In this document: positions 1 through 64,000 of the stretch, in pieces
Numbering within the stretch: position 1 is the first letter of the stretch
Layout: the number at the start of each line of letters is the position of its first letter
Program-made: the position numbers and the translations under genes
Notes under the pieces: generated by a model
The model's input: the letters and a program-made list of their open reading frames with translations, nothing else
What the model was told of the DNA's origin: nothing
Database searches by the model: none
Assembly: GCA_964106915.2 (NCBI GenBank)
Contig: OZ066920.1
DNA from: Podarcis gaigeae
Taxonomy: Eukaryota
DNA: 64,000 bases
Reading direction: 5' to 3' (one strand)

Positions 1-100
1 ATTAGATCTTGGCATTCACTGCATACAAGGGTGTAAACACCTTATGTCAGTTTCTGTCTTTGTAACAGCAGAAGGAATGAGTTCATCATTCATTGTTCGG

Positions 101-101
<1 letters not shown>

Positions 102-130
<29 letters not shown>
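102..130. repeat. (GT)n microsatellite
   Basis: Uninterrupted TG dinucleotide run. Confidence 0.95.
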
Positions 131-132
<2 letters not shown>

Positions 133-444
133 ACGCACGCCTGTATGTAATTAGTTTTTTTACCAGATGGAAAGCTGAGCAGATCGACACTTTGTCTTCC
201 CTTTCGAGAGGATCTTACAGACTTCCGTTGAGATTATCCTGGGAAAGGACCCATTTTCAATTAGCTTCCAAACAGCTAATCTGGAGGAACCCATTGTTTG
301 CCTATCTTATGGTATAATAAGTCATGTATCATGCATAATATATCATGTATCCTGTCTTTCTTTCTGTGCATGTGCATGTCTGAGTCATGCTGGAGCCTGA
401 CCAAGAAGCAGTTGACATTATAAAGCACAGAATACCATCTGGGA

Positions 445-548
445 GGGTAGTTGTGTTTACTCTACTGCGACAAAACCAACAAGAGTCATGTGGTCATAAA
501 CCTTAATGGATTTATCAGAGCATAAGCTTCCTCAAATGCATGAAGTGT
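445..548 (-). mobile_element. Old Penelope-like element end fragment, hammerhead stem II deleted
   Basis: gggtagttgtgtt...aaaaccaacaagagtcatgtgg...gatttatcagagcataagcttcctcaaatgcatgaagtg resembles the reptilian PLE terminal repeat and is similar to 21765-21900. Confidence 0.5.
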
Positions 549-943
549 TTAATCTCAGCTGGCAGCTTTTTGAAATATCTGTATGGCTATTAAAAAAAGG
601 GGAGGGATTGCAAACACTGGAGCCAAAAATCCACAAAAAGCAAGAGGTACATCCTGTAAAAATTCCTACCATCGGTCTCTCATTCATATGCTCCCCTTCC
701 AGGGTGAGCTATGGCATTACCAGCCACTACTGGCTTTCTGTCATCTACGCCGGACAGAGAGGTCCATTTCTGTGCCAGGTGTACAGATGTTGTCTGGGTT
801 AAAAACTCCCATCAGCTCTGACCATTTGCCATGCTGGCTGGGTTGATAGGACTTGGATTCCAACAACATCCAGAGGAACGCAAGTTCCTCAACTCTGCTG
901 TATGCAAAAGAAAGAAGGCTCATGTTTTAATTGTTTGTTTTTA

Positions 944-1158
944 CAGTGGCACCTTGGGTTAAGAACTTAATTCGTTGTGGAGGTCCATTCTTAACCTGAA
1001 ACTGTTCTTAACCTGAGGTACCACTTTAGCTAATGGGGCCTCCTGCTGCCACCGCACGATTTCTGTTCTCATCCTGAAGCAAAATTCTTAACCCGAGGTA
1101 CTATTTCTGGGTTAGCGGAGTCTATAACCTGAAGTGTCTGTAACCCGAGGTACCACTG
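944..1158. mobile_element. Tc1/mariner-pogo (Tigger-like) MITE, family A copy 1
   Basis: TIRs CAGTGGCACCTTGGGTTA / TAACCCGAGGTACCACTG, TA on both flanks; four copies in the window. Confidence 0.9.
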
Positions 1159-3221
1159 TACTTAGTGTCTCTTGCCAGTTCAGCTTCACATGCTACTTCC
1201 TCCCTTCCTCCCCAGTGTCTGCTTGTATCCAGAACCTCAGTGGGCCTGAGAACCCATTTTCTCCTTCTCTGCCCTTCCCCCCTCTTCCAACCCTGCTTTC
1301 CCCCTCTACCTTCTCCTTTATTTCCTCTCCTGTCTCTTTTTTCTCTCTTGTCTCCTCTAATTTCTTCACCTTTGCTCCTGCCCCCCACCCCAGCTACTTC
1401 AGCTTCCCTCTGAGAATGAGAAAGAATGATAACTGCTGCCGCCTTTTAATTTGCCGTGAGTTGTTCTCAGTGTCCTTCAACTGGACTTCCTCCCTCTCTC
1501 CTACTTTTGACTCCAATGTCTCCGTTGTGTGTTGGGTCAAGGAGTGACAACTCCCATCAAGATGCCTTCACAATTGGCTACAACAGAATGTCTGATTTCA
1601 GCAGTGGAAAGGGACCCCTGTGGGTGCCAGAGAAGACCTCTGCAGGCCCACATGCACCCATAGACACCACACTGGTGACCCTTTATGTATAAAGAGCTAC
1701 ATCTTTCTAATGCAGGTCCTGTTTTTGCTCAGAAAGAGTTAACTTCACTTACTTCCTGCGATTTACTGCTGGCTCGCTCCTGCCACTGCATTTCCAGGCC
1801 TATTCTTTCAGGTAGTTGGATGACTAGCTTGGGTGGGTAGGAGTATGTACCACAGCCGAAGCAGCAACCACTTGCTGCCACTTTCCCCAGAGTGGCAGGA
1901 AGCTAAGCCAATCAGATGTCACCTTTGGGGTTTAAGAACCAATGAGGGTGCAAGAGCAGTGGGGTGGCCAGCCTCATTGGCTCCGCAGTGCCAGAGATGG
2001 CACCTGAGGGCTTATCCGCACTTTGCTCCACTCTTTAAAGCTCTGTGTCAGAGCTCCTTTATTATTTTCCCTTTGGAGCTTTCCCCCTAAAGTAAAATTA
2101 TGGGGTGGCCAGCTTTGGGTACTAGGCACAGCACATTCTATTTTAGCACTGACACTCATCCACAAGCGCCTATCCAGCAGTCCTCTTGGATCCTGGACTT
2201 TTGCCTGGTAGTCTGCACCGCTGCTTCTCTGGGGTCTCCTGTGACTTCAACAGAAGGGGTTTAATACAGGACACTACTTTTATAGGTATCGTATTATGCC
2301 CTCATCAGGCCAGGACTGACCTGTGTGAGCACTGGATAAACAGTTGCTTTCTCCTCTCCCTCCTCCACACAGCTCTGCCCAGTTTTCTTTCTTGGGCTGG
2401 TGGAATCCTGCCAGTGAAAGTCTTACACGGCAAGTAATGCCAACATATTTGATGCTGACCTTCTCCCCCCACTGGTATAGCATTATGCTTTTTCAGAAGG
2501 GAGTTTAGTAATAATCCTATGTTGCCCGGTAGATGTAACTCAAAAGGGAGACTCACGCTGTTAATTCAAGTGCAGTCTCTTGTTTATTTGGCATTGCACT
2601 CAAGACATCTCTTTTGATTCCAGGAACGGTTGCATAATAGTACAGCTGATGAGTTTTGCAGAGGACTCCGTGTCCTTGATGAAAGTTCAGAGATTTCATA
2701 TGACTCCATGCAACTCGTTGAAATGGAACTTAAAACCTATTGAGCAGATCATACGGTGTGGGAAATGGTGCTATTAGTTCAGGCATTTATGGGCTTGGAT
2801 CATTGTTGAAAAGGGTTTCAAAACATTTCTCTTTTATAGTGGCACCTTGAGTGTTCATTTTAAAATGGGCTATTCATTTTCAAATGACATTACCACTGCC
2901 TTTCAAAAAAAATAAAACGTTTTGACTTGGGTAATTTCAAAGTCAGGGATGTTCCCAGGTACTCAGAAAGATTCAGGGCACAGAATCATACACCTGTAAT
3001 ACAGAATAAACAGGCACTGTGGAATTTGGCATTGAAAGGTTTGGATTATTCCATTACCTCCACCTTTGCTCCTCTGAGAAAGCGCCCCCAGCATAGCCTG
3101 GTTGAAAAGACTCCTCCAGGGTCTATATTGGCTTGATTTCCACCCTGCAAATTCATGCTCTGCACACTTTCCACTGGCCACAGTGGGGCTTCCTTCTGAG
3201 AAAGCATTCCTAGGGTTAGTT

Positions 3222-3932
3222 CGTCTTCGTCATCGTTTAGTCGTTTAGTCATGTCCGACTTTTCATGACCCCATGGACCAGAGCACGCCAGGCACTCCTG
3301 TCTTCCACTGCCTCCTGCAGTTTAGTCAAACTCATGCTGGTAGCTTCGAGGACACTATCCAACCATCTCGTCCTCTGTTGTCCCCTTCTCCTTGTGCTCT
3401 CCATCTTTCCCAACATCAGGGTCTTTTCCAGAGAGTCTTCTCTTCTCATGAGGTGGCCAAAGTATTGGAGCCTCAGCTTCAGGATCTGTCCTTCCAGGGA
3501 GCACTCAGGGCTGATTTCCTTAAGAATGGATACGTTTGATCTTCTTGCAGTCCATGGGACTCTCAAGAGTCTCCTCCAGCACCATAATTCAAAAGCATCA
3601 ATTCTTCGACGATCAGCCTTCTTTATGGTCCAGCTCTCACTTCCATACATCACTACTGGGAAAACCATAGCTTTTACTATATGGACCTTTGTTGGCAAGG
3701 TGATGTCTTTGCTTTTTAAGATGCTGTCTAGGCTTGTCATTGCTTTTCTCCCAAGAAGCAAGCAGTGGCGTAGCGTGGGGGGTGCAGGGGGGGCCGGCCG
3801 CACCGGGTACAACATCTGGGGGTTAGGGGGCGCAAATCCATGGGTTAGGAGGTGCAAATTACTTGCCTTGCCCCGGGTGCTGACAACCCACGCTACGCCA
3901 CTGGAAGCAAGGGTCTTTTAATTTCATGGCTG
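3222..3932 (-). mobile_element. Bov-B (RTE clade) LINE, 5'-truncated 3' fragment, interrupted by a hAT MITE
   Basis: Minus-strand peptide LLLGRKAMTSLDSILKSKDITLPTKVHIVKAMVFPVVMYGSESWTIKKADRRRIDAFELWCWRRLLRVPWTARRSN...WRALVHGVMKSRT is the Bov-B ORF C-terminus; the LINE resumes at 3912 after the MITE. Confidence 0.95.
3763..3903. mobile_element. hAT-family MITE nested in Bov-B
   Basis: Perfect 17-bp TIR CAGTGGCGTAGCGTGGG / CCCACGCTACGCCACTG; perfect 8-bp TSD GAAGCAAG at 3755-3762 and 3904-3911. Confidence 0.93.
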
Positions 3933-5638
3933 CTCTCAAAAACCATGAAATTAGCCGTAAAAACAACTATTTGAAACATTCAGAATAAAATTGAAATCAA
4001 TGATAAGCTAACAACCATATTAAAACACCTGTCAACATTCTACATATCTGGTTGAGTCGTGCCTAACAAAATCATGGAAACGGTGTGCAGGCGATAATAA
4101 CGAAAAGGAGTTTTTCAGCGGGGCGATCTTTGTGTGGCTGTTAACAGTGTTTCCTTACAACACTGAAAGTGACTTTAAAAGGCAGGGAGAGAATAAGAAG
4201 TGAGGAATTGTAGAGGATTTTGATGTCAAGATGCCTTCCCCATGCTTTTTGTCACTTGTGGCTAGAGAAGACAGGATTCCTGGGTGTGTGTGTTGGGGTG
4301 TGTGTGCCGTTCCTGCCAGAGGATACAATCAACCTGATTCTGTAGCTTCTGCTTTCCATTTTATGGTCTCCTGCTGGGTTGGCAACGGCAGCTTGTGTAT
4401 GAGCTGGAGGGAGGAGGGGAAAGGGAGCTTTGGAGAGGTCCGCAATGGAACCGGGGGGGGGGGGGGATTTTTTTCCTTGCCTCATCCTTTGCATGTTTTC
4501 TTCTCTCTTCTCACAAGGCTCCCTCGCACATCCATACGCTTTCCCTCCGGACATAATCATAATCATACCACAATAGGAGAAGGCTTCCTCATTATTTCGC
4601 TCTGTCCTACCCCGCTCTTCTAACTCTCACCGTTTGTGAAGAAAATGAAATGAAACTGTGCGACAAGGGACAGCCAGTCTCCCAACAGGTGGTGATCTAA
4701 TCATTTTCATCGTCACATTTCTCCTCCTCCATCTGCTCAGGAGAGCTTTGGTCGTGCTGGCCCAGTTCTCAAGCTTTCTTTCTTCTGAACTCTTTCTCTT
4801 TCCCACAGTTCCCTTGGGGATTCGCTTTTTTGGAGCTCACTATCGCTTTGGTTGGGTTGCTGCCTATGCATCAAAGGAGGCTTTTTGTGTTTTATTCCTA
4901 AAGGGTAAAGCATTTTATTAAATCTTGCAGCCAGATCTACCTTGTGGGCTCACAGCATTCTTGGGCAGGTTGTCCTTCACCTGCCTGATGCTGAGTTCAA
5001 GCCCCAATAAGAACATAAGGGGGGCTTTCTTCCCAGTGCCCAGGAAGCTTCTTCCTGGCTTATGGAGGGAGGCGCAATGCTCACATGTGCGACTGGGCCA
5101 TACATGCTTTGGGGCTAGTTATTGGGGGGGGGGGTTTCATAGTTATGGCCAATGTGTGGAGAAGTGGAGATTTGTGGATGGGAATGTGGGAGGAGGGAAT
5201 TTTAATTCAGGCACATCCAATTCCACCCCTCATGGCAGTATACGTCCTGGGGTAAAATCCTTTAAAAAGCTCAGCAACGTCAAACCTTAAAAAAGTTGAA
5301 CAACTTTGGTCAGCCCTCACACGTTCACTTTGGGCACCCCTGTTTTAATTGCTCTGCTCTGGAATGGCTGAGTATTCATGCTGCTGCTGTGTTTAGTGAA
5401 CGAGCATCAAGACTCAGCATCCCTGTAACACCCCCCTCTCCCCTGCACAAGCTGTCTCGCACCCTTAGCAGTGAGAAACCGGTTGCCATGACTACCGCCT
5501 ATAAAAAGGTCATCTTCAGGAAATTCCTTCTGTAGGCAGAGTAGCACCAGGATGAAACTTCCTGTAGGAAGGTTAAAGAACGGTCTACATTATACAGAAT
5601 GATAAATATCTTGGTGGCTTCTTGTAATCTGCCTCATA

Positions 5639-5641
<3 letters not shown>

Positions 5642-5670
<29 letters not shown>
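5642..5670. repeat. (TA)n microsatellite, left flank of PLE insertion
   Basis: Pure AT run abutting the element. Confidence 0.95.
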
Positions 5671-5674
<4 letters not shown>

Positions 5675-6230
5675 GGTTTTGGTGTCCTCGGGTGTCTTCC
5701 CGTGTAAAAGTTGGGGTGTCTAGGCGACGTTTCGACGAGGTCTCACTCGTCATCTTCAGGCTGGTGCTTTCGGCTTCTTGTTACTGGAACAGAGCGGGAT
5801 CTCAATGTTTGAGTTCCTATAAATACTGTAGAGGGGGTGTGGTGTCTAGCCTCCAATGTTCTGGGCAGAGAGGAAGTTCCCAGGCTAGTGTGCCTTTTCT
5901 TCTTTTGTTCCTTAATTACTTGAGAGATACCTTGAGTGATTTCTTGAGTGATATCCTGAGTACCACTTAGGTGGGTCATTAGGTGTGGATTAGTTGCTAA
6001 AGTCTTTGTGTCTTGACCTCTTGAACTTTGTGAAGAGTTTTCCTGAGAAGATGGCTGTATTGCACTTAGTTGTGCTTTGGCTTGGCTTCGTGTATAGGGG
6101 CGAGCTGTGGTTTTGTGGCTTGTGTCAGCCAGATCTGTGTAGGGATTGCAGGGGGGTGCAGCATCCGGAGGTGCCACCATGGATTGGCTACTGGATGGTG
6201 TCAGTAATTCATCTGTGGAGAGGGTCTGGG
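5670..6230 (-). mobile_element. Penelope-like element 3' region / pseudo-LTR, copy 1
   Basis: 5670-6152 is the reverse complement of 6231-6713; carries a hammerhead motif and a stop-free frame ending PEDDE*; inserted in (TA)n. Confidence 0.8.
5723..5762 (-). ncRNA. Minimal type-I hammerhead ribozyme motif (copy 1)
   Basis: Reverse complement reads AGC-CUGAAGA-U-GACGAG-UGAGAC-CUCGUC-GAAAC-GUC-GCC. Confidence 0.75.
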
Positions 6231-6740
6231 CCTGCAATCCCTACACAGATCTGGCTGACACAAGCCACAAAACCACAGCTCGCCCCTATACACGAAGCCA
6301 AGCCAAAGCACAACTAAGTGCAATACAGCCATCTTCTCAGGAAAACTCTTCACAAAGTTCAAGAGGTCAAGACACAAAGACTTTAGCAACTAATCCACAC
6401 CTAATGACCCACCTAAGTGGTACTCAGGATATCACTCAAGAAATCACTCAAGGTATCTCTCAAGTAATTAAGGAACAAAAGAAGAAAAGGCACACTAGCC
6501 TGGGAACTTCCTCTCTGCCCAGAACATTGGAGGCTAGACACCACACCCCCTCTACAGTATTTATAGGAACTCAAACATTGAGATCCCGCTCTGTTCCAGT
6601 AACAAGAAGCCGAAAGCACCAGCCTGAAGATGACGAGTGAGACCTCGTCGAAACGTCGCCTAGACACCCCAACTTTTACACGGGAAGACACCCGAGGACA
6701 CCAAAACCTGCATTCCTGTACCCGTGAAAATCTACGAAAG

Positions 6741-6743
<3 letters not shown>
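6231..6743 (+). mobile_element. Penelope-like element pseudo-LTR, copy 2 (inverted partner, longer 3' end)
   Basis: Same sequence in opposite orientation, extends about 30 nt further (…cccgtgaaaatctacgaaagcaa) then (TA)n. Confidence 0.8.
6621..6660 (+). ncRNA. Minimal type-I hammerhead ribozyme motif (copy 2)
   Basis: CUGAAGA 6624-6630; 6-bp stem II GACGAG/CUCGUC 6632-6637/6644-6649; GAAAC 6650-6654; cleavage triplet GUC 6655-6657; stem I only 2 bp. Confidence 0.75.
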
Positions 6744-6789
<46 letters not shown>

Positions 6790-6795
6790 ATATAT
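6744..6795. repeat. (TA)n/(TATG)n microsatellite, right flank of PLE insertion
   Basis: AT run followed by TATG units. Confidence 0.95.
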
Positions 6796-7073
6796 GCCTG
6801 TGTTTTACTGCCACATCAGTAGGAGAGCCAGAGTCTCTATGCATCTGGGCCAGCTGTTTTTTGGTAGTCTTCAGTGGAAAGCCCAGAAGCGCGTGTGCTA
6901 AGTGCCATACTTAGTATGACAATCATGATGACAGCTTGAAAGGAGGAGTGAAAGAGTTGATGCAGTTCCCTTCAGCTTTCCCTCAAGTGTCTTTACCCAG
7001 ATCCATCTCCCAACATATTAGTGGAATGACCATTAGCTGCTAAACCTTAGGGTAATGCAAACATAAGCATATA

Positions 7074-7324
7074 CAGTCATACCTTGGTTCTCAAATGCCC
7101 TGGAACTCGTACGTTTTGGGTCCCGAACGATCGAAAACCGGAAGTGAGTGCTCCAGCTTTTGAATGTTCTTTTGGAAGCTGAATGTCCGACAGGGCTTCC
7201 GCAGCTTCTGATTGGTTGCAGGAGCTTCCTGTAGCCAATCAGAAGCCGTGCTTTGGGAGTTGAATATTTTGGAAGTCGAAAGGACTTCTGGAACGGATTC
7301 CATTTGACTTCCGGGGTATGACTG
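7074..7324. mobile_element. TA-flanked Tc1/mariner-pogo MITE, family B copy 1
   Basis: TIR CAGTCATACC / GGTATGACTG with TA flanks; internal ctgattgg..ccaatcag palindrome; related to 20224-20473. Confidence 0.85.
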
Positions 7325-7344
7325 TACCTGTGCATACCTTGCCT

Positions 7345-8040
7345 TTGGGATGTGCAAATACGTCAGTTTTGCATTCTCTTGGTTTCTTATTCTTCAAACC
7401 TTAAGTTCAGACCTCCACTTTCCACATCAGTTTTTGATGGTTTTTTTTATTGAAAAAAACATCATCATGGAAGCTCATGTGCATTTGGGGGAAAATTTCT
7501 CCTAATATACCCATGTCTCTATAAGCCATTTTTGCCTAATACATGAATTTTTCTGAAAAGCAGTTTTCCTGATACAATTCATATTTGTATGCTGTTTTCA
7601 CTAGTACAGTGGTACCTCAGGTTAAGTACTTAATTCGTTCCGGAGGTCCGTTCTTAACCTGAAACTGTTCTTAACCTGAAGCACCACTTTAGCTAATGGG
7701 GCCTGCTGCTGCCGCCGCGCCGCCAGAGCCCGATTTCTGTTCTTATCCTGAAACAAAGTTCTTAACCTGAAGTACTATTTCTGGGTTAGCGGAGTCTGTA
7801 ACCTGAAACGTATGTAACCTGACGCGTATGTAACTCGAGGTACCATTGTATGTGCATTTATACACAGACTTTATTTTATGCATTTTGTGTGTGCACATTG
7901 CTTGGCAGGAGAACGGCAAAATTAATAAACGTGCACATTTTGAAAAATGGCTACGCTTCCTTTTGTATGTTATTTCAGAAAGTGCAAAGGATGTAAGTTT
8001 GCCTTTAAATGCAAATTGAATCGAATCTTTCCCCCATCCC
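7345..8040. mobile_element. Older non-autonomous DNA element (GGGATG…CATCCC ends), interrupted by MITE A
   Basis: Similar to 39241-39602 (reverse) and 58021-58545: shared ttccacatcagttt, ttctcctaatata, gagaactgc motifs. Confidence 0.65.
7607..7848. mobile_element. MITE family A copy 2
   Basis: TIR CAGTGGTACCTC / GAGGTACCATTG, TA flanks; one extra tgtaacctga subrepeat. Confidence 0.9.
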
Positions 8041-8142
8041 AATTTTACTTCTAGGCTCTGTTCCAAAGAGGTGGGGATGGTAAATGCCACGCCCCAAGGA
8101 ATGCCAAGGAATAACCTGGGTATGTTTTGCAAATGTGCTGCA

Positions 8143-8198
8143 CTCAGGTTTCCTACAGGCATCTAGTTGGCCACAGGATGCTGGACTAGATGGGCCTT
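8143..8198 (+). mobile_element. LINE (L2/CR1-like) 3' tail fragment
   Basis: ggcatctagttggccacaggatgctggactagatgggcc; the same motif recurs near 11740-11830, 29130-29240, 51620-51690, 51890-51970 and 60675-60800. Confidence 0.6.
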
Positions 8199-11100
8199 AT
8201 TGATCAATTAATTAAAATATTTATATACTGCTGATTCATAAAAACGTATCACAGTGGTTTGCAACAATATAAAAACATTCCCTCTGTGTACAACCTCTTA
8301 TAGAAACCATTGTTCCTTTTTAAATTTTCTTAGCATATCTATTTTCAAAAATCTATTCTCTCAGGGACCTGGAGACATGCAGCACAGAAAACCTGTGACA
8401 TAATTGGGGAGATAAGGTGAAACTTGCAACAAAAAGTCCATTATGCCAATACCTGCTGCTTTTCAAATCCTCTGCTCACATCAGCACTAGTGGTGTTTAG
8501 TACACATCCAAACCTCTTTGAAATAAATGGAAAATGCTCAGTCGACCTGCTGTACAGATTGTTCTCTGAGTCAGCAGGATGTATGTACCTGTTTATCTCT
8601 GTGCACCTCGCACAGGTCAACTCACTCACTTTCCAGAATTAAGAGTTCAGTGAATCTAAAGAAGAATTTTAGGGATACTGATCCACAGGTGTCCTGGGGT
8701 TAAAATCTTCCTCAATAATATGTGGGCTCTAATATTAATGCAATACCTGTTGCACAAAAAAAGACAGACTCCATTTCAAGTCTATTGATACAGTCAATTT
8801 GTTCAGTCATGGCTGAAAAAGTCTTAGGAGTCGATTAGTGTGAAGATCACCCGTTCTATAAAGCTCAGGCAGAGATAATTCATCCTGGTAACTTCGTGAC
8901 AACTTGACAGGCTCTTACTTGGTTTCTGGAAAAATCATGTGCAAGAGATGGCTTTGTTGAGCAGCGGCTCTGAGGTGTTTGGGCTGGTTTGAATAGGCGC
9001 ATATGTCTTGTGGGGCTAATTATGTGTATGTATGTAGCTATATCGGATACATAAATGACATTCACACATCATTATGTTGTTGAAATGTTATTCCTGTTCA
9101 GGGAGAATTTGCCCGTGAAACTAAAACATACTGCTGTGAGGAGGGAAAAGAGGTTAAAGGATCAGAAAGCCAGATCTGGAATGGTGTCTAGCTTGCTCCT
9201 TTTCTGCTTATAACGTGTGTGTTTCACCACCTTTTGTTTTGTTTTTAAAAGCTGCATTAGGCCTGTTTTTCTCACCCTTGTTGCAACATTTGAGTTTAGC
9301 GTTTGGAAAGTGTCACTCGTTCCAATGTTTTTCAAAGAATCCCATGCTAAACTTGAGAACTCGTAACAAGGAGGTTAAGTGCTGCTATTGCATTTTCCAT
9401 TTGGTTTTAAATTTGCCGTGTGTATTAATCCCACGGGAGAAAGATGAAGGAATGGAAAGCAGTTTGTTTGCTTGGACAGGCAGCTAATCCCGAAATACTA
9501 CTCGGCCTAGCAATATATCTGATTTATAGATATAAACGTGTCTGTGTTTATAGTCTATATTGACACGGAAATTGACATGAAAAAAGTTTCCTGAAGGCAG
9601 AAGTCTGGGAAACACACTGCTGCAATGTTTTGCAAACACATAATAGTTACTCAAGTATATCTCCCCACCCCCCTTTGTTCCAAATTGCCATTTATTTTGC
9701 CTACATGATTTACAGGTTGCCACATAAACATGGACAGCTCACAACATACAAAGTTCTGCACAAAGTGGAGCCATTAAAGACTATGGGCTTAAGTTAAGTC
9801 ATGTCCATTAATCTGAATAGACGTGCTCTGCATAGAACCAACATTACACCACAACCTAGTCATTTTCAATTTTAATACATTTTGGTTGTATAAGATTAAA
9901 CACGGCACTAAAATATGGCACCTGATAAAAGTAAGGAACCAATTGGAGAAAAGAGAGCTGGGAATCAAACTCAGCAACGAAATAATAAGGATAAAAGCTA
10001 AAACTTGCCTGGTACCGAAATGGCATTAGAGTAGGTGCCCCTAGGCAGGAGTGCATTCTGTCATTGGGGGCCACTCCTAAGAAGGACCTGTCCCTCAGAT
10101 CCACTTGCTGTACCTGACTTAGTGGAGGCAACTGAATAATACTTTTCACTCTTGCAGTCAGCTGTATTCCAGTGCCGTGTTCACTCTGTGCAGGGCTCAT
10201 CCAAATTGGAATTTGCAGACAAAAATCTTCAAGACTTGTTTGCAAATATTCAAACTGCCCTGAGCCTTTTGGATGAAGGGTGGTATACAAATGTAATTTA
10301 AAAAACCACATTATTTGAGTTAGAAAGTACCCCATCCCTGCATGCAATCCATCACAAACAATGATTGGATTTGCAAGTTTCTCCCTCTTGGATTTAGAGA
10401 CTTGACGCTTAACATGTCTTAAACATTTCTTTTAATTATTTAAATGTTTTCTTTTATAAGTATCCCTAGAAGTTGAATTTCAAAAGTGAAAGGATCTGAT
10501 TTTTAAAATCCAACCTGGTCTTTATTGTACTTTGAAACTTGTAAGGTGCATTTGAGCGGAAAGTATTCTAAAAGGCTTTCTGTTGGAATTTTTCAGGCTG
10601 TGTGGCTTCTTTCCTCTATTTACTTTGGGGCTGCAGTTTACAGTTTGGAGTTCACAATCAGGGCCTGGGCCAGTGGCAATGCAGACTTTTGTCTTCCCCT
10701 ACCCCATGGCACTGCTTGAAGCAGAAAAATCACATCTCCATATCAGTAAAATACAATCAGAATAAGTTTAATAGCTTACTTTGCTGCCCTCCTATGACAC
10801 TGAAAATCAGCTGCCCGAGGTGACCGCTTCATTCTGCCTTCTGGTAGGACCGGTTCTAGCTAGGGGGCACAGATTAGTATTTATTAAGAAAAGTGAACAA
10901 TGGAAATGTCAGCTGTTTCTTAGCTTTTGGAGCTAGCTGCTTTCAGCAATTCTGATTGCTAAACCCTGATAATGAGGAAACCATTTACCTCCAGTGCCTT
11001 TTAGCTTGTGAAATTATCATACCAAATTGGCCACTCAGAACCTCTTAAGTCTTTTTTCTTAGAATTTGGGAACAGACAATAGTTAGTTTATGGGCATATG

Positions 11101-11729
11101 CTGATGTGTACATAGTTGGCTTCTTTTTTTTGGGTGGGTGGGGGGAAGAATGGCACAAACAAGGATGCATTGAAAGGTTCACATAAGGGCTTCAACAGAG
11201 TCAGGATTAAAACTAGGCAGGGAACGATGCCAGTTCCTTGGAAGCAAAATAACATTTCAAGGAGACAAACTATCTGCTGCTGGGCTGTAGCCTGACAAGA
11301 ATACATTATTGGCTGTGATAAATATGCCTGGAACTAGCAAGGAAAGAGATATACAAAGGCATTAGGTATGATTAACTGCCAGGGAGAGCCTGTGCCAACG
11401 GAGAAAATCAAGAGCAACACTTGGGAAAATAGATTTATAGGGGAAAGGTGGGTTTATGGGGGTGAACCAGGGGGAAGTGAAAGGTGCTTAGTTCTTGGGG
11501 CTGGTATCTTATACCCAGTATGGAGCATGCCAGGACTCTTAAAACTGAAGGCTGTGTGCTCATAAATTAGACTTGGTACTTAAATCTCAAGGCTACCAAA
11601 AGTCCAAAGTCCATTTATCCACTCAGCATGGTCACCATTCCCGTGCTGACACCAGGTGTTGGTTTTTTGTGTTTTTTGTTTACAATCGAGTGGTATATAG
11701 GTTTTATGAAATAAATAAGCAAATAAACA

Positions 11730-11880
11730 AAAGAAAAATTTGCTGGATCAGTCCAATGGCCCATCTAGTCCAGCATCCTGTTTTCATAGTGGCCAAGCAG
11801 ATGCTTGTAGGAAACCTGCAAGCAGAACCCCAGCAGAAGAACATATCCCCATATCATGGTTACCAGCAAATGCTATATAG
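11730..11880 (-). mobile_element. LINE (L2/CR1-like) 3' tail fragment
   Basis: tgctggatcagtccaatggcccatctagtccagcatcctgttttcatagtggccaa, a motif repeated in the window. Confidence 0.65.
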
Positions 11881-12043
11881 GATCACGGAGAGATTTACCT
11901 CCACAAAGAGTCTCATTCCTGCTCTGCACTTGATCTGATTGCTCAAGCCTTCAGCCTCTCTATTTAGAGTGTCAGCAGTTCCCCACCCCCAAACAATTCC
12001 ACGGCTGCCCAAATTTCTGGATGATGATTACCACTATTTATAT

Positions 12044-12651
12044 TGTTGTGAGCTGGTGGGTACAAGACCCCCGATATCCTGGATCGAGCTAGTGTTAGAA
12101 TCTAATGAAGGCTTGTGAGTTAAAACTGTGTATCAGACCCTCACGTGTTAGAATCTAATCAAGACCAGTGTCTATTAAGCTGTGTGTCTGACACCTCTTT
12201 AATGTCTGGGAATCAACATGCATTAAGAGCTAATTAAGTCAGGCTAATTTTCTTTTGAGGGGATATCCAGGGGATGAGCCATTAAGGATCAAGGTCAAAT
12301 CTCATTTGCAAATGAATGAGCTTCCTCCTTCCCTCTACTGAGAGTTAGTTTAAAAGACAAGGAAAGTGCTTTCGGTTTAGGAGTTCAATGGAGATAGTAT
12401 ACAGCAGGTTGGAGAGAGCAACGTCTGAGAGCAATGATTGGGGTCTGCTTAAGTTCAAGGCTGCTGTGGCTATGGGAGAAGCCAGAACCTCTTAGGGTCT
12501 GAATGCTGTCCATGGTAGGTTCAGGTTGTGTATATGTGTAAATAAACCACATTTCCTAAATACACCACAGTTTCCGCTGTGCCTCATTTTCCAAAAGGAA
12601 ACGGGGACCCTGGGTAAAGTGTGTCTAGAACCTCTGGGTTGGCGTGTAACA
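12044..12651 (+). mobile_element. Solo LTR (608 bp, Gypsy/ERV-like)
   Basis: TGTT…AACA termini, near-TSD ATAT/GTAT, internal duplication gtgttagaatctaat (about 12092 and 12145), AATAAA at 12541. Confidence 0.7.
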
Positions 12652-12939
12652 GTATTCTTCTTACAGTTTCCTTATCGTTGTTATTCAAAATAAACAAGTA
12701 CTAGGTAATTTTTCATAAATGGTTAGGAAAACAAAAGGGTGCCTATGCTACTACAAATCAGATTCCCAGATGGTGGAAACTCAGGTAAAAAAACCCCCAA
12801 AACCAGTGACTCTCACATTTTTGTATTTGTGAAATAATACGGCACAGCATCCTGCTATCTCTTGCAGTTTGTTTTTCACTCTCTCCCAGACATTTCAGTA
12901 CTTGTTTATATTTCTTACGTTTCTCTCTCATTCTTTCTT

Positions 12940-13100
12940 CAAGAAGCTCAGGACTGCTCTTAGACGCTTCCTCTCCCCTCCATTTTATCCTTGTTAATAA
13001 CCCTGTGAGGAAGTTAGGTTGAGAATCAGTGACTCCCCGGAAGATGGCGGCTGATTGGAGATGTCAGCTTGGCTTTCCTGGGCCATCACCCAACACTCCA
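12940..13100 (-). mobile_element. Old Squam3/MIR-like SINE fragment
   Basis: ccattttatccttgttaataaccctgtgagg-ttaggttgaga is the reversed CORE-like SINE body. Confidence 0.5.
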
Positions 13101-13232
13101 ATGCTCCTAACATACAAATCTGAGAGGAAAAAGGTGTATGCCCCATGAAATGTGCAAGGATTCCCCGCCTTCCCAATGAAGGGCAAAGCTACATTGGAAT
13201 CCAATGCAACTGAGAGCTGCTCTGGAGACAGT

Positions 13233-13236
<4 letters not shown>

Positions 13237-13270
<34 letters not shown>
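13237..13270. repeat. (GT)n microsatellite
   Basis: Pure GT run. Confidence 0.95.
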
Positions 13271-13274
<4 letters not shown>

Positions 13275-13489
13275 TTGAGAGAAGCACTGTTCATCAGCTG
13301 TGTGGTGAATCATGATGGACCCCCTGATATCACTGGAGGAAGCTGCTTGCCAGCAGCAGAGGAAAAGGACAGGCAAGTATTGCGTGGTGTAATCTCTGTA
13401 AGAGTAGCTAGCAGCATCCATCACTAGTTAATAACACTGTTAGCTCACACTGGGCTCCATTAGCCATCCTCCAGCTATGGAACATGCAC

Positions 13490-13762
13490 TCCACAGCCGA
13501 AAGCATGCCAGTATGGGTAGATAAATAGGTACTGCTGCAGCAGGAAAGTAAACGGCGTTTCCGTGAGCTCTGGCACTCGTCGCGGTGTCCTGTTGTTCCA
13601 GAAGTGGTTTAGTCATGCTGGCCACACGACTTGGAAAAGCTGTCTATGGACAACGCAGGCTCCCTCTGCCTGAAAGCAGAGATGAGTGCCACATCCCATA
13701 GTTGAATTCGACTGGACTTAACCACCCAGTGGTCTTTTACTTTTACTTTTACCTTTACCTTA
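13490..13762 (+). mobile_element. Sauria (Squam1) SINE, 5'-truncated older copy
   Basis: gtagataaataggtac…gtaaacggcgtttccgtg…gtcatgctggccaca…(ACCTTT)-like tail; reverse of the copies at 26991, 57624 and 59803. Confidence 0.85.
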
Positions 13763-15324
13763 TGGCAGCGCTTCTCCATTAAGATTAGGGGGTCCTCCTA
13801 CTCCCACAAAACCATTACAATCCTGATGGAGTATCACTGGCATGACCCTCTCTCTTCAGACTGCTGCTTATTGTGGCTTCTTTTTGAATGAATTTAGTCA
13901 TACATACTTTTAGTTTCTCCACACCAACACTGTCTACTCTTTGGGCTGGATTAAAATGGCCAGGTCTGGTTTCAACATCGTGTTTGCAATATACCCTTCT
14001 ATTGTAGCAGCAAAGGTGAATGTCGTATGTCTTTGTATCTAAGAGAGACATCCATGTTTATTTGTGTCCCTCAAAGAAAAATAAGGACACTGCATTGCTA
14101 ATGCTACTGAGCCCTGCATTAGACAGCAATTAGACAGCAACTGAGATGCAGTGGCCTTTAACATTTATCTTTGGTACTTTCTGCAAATTAGTTCTCCAGG
14201 GAAAACTAATGGGATCTGAATTCTATTCGATTCTATCCTGCTTCCATATTATTATTTTTTACATGGAATGAGATTTTTGTGGTGCATTAAAATAACCTCC
14301 TGCAGCCTCCTGGAGGAGAAAGGAAATTACTTATGCACACACTTCAGCCCATTAAATAAAGTGGCACAACTAGCATTGGCCAATCTGGGGCAGGGAGAAA
14401 GTGGTAATGAATCAGCATTGTGGTCCGTTAGTGATAACCATGAGCATCCTAATCTTCCAACAGTTGTTCTCATCTTACTGAAATTAATAGAGCTGCACCC
14501 CTGGGTTGGAAAGCAAAGAGAACTGGGATTCCTTTGGTACCATAAAGTCAGGACCAACATCCTAAAGACATTAAGTGCAAGCCAATAGCTTTAATTGCTT
14601 TGGAAGATGTCTGCTCCCCACTACCAACCCGTTGGTATAGCAAACTGCAAAAACCCAGACTTCCTTCTTTTTCAGTCAGGTACATACAGTATTATCTTTA
14701 CTACTCTTCAAGCAGGGAGATGCTTCCAGTAGCCAGCAATTATGAAGAAGCAGTAAGTGAGTAAGCAAGTAATGCAAAAGCCTAAAGAAAAGGCCAACTT
14801 TTCATAGGATATGACGCAGTCATATTTTTGTAGCAACACTGTGTGCTTATTTTCACACTAATTAAACATGATTGATGGGATATTGTTGCAGAAAGACATT
14901 TCCTAAAAGTGTCCTCAAAAGAATGGAGAGGTGATTCATCAGGCAACATTTTATTTTATGAAATGAAAATAAGCAGCTATAAGGACATGCATACACATAC
15001 ATTTCCCCCAAGCAGCAGGCATTGAAGGATACGGATATATATATTCATTAGTTGCTAGAATCCACGCTAGCATCTGAAGCCAGTCATCAGGAATACTGGA
15101 CAGACAAACACAGAGCACACACAATCCCACACAATTGTATTTAGTACAAAATTGACTGCTTTTCATGGCAGGAGACACAAGCCTTCTGTTCTCAGTTTTA
15201 GTATCCTAACATGAACTCAGAGGAAATCTGGAGAATCATAAGGTTAATCAATTGCTTAGTACAAAAGAATTAGCTGAATCTGAGGTGCCAGGAATGACTT
15301 ATGGATGTCTGCAGGACTGGAATA

Positions 15325-15530
15325 TAAGGTGCTGCCTTATATGAGATCAGATTATTTGCCCATCTTGCCCTCTGTTGTTTGCACTGTCATGCCAGTAGCT
15401 TCTTTGGGATCTCAGGCACAAAGAGGTCTTTCCTATCGCCTGCCTAATCCTTTCAGCTAGAGATGCCTGAGATTAAGATTGCAACCTTTGGTGTGCAAAG
15501 GATGTTCTCTAACTGTGGCCCCTTCCCATA
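15325..15530 (-). mobile_element. tRNA-derived SINE with L2-type tail (Squam2/Anolis SINE2-like), degraded
   Basis: gctgccttatatgagatcaga…caacctttggtgtgcaaag…aactgtggcccc matches the reverse of 52250-52402. Confidence 0.55.
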
Positions 15531-15815
15531 CCAGATTAGCAGAACACTTTAAAAAAAGTAAAAAAAAAACTATTTAAAAAATCTATTTTTAAAAGTAGAA
15601 AGCTATACCTGTTGTTTTTTAAAAGTACCGAATCATCTTGCCCATTTATTGCTAGCCCTTAAAAAGTGTTACTCCTGAAAATACAGGTTGCCTTATTAAT
15701 TCTATGCAGCTGAATATTCAGTATATGCATTTGCGAATGATGGTAAATGTATCCTGTTCACAAACCTGTGTCCTATGAGCAATTCAGATTGACATGGAAT
15801 TGCATTTTTGGAAGG

Positions 15816-15817
<2 letters not shown>

Positions 15818-15859
<42 letters not shown>
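15818..15859. repeat. (CA)n microsatellite
   Basis: Pure CA run. Confidence 0.95.
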
Positions 15860-15863
<4 letters not shown>

Positions 15864-16592
15864 CTGCATATAGCAACAATACTGGCAGGTATTAAAGTTG
15901 CTGTGAAAACGGCAGCAATAATAACTACTTTGGTAACCAGCAATCAAGTATTTGAAACTGTAGTAGTAATTACTTGCACTAAAAGGTACATAAGCTTAAC
16001 AGCATTTTCAGGGTCAGTGTGAATGACTGATCATTCTTCTCCTTTTTGGAGCTTTAGCACCACACTATACTCAAAACATCATCTTTGGCAGGCTGAGAAG
16101 TATGTGGCAGTTATTTTGTGAGTTCGTGACATGATGGGCCATATAATCAGAGGCTTTTGACTGATGATTCCAAGTGTCTTATGTCTGAGGGTGAGACCTG
16201 CACTTGCAGTCTTTACTGTCTAGACATAGATATTGACAAACAAGCCTCGCTGACATAAGATGCTAACATGCTTAGCCAGAGGCATTTCAATGATCTTGCC
16301 CTTTTATGTTCTCTTTCCAGGCTTTTAGTCAACTGTGAAATGTACCTCTTAAGATCTATCACATTAATTCCACAAACAAAACTTTGTGTTTTGAAACTTA
16401 GAAACTTTACTATTGATTGATTGGTTTTTTTATCAGTTGTAGGCTAAACTGTGCAGGTGGAGGGTTTTGTTCTCCAGAGGCTGCGTGAAGAGGTTGCATA
16501 TTTTTCTAAAGCATTCAGAGATGTTGCAATCAGATGTAAAAAAAATAAAAGGCCTTGCTTTATCGTGATGAGAACAGTCTGGTTGTGATGTA

Positions 16593-16807
16593 CAGTGATA
16601 CCTCGGGTTAAGTTCTTAATTCGTTCCGGAGGTCCGTTCTTAACCTGAAACTGTTCTTAACCTGAAGCACCACTTTAGCTAATGGGGCCTCCCTCTGCTG
16701 CTGCGCCGCCAGAGCACGATTTCTGTTCTCATCCTGAAGCAAAGTTCTTAACCTGAAGTAGTATTTCTGGGTTAGCGGAGTAGTGTATGTAGCATGAGGT
16801 ACCACTG
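16593..16807. mobile_element. MITE family A copy 3
   Basis: TIR CAGTGATACCTC / GAGGTACCACTG, TA flanks. Confidence 0.9.
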
Positions 16808-16912
16808 TAACATTAAACCAGTGTTTGGTGTTCCATGCATGAAACTGCTCTGCCTCTTCCTCTCCTCGGGTGTAGCTACAAAGAGATCAGAAGCATTTGC
16901 TTCCATTTCCAA

Positions 16913-17046
16913 CAGTTGCCTTATACTGAGTCAGACCATTGGTCTATCTAGTTTGATGTTGACTGGCAGGATTTCAAGCAGGAGCCCTTTCCAGCACCAC
17001 CCGGAGAAGTGAGGGATCGAACCTGCCACCTTCAGCATGCAGAACA
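16913..17046 (-). mobile_element. tRNA-derived L2-tailed SINE fragment
   Basis: gttgccttatactgagtcagaccattggtctatctag…gggatcgaacctg (reversed B box). Confidence 0.65.
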
Positions 17047-18467
17047 CTAATCCTAAGGAAGATGAATCCTGTGCATGACGGTTTGGCCTGTGATGTTGCA
17101 TTGATACAATTGCATTTCTACACAATCGTATCTGTTTGACCAGGTGCAGTGCAGCATCTTAGGAAGACCCATGCTGATGCATTTGATAGCATCCTAAATA
17201 ATGCTAGTATACTTGGACATTATTATTATTTTTACTATGTTGGGTGTCATATTAAATTTTGAGATCAGTTAATACATAGCACGGTGACACTGAAGGCAGT
17301 TTCACTTGCCAAAATCTTAGGAAGGCAGCAGGTGATGTATAGCAGTGAAATATATTTTTTCCTCTCTGCTGCCTCTCAGTGGTTTAGTTCTGAAGGAATA
17401 ATTATCCAGTATTGCATGAATAATATCCAGTTGCAGTTCAGAATTCCACAGGAGGGCAGCCTTATCCCAAGCTATGTTACAGTGGGTGAGCAAATCATGA
17501 CATTTTAAAATAAAACCCACACAGATACTTTTTTATTTTTTAAAAAAGCTATATAAAAATAAACTAGGAATACTTTAGAAAAAAACAACCAAACAAAACA
17601 AACCCTAAAGCAAAAAGTGCAACTATGCATTGGTTAGTATCCATTGCCTTCCAAACTAGGCTTATATTATGTGCCACAGAAAAATCAATAATATGCTGGC
17701 CTGCGTATTCTAACATCCCTGACAAACATTTGCTGTATTTTACAACACAAGATGGGCTTGAAATTCCCTCTCATTTGTTTTGCATGAAAATGCTTTGATG
17801 GACACTGAATACATTTTATTTGGATGGAATTGTATTTTAAAGGTGCAAAGAAAATAATGAATTCTATTGGTATCCTACTCTTCCTCCAAAATGTCCAGGG
17901 AGGTATATTACCTTTAAGACCTCCCTGGGAGGCTGGCTAGACCGAGAAGACATTGTTAAAGGAAACACAGCAAGCTTTGTGGCTGAATGAGGACTTGCAG
18001 TCGTGTCTCTCATGCTCAAGTGCAAGTCTAGTCACTACACCACACAAGTACAAGCAGATATGTGCAAGATTGACACCTCATGCAGTCATAGTTCTGCAAT
18101 TCAGTCATAGTTCTTCCTCTCTTCTTGACGTACTAGTTGTTGTAGCAATTTGATACGGCCTAAGGAATAAGGTAGGTGGGCATCAATTTGATCGAGAGTC
18201 GTTCTGCATTTCTTTGTTTGTGCTTCTTAGGGAAGTGGACTGAGGGTACAGAATCTTGATGAGATGTGAACCTATAGCTGAATCACTCTAAGCTTGGGCT
18301 GCAGCCCTGTCCTAAGCTGTATTTGAATAAATCACATTAAAAGCAAAGGGATTTACTGTTTGCTGAATAGTGGATGTGTTTCAGCTCAATACATTAATAC
18401 ATTCTCTGCTAAGGTTTTCATCTAAACTTTTCTACAACCCATTTCAGAGTTTGCCTAAGCTATAGAT

Positions 18468-18603
18468 CAGGCATCCCCAAACTCCGACCTCCAGATGTTT
18501 TGGGACTACAACTCCCATCATCCCTGACTACTGGTCCTGTTAGCTAGGGGTGATGGGAGTTATAGTCACAAAACATCTGGAGGGCCGAGTTTGGGGGTGC
18601 CTG
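18468..18603. mobile_element. hAT MITE (short, internally palindromic)
   Basis: TIR CAGGCATCCCCAAACTC / GAGTTTGGGGGTGCCTG; 8-bp TSD CTATAGAT/ATATAGAT. Confidence 0.88.
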
Positions 18604-20223
18604 ATATAGATGTTTGCTAGCCCCAGCTTGTAGGTAAGGTTGTCACTGCCTCCAACAGTGGCTGAAGCAGGAGTTACACCATTCTGACACCAACATGCGA
18701 AGATGGAACAGGAGTGAGAAAGGGTAGTGGGAAGGTTAGACACCAAAACCTTACAATTTTGAAGTGCTCAGTCACACACCTTGTGTCAATATTTAGGGAC
18801 AATTCACTATTCCTCCTTATCTTGAGGCTTTTCAGTTTTACATTTAGTGTAACTTCATGGTGGCAGGGTCAACAAACAAGCAGGGTGGGGCTTATCACTG
18901 AGCAGTCTCATAGGTCTTCATGTAAGTACCTGAGTTACCTATTATTTCTCCAGAAAGAAAGAAAAACATGTTTGCAATTCTGTCTTCCCTGTTCACGATT
19001 AGAATCAAGGACTTTGTACAGCACACAACAGCATAGTTCATTCAAATGCAATATATGCATTTATTTGGGACTCTTATCCGAGCCTGAATGAAAAATACTA
19101 TCTTTCTCAAGAAGGCAATATGTATATATTTTTTATCTAAAGAAAGGCAAAGAGTCACAGAGATACTGAATGTTGACTATAGCCAACAATTTATAGCTTC
19201 TCTCCCTCTTTATTTTGTGGTGTAGGGCAATGCTTTTCCACTCTGATTTAATTAACTTCATTTAATGGCCTGGTCATAGAGATAATAAGCATAGCAGCAG
19301 CATAGCGGCTGCACTATCAAATGCCTGGCATTGACTAATATTTGGCAACAATATGGTCATTCTACAATGGAAGCACATACAAGAAAAGAGCAGCCTATTT
19401 ATTAATTTGCCAAGTTCCCCCCTCCTTTGGGAAGGCTACTGTGCATTTCTTCGAGACTGATTGAAACAGAAAGCAAGAGTATATGGTGGTGAATACTGTT
19501 TTTAGTGTGTTGGAGTCATTTAGCAAAAAGTGTTCCTTCAGGAAAACAGAATCAAGATGCTAATGTTATACCTCATTTATTGCCAAGCATATTCAGTGAC
19601 ATTTCATAAGGTACATCTGTCAGCCAGAGATATAAATGAATGAGGTGAACTGTGCAATTTACCCTGAGGAACTTCCATTAGAGCCCCCTGAAGTATAATA
19701 TTTATGAGGTCAGAGTCAATTAATCAGATAGCTGTATTTGCTTTTCAGCTTGCGACGGTCTCTCACCAAACTGTTGCACTGAGAGGGAAAATGCTTTTCT
19801 TTTCAATAATAATAATAAACAAAATGGGGAAAAAATGTAACATTCAGGTTGTTTAGATAAGGGCTGCATTTTTAACGACAACAAAATCAATTACTGTATG
19901 TTAACTACAGAAAAACACAATGTAAATATAAAGGAGCATGCCATGGTGTCCGTCGGAGCCTGGTGGCTCAGCTGAGGGCTTAGGCCCCTGGATGTGCTGC
20001 TTCCCCCAGAAATATGGGTGTGGTCATGGAACTGAGGTAAAAGTGAGGGAACAAAGGCCTTGTTTAGAAGGGAGCTGGAGACTATAGGTAAAGAAAATGT
20101 CTCCACTTCCATTGGAGGTGAGACTGCTTTGCTTTGGGGCTTCTAAAGACTGCAGTTCTGTATCCACATTCCCAGAGTACTGTATGTCTGTCAGTGGGTC
20201 TTAATTCTGCCTAGAAAGGACTA

Positions 20224-20473
20224 CAGTAGTTCCTCAGAAGTCGAACAGAATCCATTTCAGAAGTCCATTCAACTTCCAAAACATTCAGAAACTAAGGTGC
20301 AGCTTCCAATTGGCTGCTGGAAGCTCCTGCAGCCAATCTGAAGCTGTGGAAGTCATGTTGGACGTTCAGGTTCCAAAGAATGTTTGCAAACCTCAACACT
20401 TACTTCTGGGTTTGTGGCATTTGGGAGCCAAAACGTTCGACTGGCAAGGCGTTTGGCTTCCAAGGTATGACTG
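20224..20473. mobile_element. MITE family B copy 2 (opposite orientation to 7074-7324)
   Basis: TA-CAGTAGTTCCT…AAGGTATGACTG-TA; body is a reverse match to copy 1. Confidence 0.8.
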
Positions 20474-21031
20474 TATTGCTTTCCCTTATTTCCACAATTC
20501 ATTGGTTTATAGCACTGTCGTCCACCTGTCAAAATTCCTCATCCAGTGGCCGCTCAGACCCTGCCCTTTGATCGCCAACCCTACTAGGAAGCATGTAGTG
20601 TGAGGCTAGCGCAGAAGGCTTAGATTTTGACTGGAGTTAGAGGCCCTGGGGAATGGGGTGTTTAATCTGTGCCTTTTCCGTGAAAGAAATGGCTCCTTGA
20701 GACCTTGCTAAGGACTCCCTTCAGGTGCCTGTCTCCCTGCCACTCTGCTGTGGGGCTAATAGAAGCTTATGGTGGGCATGGTTTTGATTAGTAAAGCAGC
20801 ACATGGGGAGAGGGTTAAACCTTCCCTCTTCCACCAGAACTACCCCAATGAAAGTCATGGCTCATGGCTGATCATGGACCTCCCACCTCATGCTTGTTTT
20901 GCCCTCGAATGAGGAAACTAACCTTGGGACAGAAAATGTCACAGGACTCTGAAAAGTGGCCAGTGAAAGAGGATTTTTGACACAGTGGAACATTTATTTA
21001 CATGTAGTAAACTGTTGTCCTACAAACCCAT

Positions 21032-21257
21032 GGGTGGCATCCAGCTAACTCAATCCTTCAGTGTAAGTGCTTCCACTTGTACATTGGAACTATCCCCCTC
21101 TCCTACTCTGATGTGCCAACCTAAATCTGTTCTGGGGCTTCCCTCTGGAGCAGATTTGAGGAAGGTGCAATGTGTGTGAGAGGAGAGAAGGAGGAAGTTC
21201 TTTTGCACAAGTTGAAATCATTTGCACTGATGGGATGAGTTAGTTGAATACTGGCCC
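21032..21257. mobile_element. Foldback (fully palindromic) MITE, diverged
   Basis: gggtggcatccagctaactcaatccttcagtgtaagtg pairs with catttgcactgatgggatgagttagttgaatactggccc; inner aaatctgttc/gagcagattt. Confidence 0.75.
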
Positions 21258-21764
21258 TCTGTGTGATCCCCCCCCCCGAACTTGTAGATGCTTTTCTAGA
21301 ATAGCTCTTGTCATATTCCTACATAGCTGCTCCAGCTTTATACCAGGATCTTAACTTGAAGTACCGTAATATCTAGCCAGAGCTTCTCCATTATTATCCA
21401 GGAGGTGGCTCAGAGCTCATCTCACACAAACGTATGCCACAGGCAAATTGTGGAATCTCATGGTATGACCTGAGGCTTTTTTCTTTTTCTTTTTCTTTTT
21501 ACATTGCTCTACTAAGTATGCAGAGCCAATAGACCATTGGAAAGGCTCAGTTCCATCAAAACAATATGACATGAGCCATTTAGTCCATGAGAGCTGGATT
21601 TCAATATCTTTAAAGTGCCATCTTGCTGTTAAGAAGCTGGAGTTGCCTACCAAATAGCTCCTTCTGTGCGTTTTGTTTAGGCGTGATGCTGGTGGGATCT
21701 GATGTTGAGCTAAAAGGCTGACATTCAGTGAAGGGATGAAAAAGAATAACTTGCTTTCGCATTC

Positions 21765-21900
21765 CGTAGTGTTATCTTCATAAGTTCATTTCAGCAAAAC
21801 AACAGCAGCCAAGTGTCTTGTGGAAGTGGAGCCTTAAATACCAACAGATTTATCAAATCGGCCAACAAGTTCATGGGCTGCAACCTACTTCATCAGATGC
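21765..21900 (-). mobile_element. Old Penelope-like element end fragment with decayed hammerhead
   Basis: Minus strand GCAT-CTGATGA-AGTAGGTTGCAGCCCAT-GAAC; similar to 445-548. Confidence 0.55.
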
Positions 21901-23938
21901 CCGAAATCTGACCCTCTGTTACTTTTAGATATATTCAACTGGTGACAAAGAAATCAAATGTAAAAAGACACTTTAGTAGGTATAGCTCAGAGCACAGAGC
22001 CAAGTATGAAGACAAAAAGTAGTCTGTTTTTATTTTAAACAGTATAAAAATGGTTGCATAATTTCTGTATGCTTTTAAACCATCACAGAGAATAGATTTT
22101 TTAAAAAAATTAAAACAACCTGAATTTATGGCCTAATCTGTGGTGCATTACCAGACAGTTCACAAATGCAGAATATTTGAGTGAAAATGCCCTTGGTGTT
22201 CTTCACCCCTCTAAGTCTTCCTCTCTGGATATATTATTGTCCTTTAACACTAGGTATTTTCTGGACTAGTAAAGATACAAGTGAGAATCAAGAGGAGGGC
22301 AGCCTCAGAGTCTTGCAGGCATTTGGTGTCTCCTTGATTTAATATCCTATATAACGTAATTGCCACCATTTCACTCATGTAAGTTCACACAGCACACACA
22401 AGTCCCCAATGACATCTTTTTATTAAAATGGATCAGACCTTGAATTCTTCCCGGTATTGCTGTGATCTATCACGTTTCTTTGTGTGCAACTGTCTTTTGT
22501 CACTCGGGAGCTCTGTTCACGAGATTACAAATGCTATAGAGGCTGGGGGCTGGGGAGAGGAGGAGGAGGAGGAGGGGAAGAGGAAGGGACGGGCGTCAGC
22601 CCCTTTGTGAATCACACAGATATAAAAGCTGAGTGCTGAGCTTGAGCTTTGCTTCTTATTGGCGATGGGTGTGAGGGGGGGAGGGGAAAGAGAAAAGATA
22701 ACGCTGAGAATCTTGGAAGGCTTGACAGCCCACTCAGCTTCACAATCATTTATGATAGTACCCCTCTCTCTATGTTGCAATGAAAAAAATCTGTGTGCGT
22801 GCGCACACACATACACTCATGCACAACAAAGACACATACCACCCTATGCATGTCCCCTGGAGCTCCCTGAGAATGTTTATGTCAGTGGCAAAAATCTTAT
22901 TTTGACATTTTAACACAATGGAACTGAGAAGTATTGCTTCGAGCAACCTGTGCCCTGCCTCTTCCCCCTTCCCTGTCTTAGAAATTCAGATAGCTGAAGT
23001 GGCTGGTATGGCGAAGAATATTTGCCTGCTTATTCTCTTTAATTCCATACAGGGGGAAAATTGCAAAGGGGTGGGAAGAAACCTTTTTAGAGATGCCAGC
23101 TGGGATTTTGAGTAATAATGGGCATTAACCTAATTCTTCTCCTTCGGCAGTCAATGTTAATTTATGTAAACTGCTCTGAGAGGCTTTGGCTTGAAGAGCT
23201 GTGGAGAAATAACTCAAACAAATGCATAATGTTTTTAATTTTTTTTTTAAGGAGGAATGGAATCAGCCGCTGGCCATAGTGTGCTTGAAAATGCACTATG
23301 GAAGCCAGGAAACCATCCTAAAAACCTATTATATATATATATTAATTAATTAATTATATCATTGGGTTACCTGATATATCTAATGTTTCTGTGCATCAGA
23401 CTCTGAAGGGTTTGAACTAGAATTTCAGTCCTGGTTCCCTGTACTTAATAGCCTGTAATCTTCCTGGCCTGGAATGTCAGGTGGCACAAGGGAGCCAATG
23501 TAGTGTCACTCTCCAATCTGGGCAACCTATCATTGATGGAGGCCACTAGATCTTCCCACGGTGCTCTTGGCCTTCAGGAATCCAGCCCATCTGTCATCCA
23601 AGGTGCTAACTCAAGTCTGAGGTTATGGCACTGTGTGAAAAGCCTAGCAACAAGATACAATTCTCAGAATGGTGTGACAACTAAACTCATCTTCCCAATG
23701 ATTGTGAAGGGAATAGGAGTCTCCTAGCAAATCTCAGCACCCTTAACAACCGCAACTCCCTGGATACTTTGGGGGACGGTAGCATGACACTGCTTTAAAT
23801 GTACAGTGCAGCTGAGGCCTGATACAGAAGCAGGAAACAAAAGTCCACAATGGGGTTGAGAGAATCACAGATCTTGAGGACTCCAAGGATTCCTATAGCC
23901 TGGTGTCCAAAAAATTCAGCCTTCAATCGCAGCTATGT

Positions 23939-24236
23939 GGTGCCAGTGTGGTGTAGTGGTTTAGAGCAGTAGACTCATAATCTGGTGAACCGGGTTCACG
24001 TCTCCGCTCCTCCACATGCAGCTGCTGGATGACCTTGGGCTAGTCACACTTCTCTGAAGTCTCTCAGCCCCACTCACCTCACAGAGTGTTTGTTGTGGGG
24101 GAGGAAGGGAAAGGAGAATGTCAGCCGCTTTGAGACTCCTTAAAGGGAGTGAAAGGCGGGATATCAAATCCAAACTCCTCCTCCTCCTCCTCCTCCTCCT
24201 CCTCCTCCTCCTCCTCCTCCTCCTCCTCTTCTTCTT
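23939..24236 (+). mobile_element. Squam3-type tRNA-derived SINE, full length
   Basis: A box TGGTGTAGTGG, B-box-like GGTTCACGTC, CORE-like body, (CTC)n(CTT)n tail, TSD CTATGT 23933-23938 / 24237-24242. Confidence 0.85.
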
Positions 24237-24494
24237 CTATGTTCATCTTGTTTTTATTATTGCTTGTAAGCCGCTCTGAGCCCGGCCTTGGCTGGGGAGG
24301 GCGGGGTATAAATAAAAAAATTATTAATTATTATTATTTTGTTTTCACCAGGGCTAACAGAAACCAAACAGAAGCTTGTCGTGGCAAATAGCTCAGGGGC
24401 ATAAATAGCCATTGACATACAGCCAGTGTTCTTGCCCCTCTCAGTTCCAACGAGGACAAGCCATGTGCTGTCCATGAGACCAGCTAGTCTACAT

Positions 24495-24744
24495 CAGGGG
24501 TCAGCAACCTTTTTCAGCCGTTGTCCAGTCTGCCGTCCGTCAGACCATATGGTGGGTGGGACTATATTTTGGAAAAAGAAATGAACGAATTCCTATGCCC
24601 CACAAATAACCCAGAGATGCATTTTAAATAAAAGCACACATTTTACTCATGTAAAAACATGCTGATTCCCGGACCATCCACAAGTCAGATTGAGAAGGTG
24701 ATTGGGCCGCATCCGGCCCCCGGGCCTTAGGTTGCCTATCCCTT
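24495..24744. mobile_element. hAT (Charlie-like) MITE
   Basis: TIR CAGGGGTCAGCAACC / GGTTGCCTATCCCTT; 8-bp TSD GTCTACAT 24487-24494 / 24745-24752. Confidence 0.88.
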
Positions 24745-26249
24745 GTCTACATCCGCATTTGCATCCTGTGTACCATTTCAACGTATCACCACAGAGCAAA
24801 GCTAAAGGAGCCATGTACAGTAGCTCCAGGGCATATGCAGAGTGCCAGCTGTTCCAAGAACCTCAGTAGCATTGGATTCCAAGATTTCTGTTACCATAAT
24901 GGGAAGAGCTGAGGGGCTCGGGTATCTGCATCATGGCAATAGGGCTGGCCTGACGCAGGGCTCTCCATTTATACAGGGGGCTTGTGCCCCAGAGTTTTTT
25001 GTTGTGTTATGTCCTGACTTGCATGTGGAAGGAAAAGCCTGCCTTTTCAACCAGGTGACCTTTTAGTCCGTTTTCCTAAGATCTATGCTGACTAGCACAG
25101 GCAACATGAGCTCTTCAATAGTGAAGTTGAGAATGGAAAAATAAATTTTAATGCAGTTTCCCTCCCTCATCAGCAAAAATGAAAGCTCAGCTGGAAACCT
25201 CAGAAGCTCAGATGAGAAGATTTTTTATGTTTTGTTTTGTTTTGGCTTTTTTGCAATCTACACATAACATATAGAGAGATACCATTGCCACCCACTCTCT
25301 TTCTTAGTCGGAAAAACAGAATTTATAACCTTTGCTACAAAACAAAAGAAAGCGAAACAAAACAGCCCTCTTCTAAATGATATGATGAAGCAGATGCACA
25401 ATTCCAGCCAGTTAAAACCTAGAGGGGTTTAATGTGTAAATAATTGAAAAGGTCTGACACTCTTTCTAGGAAGATAGACACTGGCATGTGTGCAAACAAG
25501 CCGATACATCATACACAAGGAGGGAGCATTTCGAATTTTCAACTCAGCAACAAATGTCCCTCAAGCATTTCAGCTCAATCCAACAGAGCTAAGCAGAATT
25601 CATTAGGAAATGGACGGCTGCACTAGGTCTGTGGAGAGAACCCTGTGGAGAGGTTGTTTTTGTATATATAGCATTGAAACGTAAATGTTTGGATGCTATA
25701 GCCATGCATTCTTCAAAATGAAACCTTGGATGATGTTGGCTTGTGTGCTGTTGGGCTCTAATGGATGGTCTCCTAGCAACCCAAGTCTATCAGGCCCATG
25801 ATGACACAGCCTGAAAGGCTCCGTGGGAATGCTTTTCAGGCCAGTAGGGCAAAATGAGATCCATAAACTCCAGCTCCCTCATGACAGAGAACTAGGTCAG
25901 TCAGAGTATGTGGATTAAGGGATGGAGAGCTTGTGGGCCACTAGACACTGCTAGACAGCACCCCCCATAATCCCTGTCATTGGCCAAGCTGCCTGGGATG
26001 GACTGGAGTTGGGAGCCCAATAACACCTAGAAGGGTACAGTCTTCCCATTCCTGAAGACAGCTTCAGTCTTCAATCTTTCTGGATTTGCGACCTGCCTTT
26101 AACTCAAACTAAAAAGTGGGACCTAGTTTTTAATTTTGTATTCCATACACAAATCCAGTCCAAGCCATTTTGCTACCTGAGGCAGAGCAGCCAGTGATGT
26201 TCACTCTCCCAGCAAGTAAAGGGTCATATAAGGTGGTATTCAACTACGT

Positions 26250-26331
26250 TTTGCTCAGAGTAGACACACTGAAATCAATTAACAAGACTAAGTTATGGCT
26301 ATTAACTGCAGTGGGTCTACTCTGAGTAAAA
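26250..26331. mobile_element. Short hairpin MITE
   Basis: ttttgctcagagtagacacactg pairs with cagtgggtctactctgagtaaaa. Confidence 0.7.
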
Positions 26332-26990
26332 TACCCATAGTACCCAAAGCTGCTTGAGTTATTTTGGCATCTGAAGCAGAAGATTCCACAAGTGCCTCAC
26401 CCCTTCCCTGGAAGTAAATACATACTATTAAATAATAATGTTGGTTCATTAATTTGCTGCTCTTTCATGACACTCGGCAATGGTCTGTCTCTACCAAAAT
26501 AGCAGGAAAAGCCTTTTTTGTGGTCATGAGATGACTCTTGGCAGCATGCAACCCTTTTTAGAACATCTCTCTCCTAAAGTTTGAATGACCGAGCAAGATT
26601 ACATAAGATAAGCTGGTCCAACAAGATGTACCTGGTTGCAAGTTGTTAAATGATTTTATATGCTAACAGCAGAATTTTAAACATGGCCCAGTAGCATTTT
26701 GGCAGCCGGTGCACCATGGGATAAAAGCCCCTTATTTCCTTCTTTCAGTTCCCCCCATGCTTCCAGTGGGGGAGTGCTCCAAATAGCTGTTTATTGATTC
26801 AAATTGGAAAAATGAACCTCGCTGCAGTCAATGCAATGGTGGTTTAATGGCTCAGAGCAGAACTACTGAAGCTCAGGGGTCTCTTAATGAGCAAAAGATT
26901 TGCAGCAATTTCCTCATTTTCTGAGCATGATGTGAACAGCAACTGCAGCAGCAAAGACAACAGTCTTTTAACATTATAAGAAAGTCAGTA

Positions 26991-27342
26991 AAGGTAGAGG
27001 GACCCCTGACCATTAGGTCCAGTCGTGACTGACTCCGGGGTTGTGGCACTCATTTCACTTTATTGGCCGAGGGAGCCAGCGTACAACTTCTGGGTCATGT
27101 GGCCAGCATGACTAAGGCACTTCTGGCGATCCAGAGCAGCACACGGAAATGCCGTTTACCTTCCCGCCGGAGCGGTACCTATTTATCTACTTGCACTTTG
27201 ACGTGCTTTAGAACGTGCTTTAGGTTGGCAGGAGCAGGGACCGAGCAACGGGAGCTCACCCCGTCGCGGGGATTCGAACCGCCAACCTTCTGATCGGCAG
27301 GTCCTCGGCTCTGTGGTTTAACCCACAGCGCCACCCGCGTCC
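26991..27342 (-). mobile_element. Sauria (Squam1) SINE, full length
   Basis: Minus-strand tRNA head (A box TGGCGCTGTGG, B box GGTTCGAATCC), ACCT(T/C)T tail, perfect 13-bp TSD AAGAAAGTCAGTA 26978-26990 / 27343-27355. Confidence 0.95.
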
Positions 27343-27355
27343 AAGAAAGTCAGTA

Positions 27356-27497
27356 GCTCAGGTTCAATCTCCAACATCTCTAGGTAGAGCTGGGAAGGGC
27401 TTCCTTCCTGAAAACCCAGAGAGCTGCTCCCAGTCAGGGAAGACAGCACTGTGCTAGATTGACCAATGGTCTGACTTGCTGTGAGGCAGCTTTCCAG
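27356..27497 (+). mobile_element. tRNA-derived L2-tailed SINE fragment
   Basis: caggttcaatctccaacatctctaggtagagctgggaa…gaccaatggtctgact…aggcagctt. Confidence 0.65.
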
Positions 27498-30400
27498 GCT
27501 CCTCTGCTCCCACTAAATTTCCCCCACTTGAAAGCTTTAAAAAAAGAAGAAGGTTGAGACAGTTTCCAAAAAAGGATGGGGGGAGCTAGTCACAATCAAT
27601 ATATTGCTTGTTGCAACTTTAAAAACCATGCATGGAGCAGTGATGAATTACCCAATGCAAGATGTTGATGATGATATCTGGTTGGCAGGCACAGCCAGCA
27701 GCAGGGAGGAAAACTACTACCAGAGATCGCAGCAGTCATTTATGCAAGACCAGTTGCTGGGTCAAAGACAAAGGCAAGTGGCCTGATGCTGGTAGACTTT
27801 TGACATCCAGCACCTGCCCCCTCCCTTTAATTCATTTAGCATTTCTAGGAAAGAGCAATCTGTGAAGAGACATTTATTGAATCTTGTTGCTCTGTTTGAA
27901 GCTACCCAGGTCATGGCTTATATAATCTGGCTGTAATTCCATTATTGGCGACAGAGAAATCAAAAACAAAACCCAAACTGTATTCCATTGAGCCATTTAG
28001 TCATTAGAAACTCTGATGGTTGCCAAATGGAATGCATCTTTTCTTCTTCTTTTTGTATGGCTTTTGCCTAGCTGACTGTTTCTTGCTGCCCAGTAACCCC
28101 TTCCAAACCCTTAATTAGCCTCTCAACCTTTGCCAGGCAACACATGGATAGCACATGGGATTGTGTCAGGGGCATCTTTTGTTACTTTCAAGTACAATCA
28201 TTTCACACACAGAGAAGTCTTTTTACTCATCTGTGCTCTTGGGTAATAAATAAAGATTTTTTTAAGGAGATTGTGTCTACTAACGAAAGATGGCAGAAGT
28301 AAATACCTATCCTATCAATCAATCAATCAAATGGCATGATGGATACCCCTTGAAAATCCTGCAATTGAACTTTCTGTATCTCACGGGACTTTCTGTATCC
28401 CTTAGTACAATCTGATCAAGATGGCCTATAGCTCAGTGACAAAATGCTGAGCATCAGACAAATCTATTTATTTATTTATCAAATTTATATCACACCCTTC
28501 CTTCCAAAAGAGCCAAAGGCAGCAACCCTTCTGTCATGAAAACACTATTAAAATAAATATGTATTTTTAAAAAGCGTTTAAAAATTGCTGAAAACATTTG
28601 GGAAAAAATAAAACACAAAGACATTATCGACAATAAAACTATGCTCTTGTTCCACTGCCAACAGGGATGTAAGAAGATGTTGTTTTCCATTCTGTTCTAT
28701 GTTTGTTGCTTGCAGCACTGTTTTTGTCCCACCGCAGTTCATATTCTACCCCAAACTATATTGTCTCCCTGTCCACTGTGGTGTAATCATGTAATTTACA
28801 TAATTAATTACATGCCTTAGGTAAGTTGTGTAAATTACACTGTCATTATGTTATTCCACCACATTCATTTCAATGCAAATATTGCGGGGGTGGGAATGCA
28901 ATCAATTACATATTGTTTGTGGAATAAAAGCAGCAGCAGCAGCAGCAAACACCGATCCCATTTGCTGGATTTGATTTCCCTTCCAAACATGGAACAAATA
29001 AGTGAATATGAACAATTTCCGCTTTCATTTCCATTTTTGTTAGACGTGACCCCCGTGATTGTTGGAGGCAGTATGCCTCTCCATGCCAACTGCTGAGAAC
29101 CACAAGTAGAAGCAAGCACTGTGGGTCTCATGCCTTGCTTTTGAGCTTCCCATTGCCACCAGGCTGGGCATGGTAAGAACAGGATGTTGGACTAGATGAG
29201 CCTTTGACCTGATCTAGCAGTGATCTTTGTATGTTCATAAGTCAAGCTTTGCATGCAAAAGATTCCAAATTTAATCCCTGGCATCTTCAACGAAGGCTAG
29301 AGAACCCTGTCTGAAACCCTCAACACCATCTACTTGCCCATCACTGGAGAGAATAATGGATTCATGGCCTGACTCTGTATAAAGGCATATCCCTGCATAA
29401 CCCCCAGTGAAATGAATGGGAGCAGCAGATGGCCATGGTAGGTTCAGTAAACACCCAGAGAAATTTGCATGCTGTCTCTCACAAGCCTTATTGAAATGCA
29501 TGAGACCAGCAAAGAGCCCTACCTTGTTCCTGCATAGCTCCCATGCATTTTTAGGGCTTGTTTGGGAGCCTTGTGGGGAGGTGAGACCTCCTGTGAGCAA
29601 ATATTGGCTTTTGCTTGCAGGCAGGTGGTTTAAATAAAGTACCACCTGTCATCTTTCCCTACTCAGTAAGCACATGGAAGGATGAGTTAAAAGTTAACCA
29701 TTAGCTAAGTTTAAATACTTGCTAATGAGGAGTGGTGAGTGATGTCCTGGGCTGAGGAGATTATTGTGGTGCCAGTAAAGCAGGTGTTTTCAGCTAATCA
29801 TCAATATCTGATAGTTGCTTTATGAAGTCATCTATCAAAATTATGAAATGATTGGCCTCAACTGCCCAGCTGTGCTTGGGCTGCAGCAGTAACAGCAGCA
29901 GCAAAATGTGTTGCTCCATTGCAGATGCCATGCTCAGCGGCTGAAATGGAGACAACATTTTTAGTGAAAGCGTTTAGAGGCATATAGGAGCAAGCACATG
30001 ACTAGCTAAAATGCACCAAAGCGGGAGAGGACGTCAAACTTTCCTAGTTAGAAAATCAAATAAGCAAGCACACTATTATCACCCCAGACACCTGGTACTG
30101 CTGAAAGACAAGTGTGTTGCTAAAGGCCGGTGACTTTTAGCAATGCATTTAGTCCAGCTAGTGGTGAGTGGGTGGAAACCACTTAGGGCATGAATTACAG
30201 ATGAAAGTCAGGTTTTGGTTTGCCCATAGATGTCAAGAAAATTATTAGAGCTGTGAGTAGCCTTCTGCTCCTACCTTAAAACACGAGGTGGGAGGAGGTG
30301 GGGGAAGCAGGCTGGCTTGGCTTGGTCCACTTCAAAGATCTGGGAATCTCTGAGGGTCTTTGCCACTTCTCATTTATTCTCACCCTTTCCATCCAGAATG

Positions 30401-33079
30401 AATGAATATTTCCGCATCTATTTGCAGTGACTGGGGAATGTAGTAAAGGGAGACTGATACTGAACAATGCAAGCATCATTCCAAACCCTGCAGCGAAAGT
30501 AAATAATCTCTAGGACCGTAGCAAAAAGTCCCTAAATATAAAGCCCACAAATCAAATACATGCCCTAAGAAAAAGCAGGCATTAGCAAAGGATAAGTCCA
30601 CAACCAGTCATCGCTCTATGAACAGAAACCTCTTGGTAGGTCTAAGGTCATGGCCACAAGGCCTATAATTGAGCTCCAAGGAAAAACAAAAATCAACTCT
30701 TCTGGGGAAATGCAAAATGAGATACTGCTGTGTCAGCGTAGTTTTTATGTATTGCAAATGAAGGAGATTGAGCACCCTGTGATTCCCCCTCCTCAGAAAT
30801 AGGTTATTCTTATGCTTTTATTTTAAATGTTTTAAGGCTGCATTTAATAACAGAAGCCCCCTGAAGGCAGCTTACAGGATAAAAGCATAGAGCAAAATAC
30901 AGGTGATGCATAATAATAAAGACAGCCGTATGCAATAAAACAACTGTCAGACCAAAACATTAAAATGCAGTAACAAAGTTCACGAAACAAGTAGAAACTG
31001 CCCAGGGATTAAAGTGTAACAGGTTGCAAAACCTTGATTGTGTTCTCCATTGGAGGATCTGCTGCTGAATTAGCACCAAAAAGGAGAATTTTGTCAGTTG
31101 AATTTTGCAGAGTGATTCACCGTTGCTTTAAAAAGTGTTTGGGAGTAAATGTTGAGAGTTGATTTTTGAAAGGCAAAAAGGTGTATGAGGAATTGTGCCC
31201 TTCCTGATTCCTATATGAATGCTAACTTGAGCATACTTACCTTGAACATGGTAGAACATGTATCCTGTGAGCAAAATGCCAACAAGATGTGAGGGCAAAG
31301 GATGCTTTGTGGCATGCCATTTGCTATCACGATATGAGTTTAGGATCCTTTCCTACAGAGTCACAACATGAAAACCATATGTTTCAGAAGTGGAAATAAT
31401 CATCCCTATGGATTTAGCAGGATAATAATTCCTGGATAAGGTAGTAGAATCATGTTGTCTTCTGCAAAGATGATTCTCCCATCTATCACTCAGATGGCCA
31501 TTTCGGATGTAACATTATTTCTCTTGACTGGAATCCATGAAGAAGCACTCACAAGGAAGACAACTTTGTATCAGACCTTCTGCCTTCTGGGAATTTTAAT
31601 TTCATGAAACTATTTTATTGCTTGTTGAAATGGAGAAAATGTTACCTTCAGCCAGCTTGAGTAACTAGGTTGAAAAATGTGAATATATGTTCCATGGCAA
31701 CATATATTTTTCACAAAACCTGCAGTTACTGGAAACTATACTGCTATTCACCTGAAATATGATGGCCTACAAGAAAATGCATCACCAAGACTGATGGATC
31801 ATGGTTCAGCTGATAGTCACCCCATACATTACTAATGTGTTAGTGTTAAGAACTTGGCTTGTGGTGATCTCACCTAAATTATAACTGGCCAGCTCCTAAG
31901 TGGGGGGAAATGGTCCTCATATATGAAAATCAGTAGATCTAAGATGATTTTTTGATGAAGACTGGTCTGATGGTAGCTTGATTTTGAGTACATATCAGTT
32001 TGTCTGCATTGAGTTTTGATTATACCGGTTTTAGCAAGACCATAATCTCACCAATGGATACATTTGAAAAATGTATTGCTCTCCTGTTACATGGGTAACG
32101 ATGGGAAGCAGCTCTAGTATATTGTGGATGGTAGCGTAGTGGTGCATTAGGGAATAATCATAAAGTCTATTAAAGCCTTGGAACTGCAGTATTCTAAGTA
32201 CACACAAGGGAAAATAAAGATGTTTTATGGGGGATGCTCTGTGAAACTATAATGAGCAAGCATTGAATTACATATACAGTGCTCCAGTACGACCAACATA
32301 ATATTTTGTGGGCTCAGATGTTTTTAAAAAAGCCACAGTTGGTAAAAGCCATTATGGTCTATATACAATACTGTAGGGACCTAGTCATGTTGGGGCTTCT
32401 ACGCTATTGACATTTTCTGAGAACTTCTCAATACAGAGCACGTATTCATCCTACTCCCTTGAAGATTCATCACAGAATGTGGTGCCTGTTCTTACATAAA
32501 GAATGCCAGGGCCAGGTGGGAGCTATGGGTGGCCATACCCAAATATCAAAGAACAGAGTCCTGAGTTAATCTCTGTGTTAATCTGGAGGTTACAGGTCTG
32601 TGAGTTAATCTGGGAGCTATAGTAGTTGGAAGAAGAGGTCTCTGAAGAGATCTCCCCAGTAACTCTCTAAACTAAGTCTCACCTCCCTGGTGTCTGAGCC
32701 ACAGGGATGCCCACAGATATGTGATGGCCCAAGCAAGGAGGAGTCTAGTAGTCTCAGGGTTATAGACAGATGGGAAGGGAAGGCAGGATCAGTACCTTGG
32801 AGAGGGACCTATCTAGGTGTGGGTTTCAGCACCACAAGTTGTTTCAGTAGTGTCCTGAAGAAGATTTTTGTAGGCTTTAAGTATTCTAATGGCCCCAGCG
32901 CCTGAATGTTGCACCAGGCCAGTCACTGTTCATTTTTTCACTATCAGAGGTAGGGCAGGAGGGGTGTGTGAAATGTGCATTGCCTTCAGCTCTTTGAAGG
33001 AAAATGTGACATGCAAACATTACAAATGAAGAAATGAAAAATAAGTCCAGCCCATTAATGCAGCCCTGATTGTATCTGC

Positions 33080-33263
33080 TTAGAACCAGGCAGAGGGCCT
33101 TCTTGGTAGTGGCACCCGCCCTGTGGAACGCCCTCCAACCAGATGTCAAAGAGAAAAATAACTGCCAAACTTTTAGAAGACATCTGAAGGCAGCCCTGTT
33201 TAGGGAAGCTTTAAATGTTTAATAGGTTATTGTATTTTAGTGTTTTGTTGGAAGCTGCCCAGT
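33080..33263 (+). mobile_element. L2 LINE 3' end (runs into a gap)
   Basis: Encodes RTRQRAFLVVAPALWNALQPDVKEKNNCQTFRRHLKAALFREA, the L2 ORF2 C-terminal 'AF..AP.LWN.LP' motif, then 3' UTR. Confidence 0.85.
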
Positions 33264-33391
33264 NNNNNNNNNNNNNNNNNNNNNNNNNNNNNNNNNNNNN
33301 NNNNNNNNNNNNNNNNNNNNNNNNNNNNNNNNNNNNNNNNNNNNNNNNNNNNNNNNNNNNNNNNNNNNNNNNNNNNNNNNNNNNNNNNNNN
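33264..33391. other. Assembly gap (N run)
   Basis: 128 N. Confidence 1.
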
Positions 33392-33918
33392 TCCCATTCT
33401 GACAATGCTGGAAACCTTATCCGTAACTGAGAGGTGCTTTTTGCTTTTTGTTAAGGCAGTGGGTAGCATGTTGAGGGAGGAAGTGAACAGTGAAAACTGA
33501 GGAGGAAGCTGGCGCCTTGTGTCAGCTGCAGTTTTCTCCCCTCTAGTGGAGCAACGATTAATTCATTAAGATAAGCTCAGGCAGGATTTTCCTCTTGTGT
33601 GAATCACTGGAAGGGCAAGAAAGTGGCTCTTCCTTTCATGTTGTTGACATCCAACCAGAAGTGCAGGCCGGTTACCACGGTAGCCATAATCTTGAAGTCT
33701 GCCATCCCGGCATTAAACAGATTGGGCTCGCCTTTGTGTTTAACGGGAGCTGGGTGTGCTGCCAATGTAACTGTGAGGTACAAAGACTAATATTTGGACC
33801 TCTTTGGGATGTGGCGGGATCAATGAGCACGATGCATAGAATGCCGCTGCACCTGCTCTCAGCTCTCAGATTTTAGCTTCTTTTCTGTGGACTGATATCT
33901 CCCCCAGCTTTCTTTCTT

Positions 33919-33951
33919 TGAGGGAGGGAGGGAGGGAGGGAGGGAGGGAGG

Positions 33952-33993
<42 letters not shown>
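33919..33993. repeat. Compound (GGGA)n(GA)n polypurine microsatellite
   Basis: Directly visible. Confidence 0.95.
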
Positions 33994-33998
<5 letters not shown>

Positions 33999-34477
33999 TC
34001 CCCAGGCACCTGTCTTGGCTTTTGGGAAACACTGATAAAGAGAAATGAAAAGACCTCTTTCTGTGTGTATGGAAAAAACAAACAAACCTAACAAAAGATA
34101 CAACAGGCCTTCACTAATTAAACAGGAAAGAGTAGATGTATTACAGGCAGGTGTTTGATTCTCCTTGTGGGTACACTGTCCAGTTTGACTCCCTGTTTAG
34201 GATACAGATGTCTGTGCCTGAAAGTATAAAGCACAATATCTGCAGGATCTAGCCAATATTCTGACCCCATGTAACTCCTCTGAAATTTACAATCTGCGAT
34301 GTAAATCACAATCTGGCTTGCGTCCTTTAACTTTTATTTCTTATTAACTAGCCAGCTAAAAAATAAGGGGCAGTCTGGATTTCCTTGTAGTGGTGCTTGG
34401 TGTTTTCAAACAAAGTACCGTACATTCCCCCTTGCATCATATTTTCCAGTAGTCAGAGAATATGTGTCTGTTTTTTA

Positions 34478-34514
<37 letters not shown>
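34478..34514. repeat. (AAT)n microsatellite
   Basis: Directly visible. Confidence 0.95.
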
Positions 34515-34825
34515 TGGGGGGTGTTCAATCACCCAATCTAAAGTGGAACAGATAGGGAATAATTTGATCCTGTAGCAAGGCTGTCCCGTGTTTTTGCTCA
34601 ATAACTTGAGAGCATTTCACTGATGGATATACCTCCTGCTCCCCCAAAGCTGCATTTAGTTCTGTGGTGGGGAAAAAAAGAGGACCAGAACAACATATAT
34701 TTGCACTTTTCACTCCCTTCCCCACCTGAGAGCTAACAAAGTAAAAAATAAAAAATCCACAAACTGATGTGGAAGAAAATGGTTAAGTGCCCCCTCCCAG
34801 AGCATCATTTTCCTGATCTTCAAAA

Positions 34826-34950
34826 TTCATAGAATCATATAATTGTAAAGTTGGAAGGGAACATGAGGGTCATCTAAACTAAACCCCTGCAATGCAGGAA
34901 TCTTTTTGCCTATTTTGGGTCTTGAACCCTGAGATTAAGAGGCTAATGCT
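34826..34950 (-). mobile_element. tRNA-Lys-like SINE with CR1-type tail
   Basis: catagaatcata…gttggaaggga…cccctgcaatgcaggaatc…cctgagattaagag; reverse match to 52405-52546. Confidence 0.7.
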
Positions 34951-36260
34951 GCTGCTGCTGCTGTTTTTGGGTTGTCTCAGCCAGTCTGGGTGGCTTCCAT
35001 CATATCTAAAAAAATAATGAAACATTACACATTAATGATTCAGACATCTTCTAAAGGGTGTATCTCATCTCCCTGACACCTCCTTTCTTCCAAGCTATAC
35101 AGCGCATGTTACCATTTTAAAATACTGAAACAAAGAAATGGTTGGAAACATGGAGGATCAGAGTTATGTCAGATAGGTTGGTGATACCTTCAGAGAATAA
35201 TGGGAATGTTCTAATTCATTTCTGCCTTCCTTTTGGGCATATAGGCTTCAAACAACCACAGGAATGTCTGGATAGATGTGTGCTTCTACCCAAACTGTTT
35301 TCTCAGGCTGATGGATGGTCCATTCAGATGCCAATTTGCTTAGTAATGAATATGGGATCAATGTTTTTCTGCAATTCCACTTTTTTCCTGCAGTGTTCCT
35401 CTCCAGTCCTGACTACTTTCTTCACCGGGTTCTTACTGGAGTTATTAAAATACAGAAAATAACCACAGCAAATACTCTCAAGTCATATGAGCTTGGAATT
35501 CGTTGCCCCTTCTGACTACTGAATAAGAAATCATCCTCATGATTTAGACCCCCCCACCCAGTCATCATTAAAAACCTTTGGCAAAACTTCGGTACAATGC
35601 CAACTTCTTGTACCGTATTCCTATCTGATGCACTACCCCCCAAATGCTTTGTAAATACATCTGAACTTTGAGTGACCTAAAATATACTACCAAGTATTAC
35701 AAACCTAGACATCTGGCAGACAATAAAAGTGTGAGTGTGTGTGTGCACTAGGCTGTAGCAGCTGCACCGACACAAATAGAGAGCAATCACATAATCAGAG
35801 TGCAAGTAGCAGAAGTTAGTAAGTTATATTACAGTTGTTAGGCTTTTATTTAAATATTGAATGCCCCCTTTTAACTTTTGCTTTATTGACAGTTAGCAAA
35901 TCCTCAGCTGGGGTGGCATTAGGAGGACTAGATATATATTTGCTTTATCAAAATGCATGCCATCTGCTAAATTGACCGTATTATCCATTGTCTCCTGTAG
36001 ATGAGGTATGTAGCTTAAAGCTATGAATAGCACTGATAATTTTTATGGAAAACAGTCGTCATTTTCTTATGCAACATTTACATCTTTTACGGGTACTCAA
36101 ATCAGCACAGTAGTGGTGTTTTGCAGTAACTTCCCTCCCCATGCCAGCAGCATTTGTATATATAAGCCAATTTGCTCACTGTCGCTGGGGAAAAAAAAAA
36201 CTAGTAAAGGAAATGGCTACCAAATTGGCTGTTTAATCTTTTTCTATATAACACAAGTTC

Positions 36261-36418
36261 NNNNNNNNNNNNNNNNNNNNNNNNNNNNNNNNNNNNNNNN
36301 NNNNNNNNNNNNNNNNNNNNNNNNNNNNNNNNNNNNNNNNNNNNNNNNNNNNNNNNNNNNNNNNNNNNNNNNNNNNNNNNNNNNNNNNNNNNNNNNNNNN
36401 NNNNNNNNNNNNNNNNNN
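36261..36418. other. Assembly gap (N run)
   Basis: 158 N. Confidence 1.
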
Positions 36419-37057
36419 TTGGTGAAGGCAGGACTAGAGGAGGAAGACTTAGCCTGGATCTTAAGCCCATTCAGTTTACCCCAGGTTCTTGTGCATAGTT
36501 TGAATTCTTCTTGGGGATACAGGTAAGGGTCTGCCATGAGTGATACAATCATGGGAGAGAACTGTGCTATTTCTTCTTCACTCACCCTTAAAATTATCCT
36601 ACACCCTGGTCTCATTGACTCAGAGACCCAGAGCAGGAGACACCTTCTAAAGCAGATGTGTAGGATGTATATCAGTGCAGGTCATGCAGTCTTGTTATTA
36701 CTATTGTTGTTGTTGTTATTCATATTTTCTTTTTAAAATCCCTATAAAGATATGAGTTACTTCAGCTCCTAAAGATTGTTTCCATACTTTTGCAATAGTG
36801 CTACTACTAAAGGCTGTTCTTCCCTACTGAGTGAAATTCTACTTTTCACAATGGCCTGGTCCATTTCTTTTGTACTGTAAAAATCAATGTGTGTCAAAAT
36901 GCATTACATTTGACAGTAAGCTAGAAACCAAAATGTTTAACCTAAATCAATAAAGGTTTGTGGAGGGCATTCATAGAAATAGAAACCCTTGTATTGTGCT
37001 GTATCATATTGTATCAACTTCTTTATAGCTTAAGTTTACCAGGTGTGTGTGTGCAAC

Positions 37058-37221
37058 TAGGGTTGCCATATTTTGAAGAGCAAAAAAAGAGGACACATTT
37101 GCCGAATTCTACCTGGCATAGGATCTATGGATCTAACTATGGTTTGCTACGACAACTCTCATTTTACATACCCATGAAAAAGAGGAAGTGTCCTGGAAAA
37201 AGAGGAGGTATGGCAACCATA
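37058..37221. mobile_element. MITE with TAGGGTTGCCATA termini (hAT-like)
   Basis: TAGGGTTGCCATA … TATGGCAACC; a single matching end recurs at 57378. Confidence 0.7.
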
Positions 37222-37761
37222 CCTTTAATCTGGCCTGAAATCCTGCCTTTGATTCCAGTGGATGGAGACTGCTTTTTGTCTTAATTTTTATAGTCCTGCA
37301 TGTGTGAGATTCTACTGTGTGTTTTAAATTGGCTATGTCTGTTTGAAATGCAATGCTGAAGCAACCTTTAATGAGGAAAATCCATTTTGCTTTGTAAAAG
37401 TAGCCAGTGTAACCTATATGTGAAAACAAAGATGAGACAGCAAGGCATGCAAAGTTGGTTGAACCAAGATGTTGCAAGTTGCAATCTGGCATTCGATTAG
37501 AGCTTTCACAAACCTGTGTTCATAACCACCAAAATGTAGCGCACTGGGGCGGGGCGGCGACAGAGGAAATAAACTTGCCATGTTGTCTTCAACTTGTGAA
37601 AAAGGATTCTCTGAAGTGGCCCTTCATGAATGGTTAAGAAACATAGTACAATGGAAAGGAAAATAGAGGCAACAAAATAAGAGTCACAGTTGAGCAAGAT
37701 TATGCATACCAAAGTCCAATTGGAATTAGTGCAATGCTACACATATTTACCTGTACACGAT

Positions 37762-38055
37762 GTCTTTATTGTCATTGTCCCATGCAGAACAATGAAATTG
37801 AAAAACCACATAAAACTACATAAAAACGACATAAAACTACATAAAAACTACATAAAAACTACATAAAACATTCAAAAACCCCTAAAAACTCTGAACCCCC
37901 ATTTTAAAATACACTATACTATAGAGACCCCTTATGCTGCGTTTAGAACCAGAATTGCATTTGCGTAGAAACTGTTTCTCAGGCAGCTAGTCCTGGCCTT
38001 TATAACCCTATACCTTCTTCCAGAAGGCAGAAGCTGAAAGACATCATTTCCGGGG
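37762..38055 (-). mobile_element. Rex1/Babar LINE 3' fragment
   Basis: Minus strand 38054-37932 encodes PGNDVFQLLPSGRRYRVIKARTSCLRNSFYANAILVLNAA*, the Rex1/Babar 'LLPSGRRYR…RNSF' C-terminus; 3' UTR ends in AATAAA. Confidence 0.85.
37807..37869. repeat. 10-11 bp tandem repeat (ACATAAAA(A)CT) x about 6 in the LINE 3' UTR
   Basis: Directly visible. Confidence 0.9.
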
Positions 38056-38107
38056 TATTTCAACCTTCTCCCCAACTACAATGGTCCCACCCCTACAACA
38101 GCTGTGT

Positions 38108-38518
38108 GGATGCTACTTGCCCAAAGATGGAAGGAGGACAAACTACCTACAAAAAAAGAATGGTTGATAAAGATGATGGACTATGCTGAAATGGTGAAAA
38201 TGACTAGGAAAATCAGAGATTAAGAGGACAATAAATTTAATAAAGAATGGGAAAATTTCATAATTTACTTGAAAGAACACTGTAAACAATTAGAAACATT
38301 GGCAGGATTTTTTTAAAAAACCAACACCTGCAATGAAGTGAGAACTATGGTAAGTTTTAAGAAAATACGGAGAATATGATACGATGCAGTTTGAAAAGAA
38401 TATCTAGGGAAACCATGGAGGGGTGGAGGGAAATTCTGGGATTCTGAGAATCCTGATTATGATTTATGTATGATAATAGTTGTTAAAAGTGAATAACAAC
38501 AACAACAACAACAATAAT
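38108..38518 (+). mobile_element. L1/Tx1-like LINE 3' fragment
   Basis: Encodes MLLAQRWKEDKLPTKKEWLIKMMDYAEMVKMTRKIRD*EDNKFNKEWENFIIYLKEHC, typical of a reptile L1 ORF2 end, with an in-frame stop; (AAC)n tail. Confidence 0.75.
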
Positions 38519-39240
38519 ACTACAATGGACCCACCCATACATCAAGTGTTCCACTGTTCCCACCTTGTTGAATGCACATTCAGCATGATGACTGCAAAAG
38601 GACACCTGCTTGCATTTACCTGTATGTCTCACACCCTGACTATGCAAGGGTCTTGATTGCATGGAATGCCTAAGGAAATCCACCTGTGCAACTGGGGGCT
38701 CACTTTTCCAAACATCACGCTGAATGCAGGGGGCTTACCCCAAGGTAAAATGTGTAGAGGACTGACGCCTTAGTCTGGATTTGACCCATTATGTCCACTT
38801 CTTAAAAACATTCTTTTTTTAAAAAAATAAATGCATTATAATGAACGTAAATCAGCACTGTTTCCATTTAGATAATTTTGGTCTGGGGAAAGAACATGGC
38901 AAGTAATGGACAAACCTTACCACAGTACATTTTCATTTCACCCTATAAGGCTGAGAGAAACAGGCAGTTATTATTTACAAGAAAAATTATTATGGCTGAA
39001 AAATATAATTAAGTGGCAACTGCATCTAAATGTTGCAGTGTATCCTCCTTCCTAAAAAAAAAAAAACCAGTCTTCCTGTTTATGGGTCCAGGCAGCCATT
39101 TTCTTCCCTTCTTTACCTCATGCTTCATTTCCCCCCTTTTTAGTAGTGACTAAGGATGCTCAGTTCTCAGTCCCTATAGTTGTTGTTTTTTTATGTATTG
39201 CTGCAAACCTCAGAGTTCCCCCAAGCACATGGATACATCT

Positions 39241-39602
39241 AGAGATGGGGAAGAAAATAAGTTCAGGCCACATTTAAAAGTGAACATACCTATTTTGCAT
39301 TTTCCAAAAAATATCTGTGAACCAAAACACATCTGTCCATTGGAAATTCACAGTTCTCTGAATTTTGCAATGCAGTTCTCCAGCTAAGTACAAGGGTGCA
39401 TATATTAGGCTGAAGGCTGCATATTAAAAAATTGATTGCCAAAATGTGTATATGAGGAGAAATTCACACTAAAATGCTGATTTATTTTTTTTGTAAGGAC
39501 TTAAAAAATAATAATTAATGAACTGATGTGGAAATGTGGAGAACTCAAGATGGGAATAATGGGAAACTGAGAGAAACCGAAATTGACAAATTCTTTTTTC
39601 CC
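39241..39602. mobile_element. Older non-autonomous DNA element (same family as 7345-8040), reverse orientation
   Basis: aactgatgtggaaatgtggagaact…gagagaaaccgaaattgacaaattc is the reverse of motifs in the other copies. Confidence 0.65.
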
Positions 39603-39907
39603 AGTGGCTCTGTTTTGGCTATAATCTGTGACGCTCACCACCTGTGATTCCCATTAGATTGAGTGACTGGTGACCTTGAGAACAGCTCTTTATTTGACTT
39701 CTCAAGAGAGAACTTATACTATCTCATTTCCACACATTTTTGCTGTGGGGGATATGAAAGAGTATGTGAGACATATGAACAGGGAAAGCCCTTAACTGCA
39801 CTGCTCTGTACAATTAGTATAAAATGAAAACTTGGACAACTTTTTGATTTCTTCCTGACAGGACTCAACTAAGCTTTATTAATCTAAAGCACCCCAGCAC
39901 AGAAGGC

Positions 39908-39950
39908 ATCTATCTATCTATCTATCTATCTATCAATCTATCTATCTATC
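39908..39950. repeat. (TCTA)n microsatellite
   Basis: Directly visible. Confidence 0.9.
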
Positions 39951-40513
39951 TTCTATCATTTATCTGATAGGACCAGCATGAACCTGTCTAATCAATGGCA
40001 CAATTTGAGGAGGTCTGAATGTGATAAGGAACCCTTCACCTTTAGGTCAGTTGTCTAAATCCAGCCTAGGTTGGTAGTGAACAACCAAGGCCATTATCAT
40101 CTGCTGGCTACTGAATGAGAGCAGTGGCCCTAGACCATTCTAGGGAACAGATTGGCAGATGATGCTTTCATACTTGACAATAATTGGCACCTAAGCTTGA
40201 TAAAAGGAGACAAAGGAAGAATGACCATGGAGACCCACTGATCTTCTCACCTCTGTTGGTTATTTTTGTTCAGGTCACATTATCGGCAAGTCATTAAGGG
40301 AGATTTGACTTTTTTTGTGTGGCATCTTGCTTCTTTCTACTGAGCAAGAACAAGTTAATTTCCCATACTTTTATTGTCAACGTTTTCCCCTTTCAGGTCT
40401 GCTGTTTTCTTTAGGTTGAGTGACTCTTCTTAATAAGCTAGAGGTGCACGGTGAATGAATAGCCCTGTTACAGTAAGTCCCATTGTTATTGAGGCTGAGA
40501 TGCTCAGTCCCTT

Positions 40514-40793
40514 TGTTGTTGTTGTTGTTTAGTCGTTAGTCATGTCCGACTCCTCATGACCCCATGGGCCAGAGCACACCAGGCACTCCTGTCTTCCACT
40601 GCCTCTTGCAGTTTGGTCAAACTCATGCTGGTAGCTTCGAGAACGCTATCCAACCATCTTGTCCTCTGTCGTCCCCTTCTCCTTGTGCCCTCAATCTTTT
40701 CCAACATCAGGGTCTTTTCCAGGGAGTCTTCTCTTCTCATGAGGTGGCCAAAGTATTGGAGTCTCAGCTTCAGGATCTGTCCTTCCAGTGAGC
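40514..40793 (-). mobile_element. Bov-B LINE, short 5'-truncated copy
   Basis: MRREDSLEKTLMLEKIEGTRRRGRQRTRWLD…; (CAA)n tail; 12-bp TSD GCTCAGTCCCTT 40502-40513 / 40794-40805. Confidence 0.95.
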
Positions 40794-41489
40794 GCTCAGT
40801 CCCTTAATAACCTCTAAATTCAGTTTGGTGTTTAAGAATGATGAATTATGTTCTAAAGTTAACCTCCCATATGTGAAAGGTTTGTATGTGTGTGTGTGTT
40901 TTAAAGTGTAGGATTTTCTTGTTACAGCAGAAGAAGCTGCATTTCCAGGATATATCCATATGGACCAAACAATTGTATTTCCCCACAACTGTTCACCAGT
41001 TTTCCTTTGGAATACTTTAAGAATCAGTAACAAGGAGACAAAACATCAGCACTGTAAAATCTGGTTGATTTATAAAAAAGTGAAAATATTGGTCATTTTG
41101 GATCAGTTAACAAAAGAGTACACCTGAAAATTTCAGTTGCTCTCTGTAAAGCTTACAGTGGTCTGGTTGGTAGGCCACATTAGATCATTTCTATCACACC
41201 GTTCCTCTCAAAGGACATCTAAACACATTAAGAACAAGGGCCAGCAGGGGTTCAAATTTGGCCCATGAGGCTGCTTGCTCCAAACCATGGCCACTTCCCC
41301 CTCCAAATGTCACCCATTTATTTATATAACATAATAGCTATACCACTTGATTGATCTAAGTGGCTTATAACAGGAACAACCAGGACTCCCAATGGTTTCT
41401 TGGCAAGTAGGACTCCCTGTCCATACTAGCCTTTACATTGTGCCTTCAGATGTTCTAAACATCATCAATCTTAAACTTCATTAATAAAC

Positions 41490-41890
41490 CCAAGTCCCCT
41501 GTATAATATCAGTTCATGATTTGGACTTCTTATTTCTAATTTTATTACAGGTGATTATAGTCAATTTTACAGTCTGTTTCCCTTGTGTGCCTAATCTAAT
41601 ATTTCTTCATTCTCGTATATCAAACACATTTTGTTAACTGAAGAACAGAATACACACATTCTTTTAAAAGCATGCTTTGTATGTTCCATTTGAATTCAAA
41701 TGGAACATCCTTTTAGGTTAGTAAAATCAAGATGTACGTTCCATTCAGTAATTTCACAGGTCATTATCAAGTGTTTCTGGATACCTAGATGTGGGTACAG
41801 TTACTCTTCCATTCTCAAGCAATAACTGTATTGTTATAGAGGGGTTTATACCCATATAAGGGCTATGAAATCAAGCCTCTATTGAAATGG
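41490..41890 (-). mobile_element. Probable highly degraded L1-like ORF2 fragment
   Basis: T-rich plus strand; the minus strand gives a YMGI-like motif near 41845-41860; boundaries uncertain. Confidence 0.35.
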
Positions 41891-44026
41891 TTGAGCACGG
41901 TAAATTATTTTTTAAATCTTCCCTCCTGGTAGTGATAAAACACAATGTAATTGGGTACTTGTGTATCTGTCACTTAATGCTTCCACATCCGCTCCATCGT
42001 AATTCAAAATCAGGTAAGCATTATGTAGCAAACAATTTGAAGTACCTTGTCTGGGGCTACATTCCTCATGGCATGGTAACAGATAATGCTGCTGAATGCT
42101 ATTTGATTGGCATACTTGTTCCATTGTATCTGCTGATGCTGACGGGTGAGGAGAGAGCTCTTGAAAAATTATGACTTAAACTCAGACATTCAATACAGTC
42201 AGCAATAATTGTGAAACCAGAGAGATGGGACAGTTTGCCCTTATTTCAGAAGTATTGAAGTCACAAAATAATTATAACTTTGCATGTACTTTAACTAACT
42301 CTTTACAGAATGTCTACTTTCTAATAAGTGGGCAAATATGAAATGTGTTCACTTTCTGTTTGCTGTGTTGGTATATTAGACGGGTCTGGTCTATGCTAGG
42401 GACACTTGCTGTTTAGAGTGGTAGAGCTGCTGTATGAGCCAAGGTTTTAAAGAGTTAATTTGTTTCCCATAGGGCAGTGCTGTTACTATTGTGTTCTTGA
42501 ATGTGATGCACATGTCCTGTCAGCAGCGAGGGCTGACAAACCTCTCTCCCTAGGAAGGTGTCCCATAGTGGGAGACCAACATGGGGAGATGCACATACCA
42601 CCATTTTGGATGTCACCGAAGAGGTGCTGAAAAAGATGCGTGAGTCCATTGTGCACATCCAATTTTTCATGAAAGGGTTAACACTCAAAATCATCACAGG
42701 CAAGTGGTCCGTGTGACTCTGCATCAACAAGGGCATCTGTGACAAATGGTGACACTCTCTCATTGCTCTCTGCTGTGCTGTGCTCGTTTGCTTTTAGCCT
42801 TAGGGTTGTGTTCCATCCTCCCTAGAAAGGGAAATAATGCAGCCCTCATTTGCCTCATGTGAATAAGATTTGCATATCTTCTAATTTCCAGCTTCGCAAT
42901 TTTCTCTGCTGAAAGAACAGCCTATATAATTTGATTCCACAAGCCACTGAGAGTTAAATTTGGTCCTGTCATGCTTCATTGTGAAAGACAATGCTTATAT
43001 AATATCTCTAAGAGATGTTGTTGTTGTTGTTGTTGTTGTTCATGTCAATAGAAAGCTGATAATCATAATCTAAGCAGTAATTATCTTTTATATATGCCCT
43101 TGCTTCCGGCTGCCATTTCATCAGGTCTCTTTTAATACATCCTCCTCAGGCTAGAGACGAAAGGTAGCCATTTTATTGTGGTGAAGGGAAGGATAAAAGT
43201 GGGGTTTATTACCACTAGAAAGAAATGAAATAAATTTATACCATGTTGTTTATTTACAGAAAGCTGTGAGGTGCCCTTCCATACTTCTTGATTTTCTCTG
43301 TTGGACCAGGGAACAGAATGCTGACATTATAAACATAATGCCTGTCATATTATTAGGACACGCAGGCCAGGGTCAGGGGTTGGTATGGTCAGGAACTTGA
43401 CAGAGTTTTCACTTGCATTCAGAACATTCCTGATGCTGCTTGTGTTCCTTTTAGTCTTTGTCACCACTAATTCCCTCTCCCTTTGGCCCAATCCGCCCCA
43501 CCTGTGTTGGAGAGGGCAGGTGAGTTGCCTTCTCCCTCGTTGCAGGATTGCACAGGCCTGAGAGCGAGGATGAATGTTGGGCAAGGGACCGTTGCTTTGA
43601 TATGCTCTTCTAAAAATGAGCTGATTTGGGCTCAGTTCAGATCAAGCCAAAGTTAGCTCAGGTTGACATACAGAATTAAAAGTAATTCAAAATAAAGAAA
43701 TGAAGAGATCACAGTTTTAAGCCACCCTGTTCGCTGGTTGTCCTAGCTCTGTCCAGATATCTCAGTGTCATCACTTCAGGTATCATTCTCCCACTCAGTA
43801 CACTTGGTTTCTTGGCTGGAACACCACAACATAACTAAATAAGACTGAGCACCCAGCACTGTGATATCATCCCACTCAAAGACTGATATGTGATTGATTA
43901 GGGTTGCCCGTTTGATGAATCCTCTTCTCTTGACCTAAGTAATAAAATCATTTGGCACAGCTCTACATTTTTATTAATGCCTATCATATCCAAGTCCATA
44001 TACATTTCTATATCTATTGATCCAAC

Positions 44027-44165
44027 CAGTGTTATTTTTCTAGAAAAAGAGATGCCAGAACTCCTCATGCCAGAACATTTCCCTTGTTCTCTTATAATGG
44101 CAATGGCACCCACCTGAGAGATGCTGGAACTGAGTTTCAGCGAGTTCCATCTGAAAAAAGCCCTG
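44027..44165. mobile_element. hAT MITE
   Basis: TIR CAGTGTTATTTTTC / GAAAAAAGCCCTG; 8-bp TSD GATCCAAC/GATCTAAC. Confidence 0.8.
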
Positions 44166-44823
44166 GATCTAACTAACTATATGGTCTGTGGAAAAGGACG
44201 AAAACCACAAGGGCATACCCTAAAAGGACTAGATATAGTGTTGCTTCATTGGCTACCAAACTACAGCTAAAAACAGGGATTTCCTCTTGGCTTCCACAAC
44301 AGAACTGACCTAGAGCCTAAGGGCAGGTATGCTGATTTTGTGGAATTAGACATGCACACGTCTTGTTCTTCTGCACTGCTGTAACATGTCTCCAGGGTTG
44401 CATACTTTGCTTTGTATTCATTCTGCTTGTCATTTGAGAAGACAGGTTTTCTGTTTTGTACTTACAGGGTATGTGAAGCAGTGCCGTGGAGTCAGATCTT
44501 TGACATAGGAGAGCTGTTAAGGATACGCATAACTCCCAAGGGGAATTTTTTTGTCATCTTTCTGAAAAGTCTTTCTGAAATTCCCCTTGAAATTTCACTT
44601 TAGGGGAAATTTTGGTGGCAACTCTAGTGCTTATCTTCACTTTGTCAGCGGTTCCTTGTGGAAGGAATGACAGAATGTCTTTTTGGAATCTGGATGTGTG
44701 AACCTCTCAAGCCCCCAAGTGGTTCATTTCCCCATCCATGAACCTCAGAGCCCTCAAGGCAAATGTAAGGAATCCCCATTTCAGCATCATAATGTCTCCA
44801 GGTGTTCACCAGTGACAGTGGGA

Positions 44824-45231
44824 CTGCGTACACACCATGCATTTAAAGCGCATACCCCCAAGCATCCTTGGGTCCATAGTTTGTTAAGGGTGCTGGGAAT
44901 TATAGTTTAGTAAGGAATACATTACAGTTCCCAGGATTCTTTGGGGGCAACGTGTTATGTACTGAAGTTCTCACCCTGGGCCAGCAGGGGGATACTGTAG
45001 ATAGTTATGCAAATAAGGGACCGAAAGTGACGTTCAGTGATTGGATAGTTTTAGAAAGTTGTTACAGTAACGTTGTACTGGAGCTCTATATAAGCAGGCT
45101 GACTGAGCCCTTCAGTTCAGTTCTGTCCTGGCCTGTGAATAAACAAGAGCTGTTTGAAGAATCGCTGTGTCGTCTGAAATGTTCACCCACAACTTAACAC
45201 AACGTGCTTTATCAGTATGGTGTGTGTGCAG
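44824..45231. mobile_element. Foldback MITE interrupted by a solo LTR
   Basis: ctgcgtacacaccatgcatttaaagcgc pairs with gtgctttatcagtatggtgtgtgtgcag once the LTR is removed. Confidence 0.7.
44953..45199 (+). mobile_element. Solo LTR (247 bp)
   Basis: TGTTA…TAACA termini; perfect 5-bp TSD CAACG 44948-44952 / 45200-45204; TATATAA 45087, AATAAA 45138. Confidence 0.92.
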
Positions 45232-48200
45232 AATGCATGTCCCACATCTGAGGTCAGCCAACTCGCCCCATGACACTGCTGGGGGTGGGGGCGGGAAGCG
45301 GTTTTCTATGAGAAAACATTAACAGGTTGCAATTGGGAACACCGTTAAGAGGAAATAAACTCTTACCCACACACATACCAAAGTTTAGTCCAGTTGATAG
45401 TGCCCTTTTACTTTCTCCCTTACAAGGGGATGGCATCCGTTGTTCAATTCGTACAGGAAAAGACAGCCACTGCATTTAGAGAAAACATTGCATTAGAGGC
45501 AAAACCTGCCACTCACCCTGTGACACTGGGTACCTTCACTTCACTGAGATGGAGGCGTGGGATGAGTGTCTTTGCAAATAACACACGAAGACTCATTACA
45601 GCCCTCTCAAGAGCCTCTGCAGTCGAGAGTCATTTCCTCCCTAACCCCCTGCCTGTCATAATGATGGGCATTTTCACTACTTAGGAATGAAAAGCAAACA
45701 GATGCATTCAGTTCTACTAATCTATGTTCAGGCCTTTATGTGCAGTTCTATGTGCAGGCCTTTCTGTGTCCCGCTACATTGAAATTCATGCAGATTTCTC
45801 TTCTCTCTTTTCCTCCAGCTGGCAGTGACAATATGCATATCTAAATGGCATGTTTTCTGCTGGTTGGTGTAGCCAGAAAAAGGAGAAATGGTTACCTTGT
45901 GGTGCTGATTCAGTGGGAAATCTCACCCTCCAAACTGTTACCAAGTAGATGGTGCCATTGCTATCATTAGTTCTGGAGATGGCTGTTTGCAAAGGCAGAG
46001 GGGTAGGTTCAGCCTTTTTTTTTTTGTCCTTCATGTCTTGTCCTACATTAGGAAACAGTTAAACTCTAGAGACAAGCGCAGAATAATGTGTGTGCTAGGG
46101 GGAAGAAAAGCAATCTTTCTTCAGCAACACATATAGAATTGCTGGTGCAAAGGGTCACTGATTATACCAGGGAGATCAATCATTCTGCTAAAACATCTCA
46201 CACATGTGGAACAGAATCTTCTGCACACTTGCTTCTCTTGAGCCTTGCAGATTAACTGCTTTCTTTCTTTTCTGCAAGTAGTGCAATGTGCTGTAATATA
46301 CAATGGACCTCTTTGTACAGGATCCACCGCCTTTCCGTCTTCCAGTTAGGTTCCATAGTCCATCAGAAATGACAAGCAAAGGTGGATGGGGACAAGGAGG
46401 AGAGCAGAAGAAATCAATATTTCTATGGAAATGGCATGGGCAAATAGGAAGCACACAAGTGTTTCACTCGTTCTCCTTGTCTGATTGATTTGTATCTCAG
46501 ATAGAAGTGTAAGATTTCAATGGGCAGATATTTAAAATATGGAATAAATTCTGTTTCTTTTTCCAAGGGAAAGATGAACAGTGAGAAATGTTGAAACATA
46601 GTAGTGGACATTTGAGAAACACTGGAATAGTTGCATGTTTTTGTATTGGTGCCAAATGAGGTTATACCTGCCAGGCTCAGAAATTATGAGTACAATAGCT
46701 CTGAGACTATTGTGTGCCAGCTCTGGAAGAATGTGGGTGATTTGAAATTCCTCACCATACACTGAGCAGAACAGTGACATTTGTCTGGACCCACAAATGG
46801 ATTAGAAGAATGAGGAATCACTTGAAATACTTTTATTCTCTGGGGCCTCTAAGTCATACTTCAGGTATTTGGAGCTGCCTGGGTCATGTGATTTTAGGTC
46901 CTTGAGTTACCAGATTCATAATACTAAGCGGAGTTCTCTAGATTATAAATTATTTCAGTAGAGGAGGGAACTAGTGGCTCCATTAGGTGCAGACTTTGGG
47001 GCTGAGTCCAGGATCCTGTAGTCTGGTAGTCTTTTTTATAAGAAAGAGAGCTTTATACGTATTTTAATAATAAAAAAGAATAAAATCTAATAAATCTCAA
47101 GAAATGAATATTCATGGCATCCCCATTTTTTTAATGGACAATTTGTTTTTTATTGTGCTTGGTAGTCCACTTGTGTGCCATAGGCATGCATCCTTTATCC
47201 TTGTGCACAGAAGTGTATACCGTTTGTTTCAGCTATGGAGTGTATAACTGAGTAGAGCATCTATGACAAGCATCCCCTAAGCCTGGTGCCCTTCAAACCC
47301 ACGAGCTTCGGCAATTGCCTTCAGCCACCTGCACCAAAACGTGACCTTAGATGCATGCATGCAAATATGTGGAAAACATGTACCCATAAACTGTGGATAA
47401 TTGCAGCTTGCGGACATTATGTGCAGGCATTTATCTCCACTTCCAGTGTCAAAATGTTTCACAAAGGGGTATATTTTGGGGTGGGGGAAGAAATCTTTAT
47501 TCTTCCCATGGTGTGAGAGCAGCCCCAACTGTTGATGTTTGCCTGGACTGCAGCGCCAGAACTGCAGTGTTTTAAAACTAACGTCAGGTGCTCTTGTGCT
47601 TAGCATTCATCAAGTTTTCATCCCAGTTAGTTTTGCAAGGTCTCGGGGTGGTTAAAAATAGATTCTGGCAGATGCTGTGATGCAGGAGTATGGCATGGGT
47701 GAACTTTTGAGGCTCCTGAAGCCCCCAAACACAGCGTGACTCTATGCTCAAGAACAATTCCCAACAGTCTTCAATGGCAGCATTCTTTGGCTCCGTGACC
47801 TACTTCTGGTAGCTGCTGTAGTTATTACACATGTCTTTGCCAGACTGAATTACTGTAACTGCCACCTGAAAAGTCACTTGGAACACACACATACACACAA
47901 TCCAAAGCCTGAAAACCAGAGGTACATGTTTTCTCATATAATACAAGTAAATGCAACAATGACAAGCAAATACAATGTGCTACATGTTCTTCTCAGTTTT
48001 CAACCAAATCACACAGCAGAATATAGTCAAGCCATATTGACATGGAAGAATGAACATATATCCATTCCCCCAGTTTGATGCAGGCTGTCACTGTGTTGTA
48101 ATTGCTAACAAACAGATTTTCAACCATTTCAGCTGGCTTCTGCAGCATGGATTCACATAAGGAGAAGGGGTGGGGAAAATTTTATTCTAATTTGCTACAT

Positions 48201-48699
48201 CTGGTACTTCCTTTATACCCTTGGCCACACACAGAGAATTATAAAACCCTTTCATGCCCAACACTTAGGACATCCTCCTCCTGCTGACTTGGGAGTAATC
48301 CCCATTGAATTCAGGAAGACTTACTTTCCGAGTAGACATGCATAGGATTACACTAGCTTGTGTCTGTGTATGAGAGCAAGAAATATCCTATTCACTTACT
48401 TCCAGAATTCATGCAATTTATAATCATGTCTTCCACCTACCTAAAACATAACACTGGTTCTTCATGCCATATTCAGGAATCACTTTCTTGACTTTCCTCT
48501 GTTACTTTGAGCCTTTTCAACATGGATTAGAAATCATATTGCATTTGCTAGTACTTTACACAGAAGCCCACAGAATGGAAGGGCTCAATTCAGAGTGCTG
48601 GTTTTCAATGCCCTACATGGCTTAGGACCCTGATTTATGTTGAGCTGCCTTTTCCTGTATCAGCCTGCCCATCATCTGAAGCCTGAGAGGTACGGTAGC

Positions 48700-49010
48700 T
48701 CCTTGCCTTTACCATAAGGTCCCAGAGTGGGTTACAAAAATGTAGATAGACAGCTTTAAAAACAGGTTTTTTGCTGTTTTTTTAATTATAGTCACAGCAG
48801 TAGGCTGCATTGTAAAATATATGTGTCTCAGGTGTCAATGACCAGAGTAAAGAGGTGTGTCTTGAGCATATGATAAAATCCATGTCATATAAAAGTATCA
48901 GACCCACCTCTGTGGGGAAGGAATTCCACAACCTAGGATCTTCCACAGCTCATTTTCAGCTGCCATCCCTGAGCTTCTAAGGGCAGTGGAACCACCAAGA
49001 GGGCCTATCT
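48700..49010 (-). mobile_element. Degraded L2 3' fragment
   Basis: cccagagtgggttacaa…gtgtcttgag…ggggaaggaattccacaacctagg (reverse of the LWNS.P motif). Confidence 0.5.
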
Positions 49011-49497
49011 CTTCTTAAAACCTTAGTGTATCCATTGCATTGCATCACATGACATAGAATCATAGACTAGTAGAGTCGGAAGGGACCCTAACATATGGTG
49101 AAATGCTAAGAACATGTTAACTGAATCAAGCGCGAGGGCACTGATAGCCTTTCTTGACAAAAGGGCGTGTTAACACTTGCAGCAAGTGGCTCTCCAGGAA
49201 GCAATCAGATTCTACATGTAAAAATCCCTGCACAGTTCAGTACATCTGAATGTTGCGTTCCTGCTTCAATGTTAAAAATGGTTTAAAACAAAGAATAGGG
49301 TGGGTTCTAAAATATCTATATCTCAGGTGGCAACTGTCAGGCTGATGCTTCAGCATATGATGAAAGCTATACGGTATATAGCCTTCACCTTCAGGAAATT
49401 AGTTATGAAGTGGAAGTAAAAAAAAGAAGCAGCAGCAGAAATTGCTTTCCTTATCCAGTAAGGAAAATTTTCAAATGCCCACATTATTTCAGAACAG

Positions 49498-49628
49498 NNN
49501 NNNNNNNNNNNNNNNNNNNNNNNNNNNNNNNNNNNNNNNNNNNNNNNNNNNNNNNNNNNNNNNNNNNNNNNNNNNNNNNNNNNNNNNNNNNNNNNNNNNN
49601 NNNNNNNNNNNNNNNNNNNNNNNNNNNN
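49498..49628. other. Assembly gap (N run)
   Basis: 131 N. Confidence 1.
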
Positions 49629-50367
49629 TTAATTTCAAAATATCCCTTTACACTGTAAAGTTTATAGACCATCAAGACAGCAGACCCGATCCAAGGACCC
49701 ATATTGTTGCAATAGGGAGAGGGGGATTCTGTGACAATTCAGATGGAACAGATTTGTGCTGTATCAAATAAAATAAATGAAGAATTTAAAACTCTTCAGA
49801 TTGGTTTGCATCAGAGGACAGTGGATGTAATATGGACTAGACAGTCATTTCCCCCCCCAACTATACTTTTCATTCATTTCAAGTGTTATGAGCAAAATTA
49901 CCTGGTGCCTTTATATACCTTCAGAAAGAAATAAGGAGCTGAAAGGTATTCAATAGAGATGTGAACTATCTACTGAGTTGTTATATTCCCAGTGCTGATA
50001 TGTACTTGATGCAACTCATTATACCAGAATCTCGTTTCAAAACAGGAAAAATCTGGTTTAAAATAGGAAAGAAAAATCTACAGCTCTCTATTATTGACTT
50101 TCCATTTCTAGTCAGGAAAATGATCCTTCTGGTTAAACTCTGTTCACCAGCCTTTAAAATGTGGCTCTTTTTTTGGGAGGGGGTGTGTTATTGGATTATT
50201 GTTTTTATTTTGATTTTATATATTGTGATTTTTTTGTGTGGCATATAAATTCAATAAATGAAATAATAATATGAAATGAAATGAAACTAGCCTGGTGACC
50301 AGACTGATCTTTGAGGAAAAGTCTGCTCTTTGCTAAACTAACAGCCGCTTATATGTTCTGATGATTT

Positions 50368-50410
<43 letters not shown>
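50368..50410. repeat. (CAG)n trinucleotide repeat, about 14 units
   Basis: Directly visible; no exon context. Confidence 0.95.
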
Positions 50411-50411
<1 letters not shown>

Positions 50412-50452
50412 GTAAGGATTACTGGGCCTCCAATGTCAACAAGAAGTCTGTC

Positions 50453-51892
50453 AGAGCTGTGGCTCATTGGTGGTGTGCATGCAAAAGGTCCTAGGTTGAA
50501 TTCCTGGCATCTCCTACAACCCCGGGGGGGGGGGGGGGGCTATGGCTTCAAACCCTGGAAAATTGCTGCCAGTAAGTGTAGACACTCTGGTGACATGTGT
50601 ACAGTAGTACCTCGGGTTAAGAACTTAATTTGTTCTGGAGGTCCGTTCTTAACCTGAAACTGTTCTTAACCTGAGACACCACTTTAGCTAATGGGGCCTC
50701 CTGTTGCTGCCACGCCACGGCTGCTGCACAATTTCTGTTCTCATCCTGAAGCAAAGTTCTTAACCCGAGGTACTATTTCTGGGTTAGCGGAGTCTGTAAC
50801 CTGAAGTGTCTGTAACCCGAGGTACCACTGTACATACTTTTTCCCTGGTAGCACCCGTGTTATGAAATGCACTCACTGCAGAGGACCCATCTGCACTGGC
50901 GTTCTGTAGCCTTTTGAAGATGCACCTGTTTACACAGGCATTCCCTTGATCTCTCAACCTGAGCCTCCTGTTTTAATTGCGGCGCTGCTTTAATGGGATT
51001 GTTTTAATTATGGATGTTTCTGCTTCACCATTTGATCTTAGCCATGATGGCTATTAGGCCCAGCCTCCACAATCATACTTCTGAAGACCATTGGCCAGAA
51101 ATTGCAGGAGGGACTCAACTTTTGCTTGCAGGTGCCATAGGTACCATCTCATTCCGAAGATTGTGGGTGCCCGCAACGGAGGGCTACAACTTTGCCCACT
51201 GACTTTGTGGGGGCCCAGCCCCCACAAATATATTATTGTGGGTGCCAAAGCACCCATGCCCCCCTGGAGTTGGCTCCAGTGGCAGGTGACATGGGCCAGG
51301 AGTCTGCTTTGCTGGATGAACAGCAGCCTGAAGGGGGAGTGACTCCATCTGCAGCTGATCAGAGGAGAAAGCACTGAAGAGAACCAGCTGGCTCTGGCCT
51401 TCTCAAGCAGAGCTCTCAGCAGCAGTCAGATGCTGAAAACAACACCTGTGGTTCCTGGCCCAACCTTCCTGCTCTCTATCTGGACCATTGGCTTTGGGTT
51501 CATCTGGGTTCCCTCTGGACTGTCTGACTCTATGTGGATTCTGCTCTCAGGCAAGTGTTTCTCAGAGACTCCTAGCCCCTGCTTGCTCAGCAATGGAACT
51601 TGGATGGAGCTATGACAGCAGGTTTCCCTCAAGCATCTGGGTGGCTGCACTAGATAGGCCATTGGCTTGATCCAGCAAATTCTTCTTATGTCCTTACGAT
51701 GGGATTGTTTTATTGTATGTTTTGATTATGGTTCTTTATATGTTTGTGTAACTGGTTTTTATGCTCTGCAGGCAGCCTAGAAACCTATTTTGACATCAAG
51801 CAATTTATAAAGCAGACACCACCACCACCAATTAATTAGACAATACTGAGCTAGGTGGACCAATGAGCTAACCCGATATAAAGCAGCTTCCT
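50453..51892 (+). mobile_element. L2-tailed tRNA SINE split by about 1.25 kb of nested insertions
   Basis: Head ends …tgccagtaagtgTAGACA (50584); tail resumes TAGACAatactgagctaggtggaccaatg (51837). Confidence 0.6.
50602..50830. mobile_element. MITE family A copy 4
   Basis: TIR CAGTAGTACCTCGGGTTA / TAACCCGAGGTACCACTG, TA flanks. Confidence 0.9.
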
Positions 51893-52249
51893 GGACCAGG
51901 CCAAAGGCCCATGATAGCATCCTGTTTCACACAGTGGCCAATCAGGTGCTTGCAGCAAGCCCCTAGGGCAGGTTTTGAGAGCCGTGGTTTACTGTTGAGA
52001 GCAGGGGGCAATGGCAGCCATTGGTGCTCTTGATTCAGGGATTGGAGCAGTGTTTTTGGCCTGTGACTGTGATGGAGAGAGCATGGGCAGCATACCTTAA
52101 ACTACCAGATCACCTTCCTTCTCCTAACCTTGCTTTAAAGTCATGCCAGAAACAGTCACCGCACTGAGGGTGGGATGGGGTTCAGGTGTCTGTGAGGTTA
52201 AATGCAAGTGAGGCTGTGCTTTAGTTGGCTACAAAAAGGTATAAGGAGG

Positions 52250-52402
52250 AAGGGTCATAGCTCAGAGGTAGAGAACCTGCTTTTCATGCAGAAGGTCACA
52301 TGTTCAGTCCCTGGAGTTTCCAGGAAGGGCTGGAAAAGACCCCTGTCTGAAATTCTGAAGAGCTGATGCTAACTTTGAGCTAGAGGGTTCAATGGTCTGA
52401 CC
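52250..52402 (+). mobile_element. tRNA-derived L2-tailed SINE
   Basis: A box TAGCTCAGAGG, B-box-like GTTCAGTCC, body as in the other copies. Confidence 0.7.
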
Positions 52403-52404
52403 AC

Positions 52405-52546
52405 TAGTGATGGCTCAGTTGGTAGAGCATGGCACTTAATCTCAAGGTTGTGGGTTCAAGCCCCACTTTGGGCAAAAGATTCTTGCATTGCAGGGTGTTG
52501 GACTAGAATAGATGATCCCTGTAGTCCCTTCCAACTCTACAATTCC
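52405..52546 (+). mobile_element. tRNA-Lys-like SINE with CR1-type tail
   Basis: TGGCTCAGTTGGTAGAGCA…CTTAATCTCAAGGTTGTGGGTTCAAGCCCCAC, then CR1 3' end cccttccaactctacaattc. Confidence 0.8.
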
Positions 52547-54537
52547 CGTGTACCTGTTGCTGAGTCATGTCCCTGGGCTCTTGCCCAGCAGTAACGCCTA
52601 TCGTGTGCCCCACCTCTTGGAATCTCTTGTCATAAAATTAATCTCTATATGCAATGGAGTCCTCCCTTTCCATTCTCCTCACTGGGAAGTAATCTTATAT
52701 TCTTAGCAGCAATTAAGGGAATTATAGGAGAAGCTGCAATTAGGAGTGATTTTCTAGCCCAGCCGTTTCTGTTTTGCCATTCAGAAATAGTTTCTGTGAA
52801 TCCCAGAGGCATTTATGTTCTGACCATCAAAGTGTGGCCTAACCCTCACTTCCTGATTTCTCAACTGCACGGCTGAGCTACTGCTGACAACGTAAACCAT
52901 CTTTAAATTGGATTTAAAGCCACAGCTTTGCTGATAAAGTCTAAGCCCTACTGCTTCCGAGAATACTTCCAAAGGAGCACACTAGCACTGAACCAACGGC
53001 AAATCTGTGTTGCTAATGTACCTTATATTAAAAGGATGGATTTTACCTAAAAGCGACAGCCCACCATCCATCAGCCACAAGGCCGATACAAGCTATTTTG
53101 TTGCCTGATGAATTACTTGCATAGCTCTACTTGGGCGCAAGGGATTGGGTGTTGCTATTGCCACAACCCAGCATTTGCCACCTAAGGTGTCAACTTTACT
53201 TTGCCTAATGGTAGGACTGGTTCTGAGTCCCGGTAAGGAGGTGTAGATTCAGCTCTTCGGTTGAAAAGAGCGCCTTGGGCAAGAGATGCCTGACAGTGCA
53301 TGATAGATGGGGTGAAGTGCATGACTCATGGCTCCATCATTTTTCCATCATGCATTGCAGGGCCCTGGTCACTTGGCGCTAGTGCTAGGTACCATGAAAG
53401 GCTAGGGCAACGCAGGAGAAACTTGCGCTGGTTCTGACTTCCTTAGTGCCCCATGCATATTGATGGCTGTTTATGGTTGGTCAACAGACCCACTTGCTAA
53501 CTAACATCCTGGTTGGTTAACAGCTCACAGAGCCCCAGTTCATCCACTTCTGGTCCAACCCAGCCACTTCAGGAGCCAGACTAGGCTTGCTGAATTCCTT
53601 AGGTATGTGTTCTTCTCCTCCAGCAGTTTATATATCTAACAAAGCTTCTTCCAACGTAGCCCACTCCCAGTATTTTGGACTGAAGCACTCTTCAACCCCA
53701 GCCAGCATCTTGCTCCTTCCTCCTCCTCCCATGCCTAGTTCAGCAACTGAAGATTAGAGAGCCAAAACTCTGGCTGGGATATGTATCAATATACACTGCT
53801 TAGAAATAATTTATTTGAACCTCCGCTTTCAACTTGAAAATAGCTGGTAGAGCTGCATTATTTATATCTCCAAGTGATACCACTAGATCTAGATCTACCA
53901 CTGGAAATGCATTTTTGCCAGCTCCCCAAGAGCTGCAAATGTGTCATCCAAATAATTTATTTTCAGGATCCCCAATGTGTGCTATGTATTTGTTATAAAA
54001 GTATGCTTAAAATAGTCTCTGCCTCAAGAAGGACTTGAAATTAAGTATTAAATAAGAGAGCTGGGTCTGTGGAAATTATGCAGAAAAAGTGTATCCCATA
54101 AAACATTTCTTTCCATACAATCTGCCTCGCACAGGGATTGTTCTCTGCTTTACCCTTTTGAGGCTGACATGTAACAATCAAGTTTTAAAATTTCACAGAG
54201 GCTCTAGTTGTCAAGATAATAGAAACCCTTTTAAAAGGTAGCTAGAATTTACAACAGTAACATGCTAAAAAAAGAAATAGAGGCTTGTGGGACACTGACT
54301 TTGCCCTAGAAAATGAGATGTATCAGAGAACAACCCACAAGGTGTTTCATTTAGGGAGAAGGAAACATTTTGGCTAGGAGTTGGTGATGTTGTTGGGTGG
54401 TTTTGTCATTGTTGTGGGAGATCTACTGCCTGATTTAGAATTGGGTATTTGCTTTGAATCCGCATGACTTGAATCCATGCCTTAGACCTTGCTGGAGATG
54501 ATGCCTTGGCAGTTGTCATGAAAGCCACTTCCAAACT

Positions 54538-55079
54538 TGAGAGGAGGTGGAGTTGCGGGCTTCACGCCCCCTCTACGTGCGCGGGGGCTGGCTCTCAGCC
54601 CCTGCGCGATTGAGGGAATCCCTGGTCGCGTCATACCCAGGCCAGCCAATCAGCTGGCCTTGGGGAGGAGGATGTGGCTTAGAGTATACACTGGCACGGC
54701 CGGGAATCGCCCTCTTTTGCAGGGGGGGAGGAAGCGCCATCACCTCCCCCGCATGTTGAAGGGTAGTCGGTTAAAGGATTCCAGGGGGCATCGCCCTGTC
54801 CGAAACCTATGGAGGTGAGGGCCCAAGGCACGCCCCCGAGCGGTGACCCCGGAGGAGTCCCTAGTTGATGTGCATCAGCAGGTCTCCCCCTACTGGTGGT
54901 TAAGCCTTCCCGGACTTTAAGCATACAGGTTGAAGCCGGTTAGTTGATTAGGACCGGTGCCTAAGCCAATACTGCTCATTACCTGTAACCAATAAAGTTG
55001 TGGTCATTTTAGCCCATTAACCTTAAATGATTGTCTCATGTGTCTTTATTTCACCGGAGGGAGGCAGGAACTCACCACA
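54538..55079 (+). mobile_element. Probable solo LTR (GC/CpG-rich, about 540 bp, Gypsy-like)
   Basis: Abrupt CpG-rich block with TG…CA ends, CCAAT 54646, AATAAA 54991 followed by a GT/T-rich U5-like segment; TSD not cleanly resolved. Confidence 0.65.
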
Positions 55080-57623
55080 CAACCCTTTTTTTTTTTTTTT
55101 TGAGTTTTCAGTGGAGCAGTCACGTTTTCTCTGCCACTCCTACTGAGACTATCTGGGAGCAGGTCCGATTGAACTCAATGCGGCTTACCGCTGGCTGCTA
55201 GACATGAATCGGAGTGCGCTGTGAGCAATGCAGGGCAAATGCGTGCAAAATGCATTGCTCTGCTATTCGCTCTAGAGCTTCAGAGCAATCCGAGCTTGCT
55301 GTGGCACCGCTGATCTATAGTCACGACAACTCCCGGTGACAAATATAAATATGCATGCAAATCATGATCTCCATTTAGTGTGGCGCCAAGCTGTGAACCG
55401 GTGTTTGTTAGCTTCAGCGCCCAACCTGCTTGGCCTTTTGATTTATTTTTGATCAATCATTTCCAACAGCAAGGTGGTAGCAGTGGAACAAAAGCTTAAA
55501 AGGAAAGATTGAGCTTTTTATTGCTTTCAGGTCAATTGTGCTGACACTGCATTGCATTGTGGCCTTCCTCTTTCCCAACACTCCAGTGAATAATACAATG
55601 TACAATAGATCTTTGAAATGAAAGCCTTCCTAACTAAGCTAGGAGCACTTGGATCTGTAATGGTTGCTTTTAATGGCTATTGGAAATGAGAACCTATTAG
55701 GAGCAGCAACTGCCGAGACCTTTTGTACTTAGCCTTCATCACGGAGCTATTTCTCATCTGTGTCTGTAGAAAGAATGCATTTTAATTATTATTATTATTT
55801 TCTGGTAAAAATCGCACAAAGCATTTCTTGAGTTCTCGCTACATTCGGCCACTTACCACCTCTTTTGTTTTGGGGTTTTTCTTCTGAACAGGACTCTCCT
55901 GTAGCACTCCAAGAGCAGAACTGGCCTAGAGACTAGTTCTGGCAATCACAGTGTTGGACTGGGGAAGAAGAATTTGATCACATGATAGGGACACGCCTTG
56001 CACCAGGACAGACCATTGGTTCATCTAGCACAGTATTGTCTTTTCTGAATGGCAGCATCTCTCTCCAGGATTCCAGGCAGGGACTATATATGGAGCGCCA
56101 TAATTGGGCAGGCAGTAATGTGAGAATGTCGGCTTCTCTCAAACTTAAAAAAAAGCATTTTTGGAATCCTTGAAGCTGTTGAGAGAAAGTATAATGTCCG
56201 GGTTGCATCAGTGAAATTTCAGAATTGGTTATCTGTTGCCTCCCCCTCTTTCCCTGGTGCCCAAATATTCTTCACTTTTTCTTAGTCGTCTCTGGCTCAC
56301 CCATGATACATAGCACTCTGAGCTAACTGTATATCCATCTCCGAAGGTCCACCCTTTGTATAGGGCAGATGTTGCACAAGACCCGCCTTCACAGCTGCAT
56401 CTCTTGTGTTCCCTTGTGGGGTGGTCCACAAGAGAGAGTCAATGGCAGATGATGCCTATTTTCAGTCATCTCTCACCCTCCAGCAAGGTAGAGCACACTG
56501 AACATTGGTGATCCACTCTGACTGCAGATCCCACTGCCACTCTCTCCATCATAAACATCTTGTATGTTTTTGCTTCCCCCAACTGATCCCATGAAGCTCC
56601 TGTTGTGTTTATACTGCATTAACTATTCCAAAGTGCAAAACCGGATCCAGATAACATTGTGAAAATGTCTCTAAAATATTTTCTTCTTCTTTCTTTTTTG
56701 CAGATGCTGCCCTTCCATTAGATCAAATTAGAATCTGAATCCTTGTCTTTTTAGCTTGGTGATCCGCAGCTACGAGGATAAAAGAGATCGCAAGGCGAGG
56801 AAAGCACATTCCCCCCATTCAGTCTTCGCTGTAAATTACATACTATAGAAAATCAGTCCAAATTGTTGAAACCCTTGGACGATTACAATGTTGTTGTGCT
56901 TACTATGCTAAGTACTTTCTAATTATCATGTTTTGCACAGTTTCCTCCAGTCCACCCCTTCAGGCGTCAACACTTAAGGAGGTATACAAGCTTTGCACTT
57001 CAAAACCAGCTTTCCAGCTTTCCGACTCGCCAAGCAAAGAAAGCTTTTCCGTGTACTTAGCCGAGTGATGGGTCTGACCAAATCTGCAACTGTCCAGGGA
57101 GGAGGAGATGGGCAACATAGTTAGGTTTAAAAAGAATTCGGGCATTAAGAGTTTAAACAATATATGCGGAGATTTTTCAGCTGGGTGCATACAGTCCATT
57201 TAATAACAACTCCTGTTATGGATGAACAAGCCTTCTGATTCAAGGAATTAGCCTTCCCCCTGTTGCTGAAGATTATATTACCGCCATTGACTTTGCTAAG
57301 GGCAAAATAGAACTTGAGCAGTGATTTAAAAGCATGAACTTTTATATGATGGCTTCAACTAAGCATGTGGTCATACCTAGGGTTGCCATACGTCCGGGAT
57401 TTCCCATACATATAAAGAATACCGCAGTCGGCAGCAGTTTGCCTCCCCACAAAAAACCTGTACCTGTTTTTTGTTTTGTTTTGTTTCCTTGGAACAGGGG
57501 AAACAGATAGTTGAGTAATGTCCCTATGGGAAATTTCCTTCTGCAGTTCTTAACCGTGCAACATTTCTGCATCACACACGCAACAGCCCAGTCTATGTTA
57601 TGGGCTAGTAGGAATTGGAGATA

Positions 57624-58010
57624 AAAAGGTAAAGGTAAAGGGACCCCTGACTAATAGGTCCAGTCGTGACCGACTCTGGGGTTGCGGCACTCATCTCGCT
57701 TTATTGGCCGAGGGAGCTGGCGTACAGCTTCCGGGTCATGTGGCCAGCATGACAAAGCCACTTCTGGTGAACCAGAGCACCGCACAGAAACACTGTTTAC
57801 CTTCCCGCCGTAGCGGTACCTATTTATCAACTTGCACTTTGACATTCTTTTGAACTGCTAGGTTGGCAGGAGCTGGGACCGAGCAACAGGAGCTCACCCC
57901 ATCGTGGGTATTCGAACCACCGACCTTCTGATAGGCAAGTCCTAGGCTCTGTGGTTTAACCCACAGCGCCAAGTCCTAGGCTCTGTGGTTTAACCCACAG
58001 CGCCACCCAT
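57624..58010 (-). mobile_element. Sauria (Squam1) SINE with 34-bp 5' tandem duplication
   Basis: (ACCTTT)n tail; 12-bp TSD GAATTGGAGATA 57612-57623 / 58011-58022. Confidence 0.95.
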
Positions 58011-58020
58011 GAATTGGAGA

Positions 58021-58545
58021 TAGGGATGGGCAAATCTATTAATTTTGGTTCCTCTCCACTTTCTCATTTTTCCAATCTTAAGTTAAATTCTTCACATTTC
58101 CACATCAGTTTGTGAATCATTTTTTTTAAAAAAAGTTCTTCTGAAAATCTGTCAGAATTTCAAGGCAAATTTATCCTAACAATATACTTTCCGTATTCCA
58201 TTTCGCCTAATATGATGAATTTTTGTATGTTATTTTCACTCATGTGCATTTTAAATGCACATTTTATCTCAGAGGTAGGGAACCTTTTTCGGCTTGATTA
58301 GTCAGATCTCTATCTCCCCACTTCACACCCCATGGGCCATGCTGTGGTTTGGGGAAAACAATGTTGTGGGCCAAATGGGAAAAACTGATGGGCTTCCTCA
58401 CCCTTGTATATGCATCCCTAGTATATGCATTTTTGTACCCATTGCTTGGTTGGAGAACTGCGTTACACTGCATTTTGAATCAGGAAATGAGAATTCTGTA
58501 GATTTGCCTTTATACAGGCACCAAATTTAGTTCCCCCCTCCTCCC
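58021..58545. mobile_element. Older non-autonomous DNA element (family of 7345-8040), with internal extra sequence
   Basis: Starts TAGGGATGGG; shares internal motifs with the two other copies. Confidence 0.6.
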
Positions 58546-59802
58546 TGTGTGTAGAGACCACCACTGTGGCTGTGGAGCACCTGAAATTCGGATGCTGACA
58601 AAACCCACATGCCCTAAAATAGTGTCCCAGTTAGAAGTAAATCTGAATCTCTACCCTGCCCTGCCAGCCTTTCCTCGCTTATTTGGCTTGGTGAATGGAG
58701 CCACTGGCAGCACGAGTAAAGTGGTAGCAGGGAGGTCTTAGAAGAGGTTCCAGGCTCCCTTTCTCCCTGGCACCTTCTAAAATACTGCCACAGCAGTGTT
58801 CCAAACAGCAGGGATCTTGGGAACTCTAACATGAACTGGTGCCAGGAGTCCCGGAACATGCGGTTTCCAGGGCAACTGATGTCCAGAAAAGGGACTTGGT
58901 TGTCTTGGAAAAATAACTGCTCCTAGAGTCCCCTGGCACAAAATAGCCATGTGGAACAGTATTAATGGCATGAGAGTGAACACAGAAGAAATTATTATCT
59001 GGTCAAAGCTTTATGCTCTTGTCCTTTATTTTAAAAAATCAGGAACCTTCCCCTCCCTAACCCTATCAGCATATAAATACACATCCTTTCACAATGCATT
59101 ATACACAGTTTTAATATACGAAACAACCCCCCAGATTCCACCTTCCCATCTCTGCTACTAAATACCGTATATGGAAAAGTGTAACAAGGAATCATAGGAG
59201 CTCACCTCCTAGGGGCTGAGGGGGGCTTTGGGCTCCCCCATAAAATATTTGAGGGGGATTGCCCCCCCCAAAGTTGAAGGGCATTGCCATTCAAATAGTG
59301 GGTGCGCATCAAGTCGTGTGATTGATTATGCGGGGCAGGGCCTACCTGGACCCCCCATATTTTATTCAAATTGGAACCCCTGCAAGGAATATCAGTTTCC
59401 AAATGTATTGTTGCACACCTTGGAATCTCCAAGCAGTGCAAGATTCCAAGGGCTTGTGTTTCCTTTGGAATAAGGAACAGCGGAGACTATGGTGTTTTTA
59501 TGGTTTATTTACACAGATATACAACCTGAGCCTATGATGGAGGGGTTCACAGCATTAACACCCCAAGAGGGCCTTGCTTCCCCCATAGCTGCAGCTTTGG
59601 ATTAAAACAGAAATCAAGCATCGCTCTGCCTATTTTGGTTCCCAGTTTGCTACTTTTCTTTTAGCTCACATCACTCCAAACTCTCTGCTCTCAGTTCTGG
59701 CTTTGTCCTTCCAAGTATCAGAGGGTCAGGGGAGGGACCCCACTTATTTGCCACCTAGCACAGATCCACTTCCTTTGTTCCCCTTAATGTTCTATCACCT
59801 TA

Positions 59803-60152
59803 AAGGTAAAGGTAAAGGTACCCCTGCCGGTACGGGCCAGTCTTGACAGACTCTGGGGTTGTGCGCCCATCTCACTTAAGAGGCCAGGGGCCAGCGCTGT
59901 CCGGAGACACTTCCGGGTCACGTGGCCAGCGTGACATCGCTGCTCTGGCGAGCCAGAGCCACACACGGAAACGCCGTTTACCTTCCCGCTGGTAAGCGGT
60001 CCCTATTTATCTACTTGCACCCGGAGGTGCTTTCGAACTGCTAGGTTGGCAGGCACTGGGACCGAGCAACGGGAGCGCACCCCGCCGTGGGGATTCGAAC
60101 CACCGACCTTTCGATCGGCAAGTCCTAGGCGCTGAGGCTTTAACCCACAGCG
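59803..60152 (-). mobile_element. Sauria (Squam1) SINE, different and CpG-rich subfamily
   Basis: (ACCTTT)3 tail, B box GGTTCGAATCC, TSD TCACCTTA 59795-59802 / 60153-60160. Confidence 0.93.
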
Positions 60153-60586
60153 TCACCTTACCAGGAAGCTAAAAGGAGGCCCAGGAATTAGAAGGAGGCC
60201 CAGGCATTCGGCCTAACCCCCTGAAAACTCATAACAGTATAATATAATGCAAGTGACTTCTTCTTTTTTAGAAAGCCATTTTGGGTTGCATCCAACCATA
60301 CATGTTTCTCCGGAGAAGCTGCCAAACAAACTATCACGAAACACTCTTACCATAACTTTTTCTGTGCAATACATTAAAGAAACAGGCTTAAATGGGTCAG
60401 GAAAGTTTCCCAAGCTTTCCTTTTGGGATTATTACTGTGTGTTTCCATCTGCTTGGCAATTCAGCCATACTCCAGTGTGAGATGTCTTCCCTTGCTACAA
60501 TTTGTATGTGCCCAGTGTGGCTGTGTTTTATTTGGCTACTGAGTTAGTCACGATTCCATTTCCCCAACCTGAACAGCTTTGTGAGC

Positions 60587-60587
<1 letters not shown>

Positions 60588-60621
<34 letters not shown>
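60588..60621. repeat. (GA)n microsatellite
   Basis: Directly visible. Confidence 0.95.
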
Positions 60622-60625
<4 letters not shown>

Positions 60626-60856
60626 TCTAAAACCCAGTTTGCCTTGAATTAAGAAGAAAAGCCAAGTGGCTCATTAGTCCAGCATTCTTTTCTCACAGTG
60701 GCCAACCGGATGCTTGTGGGAAACCTGTGAGAACAGGAGCAATCTCCTTTCTTGTGCTTTCCAGCCGCTGGTATTCAGAAGCACTGATGCCTCCAGATGC
60801 TGAGGTATTATAACTGTTGGCTTAACAGTCATGTTTTCTGTGCATGATAATGTGTA

Positions 60857-61369
60857 CTGTGGTACCTTGGTTCTCAAATGCCTTGGTACTCAAACAACTT
60901 GGAACTCAAACACTGAAAACCGGGAAGTAAGTGTTCCAGTTTGCGAACATTTTTCGAAAGTAGAATGTGCTCTGTTTTGAGTGTTACACTTCAAATTTGA
61001 GTGCCACACTTCCGTTTTGAGTGTTATGCTGAGGTCTGTCTGTTTTTGCTATTTATTTTGCGTTTTTGTTTTTGCAGCTCTTTTTTGTTTTGTTTTTGTG
61101 ACTGTGTGGAACTCAGTTCAGCTACTGATTGATTGATTGATTGTGTGACTGCAGTACATTGATTATTGCTTTCATTTTATGGATCAATGGTCTCGTTAGA
61201 TAGTAAAATCCATGCTAAATTGCTGTTTTAGGGGTTGTTTTTAAAAGTCTGGAATGGATTAATCCATTCTGCATTACTTTCTAAGGGAAAGCGTGCCTTG
61301 GTTTTGGAATGCTTTGGTTTTGGAATGGACTTCCGGAATGGATTAAGTTTGAGAACCAAGGTACCACTG
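60857..61369. mobile_element. TA-flanked Tc1/mariner-pogo non-autonomous element (513 bp)
   Basis: 22-bp TIR C(T)GTGGTACCTTGGTTCTCAAA / TTTGAGAACCAAGGTACCACTG with TA flanks; internal 21-bp tandem repeat tttgagtg…. Confidence 0.88.
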
Positions 61370-62775
61370 TACGTACAAGAGTATTCCTGAGGCTAGGAAA
61401 TGTGGAGAGGAAACATCTCCATCACTTCCCACTTTTGTGCCCCATGGTTTCAGTTGTGCCAGTACAAGAAGATTTACAGTGTAATTCTAACTATGTCAAG
61501 TCAGAAGTAAGTCCTGTGAAGTTCATTGCAGCTTACTCCCAAGTAAGTGATGTTAGGATTGCAGCCTAAAGCATCGTTCCCGCCCCCCCCCCATTCATGT
61601 AGCAGTTATTGGAGGGTAGCATTAGCCTCTTAATTACATAAAGCAGACTTTAGCTTATTGATTTACTTCCTCGGGAAAAATGTATTTTGACTTAGAATCC
61701 TCACATTATAGAATTTTTATTTTTTTTTAACCTGAACTCACATAATACACAGTGAATTGATTTTGGGTGAGATATTTACTTCAGAGTTCTGTAATTAATC
61801 ATGTAAGGACAGAAATAATTAACCTACATTGAAAACAGGTTAATTTTACAGATCGCACTTGGAACTTGACTAGATAAAACTTGGCGTGAACAGAATATAA
61901 GTCCTTGGTGATACTATTGTAGAAAAATCAAGCATGTTAGATGATGGTGAAAAACAAATGATAAATCTTGAATTTGTAATTACTGGTAGTGTTTAAGATG
62001 CTTGCACTTAAGTCACTTTGAGAAAAAAGAATTTGTTCATTTGTGTGTGTGTGTGTGTTATTCATTTGCCATCCCTTTCATTTCACCTCTAAGATCTGCA
62101 TGGAGAAACCCCCTTTTAAAATGTCCTTACTGAGACAGGGTTTGTCTCTAATACAGGGTATTAGAGTTTGCTGTGTATGTGGGTTTATGTGAAGGATTAA
62201 GTTTGAAATACTAAGGACCAGTTTCAAATACCCTGTTTCAGTAGCAGAAGCCAGTGCAAGGACTCCTGCTAGCACATCAGGGCTTTGCCCTCTCACCTCC
62301 TTCAATCCATGCTGCCCCCAATCCACTCTGGAGGGTTGGGAGATCCCCCAGAACAGTATACAGCAGGGCGGGAAGGAAAGGAGAGATCATTCCATCAGGC
62401 AAGCCAAAATGCTTGTGCTGATGGAATGATCTCATTAGTGCTAAATTTGAACTCCATTCTAACAGCTGGCTGTTACTTAGTTGCATGATACTCCTTTGGG
62501 AAAATCTGTGGCCCTCCTGATGCCATTTAACTCTGTCAACCCCAGTTAGCAAGGTCAAGGGTAGAGATGGCTGGACAGTCACAGGTTCCCCATCCCTGCA
62601 CTAAGTCAGATGCTTATGCACCCCAAGATGAAGTTTGGGTCTGGATTCGAAATGGTACCTGAAAGGTTTTGGCCAATGCATCTGTTAAGCAGCAGATTAG
62701 CAGCAATCTGGGTTGGATCAAACCTTAGACCATACCTTGCAATATTTCTCCAGTGAAAATAGGCATGTCCTATTC

Positions 62776-62811
<36 letters not shown>

Positions 62812-62950
62812 AAATTAAGTTTATACCCTGCCCATCTGACTGGATTGCCCAGCCACTCTGGGTGGCTTCCAATGTATATAAAAACAGAATTAAACATTAA
62901 CATTAAAAAAAAACATTACAGGGCTGCCTTCAGATGTCTTCTAAAGATCG
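62776..62950 (-). mobile_element. L2 3' end fragment with (TTG)n tail
   Basis: cagggctgccttcagatgtcttctaaa is the reverse complement of 33172-33198. Confidence 0.8.
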
Positions 62951-62983
62951 TATATCTCCTTGGCTCGGGGAGACGCATAACTC

Positions 62984-63121
62984 CACACCCTCCAAAATTT
63001 CTCCAATAAAAATGGGGCTGTCCTAAGGAAAAGTGGGACATTCCAGGATCAAATCAGAAACCAGGACGGCTTCTGTAAATCTAGGACTGTCCTTGGAAAA
63101 TAGGGACACTTGGAGGGTCTG
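62984..63121. mobile_element. Short MITE
   Basis: TIR CACACCCTCCAA / TTGGAGGGTCTG. Confidence 0.65.
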
Positions 63122-64000
63122 TTAGACATGCTTGCAGTTAGACTAGGAAATCAATGGGATTTAAGTTAGTCAGTGGTGGTGGGGGGGGGCAGAGGCAGTG
63201 GTGTCCTCCCTGTGACAGTGCTATAGTTCATGGGGATAGGTATGGGGTGAAGTGAGCTCTGGGGTTGTGGCAAAGCCTCCCAAGGTGAGTGCACTTGCAG
63301 TACCACTGGTCCCCCCCCAAAGACCCCCCAACCTCGCCACCCCCACTGTGCCCATTCCCACCTCGGCCAATGCATCCCCGTCCCCTGGAGGAAGCCACTG
63401 GCCCATGCTTCCCATCAGTCACCATGGCCTACCTGACCCAATGAAGTCATGGATTGTGCCTTTTTTTAATTGTTAAAGGTGCAAAATTGCTTCTCCCTCC
63501 TTATCAGGATTCAAGAAGAGAATGAGGAGAGAAAGCACCATCGAGGTCTTCAGAGACCACGGGGCCTGCCTGGGGAACACCCTGCTTTTCAGACAGAAGT
63601 ATAAAAATGCAAAGGTTTATTTATGGTGGCGTTTTTATTGAACGACTTGCATTTAAATCAGGACCTTAAAAATTCATGAGTTGAGCATTCCTTCAACACT
63701 GTGTAGTAAAGTTTACTGCTGTTAGTCTTAAAGATTATATAGAATTTGATATATAACTCTAGACAGTTTCCAAGATACGGCTGACATGCCTTGTATGCTT
63801 AACACCCTCCAGTGTCTGATAGTGTATCTTCTGTTTCACATATCCCCCTCCGTCCTTTCCCAACCAAAGACAATCTATCATAGCAGCAGCTATAGGCTAG
63901 AAGCAGCCTTTCACCACTGCTGCCTTTCCTCGCAAATCTTGCTGAACAAAATATTTTCTGTTTGATGACAAGTCTGTTAGATCCAATACTAGGGTAAGTA

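Follow-up and report, generated by a model that had tools for sequence, protein, structure and literature searches.

A head-to-head pair of truncated Penelope-like retrotransposon copies in an AT microsatellite of Podarcis gaigeae

The DNA considered here is a stretch of 64,000 nt from Podarcis gaigeae (GCA_964106915.2, contig OZ066920.1), called the window below. It contains an inverted repeat whose arms, 5670-6152 and 6231-6713, are exact reverse complements of each other (483/483 bases, 0 mismatches), with 78 nt between them. Pairing is lost at the first base both outward and inward of the arms. No other inverted repeat of the window is as long, the runner-up being 156 nt at 78%. The initial annotation had given these arms and this spacing, had called the arms near-perfect and had described the arrangement as head-to-head. 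All of this holds: the identity is complete, the 5′ ends of the element meet centrally and its 3′ ends face outward. The span of 5670..6713 given to the duplication is correct for the arms, but the insertion reaches about 6743-6745, a 30-nt tail having been overlooked. The spacer is of the length reported, but it is no linker, being native element sequence of the left copy. The features are the following:

5642..5671, no strand: left (AT)15 microsatellite, target site; its last AT (5670-5671) is common to the end of the left copy
5670..6230, minus strand: left copy, the 561-nt 3′ end of a 5′-truncated element, tailless; ends 84 nt past the start ATG
5724..5761, minus strand: mirror hammerhead motif of the left arm, predicted with the same descriptor as the right one
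6153..6230, minus strand: 78-nt spacer, native element sequence present in the left copy only; its minus-strand translation lies within the related proteins P0001 and P0003
6229..6234, no strand: head-to-head junction, with a possible microhomology of 2-3 nt
6231..6743, plus strand: right copy, the 513-nt 3′ end of a 5′-truncated element, tailed; ends 114-116 nt past the start ATG
6233..6640, plus strand: low-complexity C-terminus of the element ORF, lying downstream of the endonuclease; stop codon 6638-6640
6422..6468, plus strand: 12-nt tandem repeat (3.9 copies) in the coding tail, mirrored at 5919-5961
6622..6659, plus strand: predicted minimal type I hammerhead motif; core from 6624, predicted cut after 6657
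6630..6746, plus strand: start of the next ORF unit; ATG at 6630 in the ribozyme core, 38-39 codons
6714..6743, plus strand: tail of 30 nt, right copy only; fits the optional one-sided tail of 30-40 nt of EN+ Penelope-like elements
6744..6795, no strand: right (AT)17 run (6744-6777), passing into degenerate AT/GT repeat; second half of the target

AT runs adjoin both ends of the insertion, whose right limit lies at about 6743-6745. The (AT)15 and (AT)17 runs are the only ones in the window of more than six units, the other two runs of at least five units having 5 and 6. An AT microsatellite, the kind of target used by EN+ Penelope-like elements, is thus present on both sides. Both ends of the insertion appear to finish on an AT common to the microsatellite, the right one by way of an inferred Ile codon, and a target-site duplication cannot be read within (AT)n. 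Outside the AT runs the flanks are mutually unrelated unique sequence and are not mirrored. There are three runs of N in the window, at 33264-33391 (128 N), 36261-36418 (158 N) and 49498-49628 (131 N), the nearest of them more than 26 kb from the inverted repeat. Searches with blastn and tblastn found no further copies of the element in the window.

The window holds other repeats. A short interspersed repeat, which we take to be probably a non-autonomous DNA transposon, occurs in four copies (941-1132, 7604-7795, 16590-16781 and 50599-50790), two of them 94% alike. SINE-like copies lie at 26984-27336, 57625-58008, 59802-60145 and, inverted, at 13517-13697; two of these are the only CpG-rich spots of the window, and the repeat, we presume, resembles the Sauria SINE. 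A 264-nt repeat, probably a retroelement 3′ end, is found twice (3245-3508 and 40536-40799, 94% alike). A short MITE-like inverted repeat at 18463-18608 has 68-nt arms that are 87% complementary across a 10-nt gap. We also take 5482-5495, about 150 nt to the left of the target microsatellite, to resemble an RFX X-box; this may be chance.

When the open frame of the right arm was used as query, three of the 264 candidate proteins matched (P0001, P0002 and P0003). In tblastn comparisons with P0001, an unnamed protein of 368 aa, the left copy agrees at 162/163 residues over 6234-5746 and at 161/161 over 6228-5746, and the right copy at 135/135 over 6233-6637. P0003, a reverse transcriptase (RT) protein of Podarcis muralis, is 74% identical to the locus over 111 residues (tblastn) and 89% identical to P0001 over 316 residues. 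It has an RVT_1 match (E 4e-16) followed by a GIY-YIG match (E 1e-3, below the cut-off); P0001 has a GIY-YIG match at E 6e-4, also below the cut-off. EN+ Penelope-like elements typically have one ORF in which a GIY-YIG domain lies C-terminal to RT; this layout is therefore seen in the relatives and not in the truncated locus, which encodes neither RT nor endonuclease. The locus comprises only sequence downstream of the endonuclease and therefore cannot move by itself. In common with EN+ Penelope-like elements, its copies are 5′-truncated with an inverted copy adjoining.

The clade can be narrowed further. A CX2-5CxxC linker between RT and endonuclease is present in Neptune and Nematis and missing in Penelope/Poseidon (PMC8557442). 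P0001 and P0003 gave no match to this motif, which points to the Penelope/Poseidon clade. P0001 also has Cys 88, Cys 91, His 126 and His 132 (the His residues being read from the sequence), which fit that clade. The RT trees include the protein P0198, which resembles the Anolis element PAc (see below), and contain no named Neptune or Nematis element. Membership in the Neptune clade was rejected, as was a MITE or DNA transposon, the arms being retroelement ORF sequence. We conclude that the locus is almost certainly a Penelope/Poseidon-type retrotransposon insertion in an (AT)n microsatellite. Both the assignment to Penelope-like elements and the inverted pseudo-LTR arrangement proposed at the outset are thereby borne out, the former by the 161/161 match to a GIY-YIG protein, the latter by the head-to-head 5′-truncated copies.

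The third match, P0002, is a TSNAX gene model of P. muralis. Its last 104 residues (about 165-268) are the C-terminal tail of the element, 92% identical to the copy in the window, and replace the remainder of the Translin domain; either the model is mis-annotated or a copy lying in a TSNAX intron has been exonised. A TSNAX gene in the window was rejected, as P0002 matches the window solely through this element-derived end. A PDB sequence search returned four distant reverse transcriptases and no Penelope-like structure. No full-length protein sharing the N-terminus was found, neither of two candidates giving a score. The DNA of other copies was also looked for in a bacterial and archaeal collection and, as expected, there were no relatives among 87 pattern matches and no exact matches. 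Among the relatives P0001-P0153, many of them fragments, 19/153 have, in their C-terminal 70 residues, short basic motifs (type Y-x-L-R or T-R-S). Such motifs recall the chromatin-tethering motif of foamy virus Gag.

The end of the element ORF runs into a predicted ribozyme. The hammerhead motif would have a 6-bp helix II with a 5′ bulged base, a palindromic minimal helix III and a helix I of only 2 bp; a minimal hammerhead has been described in which helix II is long, a base is bulged and helix III is palindromic (PMC4209133). The descriptor made for this analysis matched twice in the window, once per arm, and not at all in 50 simulated windows. Rfam gave 30 matches up to E 5 over 5400-7000, none of them at the gathering score and none a hammerhead. 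A microRNA was rejected, the Rfam microRNA matches reflecting only the stem and the AT repeats. At the level of the motif, then, a hammerhead in the pseudo-LTR, as in EN+ Penelope-like elements, is predicted in each arm. A non-LTR retrozyme was considered and rejected: these are non-coding and consist of units in head-to-tail tandem, with one type I hammerhead per unit (10.64898/2026.07.22.740005), whereas here the copies are inverted, are built of ORF sequence and form no tandem array.

The next ORF unit, from ATG 6630, overlaps the last 11 nt of the upstream ORF. Three features coincide at 6624-6640 and again at the mirror position 5743-5759: the end of one ORF, the start of the next and the core of the ribozyme. 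The same overlap may account for the similar acidic residues in or near which P0214 and P0010 terminate. The peptide read from ATG 6630 has the M-x6-KRR register, shared with 3 of 82 long relatives; two of these three, P0158 and P0160, are in the same clade, which has a support of 99. At its end is an E-[NS]-L-[RK] motif, displaced by one residue from where Anolis P0198 has it. Its N-terminal profile score is weak, although it ranks 1 of 1,387 (E 0.87). A stem-loop over the start-site region is no stabler than in shuffled sequences (z -1.25, 20/200).

The best point of comparison is PAc, a Poseidon element of Anolis carolinensis. PAc nicks and extends both strands in vitro, favoring DNA that is AT-rich; its RT starts 111-118 nt into the ORF, and its tail is the stretch between two start sites (PMC11167929). 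The PAc ORF begins at helix II of the ribozyme, the cut falling 26 nt past the start codon (PMC11167929). At the present locus the ORF start likewise lies at helix II, the predicted cut following the start codon by 25 nt. The tailed copy ends at +114 to +116, within the positions at which PAc starts RT, and the tailless one at +84. The target is AT-rich here too, the relatives have the same order of RT and GIY-YIG in their ORF, and 6722-6740 matches the PAc RNA (PMC11167929, supplementary figure 1) at 13/19 positions by eye. There are also clear differences. Identity to PAc is 39% over 181 residues of the thumb-endonuclease region (47% for P0003). The ORF here has a far longer C-terminal tail, which extends across the ribozyme and into the ORF's own start, leaving no untranslated gap. 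PAc has a pseudo-LTR of at least 145 nt ahead of its start.

P0198 is, we infer, PAc, as its N-terminus matches the RNA of that supplementary figure. In a quick tree of 20 rows the AU test rejected a single clade for four squamate proteins (p-AU 1.9e-6); all the trees were quick ones. The low identities (39% and 47%) and the AU test led us to reject membership in the PAc (Poseidon_Ac) family. A Vipera latastei protein, 82% identical to P0003, groups with the family of the locus. P0001, P0003 and P0004 on one side and P0198 and P0214 on the other make at least two separate squamate lineages of Poseidon type, one lacertid-viper and one Anolis. In these quick trees, in which sampling is thin, the nearest named relatives of each lineage are insect proteins, and separate acquisitions of the two are possible.

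Similar structures have been described in other families. An inverted, 5′-truncated adjacent copy with a one-sided tail of 30-40 bp is common in Penelope-like elements; the structure is thus already published, the source calling it frequent (PMC8557442). As in insertions of Penelope in Drosophila virilis and of related elements in Adineta vaga, an inverted 5′-truncated copy stands beside a direct one, a tail is found on one arm, and the pseudo-LTR takes in the first codons of the ORF (PMC2377424; PMC3846280; PMC8557442). In contrast to those insertions, there is here no full ORF between the repeats, no palindrome at the junction and no readable target-site duplication. Close pairs of minimal hammerheads on opposite strands, from truncated elements, have been noted already in Schistosoma; there they are about 100-700 bp apart, whereas the two cores here are 865 bp apart with a helix I of just 2 bp (PMC4209133).

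Of the routes to such a structure, we somewhat favor priming from both target strands. The element protein would have nicked both strands of the AT repeat, as the in vitro work on PAc suggests. Each free 3′ end would then have served as the primer of one cDNA, the tail-proximal start site being used for one of them and the tail-distal site for the other. Synthesis would have broken off early in both cases, at similar lengths, and the 3′ ends of the two cDNAs would have been joined, possibly by way of the 2-3 nt of microhomology. The perfect inverted repeat would then be a by-product of integration, and the arms would owe their identity to having been copied at the same time from a young source. 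There is some resemblance to twin priming in LINE-1, in which the two target strands serve as primers and a head-to-head inversion results, often joined by microhomology. Twin priming, however, inverts an upstream segment and does not duplicate the 3′ end, which is here present twice. Among the points that weigh against priming from both strands, a single locus cannot separate double priming from a fold-back with a second priming event, and the results on PAc come from a different family.

The junction has some bearing on the joining step. In the minus-strand reading a single base there, the first one outside the left copy, deviates from the native frame (Ala for Thr), and the next codon is again the native Gln; a Gln codon there has a chance of about 0.03, a figure to be read with the knowledge that it was spotted after the fact and that the native bases were inferred from protein.

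Fold-back of a single copy is a rather unlikely route, though it accounts for the native spacer. One cDNA, or an antisense RNA, would have snapped back with a loop of 78 nt and extended itself, the tail being added by another, short priming event. What the longer copy has in excess is precisely the spacer, the truncation points being only 78 nt apart, and the possible microhomology would suit a snap-back equally well. Self-priming on an antisense template has indeed been proposed for head-to-head Penelope repeats (PMC3846280). The difficulty is the tail. As sense-strand sequence that the left copy lacks, it cannot come from the left cDNA through fold-back alone, and an extra step is required. 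Moreover, the junction has no palindrome of the kind seen in rotifer elements, the inward pairing failing at once, and PAc nicks and extends both strands in vitro (PMC11167929).

Whatever the route, an inverted repeat of this length raises the question of double-stranded RNA. Predicted folding of a transcript of 5600-6800 gives an uninterrupted 483-bp stem on either strand, at about -1072 and -1057 kcal/mol, compared with -99 and -115 kcal/mol for single copies; in the plus-strand fold the ribozyme core is predicted to be buried in the duplex. Any such duplex could plausibly be edited by ADAR. A spacer of 78 nt makes cruciform extrusion less likely, though single strands could form hairpins at replication. 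This predicted folding potential is a consequence of the geometry and not evidence of expression.

It seems unlikely to us that transcription, whether by read-through from the host or from an antisense promoter in the pseudo-LTR, crosses both arms and yields a long dsRNA whose dicing or editing contributes to silencing the family. As to host transcription, none of the 373 window ORFs of at least 55 aa reached the Pfam curated cut-off, a search that would miss short or domain-free exons. Sub-threshold Pfam matches to SACK1 and LAT were rejected as chance or low complexity. The window may lie in a long intron or hold short or domain-free exons. There is a T-over-A skew of +0.050 (0.009-0.090) in the first 16 kb and of +0.027 (0.010-0.044) in the whole window, and no G-over-C skew; the former is a faint hint of plus-strand transcription, but the strand skew overall is equivocal. 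Of the earlier claim that read-through folds into a duplex of about 480 bp, the folding is thus upheld by the prediction, but none of the results supports transcription across the arms, siRNA production or editing.

Promoters within the element would be the other source. The characterized Penelope promoter of D. virilis is internal and reads downstream (PMC2377424). Were the same to apply here, both copies would read outward and give no hairpin. A bidirectional promoter, such as has been suggested for rotifer pseudo-LTRs (PMC3846280), would give the hairpin. In D. melanogaster transformed with Penelope, siRNAs match the inverted repeats of the element, which favors a dsRNA product, but they were judged not to silence the element efficiently (PMC3681739; PMC3136932). 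Those Drosophila loci share with the present one a long perfect inverted repeat of element sequence; transcription and small RNAs have been demonstrated there, whereas the present locus is known from its sequence alone, and the idea of siRNAs from Penelope inverted repeats is not new (PMC3681739). No report of reptile endo-siRNAs from Penelope-like elements was among the papers listed by a literature search. On balance, the locus probably has no meaningful RNA output.

An assembly artefact, either a fold-back chimera or near-identical family copies collapsed into one path, is highly improbable. The perfect identity, the N gaps that mark a scaffolded assembly and the AT microsatellites at both ends might raise the suspicion, and such structures are known to trouble short-read assemblies (PMC8557442). 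An artefact should hardly leave flanks that are different unique sequences rather than mirror images, or an asymmetry that makes biological sense: a tail on one side, a native overhang on the other, and a tailed end at the published RT start position. Collapse of reads could have inflated the identity of the arms, without inventing the structure; this too we consider doubtful.

The age of the insertion remains to be considered. The absence of differences in 483 positions bounds the divergence of the arms at 0.62% (95%). Neutral substitution proceeds at roughly 2e-9 per site per year. With this rate and that bound, the insertion would be under about 1.5 million years old. CpG o/e is 0.49 in the right copy, which has 11 CpGs in its arm, compared with 0.25 in the window. 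The lack of arm divergence had been ascribed initially to either very recent insertion or ongoing gene conversion; the first fits better, because a longer, independent copy agrees with the arms and the unpaired spacer at 161/161 residues. Although closely spaced inverted repeats can convert each other, an older insertion kept uniform by conversion is extremely improbable, as under conversion the two arms could diverge jointly from the family, and as the frame is still open and the CpG content about twice that of the window.

In sum, the locus is probably a single, recent, dead-on-arrival insertion of the Penelope/Poseidon clade, its arms copied together, and is most likely functionless. By itself it matters little, truncated transposon copies of this shape being well described. 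Of minor interest are the way in which the ribozyme overlaps both the end of one ORF and the start of the next, and the second Poseidon-type lineage in squamates. No description of the lacertid family was found in the titles and abstract openings listed by literature searches; the family may be unnamed or may simply be catalogued in Repbase or Dfam.

There is a more ambitious reading, which we consider very unlikely: an active lacertid Poseidon lineage, distinct from that of Anolis, leaves perfect inverted repeats through priming from both strands, and the dsRNA from their read-through, which for the present copy may be on the plus strand, is diced and silences the family, making for a self-limiting retrotransposon in a reptile. 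If this were true, the 483-bp dsRNA would cover the promoter, the ribozyme and the region of the ORF start. The locus would then also document, in vivo, a single event in which the two RT start sites served on opposite strands. Hairpin siRNAs, if demonstrated, would extend the Drosophila observation to a reptile.

The formation of inverted repeats by Penelope-like elements has been named an open question (PMC8557442). For models of this process the insertion is a clean example: they would have to account for arms of similar length, one to each start site, for an overhang of native sequence and for a possible microhomology. Were many insertions of this kind present in a young family, a simple genome-wide comparison could test priming from two strands against fold-back.

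Follow-up and report, generated by a model that had tools for sequence, protein, structure and literature searches.

Paired minimal hammerhead motifs on opposite strands of what is very probably a head-to-head insertion of two truncated Poseidon/Penelope-clade PLE ends

Introduction

Two copies of a minimal hammerhead ribozyme motif lie on opposite strands of a 64,000-nt stretch of the Podarcis gaigeae genome (contig OZ066920.1), hereafter the window. The locus raises the question of why a ribozyme should be accompanied by its own exact complement, and whether this layout serves a purpose or simply records how a retroelement was inserted. Much of the context is already known: earlier papers describe opposite-strand minimal hammerhead pairs, inverted pseudo-LTRs (pLTRs), tails, and siRNAs derived from the inverted repeats of Penelope. 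Minimal hammerheads paired on opposite strands, about 100-700 bp apart, and a truncated PLE with a second minimal hammerhead on the opposite strand at its 5′ end have been reported (PMC4209133; here and below, papers are cited by accession from the portions of their text available). Inverted 5′-truncated PLE copies with a one-sided tail of 30-40 bp are standard (PMC8557442, PMC3846280, PMC8969392). The origin of the inverted pLTR/tail layout is listed as an open question (PMC8557442), and surveying copies of this kind across the genome could show how inverted PLE ends arise. The present locus offers a clean test case, as its ends match biochemically mapped reverse-transcription start sites.

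A minimal hammerhead motif and its exact mirror

A minimal type-I hammerhead was found at 6621-6660 on the plus strand, with its exact mirror at 5762-5723 on the minus strand, both at the positions given by the original prediction and both on an inverted repeat without a single mismatch. By base numbering, the plus-strand copy comprises a CUGAAGA core (6624-6630), an unpaired U between the core and stem II (6631), a stem II of six Watson-Crick pairs closed by a 6-nt loop (6632-6637/6644-6649), GAAA (6650-6653), an ACGU palindrome in place of stem III (6653-6656), the cleavage base C6657, after which the cut is predicted, and a 2-bp stem I (6622-6623/6658-6659). In the mirror copy (5723-5762, minus strand), CUGA runs from 5759, and the cut is predicted after 5726. 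The core, 6-bp stem II, palindrome, and 2-bp stem I had been correctly described beforehand, whereas the unpaired U6631 had been omitted. That base belongs to the published definition of the minimal PLE hammerhead, which includes an unpaired base between positions 9 and 10.1 (PMC4209133). Here U6631 follows A9, and a G10.1-C11.1 pair (G6632-C6649) opens the 6-bp stem II; the core follows the pattern CUGANGA ... GAAA ... NUH of minimal type-I PLE hammerheads, and the palindrome at 6653-6656 stands for stem III. The motif thus fits the consensus of metazoan PLE minimal hammerheads, including the core, G10.1-C11.1, a long stem II, and palindromic 15.2-16.2, with a 2-bp stem I at the short extreme, which is found in 6 of 56 aligned examples (PMC4209133).

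Our own hammerhead descriptor matched twice in the window, at the mirror pair, and when both strands of 300 dinucleotide-shuffled versions of the window were scanned, it gave no match with a stem II of at least 6 bp and four with a stem II of at least 4 bp. As the descriptor was composed after the motif had been seen, and the mirror copies count as one event rather than two independent matches, this result shows only loosely that the motif is non-random. Rfam covariance models found nothing: the hammerhead families had no match at the gathering score in the window, and the 37 matches obtained in the region 5500-6900 with E of 10 or less included no hammerhead. The miRNA matches that Rfam gave in this region were below the gathering score and can be put down to the hairpin and to the AT tracts. 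The motif therefore belongs to no Rfam family. In isolation it was not unusually stable (z -0.10 to -1.36 across four fragments). In the minimum-energy monomer fold, a small hairpin between 6655-6657 and 6663-6665 hides the cleavage triplet and may act as an off state of the ribozyme. A distal extension of stem I (6612-6616/6673-6677) was tried and rejected; with it, active folds became less stable, not more.

Two truncated ends of one retroelement family

The ribozymes are placed toward the outer ends of a 483-bp inverted repeat, whose arms (5670-6152 and 6231-6713) are complementary at 483 of 483 positions and enclose a 78-nt spacer. The hammerhead cores lie 865 nt apart, a little over the published range (PMC4209133). 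The whole unit runs from 5670 to about 6744 (~1.07 kb) within a (TA)n tract, with a left (AT)n target tract at 5642-5671, the last AT of which (5670-5671) is common to the element end, and a right (AT)n target tract at 6744-6777. No target-site duplication can be defined in (TA)n.

Protein comparisons identified the arms. A minus-strand frame (6240..5743, P0001) matched two proteins, P0004 and P0005, among 746 candidates. With tblastn, residues 206-368 of P0004 aligned to 6234..5746 with 162 of 163 identical, spacer included, and residues 234-368 aligned to 6233..6637 with 135 of 135 identical; the alignments to both copies indicate that both arms are 5′-truncated ORF ends. P0001 reads through the spacer at 99% identity to P0004, whereas P0002 diverges there, so the unpaired 78-nt spacer (6153-6230, minus strand) is PLE coding sequence of the minus-strand copy and not foreign DNA. 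Accordingly, the longer 5′-truncated copy (5670-6230, minus strand) measures 561 nt, spacer included in element orientation, and holds the ORF end, the ribozyme, and the first 82-84 nt of the next ORF. The shorter 5′-truncated copy (6231-6744, plus strand) carries in addition a one-sided tail of 30-35 nt (6714-6744, plus strand), whose limits are blurred by shared AT; the element end falls between 6743 and 6746. The two copies meet at a head-to-head junction with an apparent 2-4-nt microhomology (6231-6234), where a single position, 6231, departs from the P0004 reading, the junction nucleotides being deduced from residues Q206-T207 of P0004. The junction palindrome is only 4 nt (6229-6232), with no long one. 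A putative TATA-like octamer, readable both ways, lies at 6558-6565, 59 nt before the ribozyme core, with its mirror at 5818-5825, and resembles the bidirectional motif of rotifer pLTRs (PMC3846280).

Between them, the arms code for the C-terminal 135-162 residues of an RT/GIY-YIG protein and for 27-38 residues of its N-terminus; the window copy thus holds just the two extremities of the ORF, and the RT and endonuclease (EN) are absent. A blastn search for further copies of the element in the window returned only the two arms, the other 13 rows being 12-37 nt long with E of 0.11 or worse. The CpG observed/expected ratio of 0.41 in 5670-6742, against 0.26 for the window, is consistent with a young insertion.

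The parent family has a single ORF with an RT followed by a C-terminal GIY-YIG, as represented by P0004 and P0005. P0004 has the GIY-YIG domain near its end, followed by a long tail, and P0005, a Podarcis muralis gene model, has RVT_1 (E 4e-16), DKG, YVDD, and a GIY-YIG match; the GIY-YIG Pfam scores, 20.5 and 19.8 bits, are sub-threshold against a cut-off of 22.6. The further PLE traits, namely a pLTR with a hammerhead, 5′ truncation, an inverted copy, and a tail, are all present, and the original identification of the motifs as minimal type-I hammerheads of PLE pseudo-LTRs is borne out. A cysteine-rich Zn-finger linker between RT and EN is present in Neptune and Nematis (PMC8557442). P0005 has one cysteine in this interval, as does P0054, which points to Penelope/Poseidon rather than Neptune. 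P0054 is an Anolis protein whose N-terminus is the same as that of PAc, the characterized element of Anolis carolinensis (PMC11167929), and it is 47% identical to P0005.

The N-terminal end of the ORF gave a similar picture. An AUG at 6630 opens 38 codons, of which 26 are identical to the start of P0126, a protein with a Poseidon-type N-terminus that aligns with P0054. Against 121 relatives, the window N-terminal peptide had no significant match (best E 0.52), and a larger protein search returned two matches, P0126 and P0125, the latter dropped as a relative because it is a tandem-repeat protein. None of three window peptides matched Pfam. From these sequence comparisons, the element would fit within Poseidon/Penelope. 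We also observed that the family ORF has a long low-complexity extension past the endonuclease, which spans the entire pLTR (5746-6234, minus strand) and has no Pfam match.

Two other classes of element were considered and set aside. A MITE or TIR DNA transposon does not agree with arms that are retroelement coding sequence, nor with the extra tail at one end. Non-LTR retrozymes (PMC7229834; bioRxiv 10.64898/2026.07.22.740005) are likewise non-coding, PLE-related, and equipped with type-I hammerheads, but they form head-to-tail tandems in which two same-strand ribozymes release a circle, and by the published criterion they have two or more hammerhead-bearing units in succession on one strand (bioRxiv 10.64898/2026.07.22.740005). 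At the present locus, each strand bears a single hammerhead and the window contains no further copy; placed on opposite strands, the two could not excise a monomer.

How the two ends came to lie head-to-head

We consider it highly probable that the locus is a recent, non-autonomous head-to-head insertion of two 5′-truncated Poseidon/Penelope-clade 3′ ends into a squamate genome, at a (TA)n microsatellite. On this reading, the hammerheads are the pLTR ribozymes that the element's family normally carries, and their placement on opposite strands reflects only the opposite directions in which the two ends were copied. Read from the target 3′ ends, both arms are antisense to the element, as cDNA would be. 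Beyond the cut site, each also retains 56 nt of 3′ sequence (as far as 6713), to which one of them adds the tail, and this indicates that the RNA templates were uncleaved, as in PAc (PMC11167929).

The closest biochemically studied relative is PAc. As in PAc, the AUG lies at the start of stem II within a minimal hammerhead with an extra U, and the distance from the A of the AUG to the cut is 28 nt here against 29 nt in PAc, by our own count from the printed RNA (PMC11167929). The insertion end at aligned L-R-x-x-I codons, the AT-rich target, and the tail are also shared (PMC11167929). Compared by eye, all six stem II pairs are kept, through three double changes, one single change, and two unchanged pairs, a comparison of two families rather than of covariation within one. 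The two elements differ in that PAc belongs to another family (39% identical across 181 EN-region residues) and has a stem I of 3 bp rather than 2 (PMC11167929), and in that the ORF here spans the whole pLTR and stops inside the ribozyme, in a copy that is truncated and head-to-head.

The PAc GIY-YIG endonuclease cuts both target strands, both of which are extended, and prefers AT-rich DNA; uncleaved RNA is the substrate, and two internal start sites lie downstream of the ribozyme (PMC11167929). Reverse transcription starts 111-118 nt into the PAc ORF, with a second site one tail-length away (PMC11167929). Counted from the AUG, the outer end falls at +82 to +84 in the left copy and at +114 to +117 in the right one, and the PAc start site aligns with +108 to +115 here, overlapping the observed right end. 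The position of the second PAc start site appears in figures only, which bears on how firmly the tail boundary can be matched to it. The tail itself, at 30-35 nt, agrees with the published 30-40 (PMC8557442). On this basis, each 3′-OH of the broken target would have primed one cDNA, at about +83 and about +115 from the AUG, and the 2-4-nt microhomology at 6231-6234 would then have served to join the two cDNAs, whether their ends met directly or the left cDNA folded back. We lean modestly toward this sequence of priming from both target ends followed by microhomology joining. We give roughly even chances to the more general proposal that two-ended priming by a dimeric PLE RT-endonuclease explains inverted pLTRs, one-sided tails, and opposite-strand ribozyme pairs alike. 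Two-ended priming is not spelled out in the available portions of PMC11167929, and no title among the literature matches listed concerns two-ended Penelope priming, most subscription papers lying outside the scope of that search.

The main alternative concerns only the route, as it would leave the layout a by-product all the same: fold-back self-priming, starting from one cDNA or from an antisense template, after which the endonuclease would have trimmed one of the tails. The identity of the arms at 483 of 483 positions would follow from it automatically, and is explained by fold-back copying at least as well as by two RNA templates. The left cDNA 3′ end could pair with 6149-6152 on its own strand, closing a 78-nt loop, and self-priming with EN-mediated resolution has been proposed in print (PMC3846280, PMC8557442). 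However, a purely fold-back origin starting at the left end would have yielded a copy of (AT)n in place of the tail, so the tail would need either a second, right-end-primed cDNA or trimming exactly at the tail boundary. The short junction palindrome is also unlike the rotifer copies behind that model. We therefore regard fold-back as a rather doubtful substitute for two-ended priming.

Under either route, the locus closely resembles the inverted-pLTR Penelope copies already described (PMC8557442, PMC3846280, PMC2377424), with which it shares head-to-head 5′-truncated copies, a one-sided tail of ~31 nt, a pLTR containing the first ORF codons, a two-way TATA-like motif, and a microsatellite target. 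It differs from them in consisting of two ends only, without an internal ORF copy, and in having a short microhomology rather than a long palindrome.

Stop and start codons within the ribozyme

The ribozyme's A9, extra U, and G10.1 together make up the start codon of the Poseidon ORF (6630-6632, plus strand), and the stop codon of the upstream RT/EN ORF (6638-6640, plus strand) lies in loop II, with P0004 ending at the same residue. This stop/start overlap region (6630-6640, plus strand) is mirrored at 5743-5753 on the minus strand. In tandem copies, the overlap suggests possible translational coupling. A start codon within the ribozyme has already been reported for PAc (PMC11167929), and among the literature matches listed, no title concerned an ORF stop overlapping a PLE ribozyme. 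The presence of both codons inside the ribozyme bears on the question of what PLE hammerheads do.

P0126 opens with the same 10 residues as the ORF at 6630 and continues as a Poseidon N-terminus. Within this single pairwise comparison, identity was 10 of 10 over the ribozyme-encoded residues but fell to 8 of 20 over those that follow directly (Fisher p 0.0016) and to 16 of 28 over the whole remainder (p 0.016). One reading of the overlap is that the ribozyme region serves mainly as a translation switch, in full-length tandem elements and not in the window copy: terminating ribosomes could unfold the ribozyme and re-initiate 8 nt back, and cleavage would sever the AUG from its ORF. The placement of both codons (6638-6640 and 6630-6632) and the excess of conserved residues in P0126 are in keeping with such a switch, as is a report that viral hammerheads promote cap-independent initiation (PMC13725137). 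Nevertheless, the conservation comes from one pairwise comparison and would be explained equally by ribozyme structure alone, and the PAc RNA template has a 126-nt UTR ahead of its AUG, so the overlap is not universal (PMC11167929). We accordingly think the switch improbable as the main role of the region, and an insertion by-product carrying normal pLTR ribozymes remains the preferred account of the locus.

Folding of the ribozyme in the inverted layout

Folding calculations showed that the inverted layout can bury the ribozyme. In read-through RNA spanning both arms, the stem II probability was about 1e-21 on either strand, and the ribozyme was wholly paired to its mirror within a 483-bp hairpin, in accordance with the ribozyme-antisense pairing originally foreseen. 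The antisense copy is always transcribed first, and in all six nascent prefixes folded, every ribozyme base was paired to the mirror. The claim that any transcript would be blocked in this way proved too broad: it holds for transcripts that start outside about 5760 or the mirror of that position. When 14 start points were folded, three abolished stem II and one (5755) left the core partly bound, but transcripts from the other 10 (5763-6605) contained no antisense and had a stem II probability of 0.88-0.98. The exception that had been allowed, for transcripts starting inside an arm or the spacer, is thus confirmed by computation and may be the default. Drosophila Penelope has an internal pLTR promoter (PMC2377424), and this, together with the two-way TATA-like octamer, makes it plausible by analogy that transcripts are initiated within the arms.

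Even an unblocked ribozyme would probably have low intrinsic activity. Stem I had a pairing probability of 0.0004-0.018 in antisense-free transcripts, and the computed active dimer, at -18.1 kcal/mol, was less favourable than the best co-fold (-31.2) or two monomers (-24.2), in an energy model that ignores tertiary contacts of the core; both results make low activity probable. Low dimer activity has been described for minimal hammerheads (PMC4209133), and PAc cleavage depends on protein (PMC11167929). An RNA begun inside an arm would therefore free a lone ribozyme that would probably cleave poorly, needing a trans partner or the element protein. It had also been argued that the antisense would block cleavage of a cis dimer. 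The physics of that argument is sound, but there is one ribozyme per strand, and a cis dimer is impossible regardless. The block on the ribozyme is an automatic by-product of any perfect inverted repeat. If the unit is transcribed, its likeliest biological output on these models would be double-stranded RNA.

These results bear on the proposal that the locus is a selected self-silencing device, in which the layout either keeps the ribozyme off or makes hairpin RNA that restrains the family in trans. The complete, co-transcriptional burial of the ribozyme in read-through RNA would suit such a device. Rearranged Penelope copies in transgenic Drosophila have siRNAs that match their inverted regions (PMC3681739), and these siRNA-producing Penelope copies (PMC3681739, PMC3136932) resemble our unit in having a long inverted repeat from which double-stranded RNA could form, although here the host is a vertebrate. 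Against this, PMC3681739 concludes that such siRNAs silence Penelope inefficiently, and ribozyme-dead PAc RNA inserts normally in vitro (PMC11167929), so blocking cleavage would cost or gain little. The window copy has no RT or EN, 10 of the 14 start points evade the block, and we recognised no host gene from which read-through could come. In the host-gene search with Pfam, 295 of 303 stop-free frames of at least 60 aa gave two sub-threshold matches, a weak test for short exons; both, SACK1 (E 0.007) and LAT (E 3.5e-5, over a simple repeat), were under the cut-off and were dismissed. To call the layout a self-silencing configuration is thus to overreach, as a copy without RT or endonuclease has nothing to silence in cis and the templates of both arms were uncleaved RNA, and for the layout as a whole we found no evidence of selection and regard it as a described by-product of PLE insertion. 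A hairpin kept by selection as a reptile siRNA source would be a real host-defence finding; nothing here points there, and we hold a selected device to be very unlikely.

An assembly or library artefact, in which a fold-back chimera produced the perfect palindrome, would account for the 100% arm identity beside flanking microsatellites, and such structures trouble assemblers (PMC8557442), but the asymmetry is biologically exact, with a one-sided tail of published length ending at an RT start site and both ends in (AT)n with a flank that is not mirrored, which makes an artefact barely credible.

Other repeats in the window

Several further repeats were observed in the window. One dispersed family (26984-27336, 57625-58008, and 59802-60145, with an inverted member at 13517-13697) is a candidate Sauria SINE. 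A short dispersed repeat with internally repeated motifs and a MITE-like look occurs at 941-1160, 7604-7850, 16590-16809, and 50599-50832, and a second short dispersed repeat has inverted copies at 7071-7326 and 20222-20476 that are 71-78% alike, with a partial copy at 60855-60954. Two 264-nt copies (3245-3508 and 40536-40799), 94% identical and within open frames of 222-226 aa that have no Pfam match, are probably a LINE fragment. A 68-bp inverted repeat at 18463-18608 is 87% complementary around a 10-nt loop. Finally, a partial tRNA match at 52410-52467 (Rfam score 30 against a cut-off of 29 bits) is probably the head of a tRNA-derived SINE.
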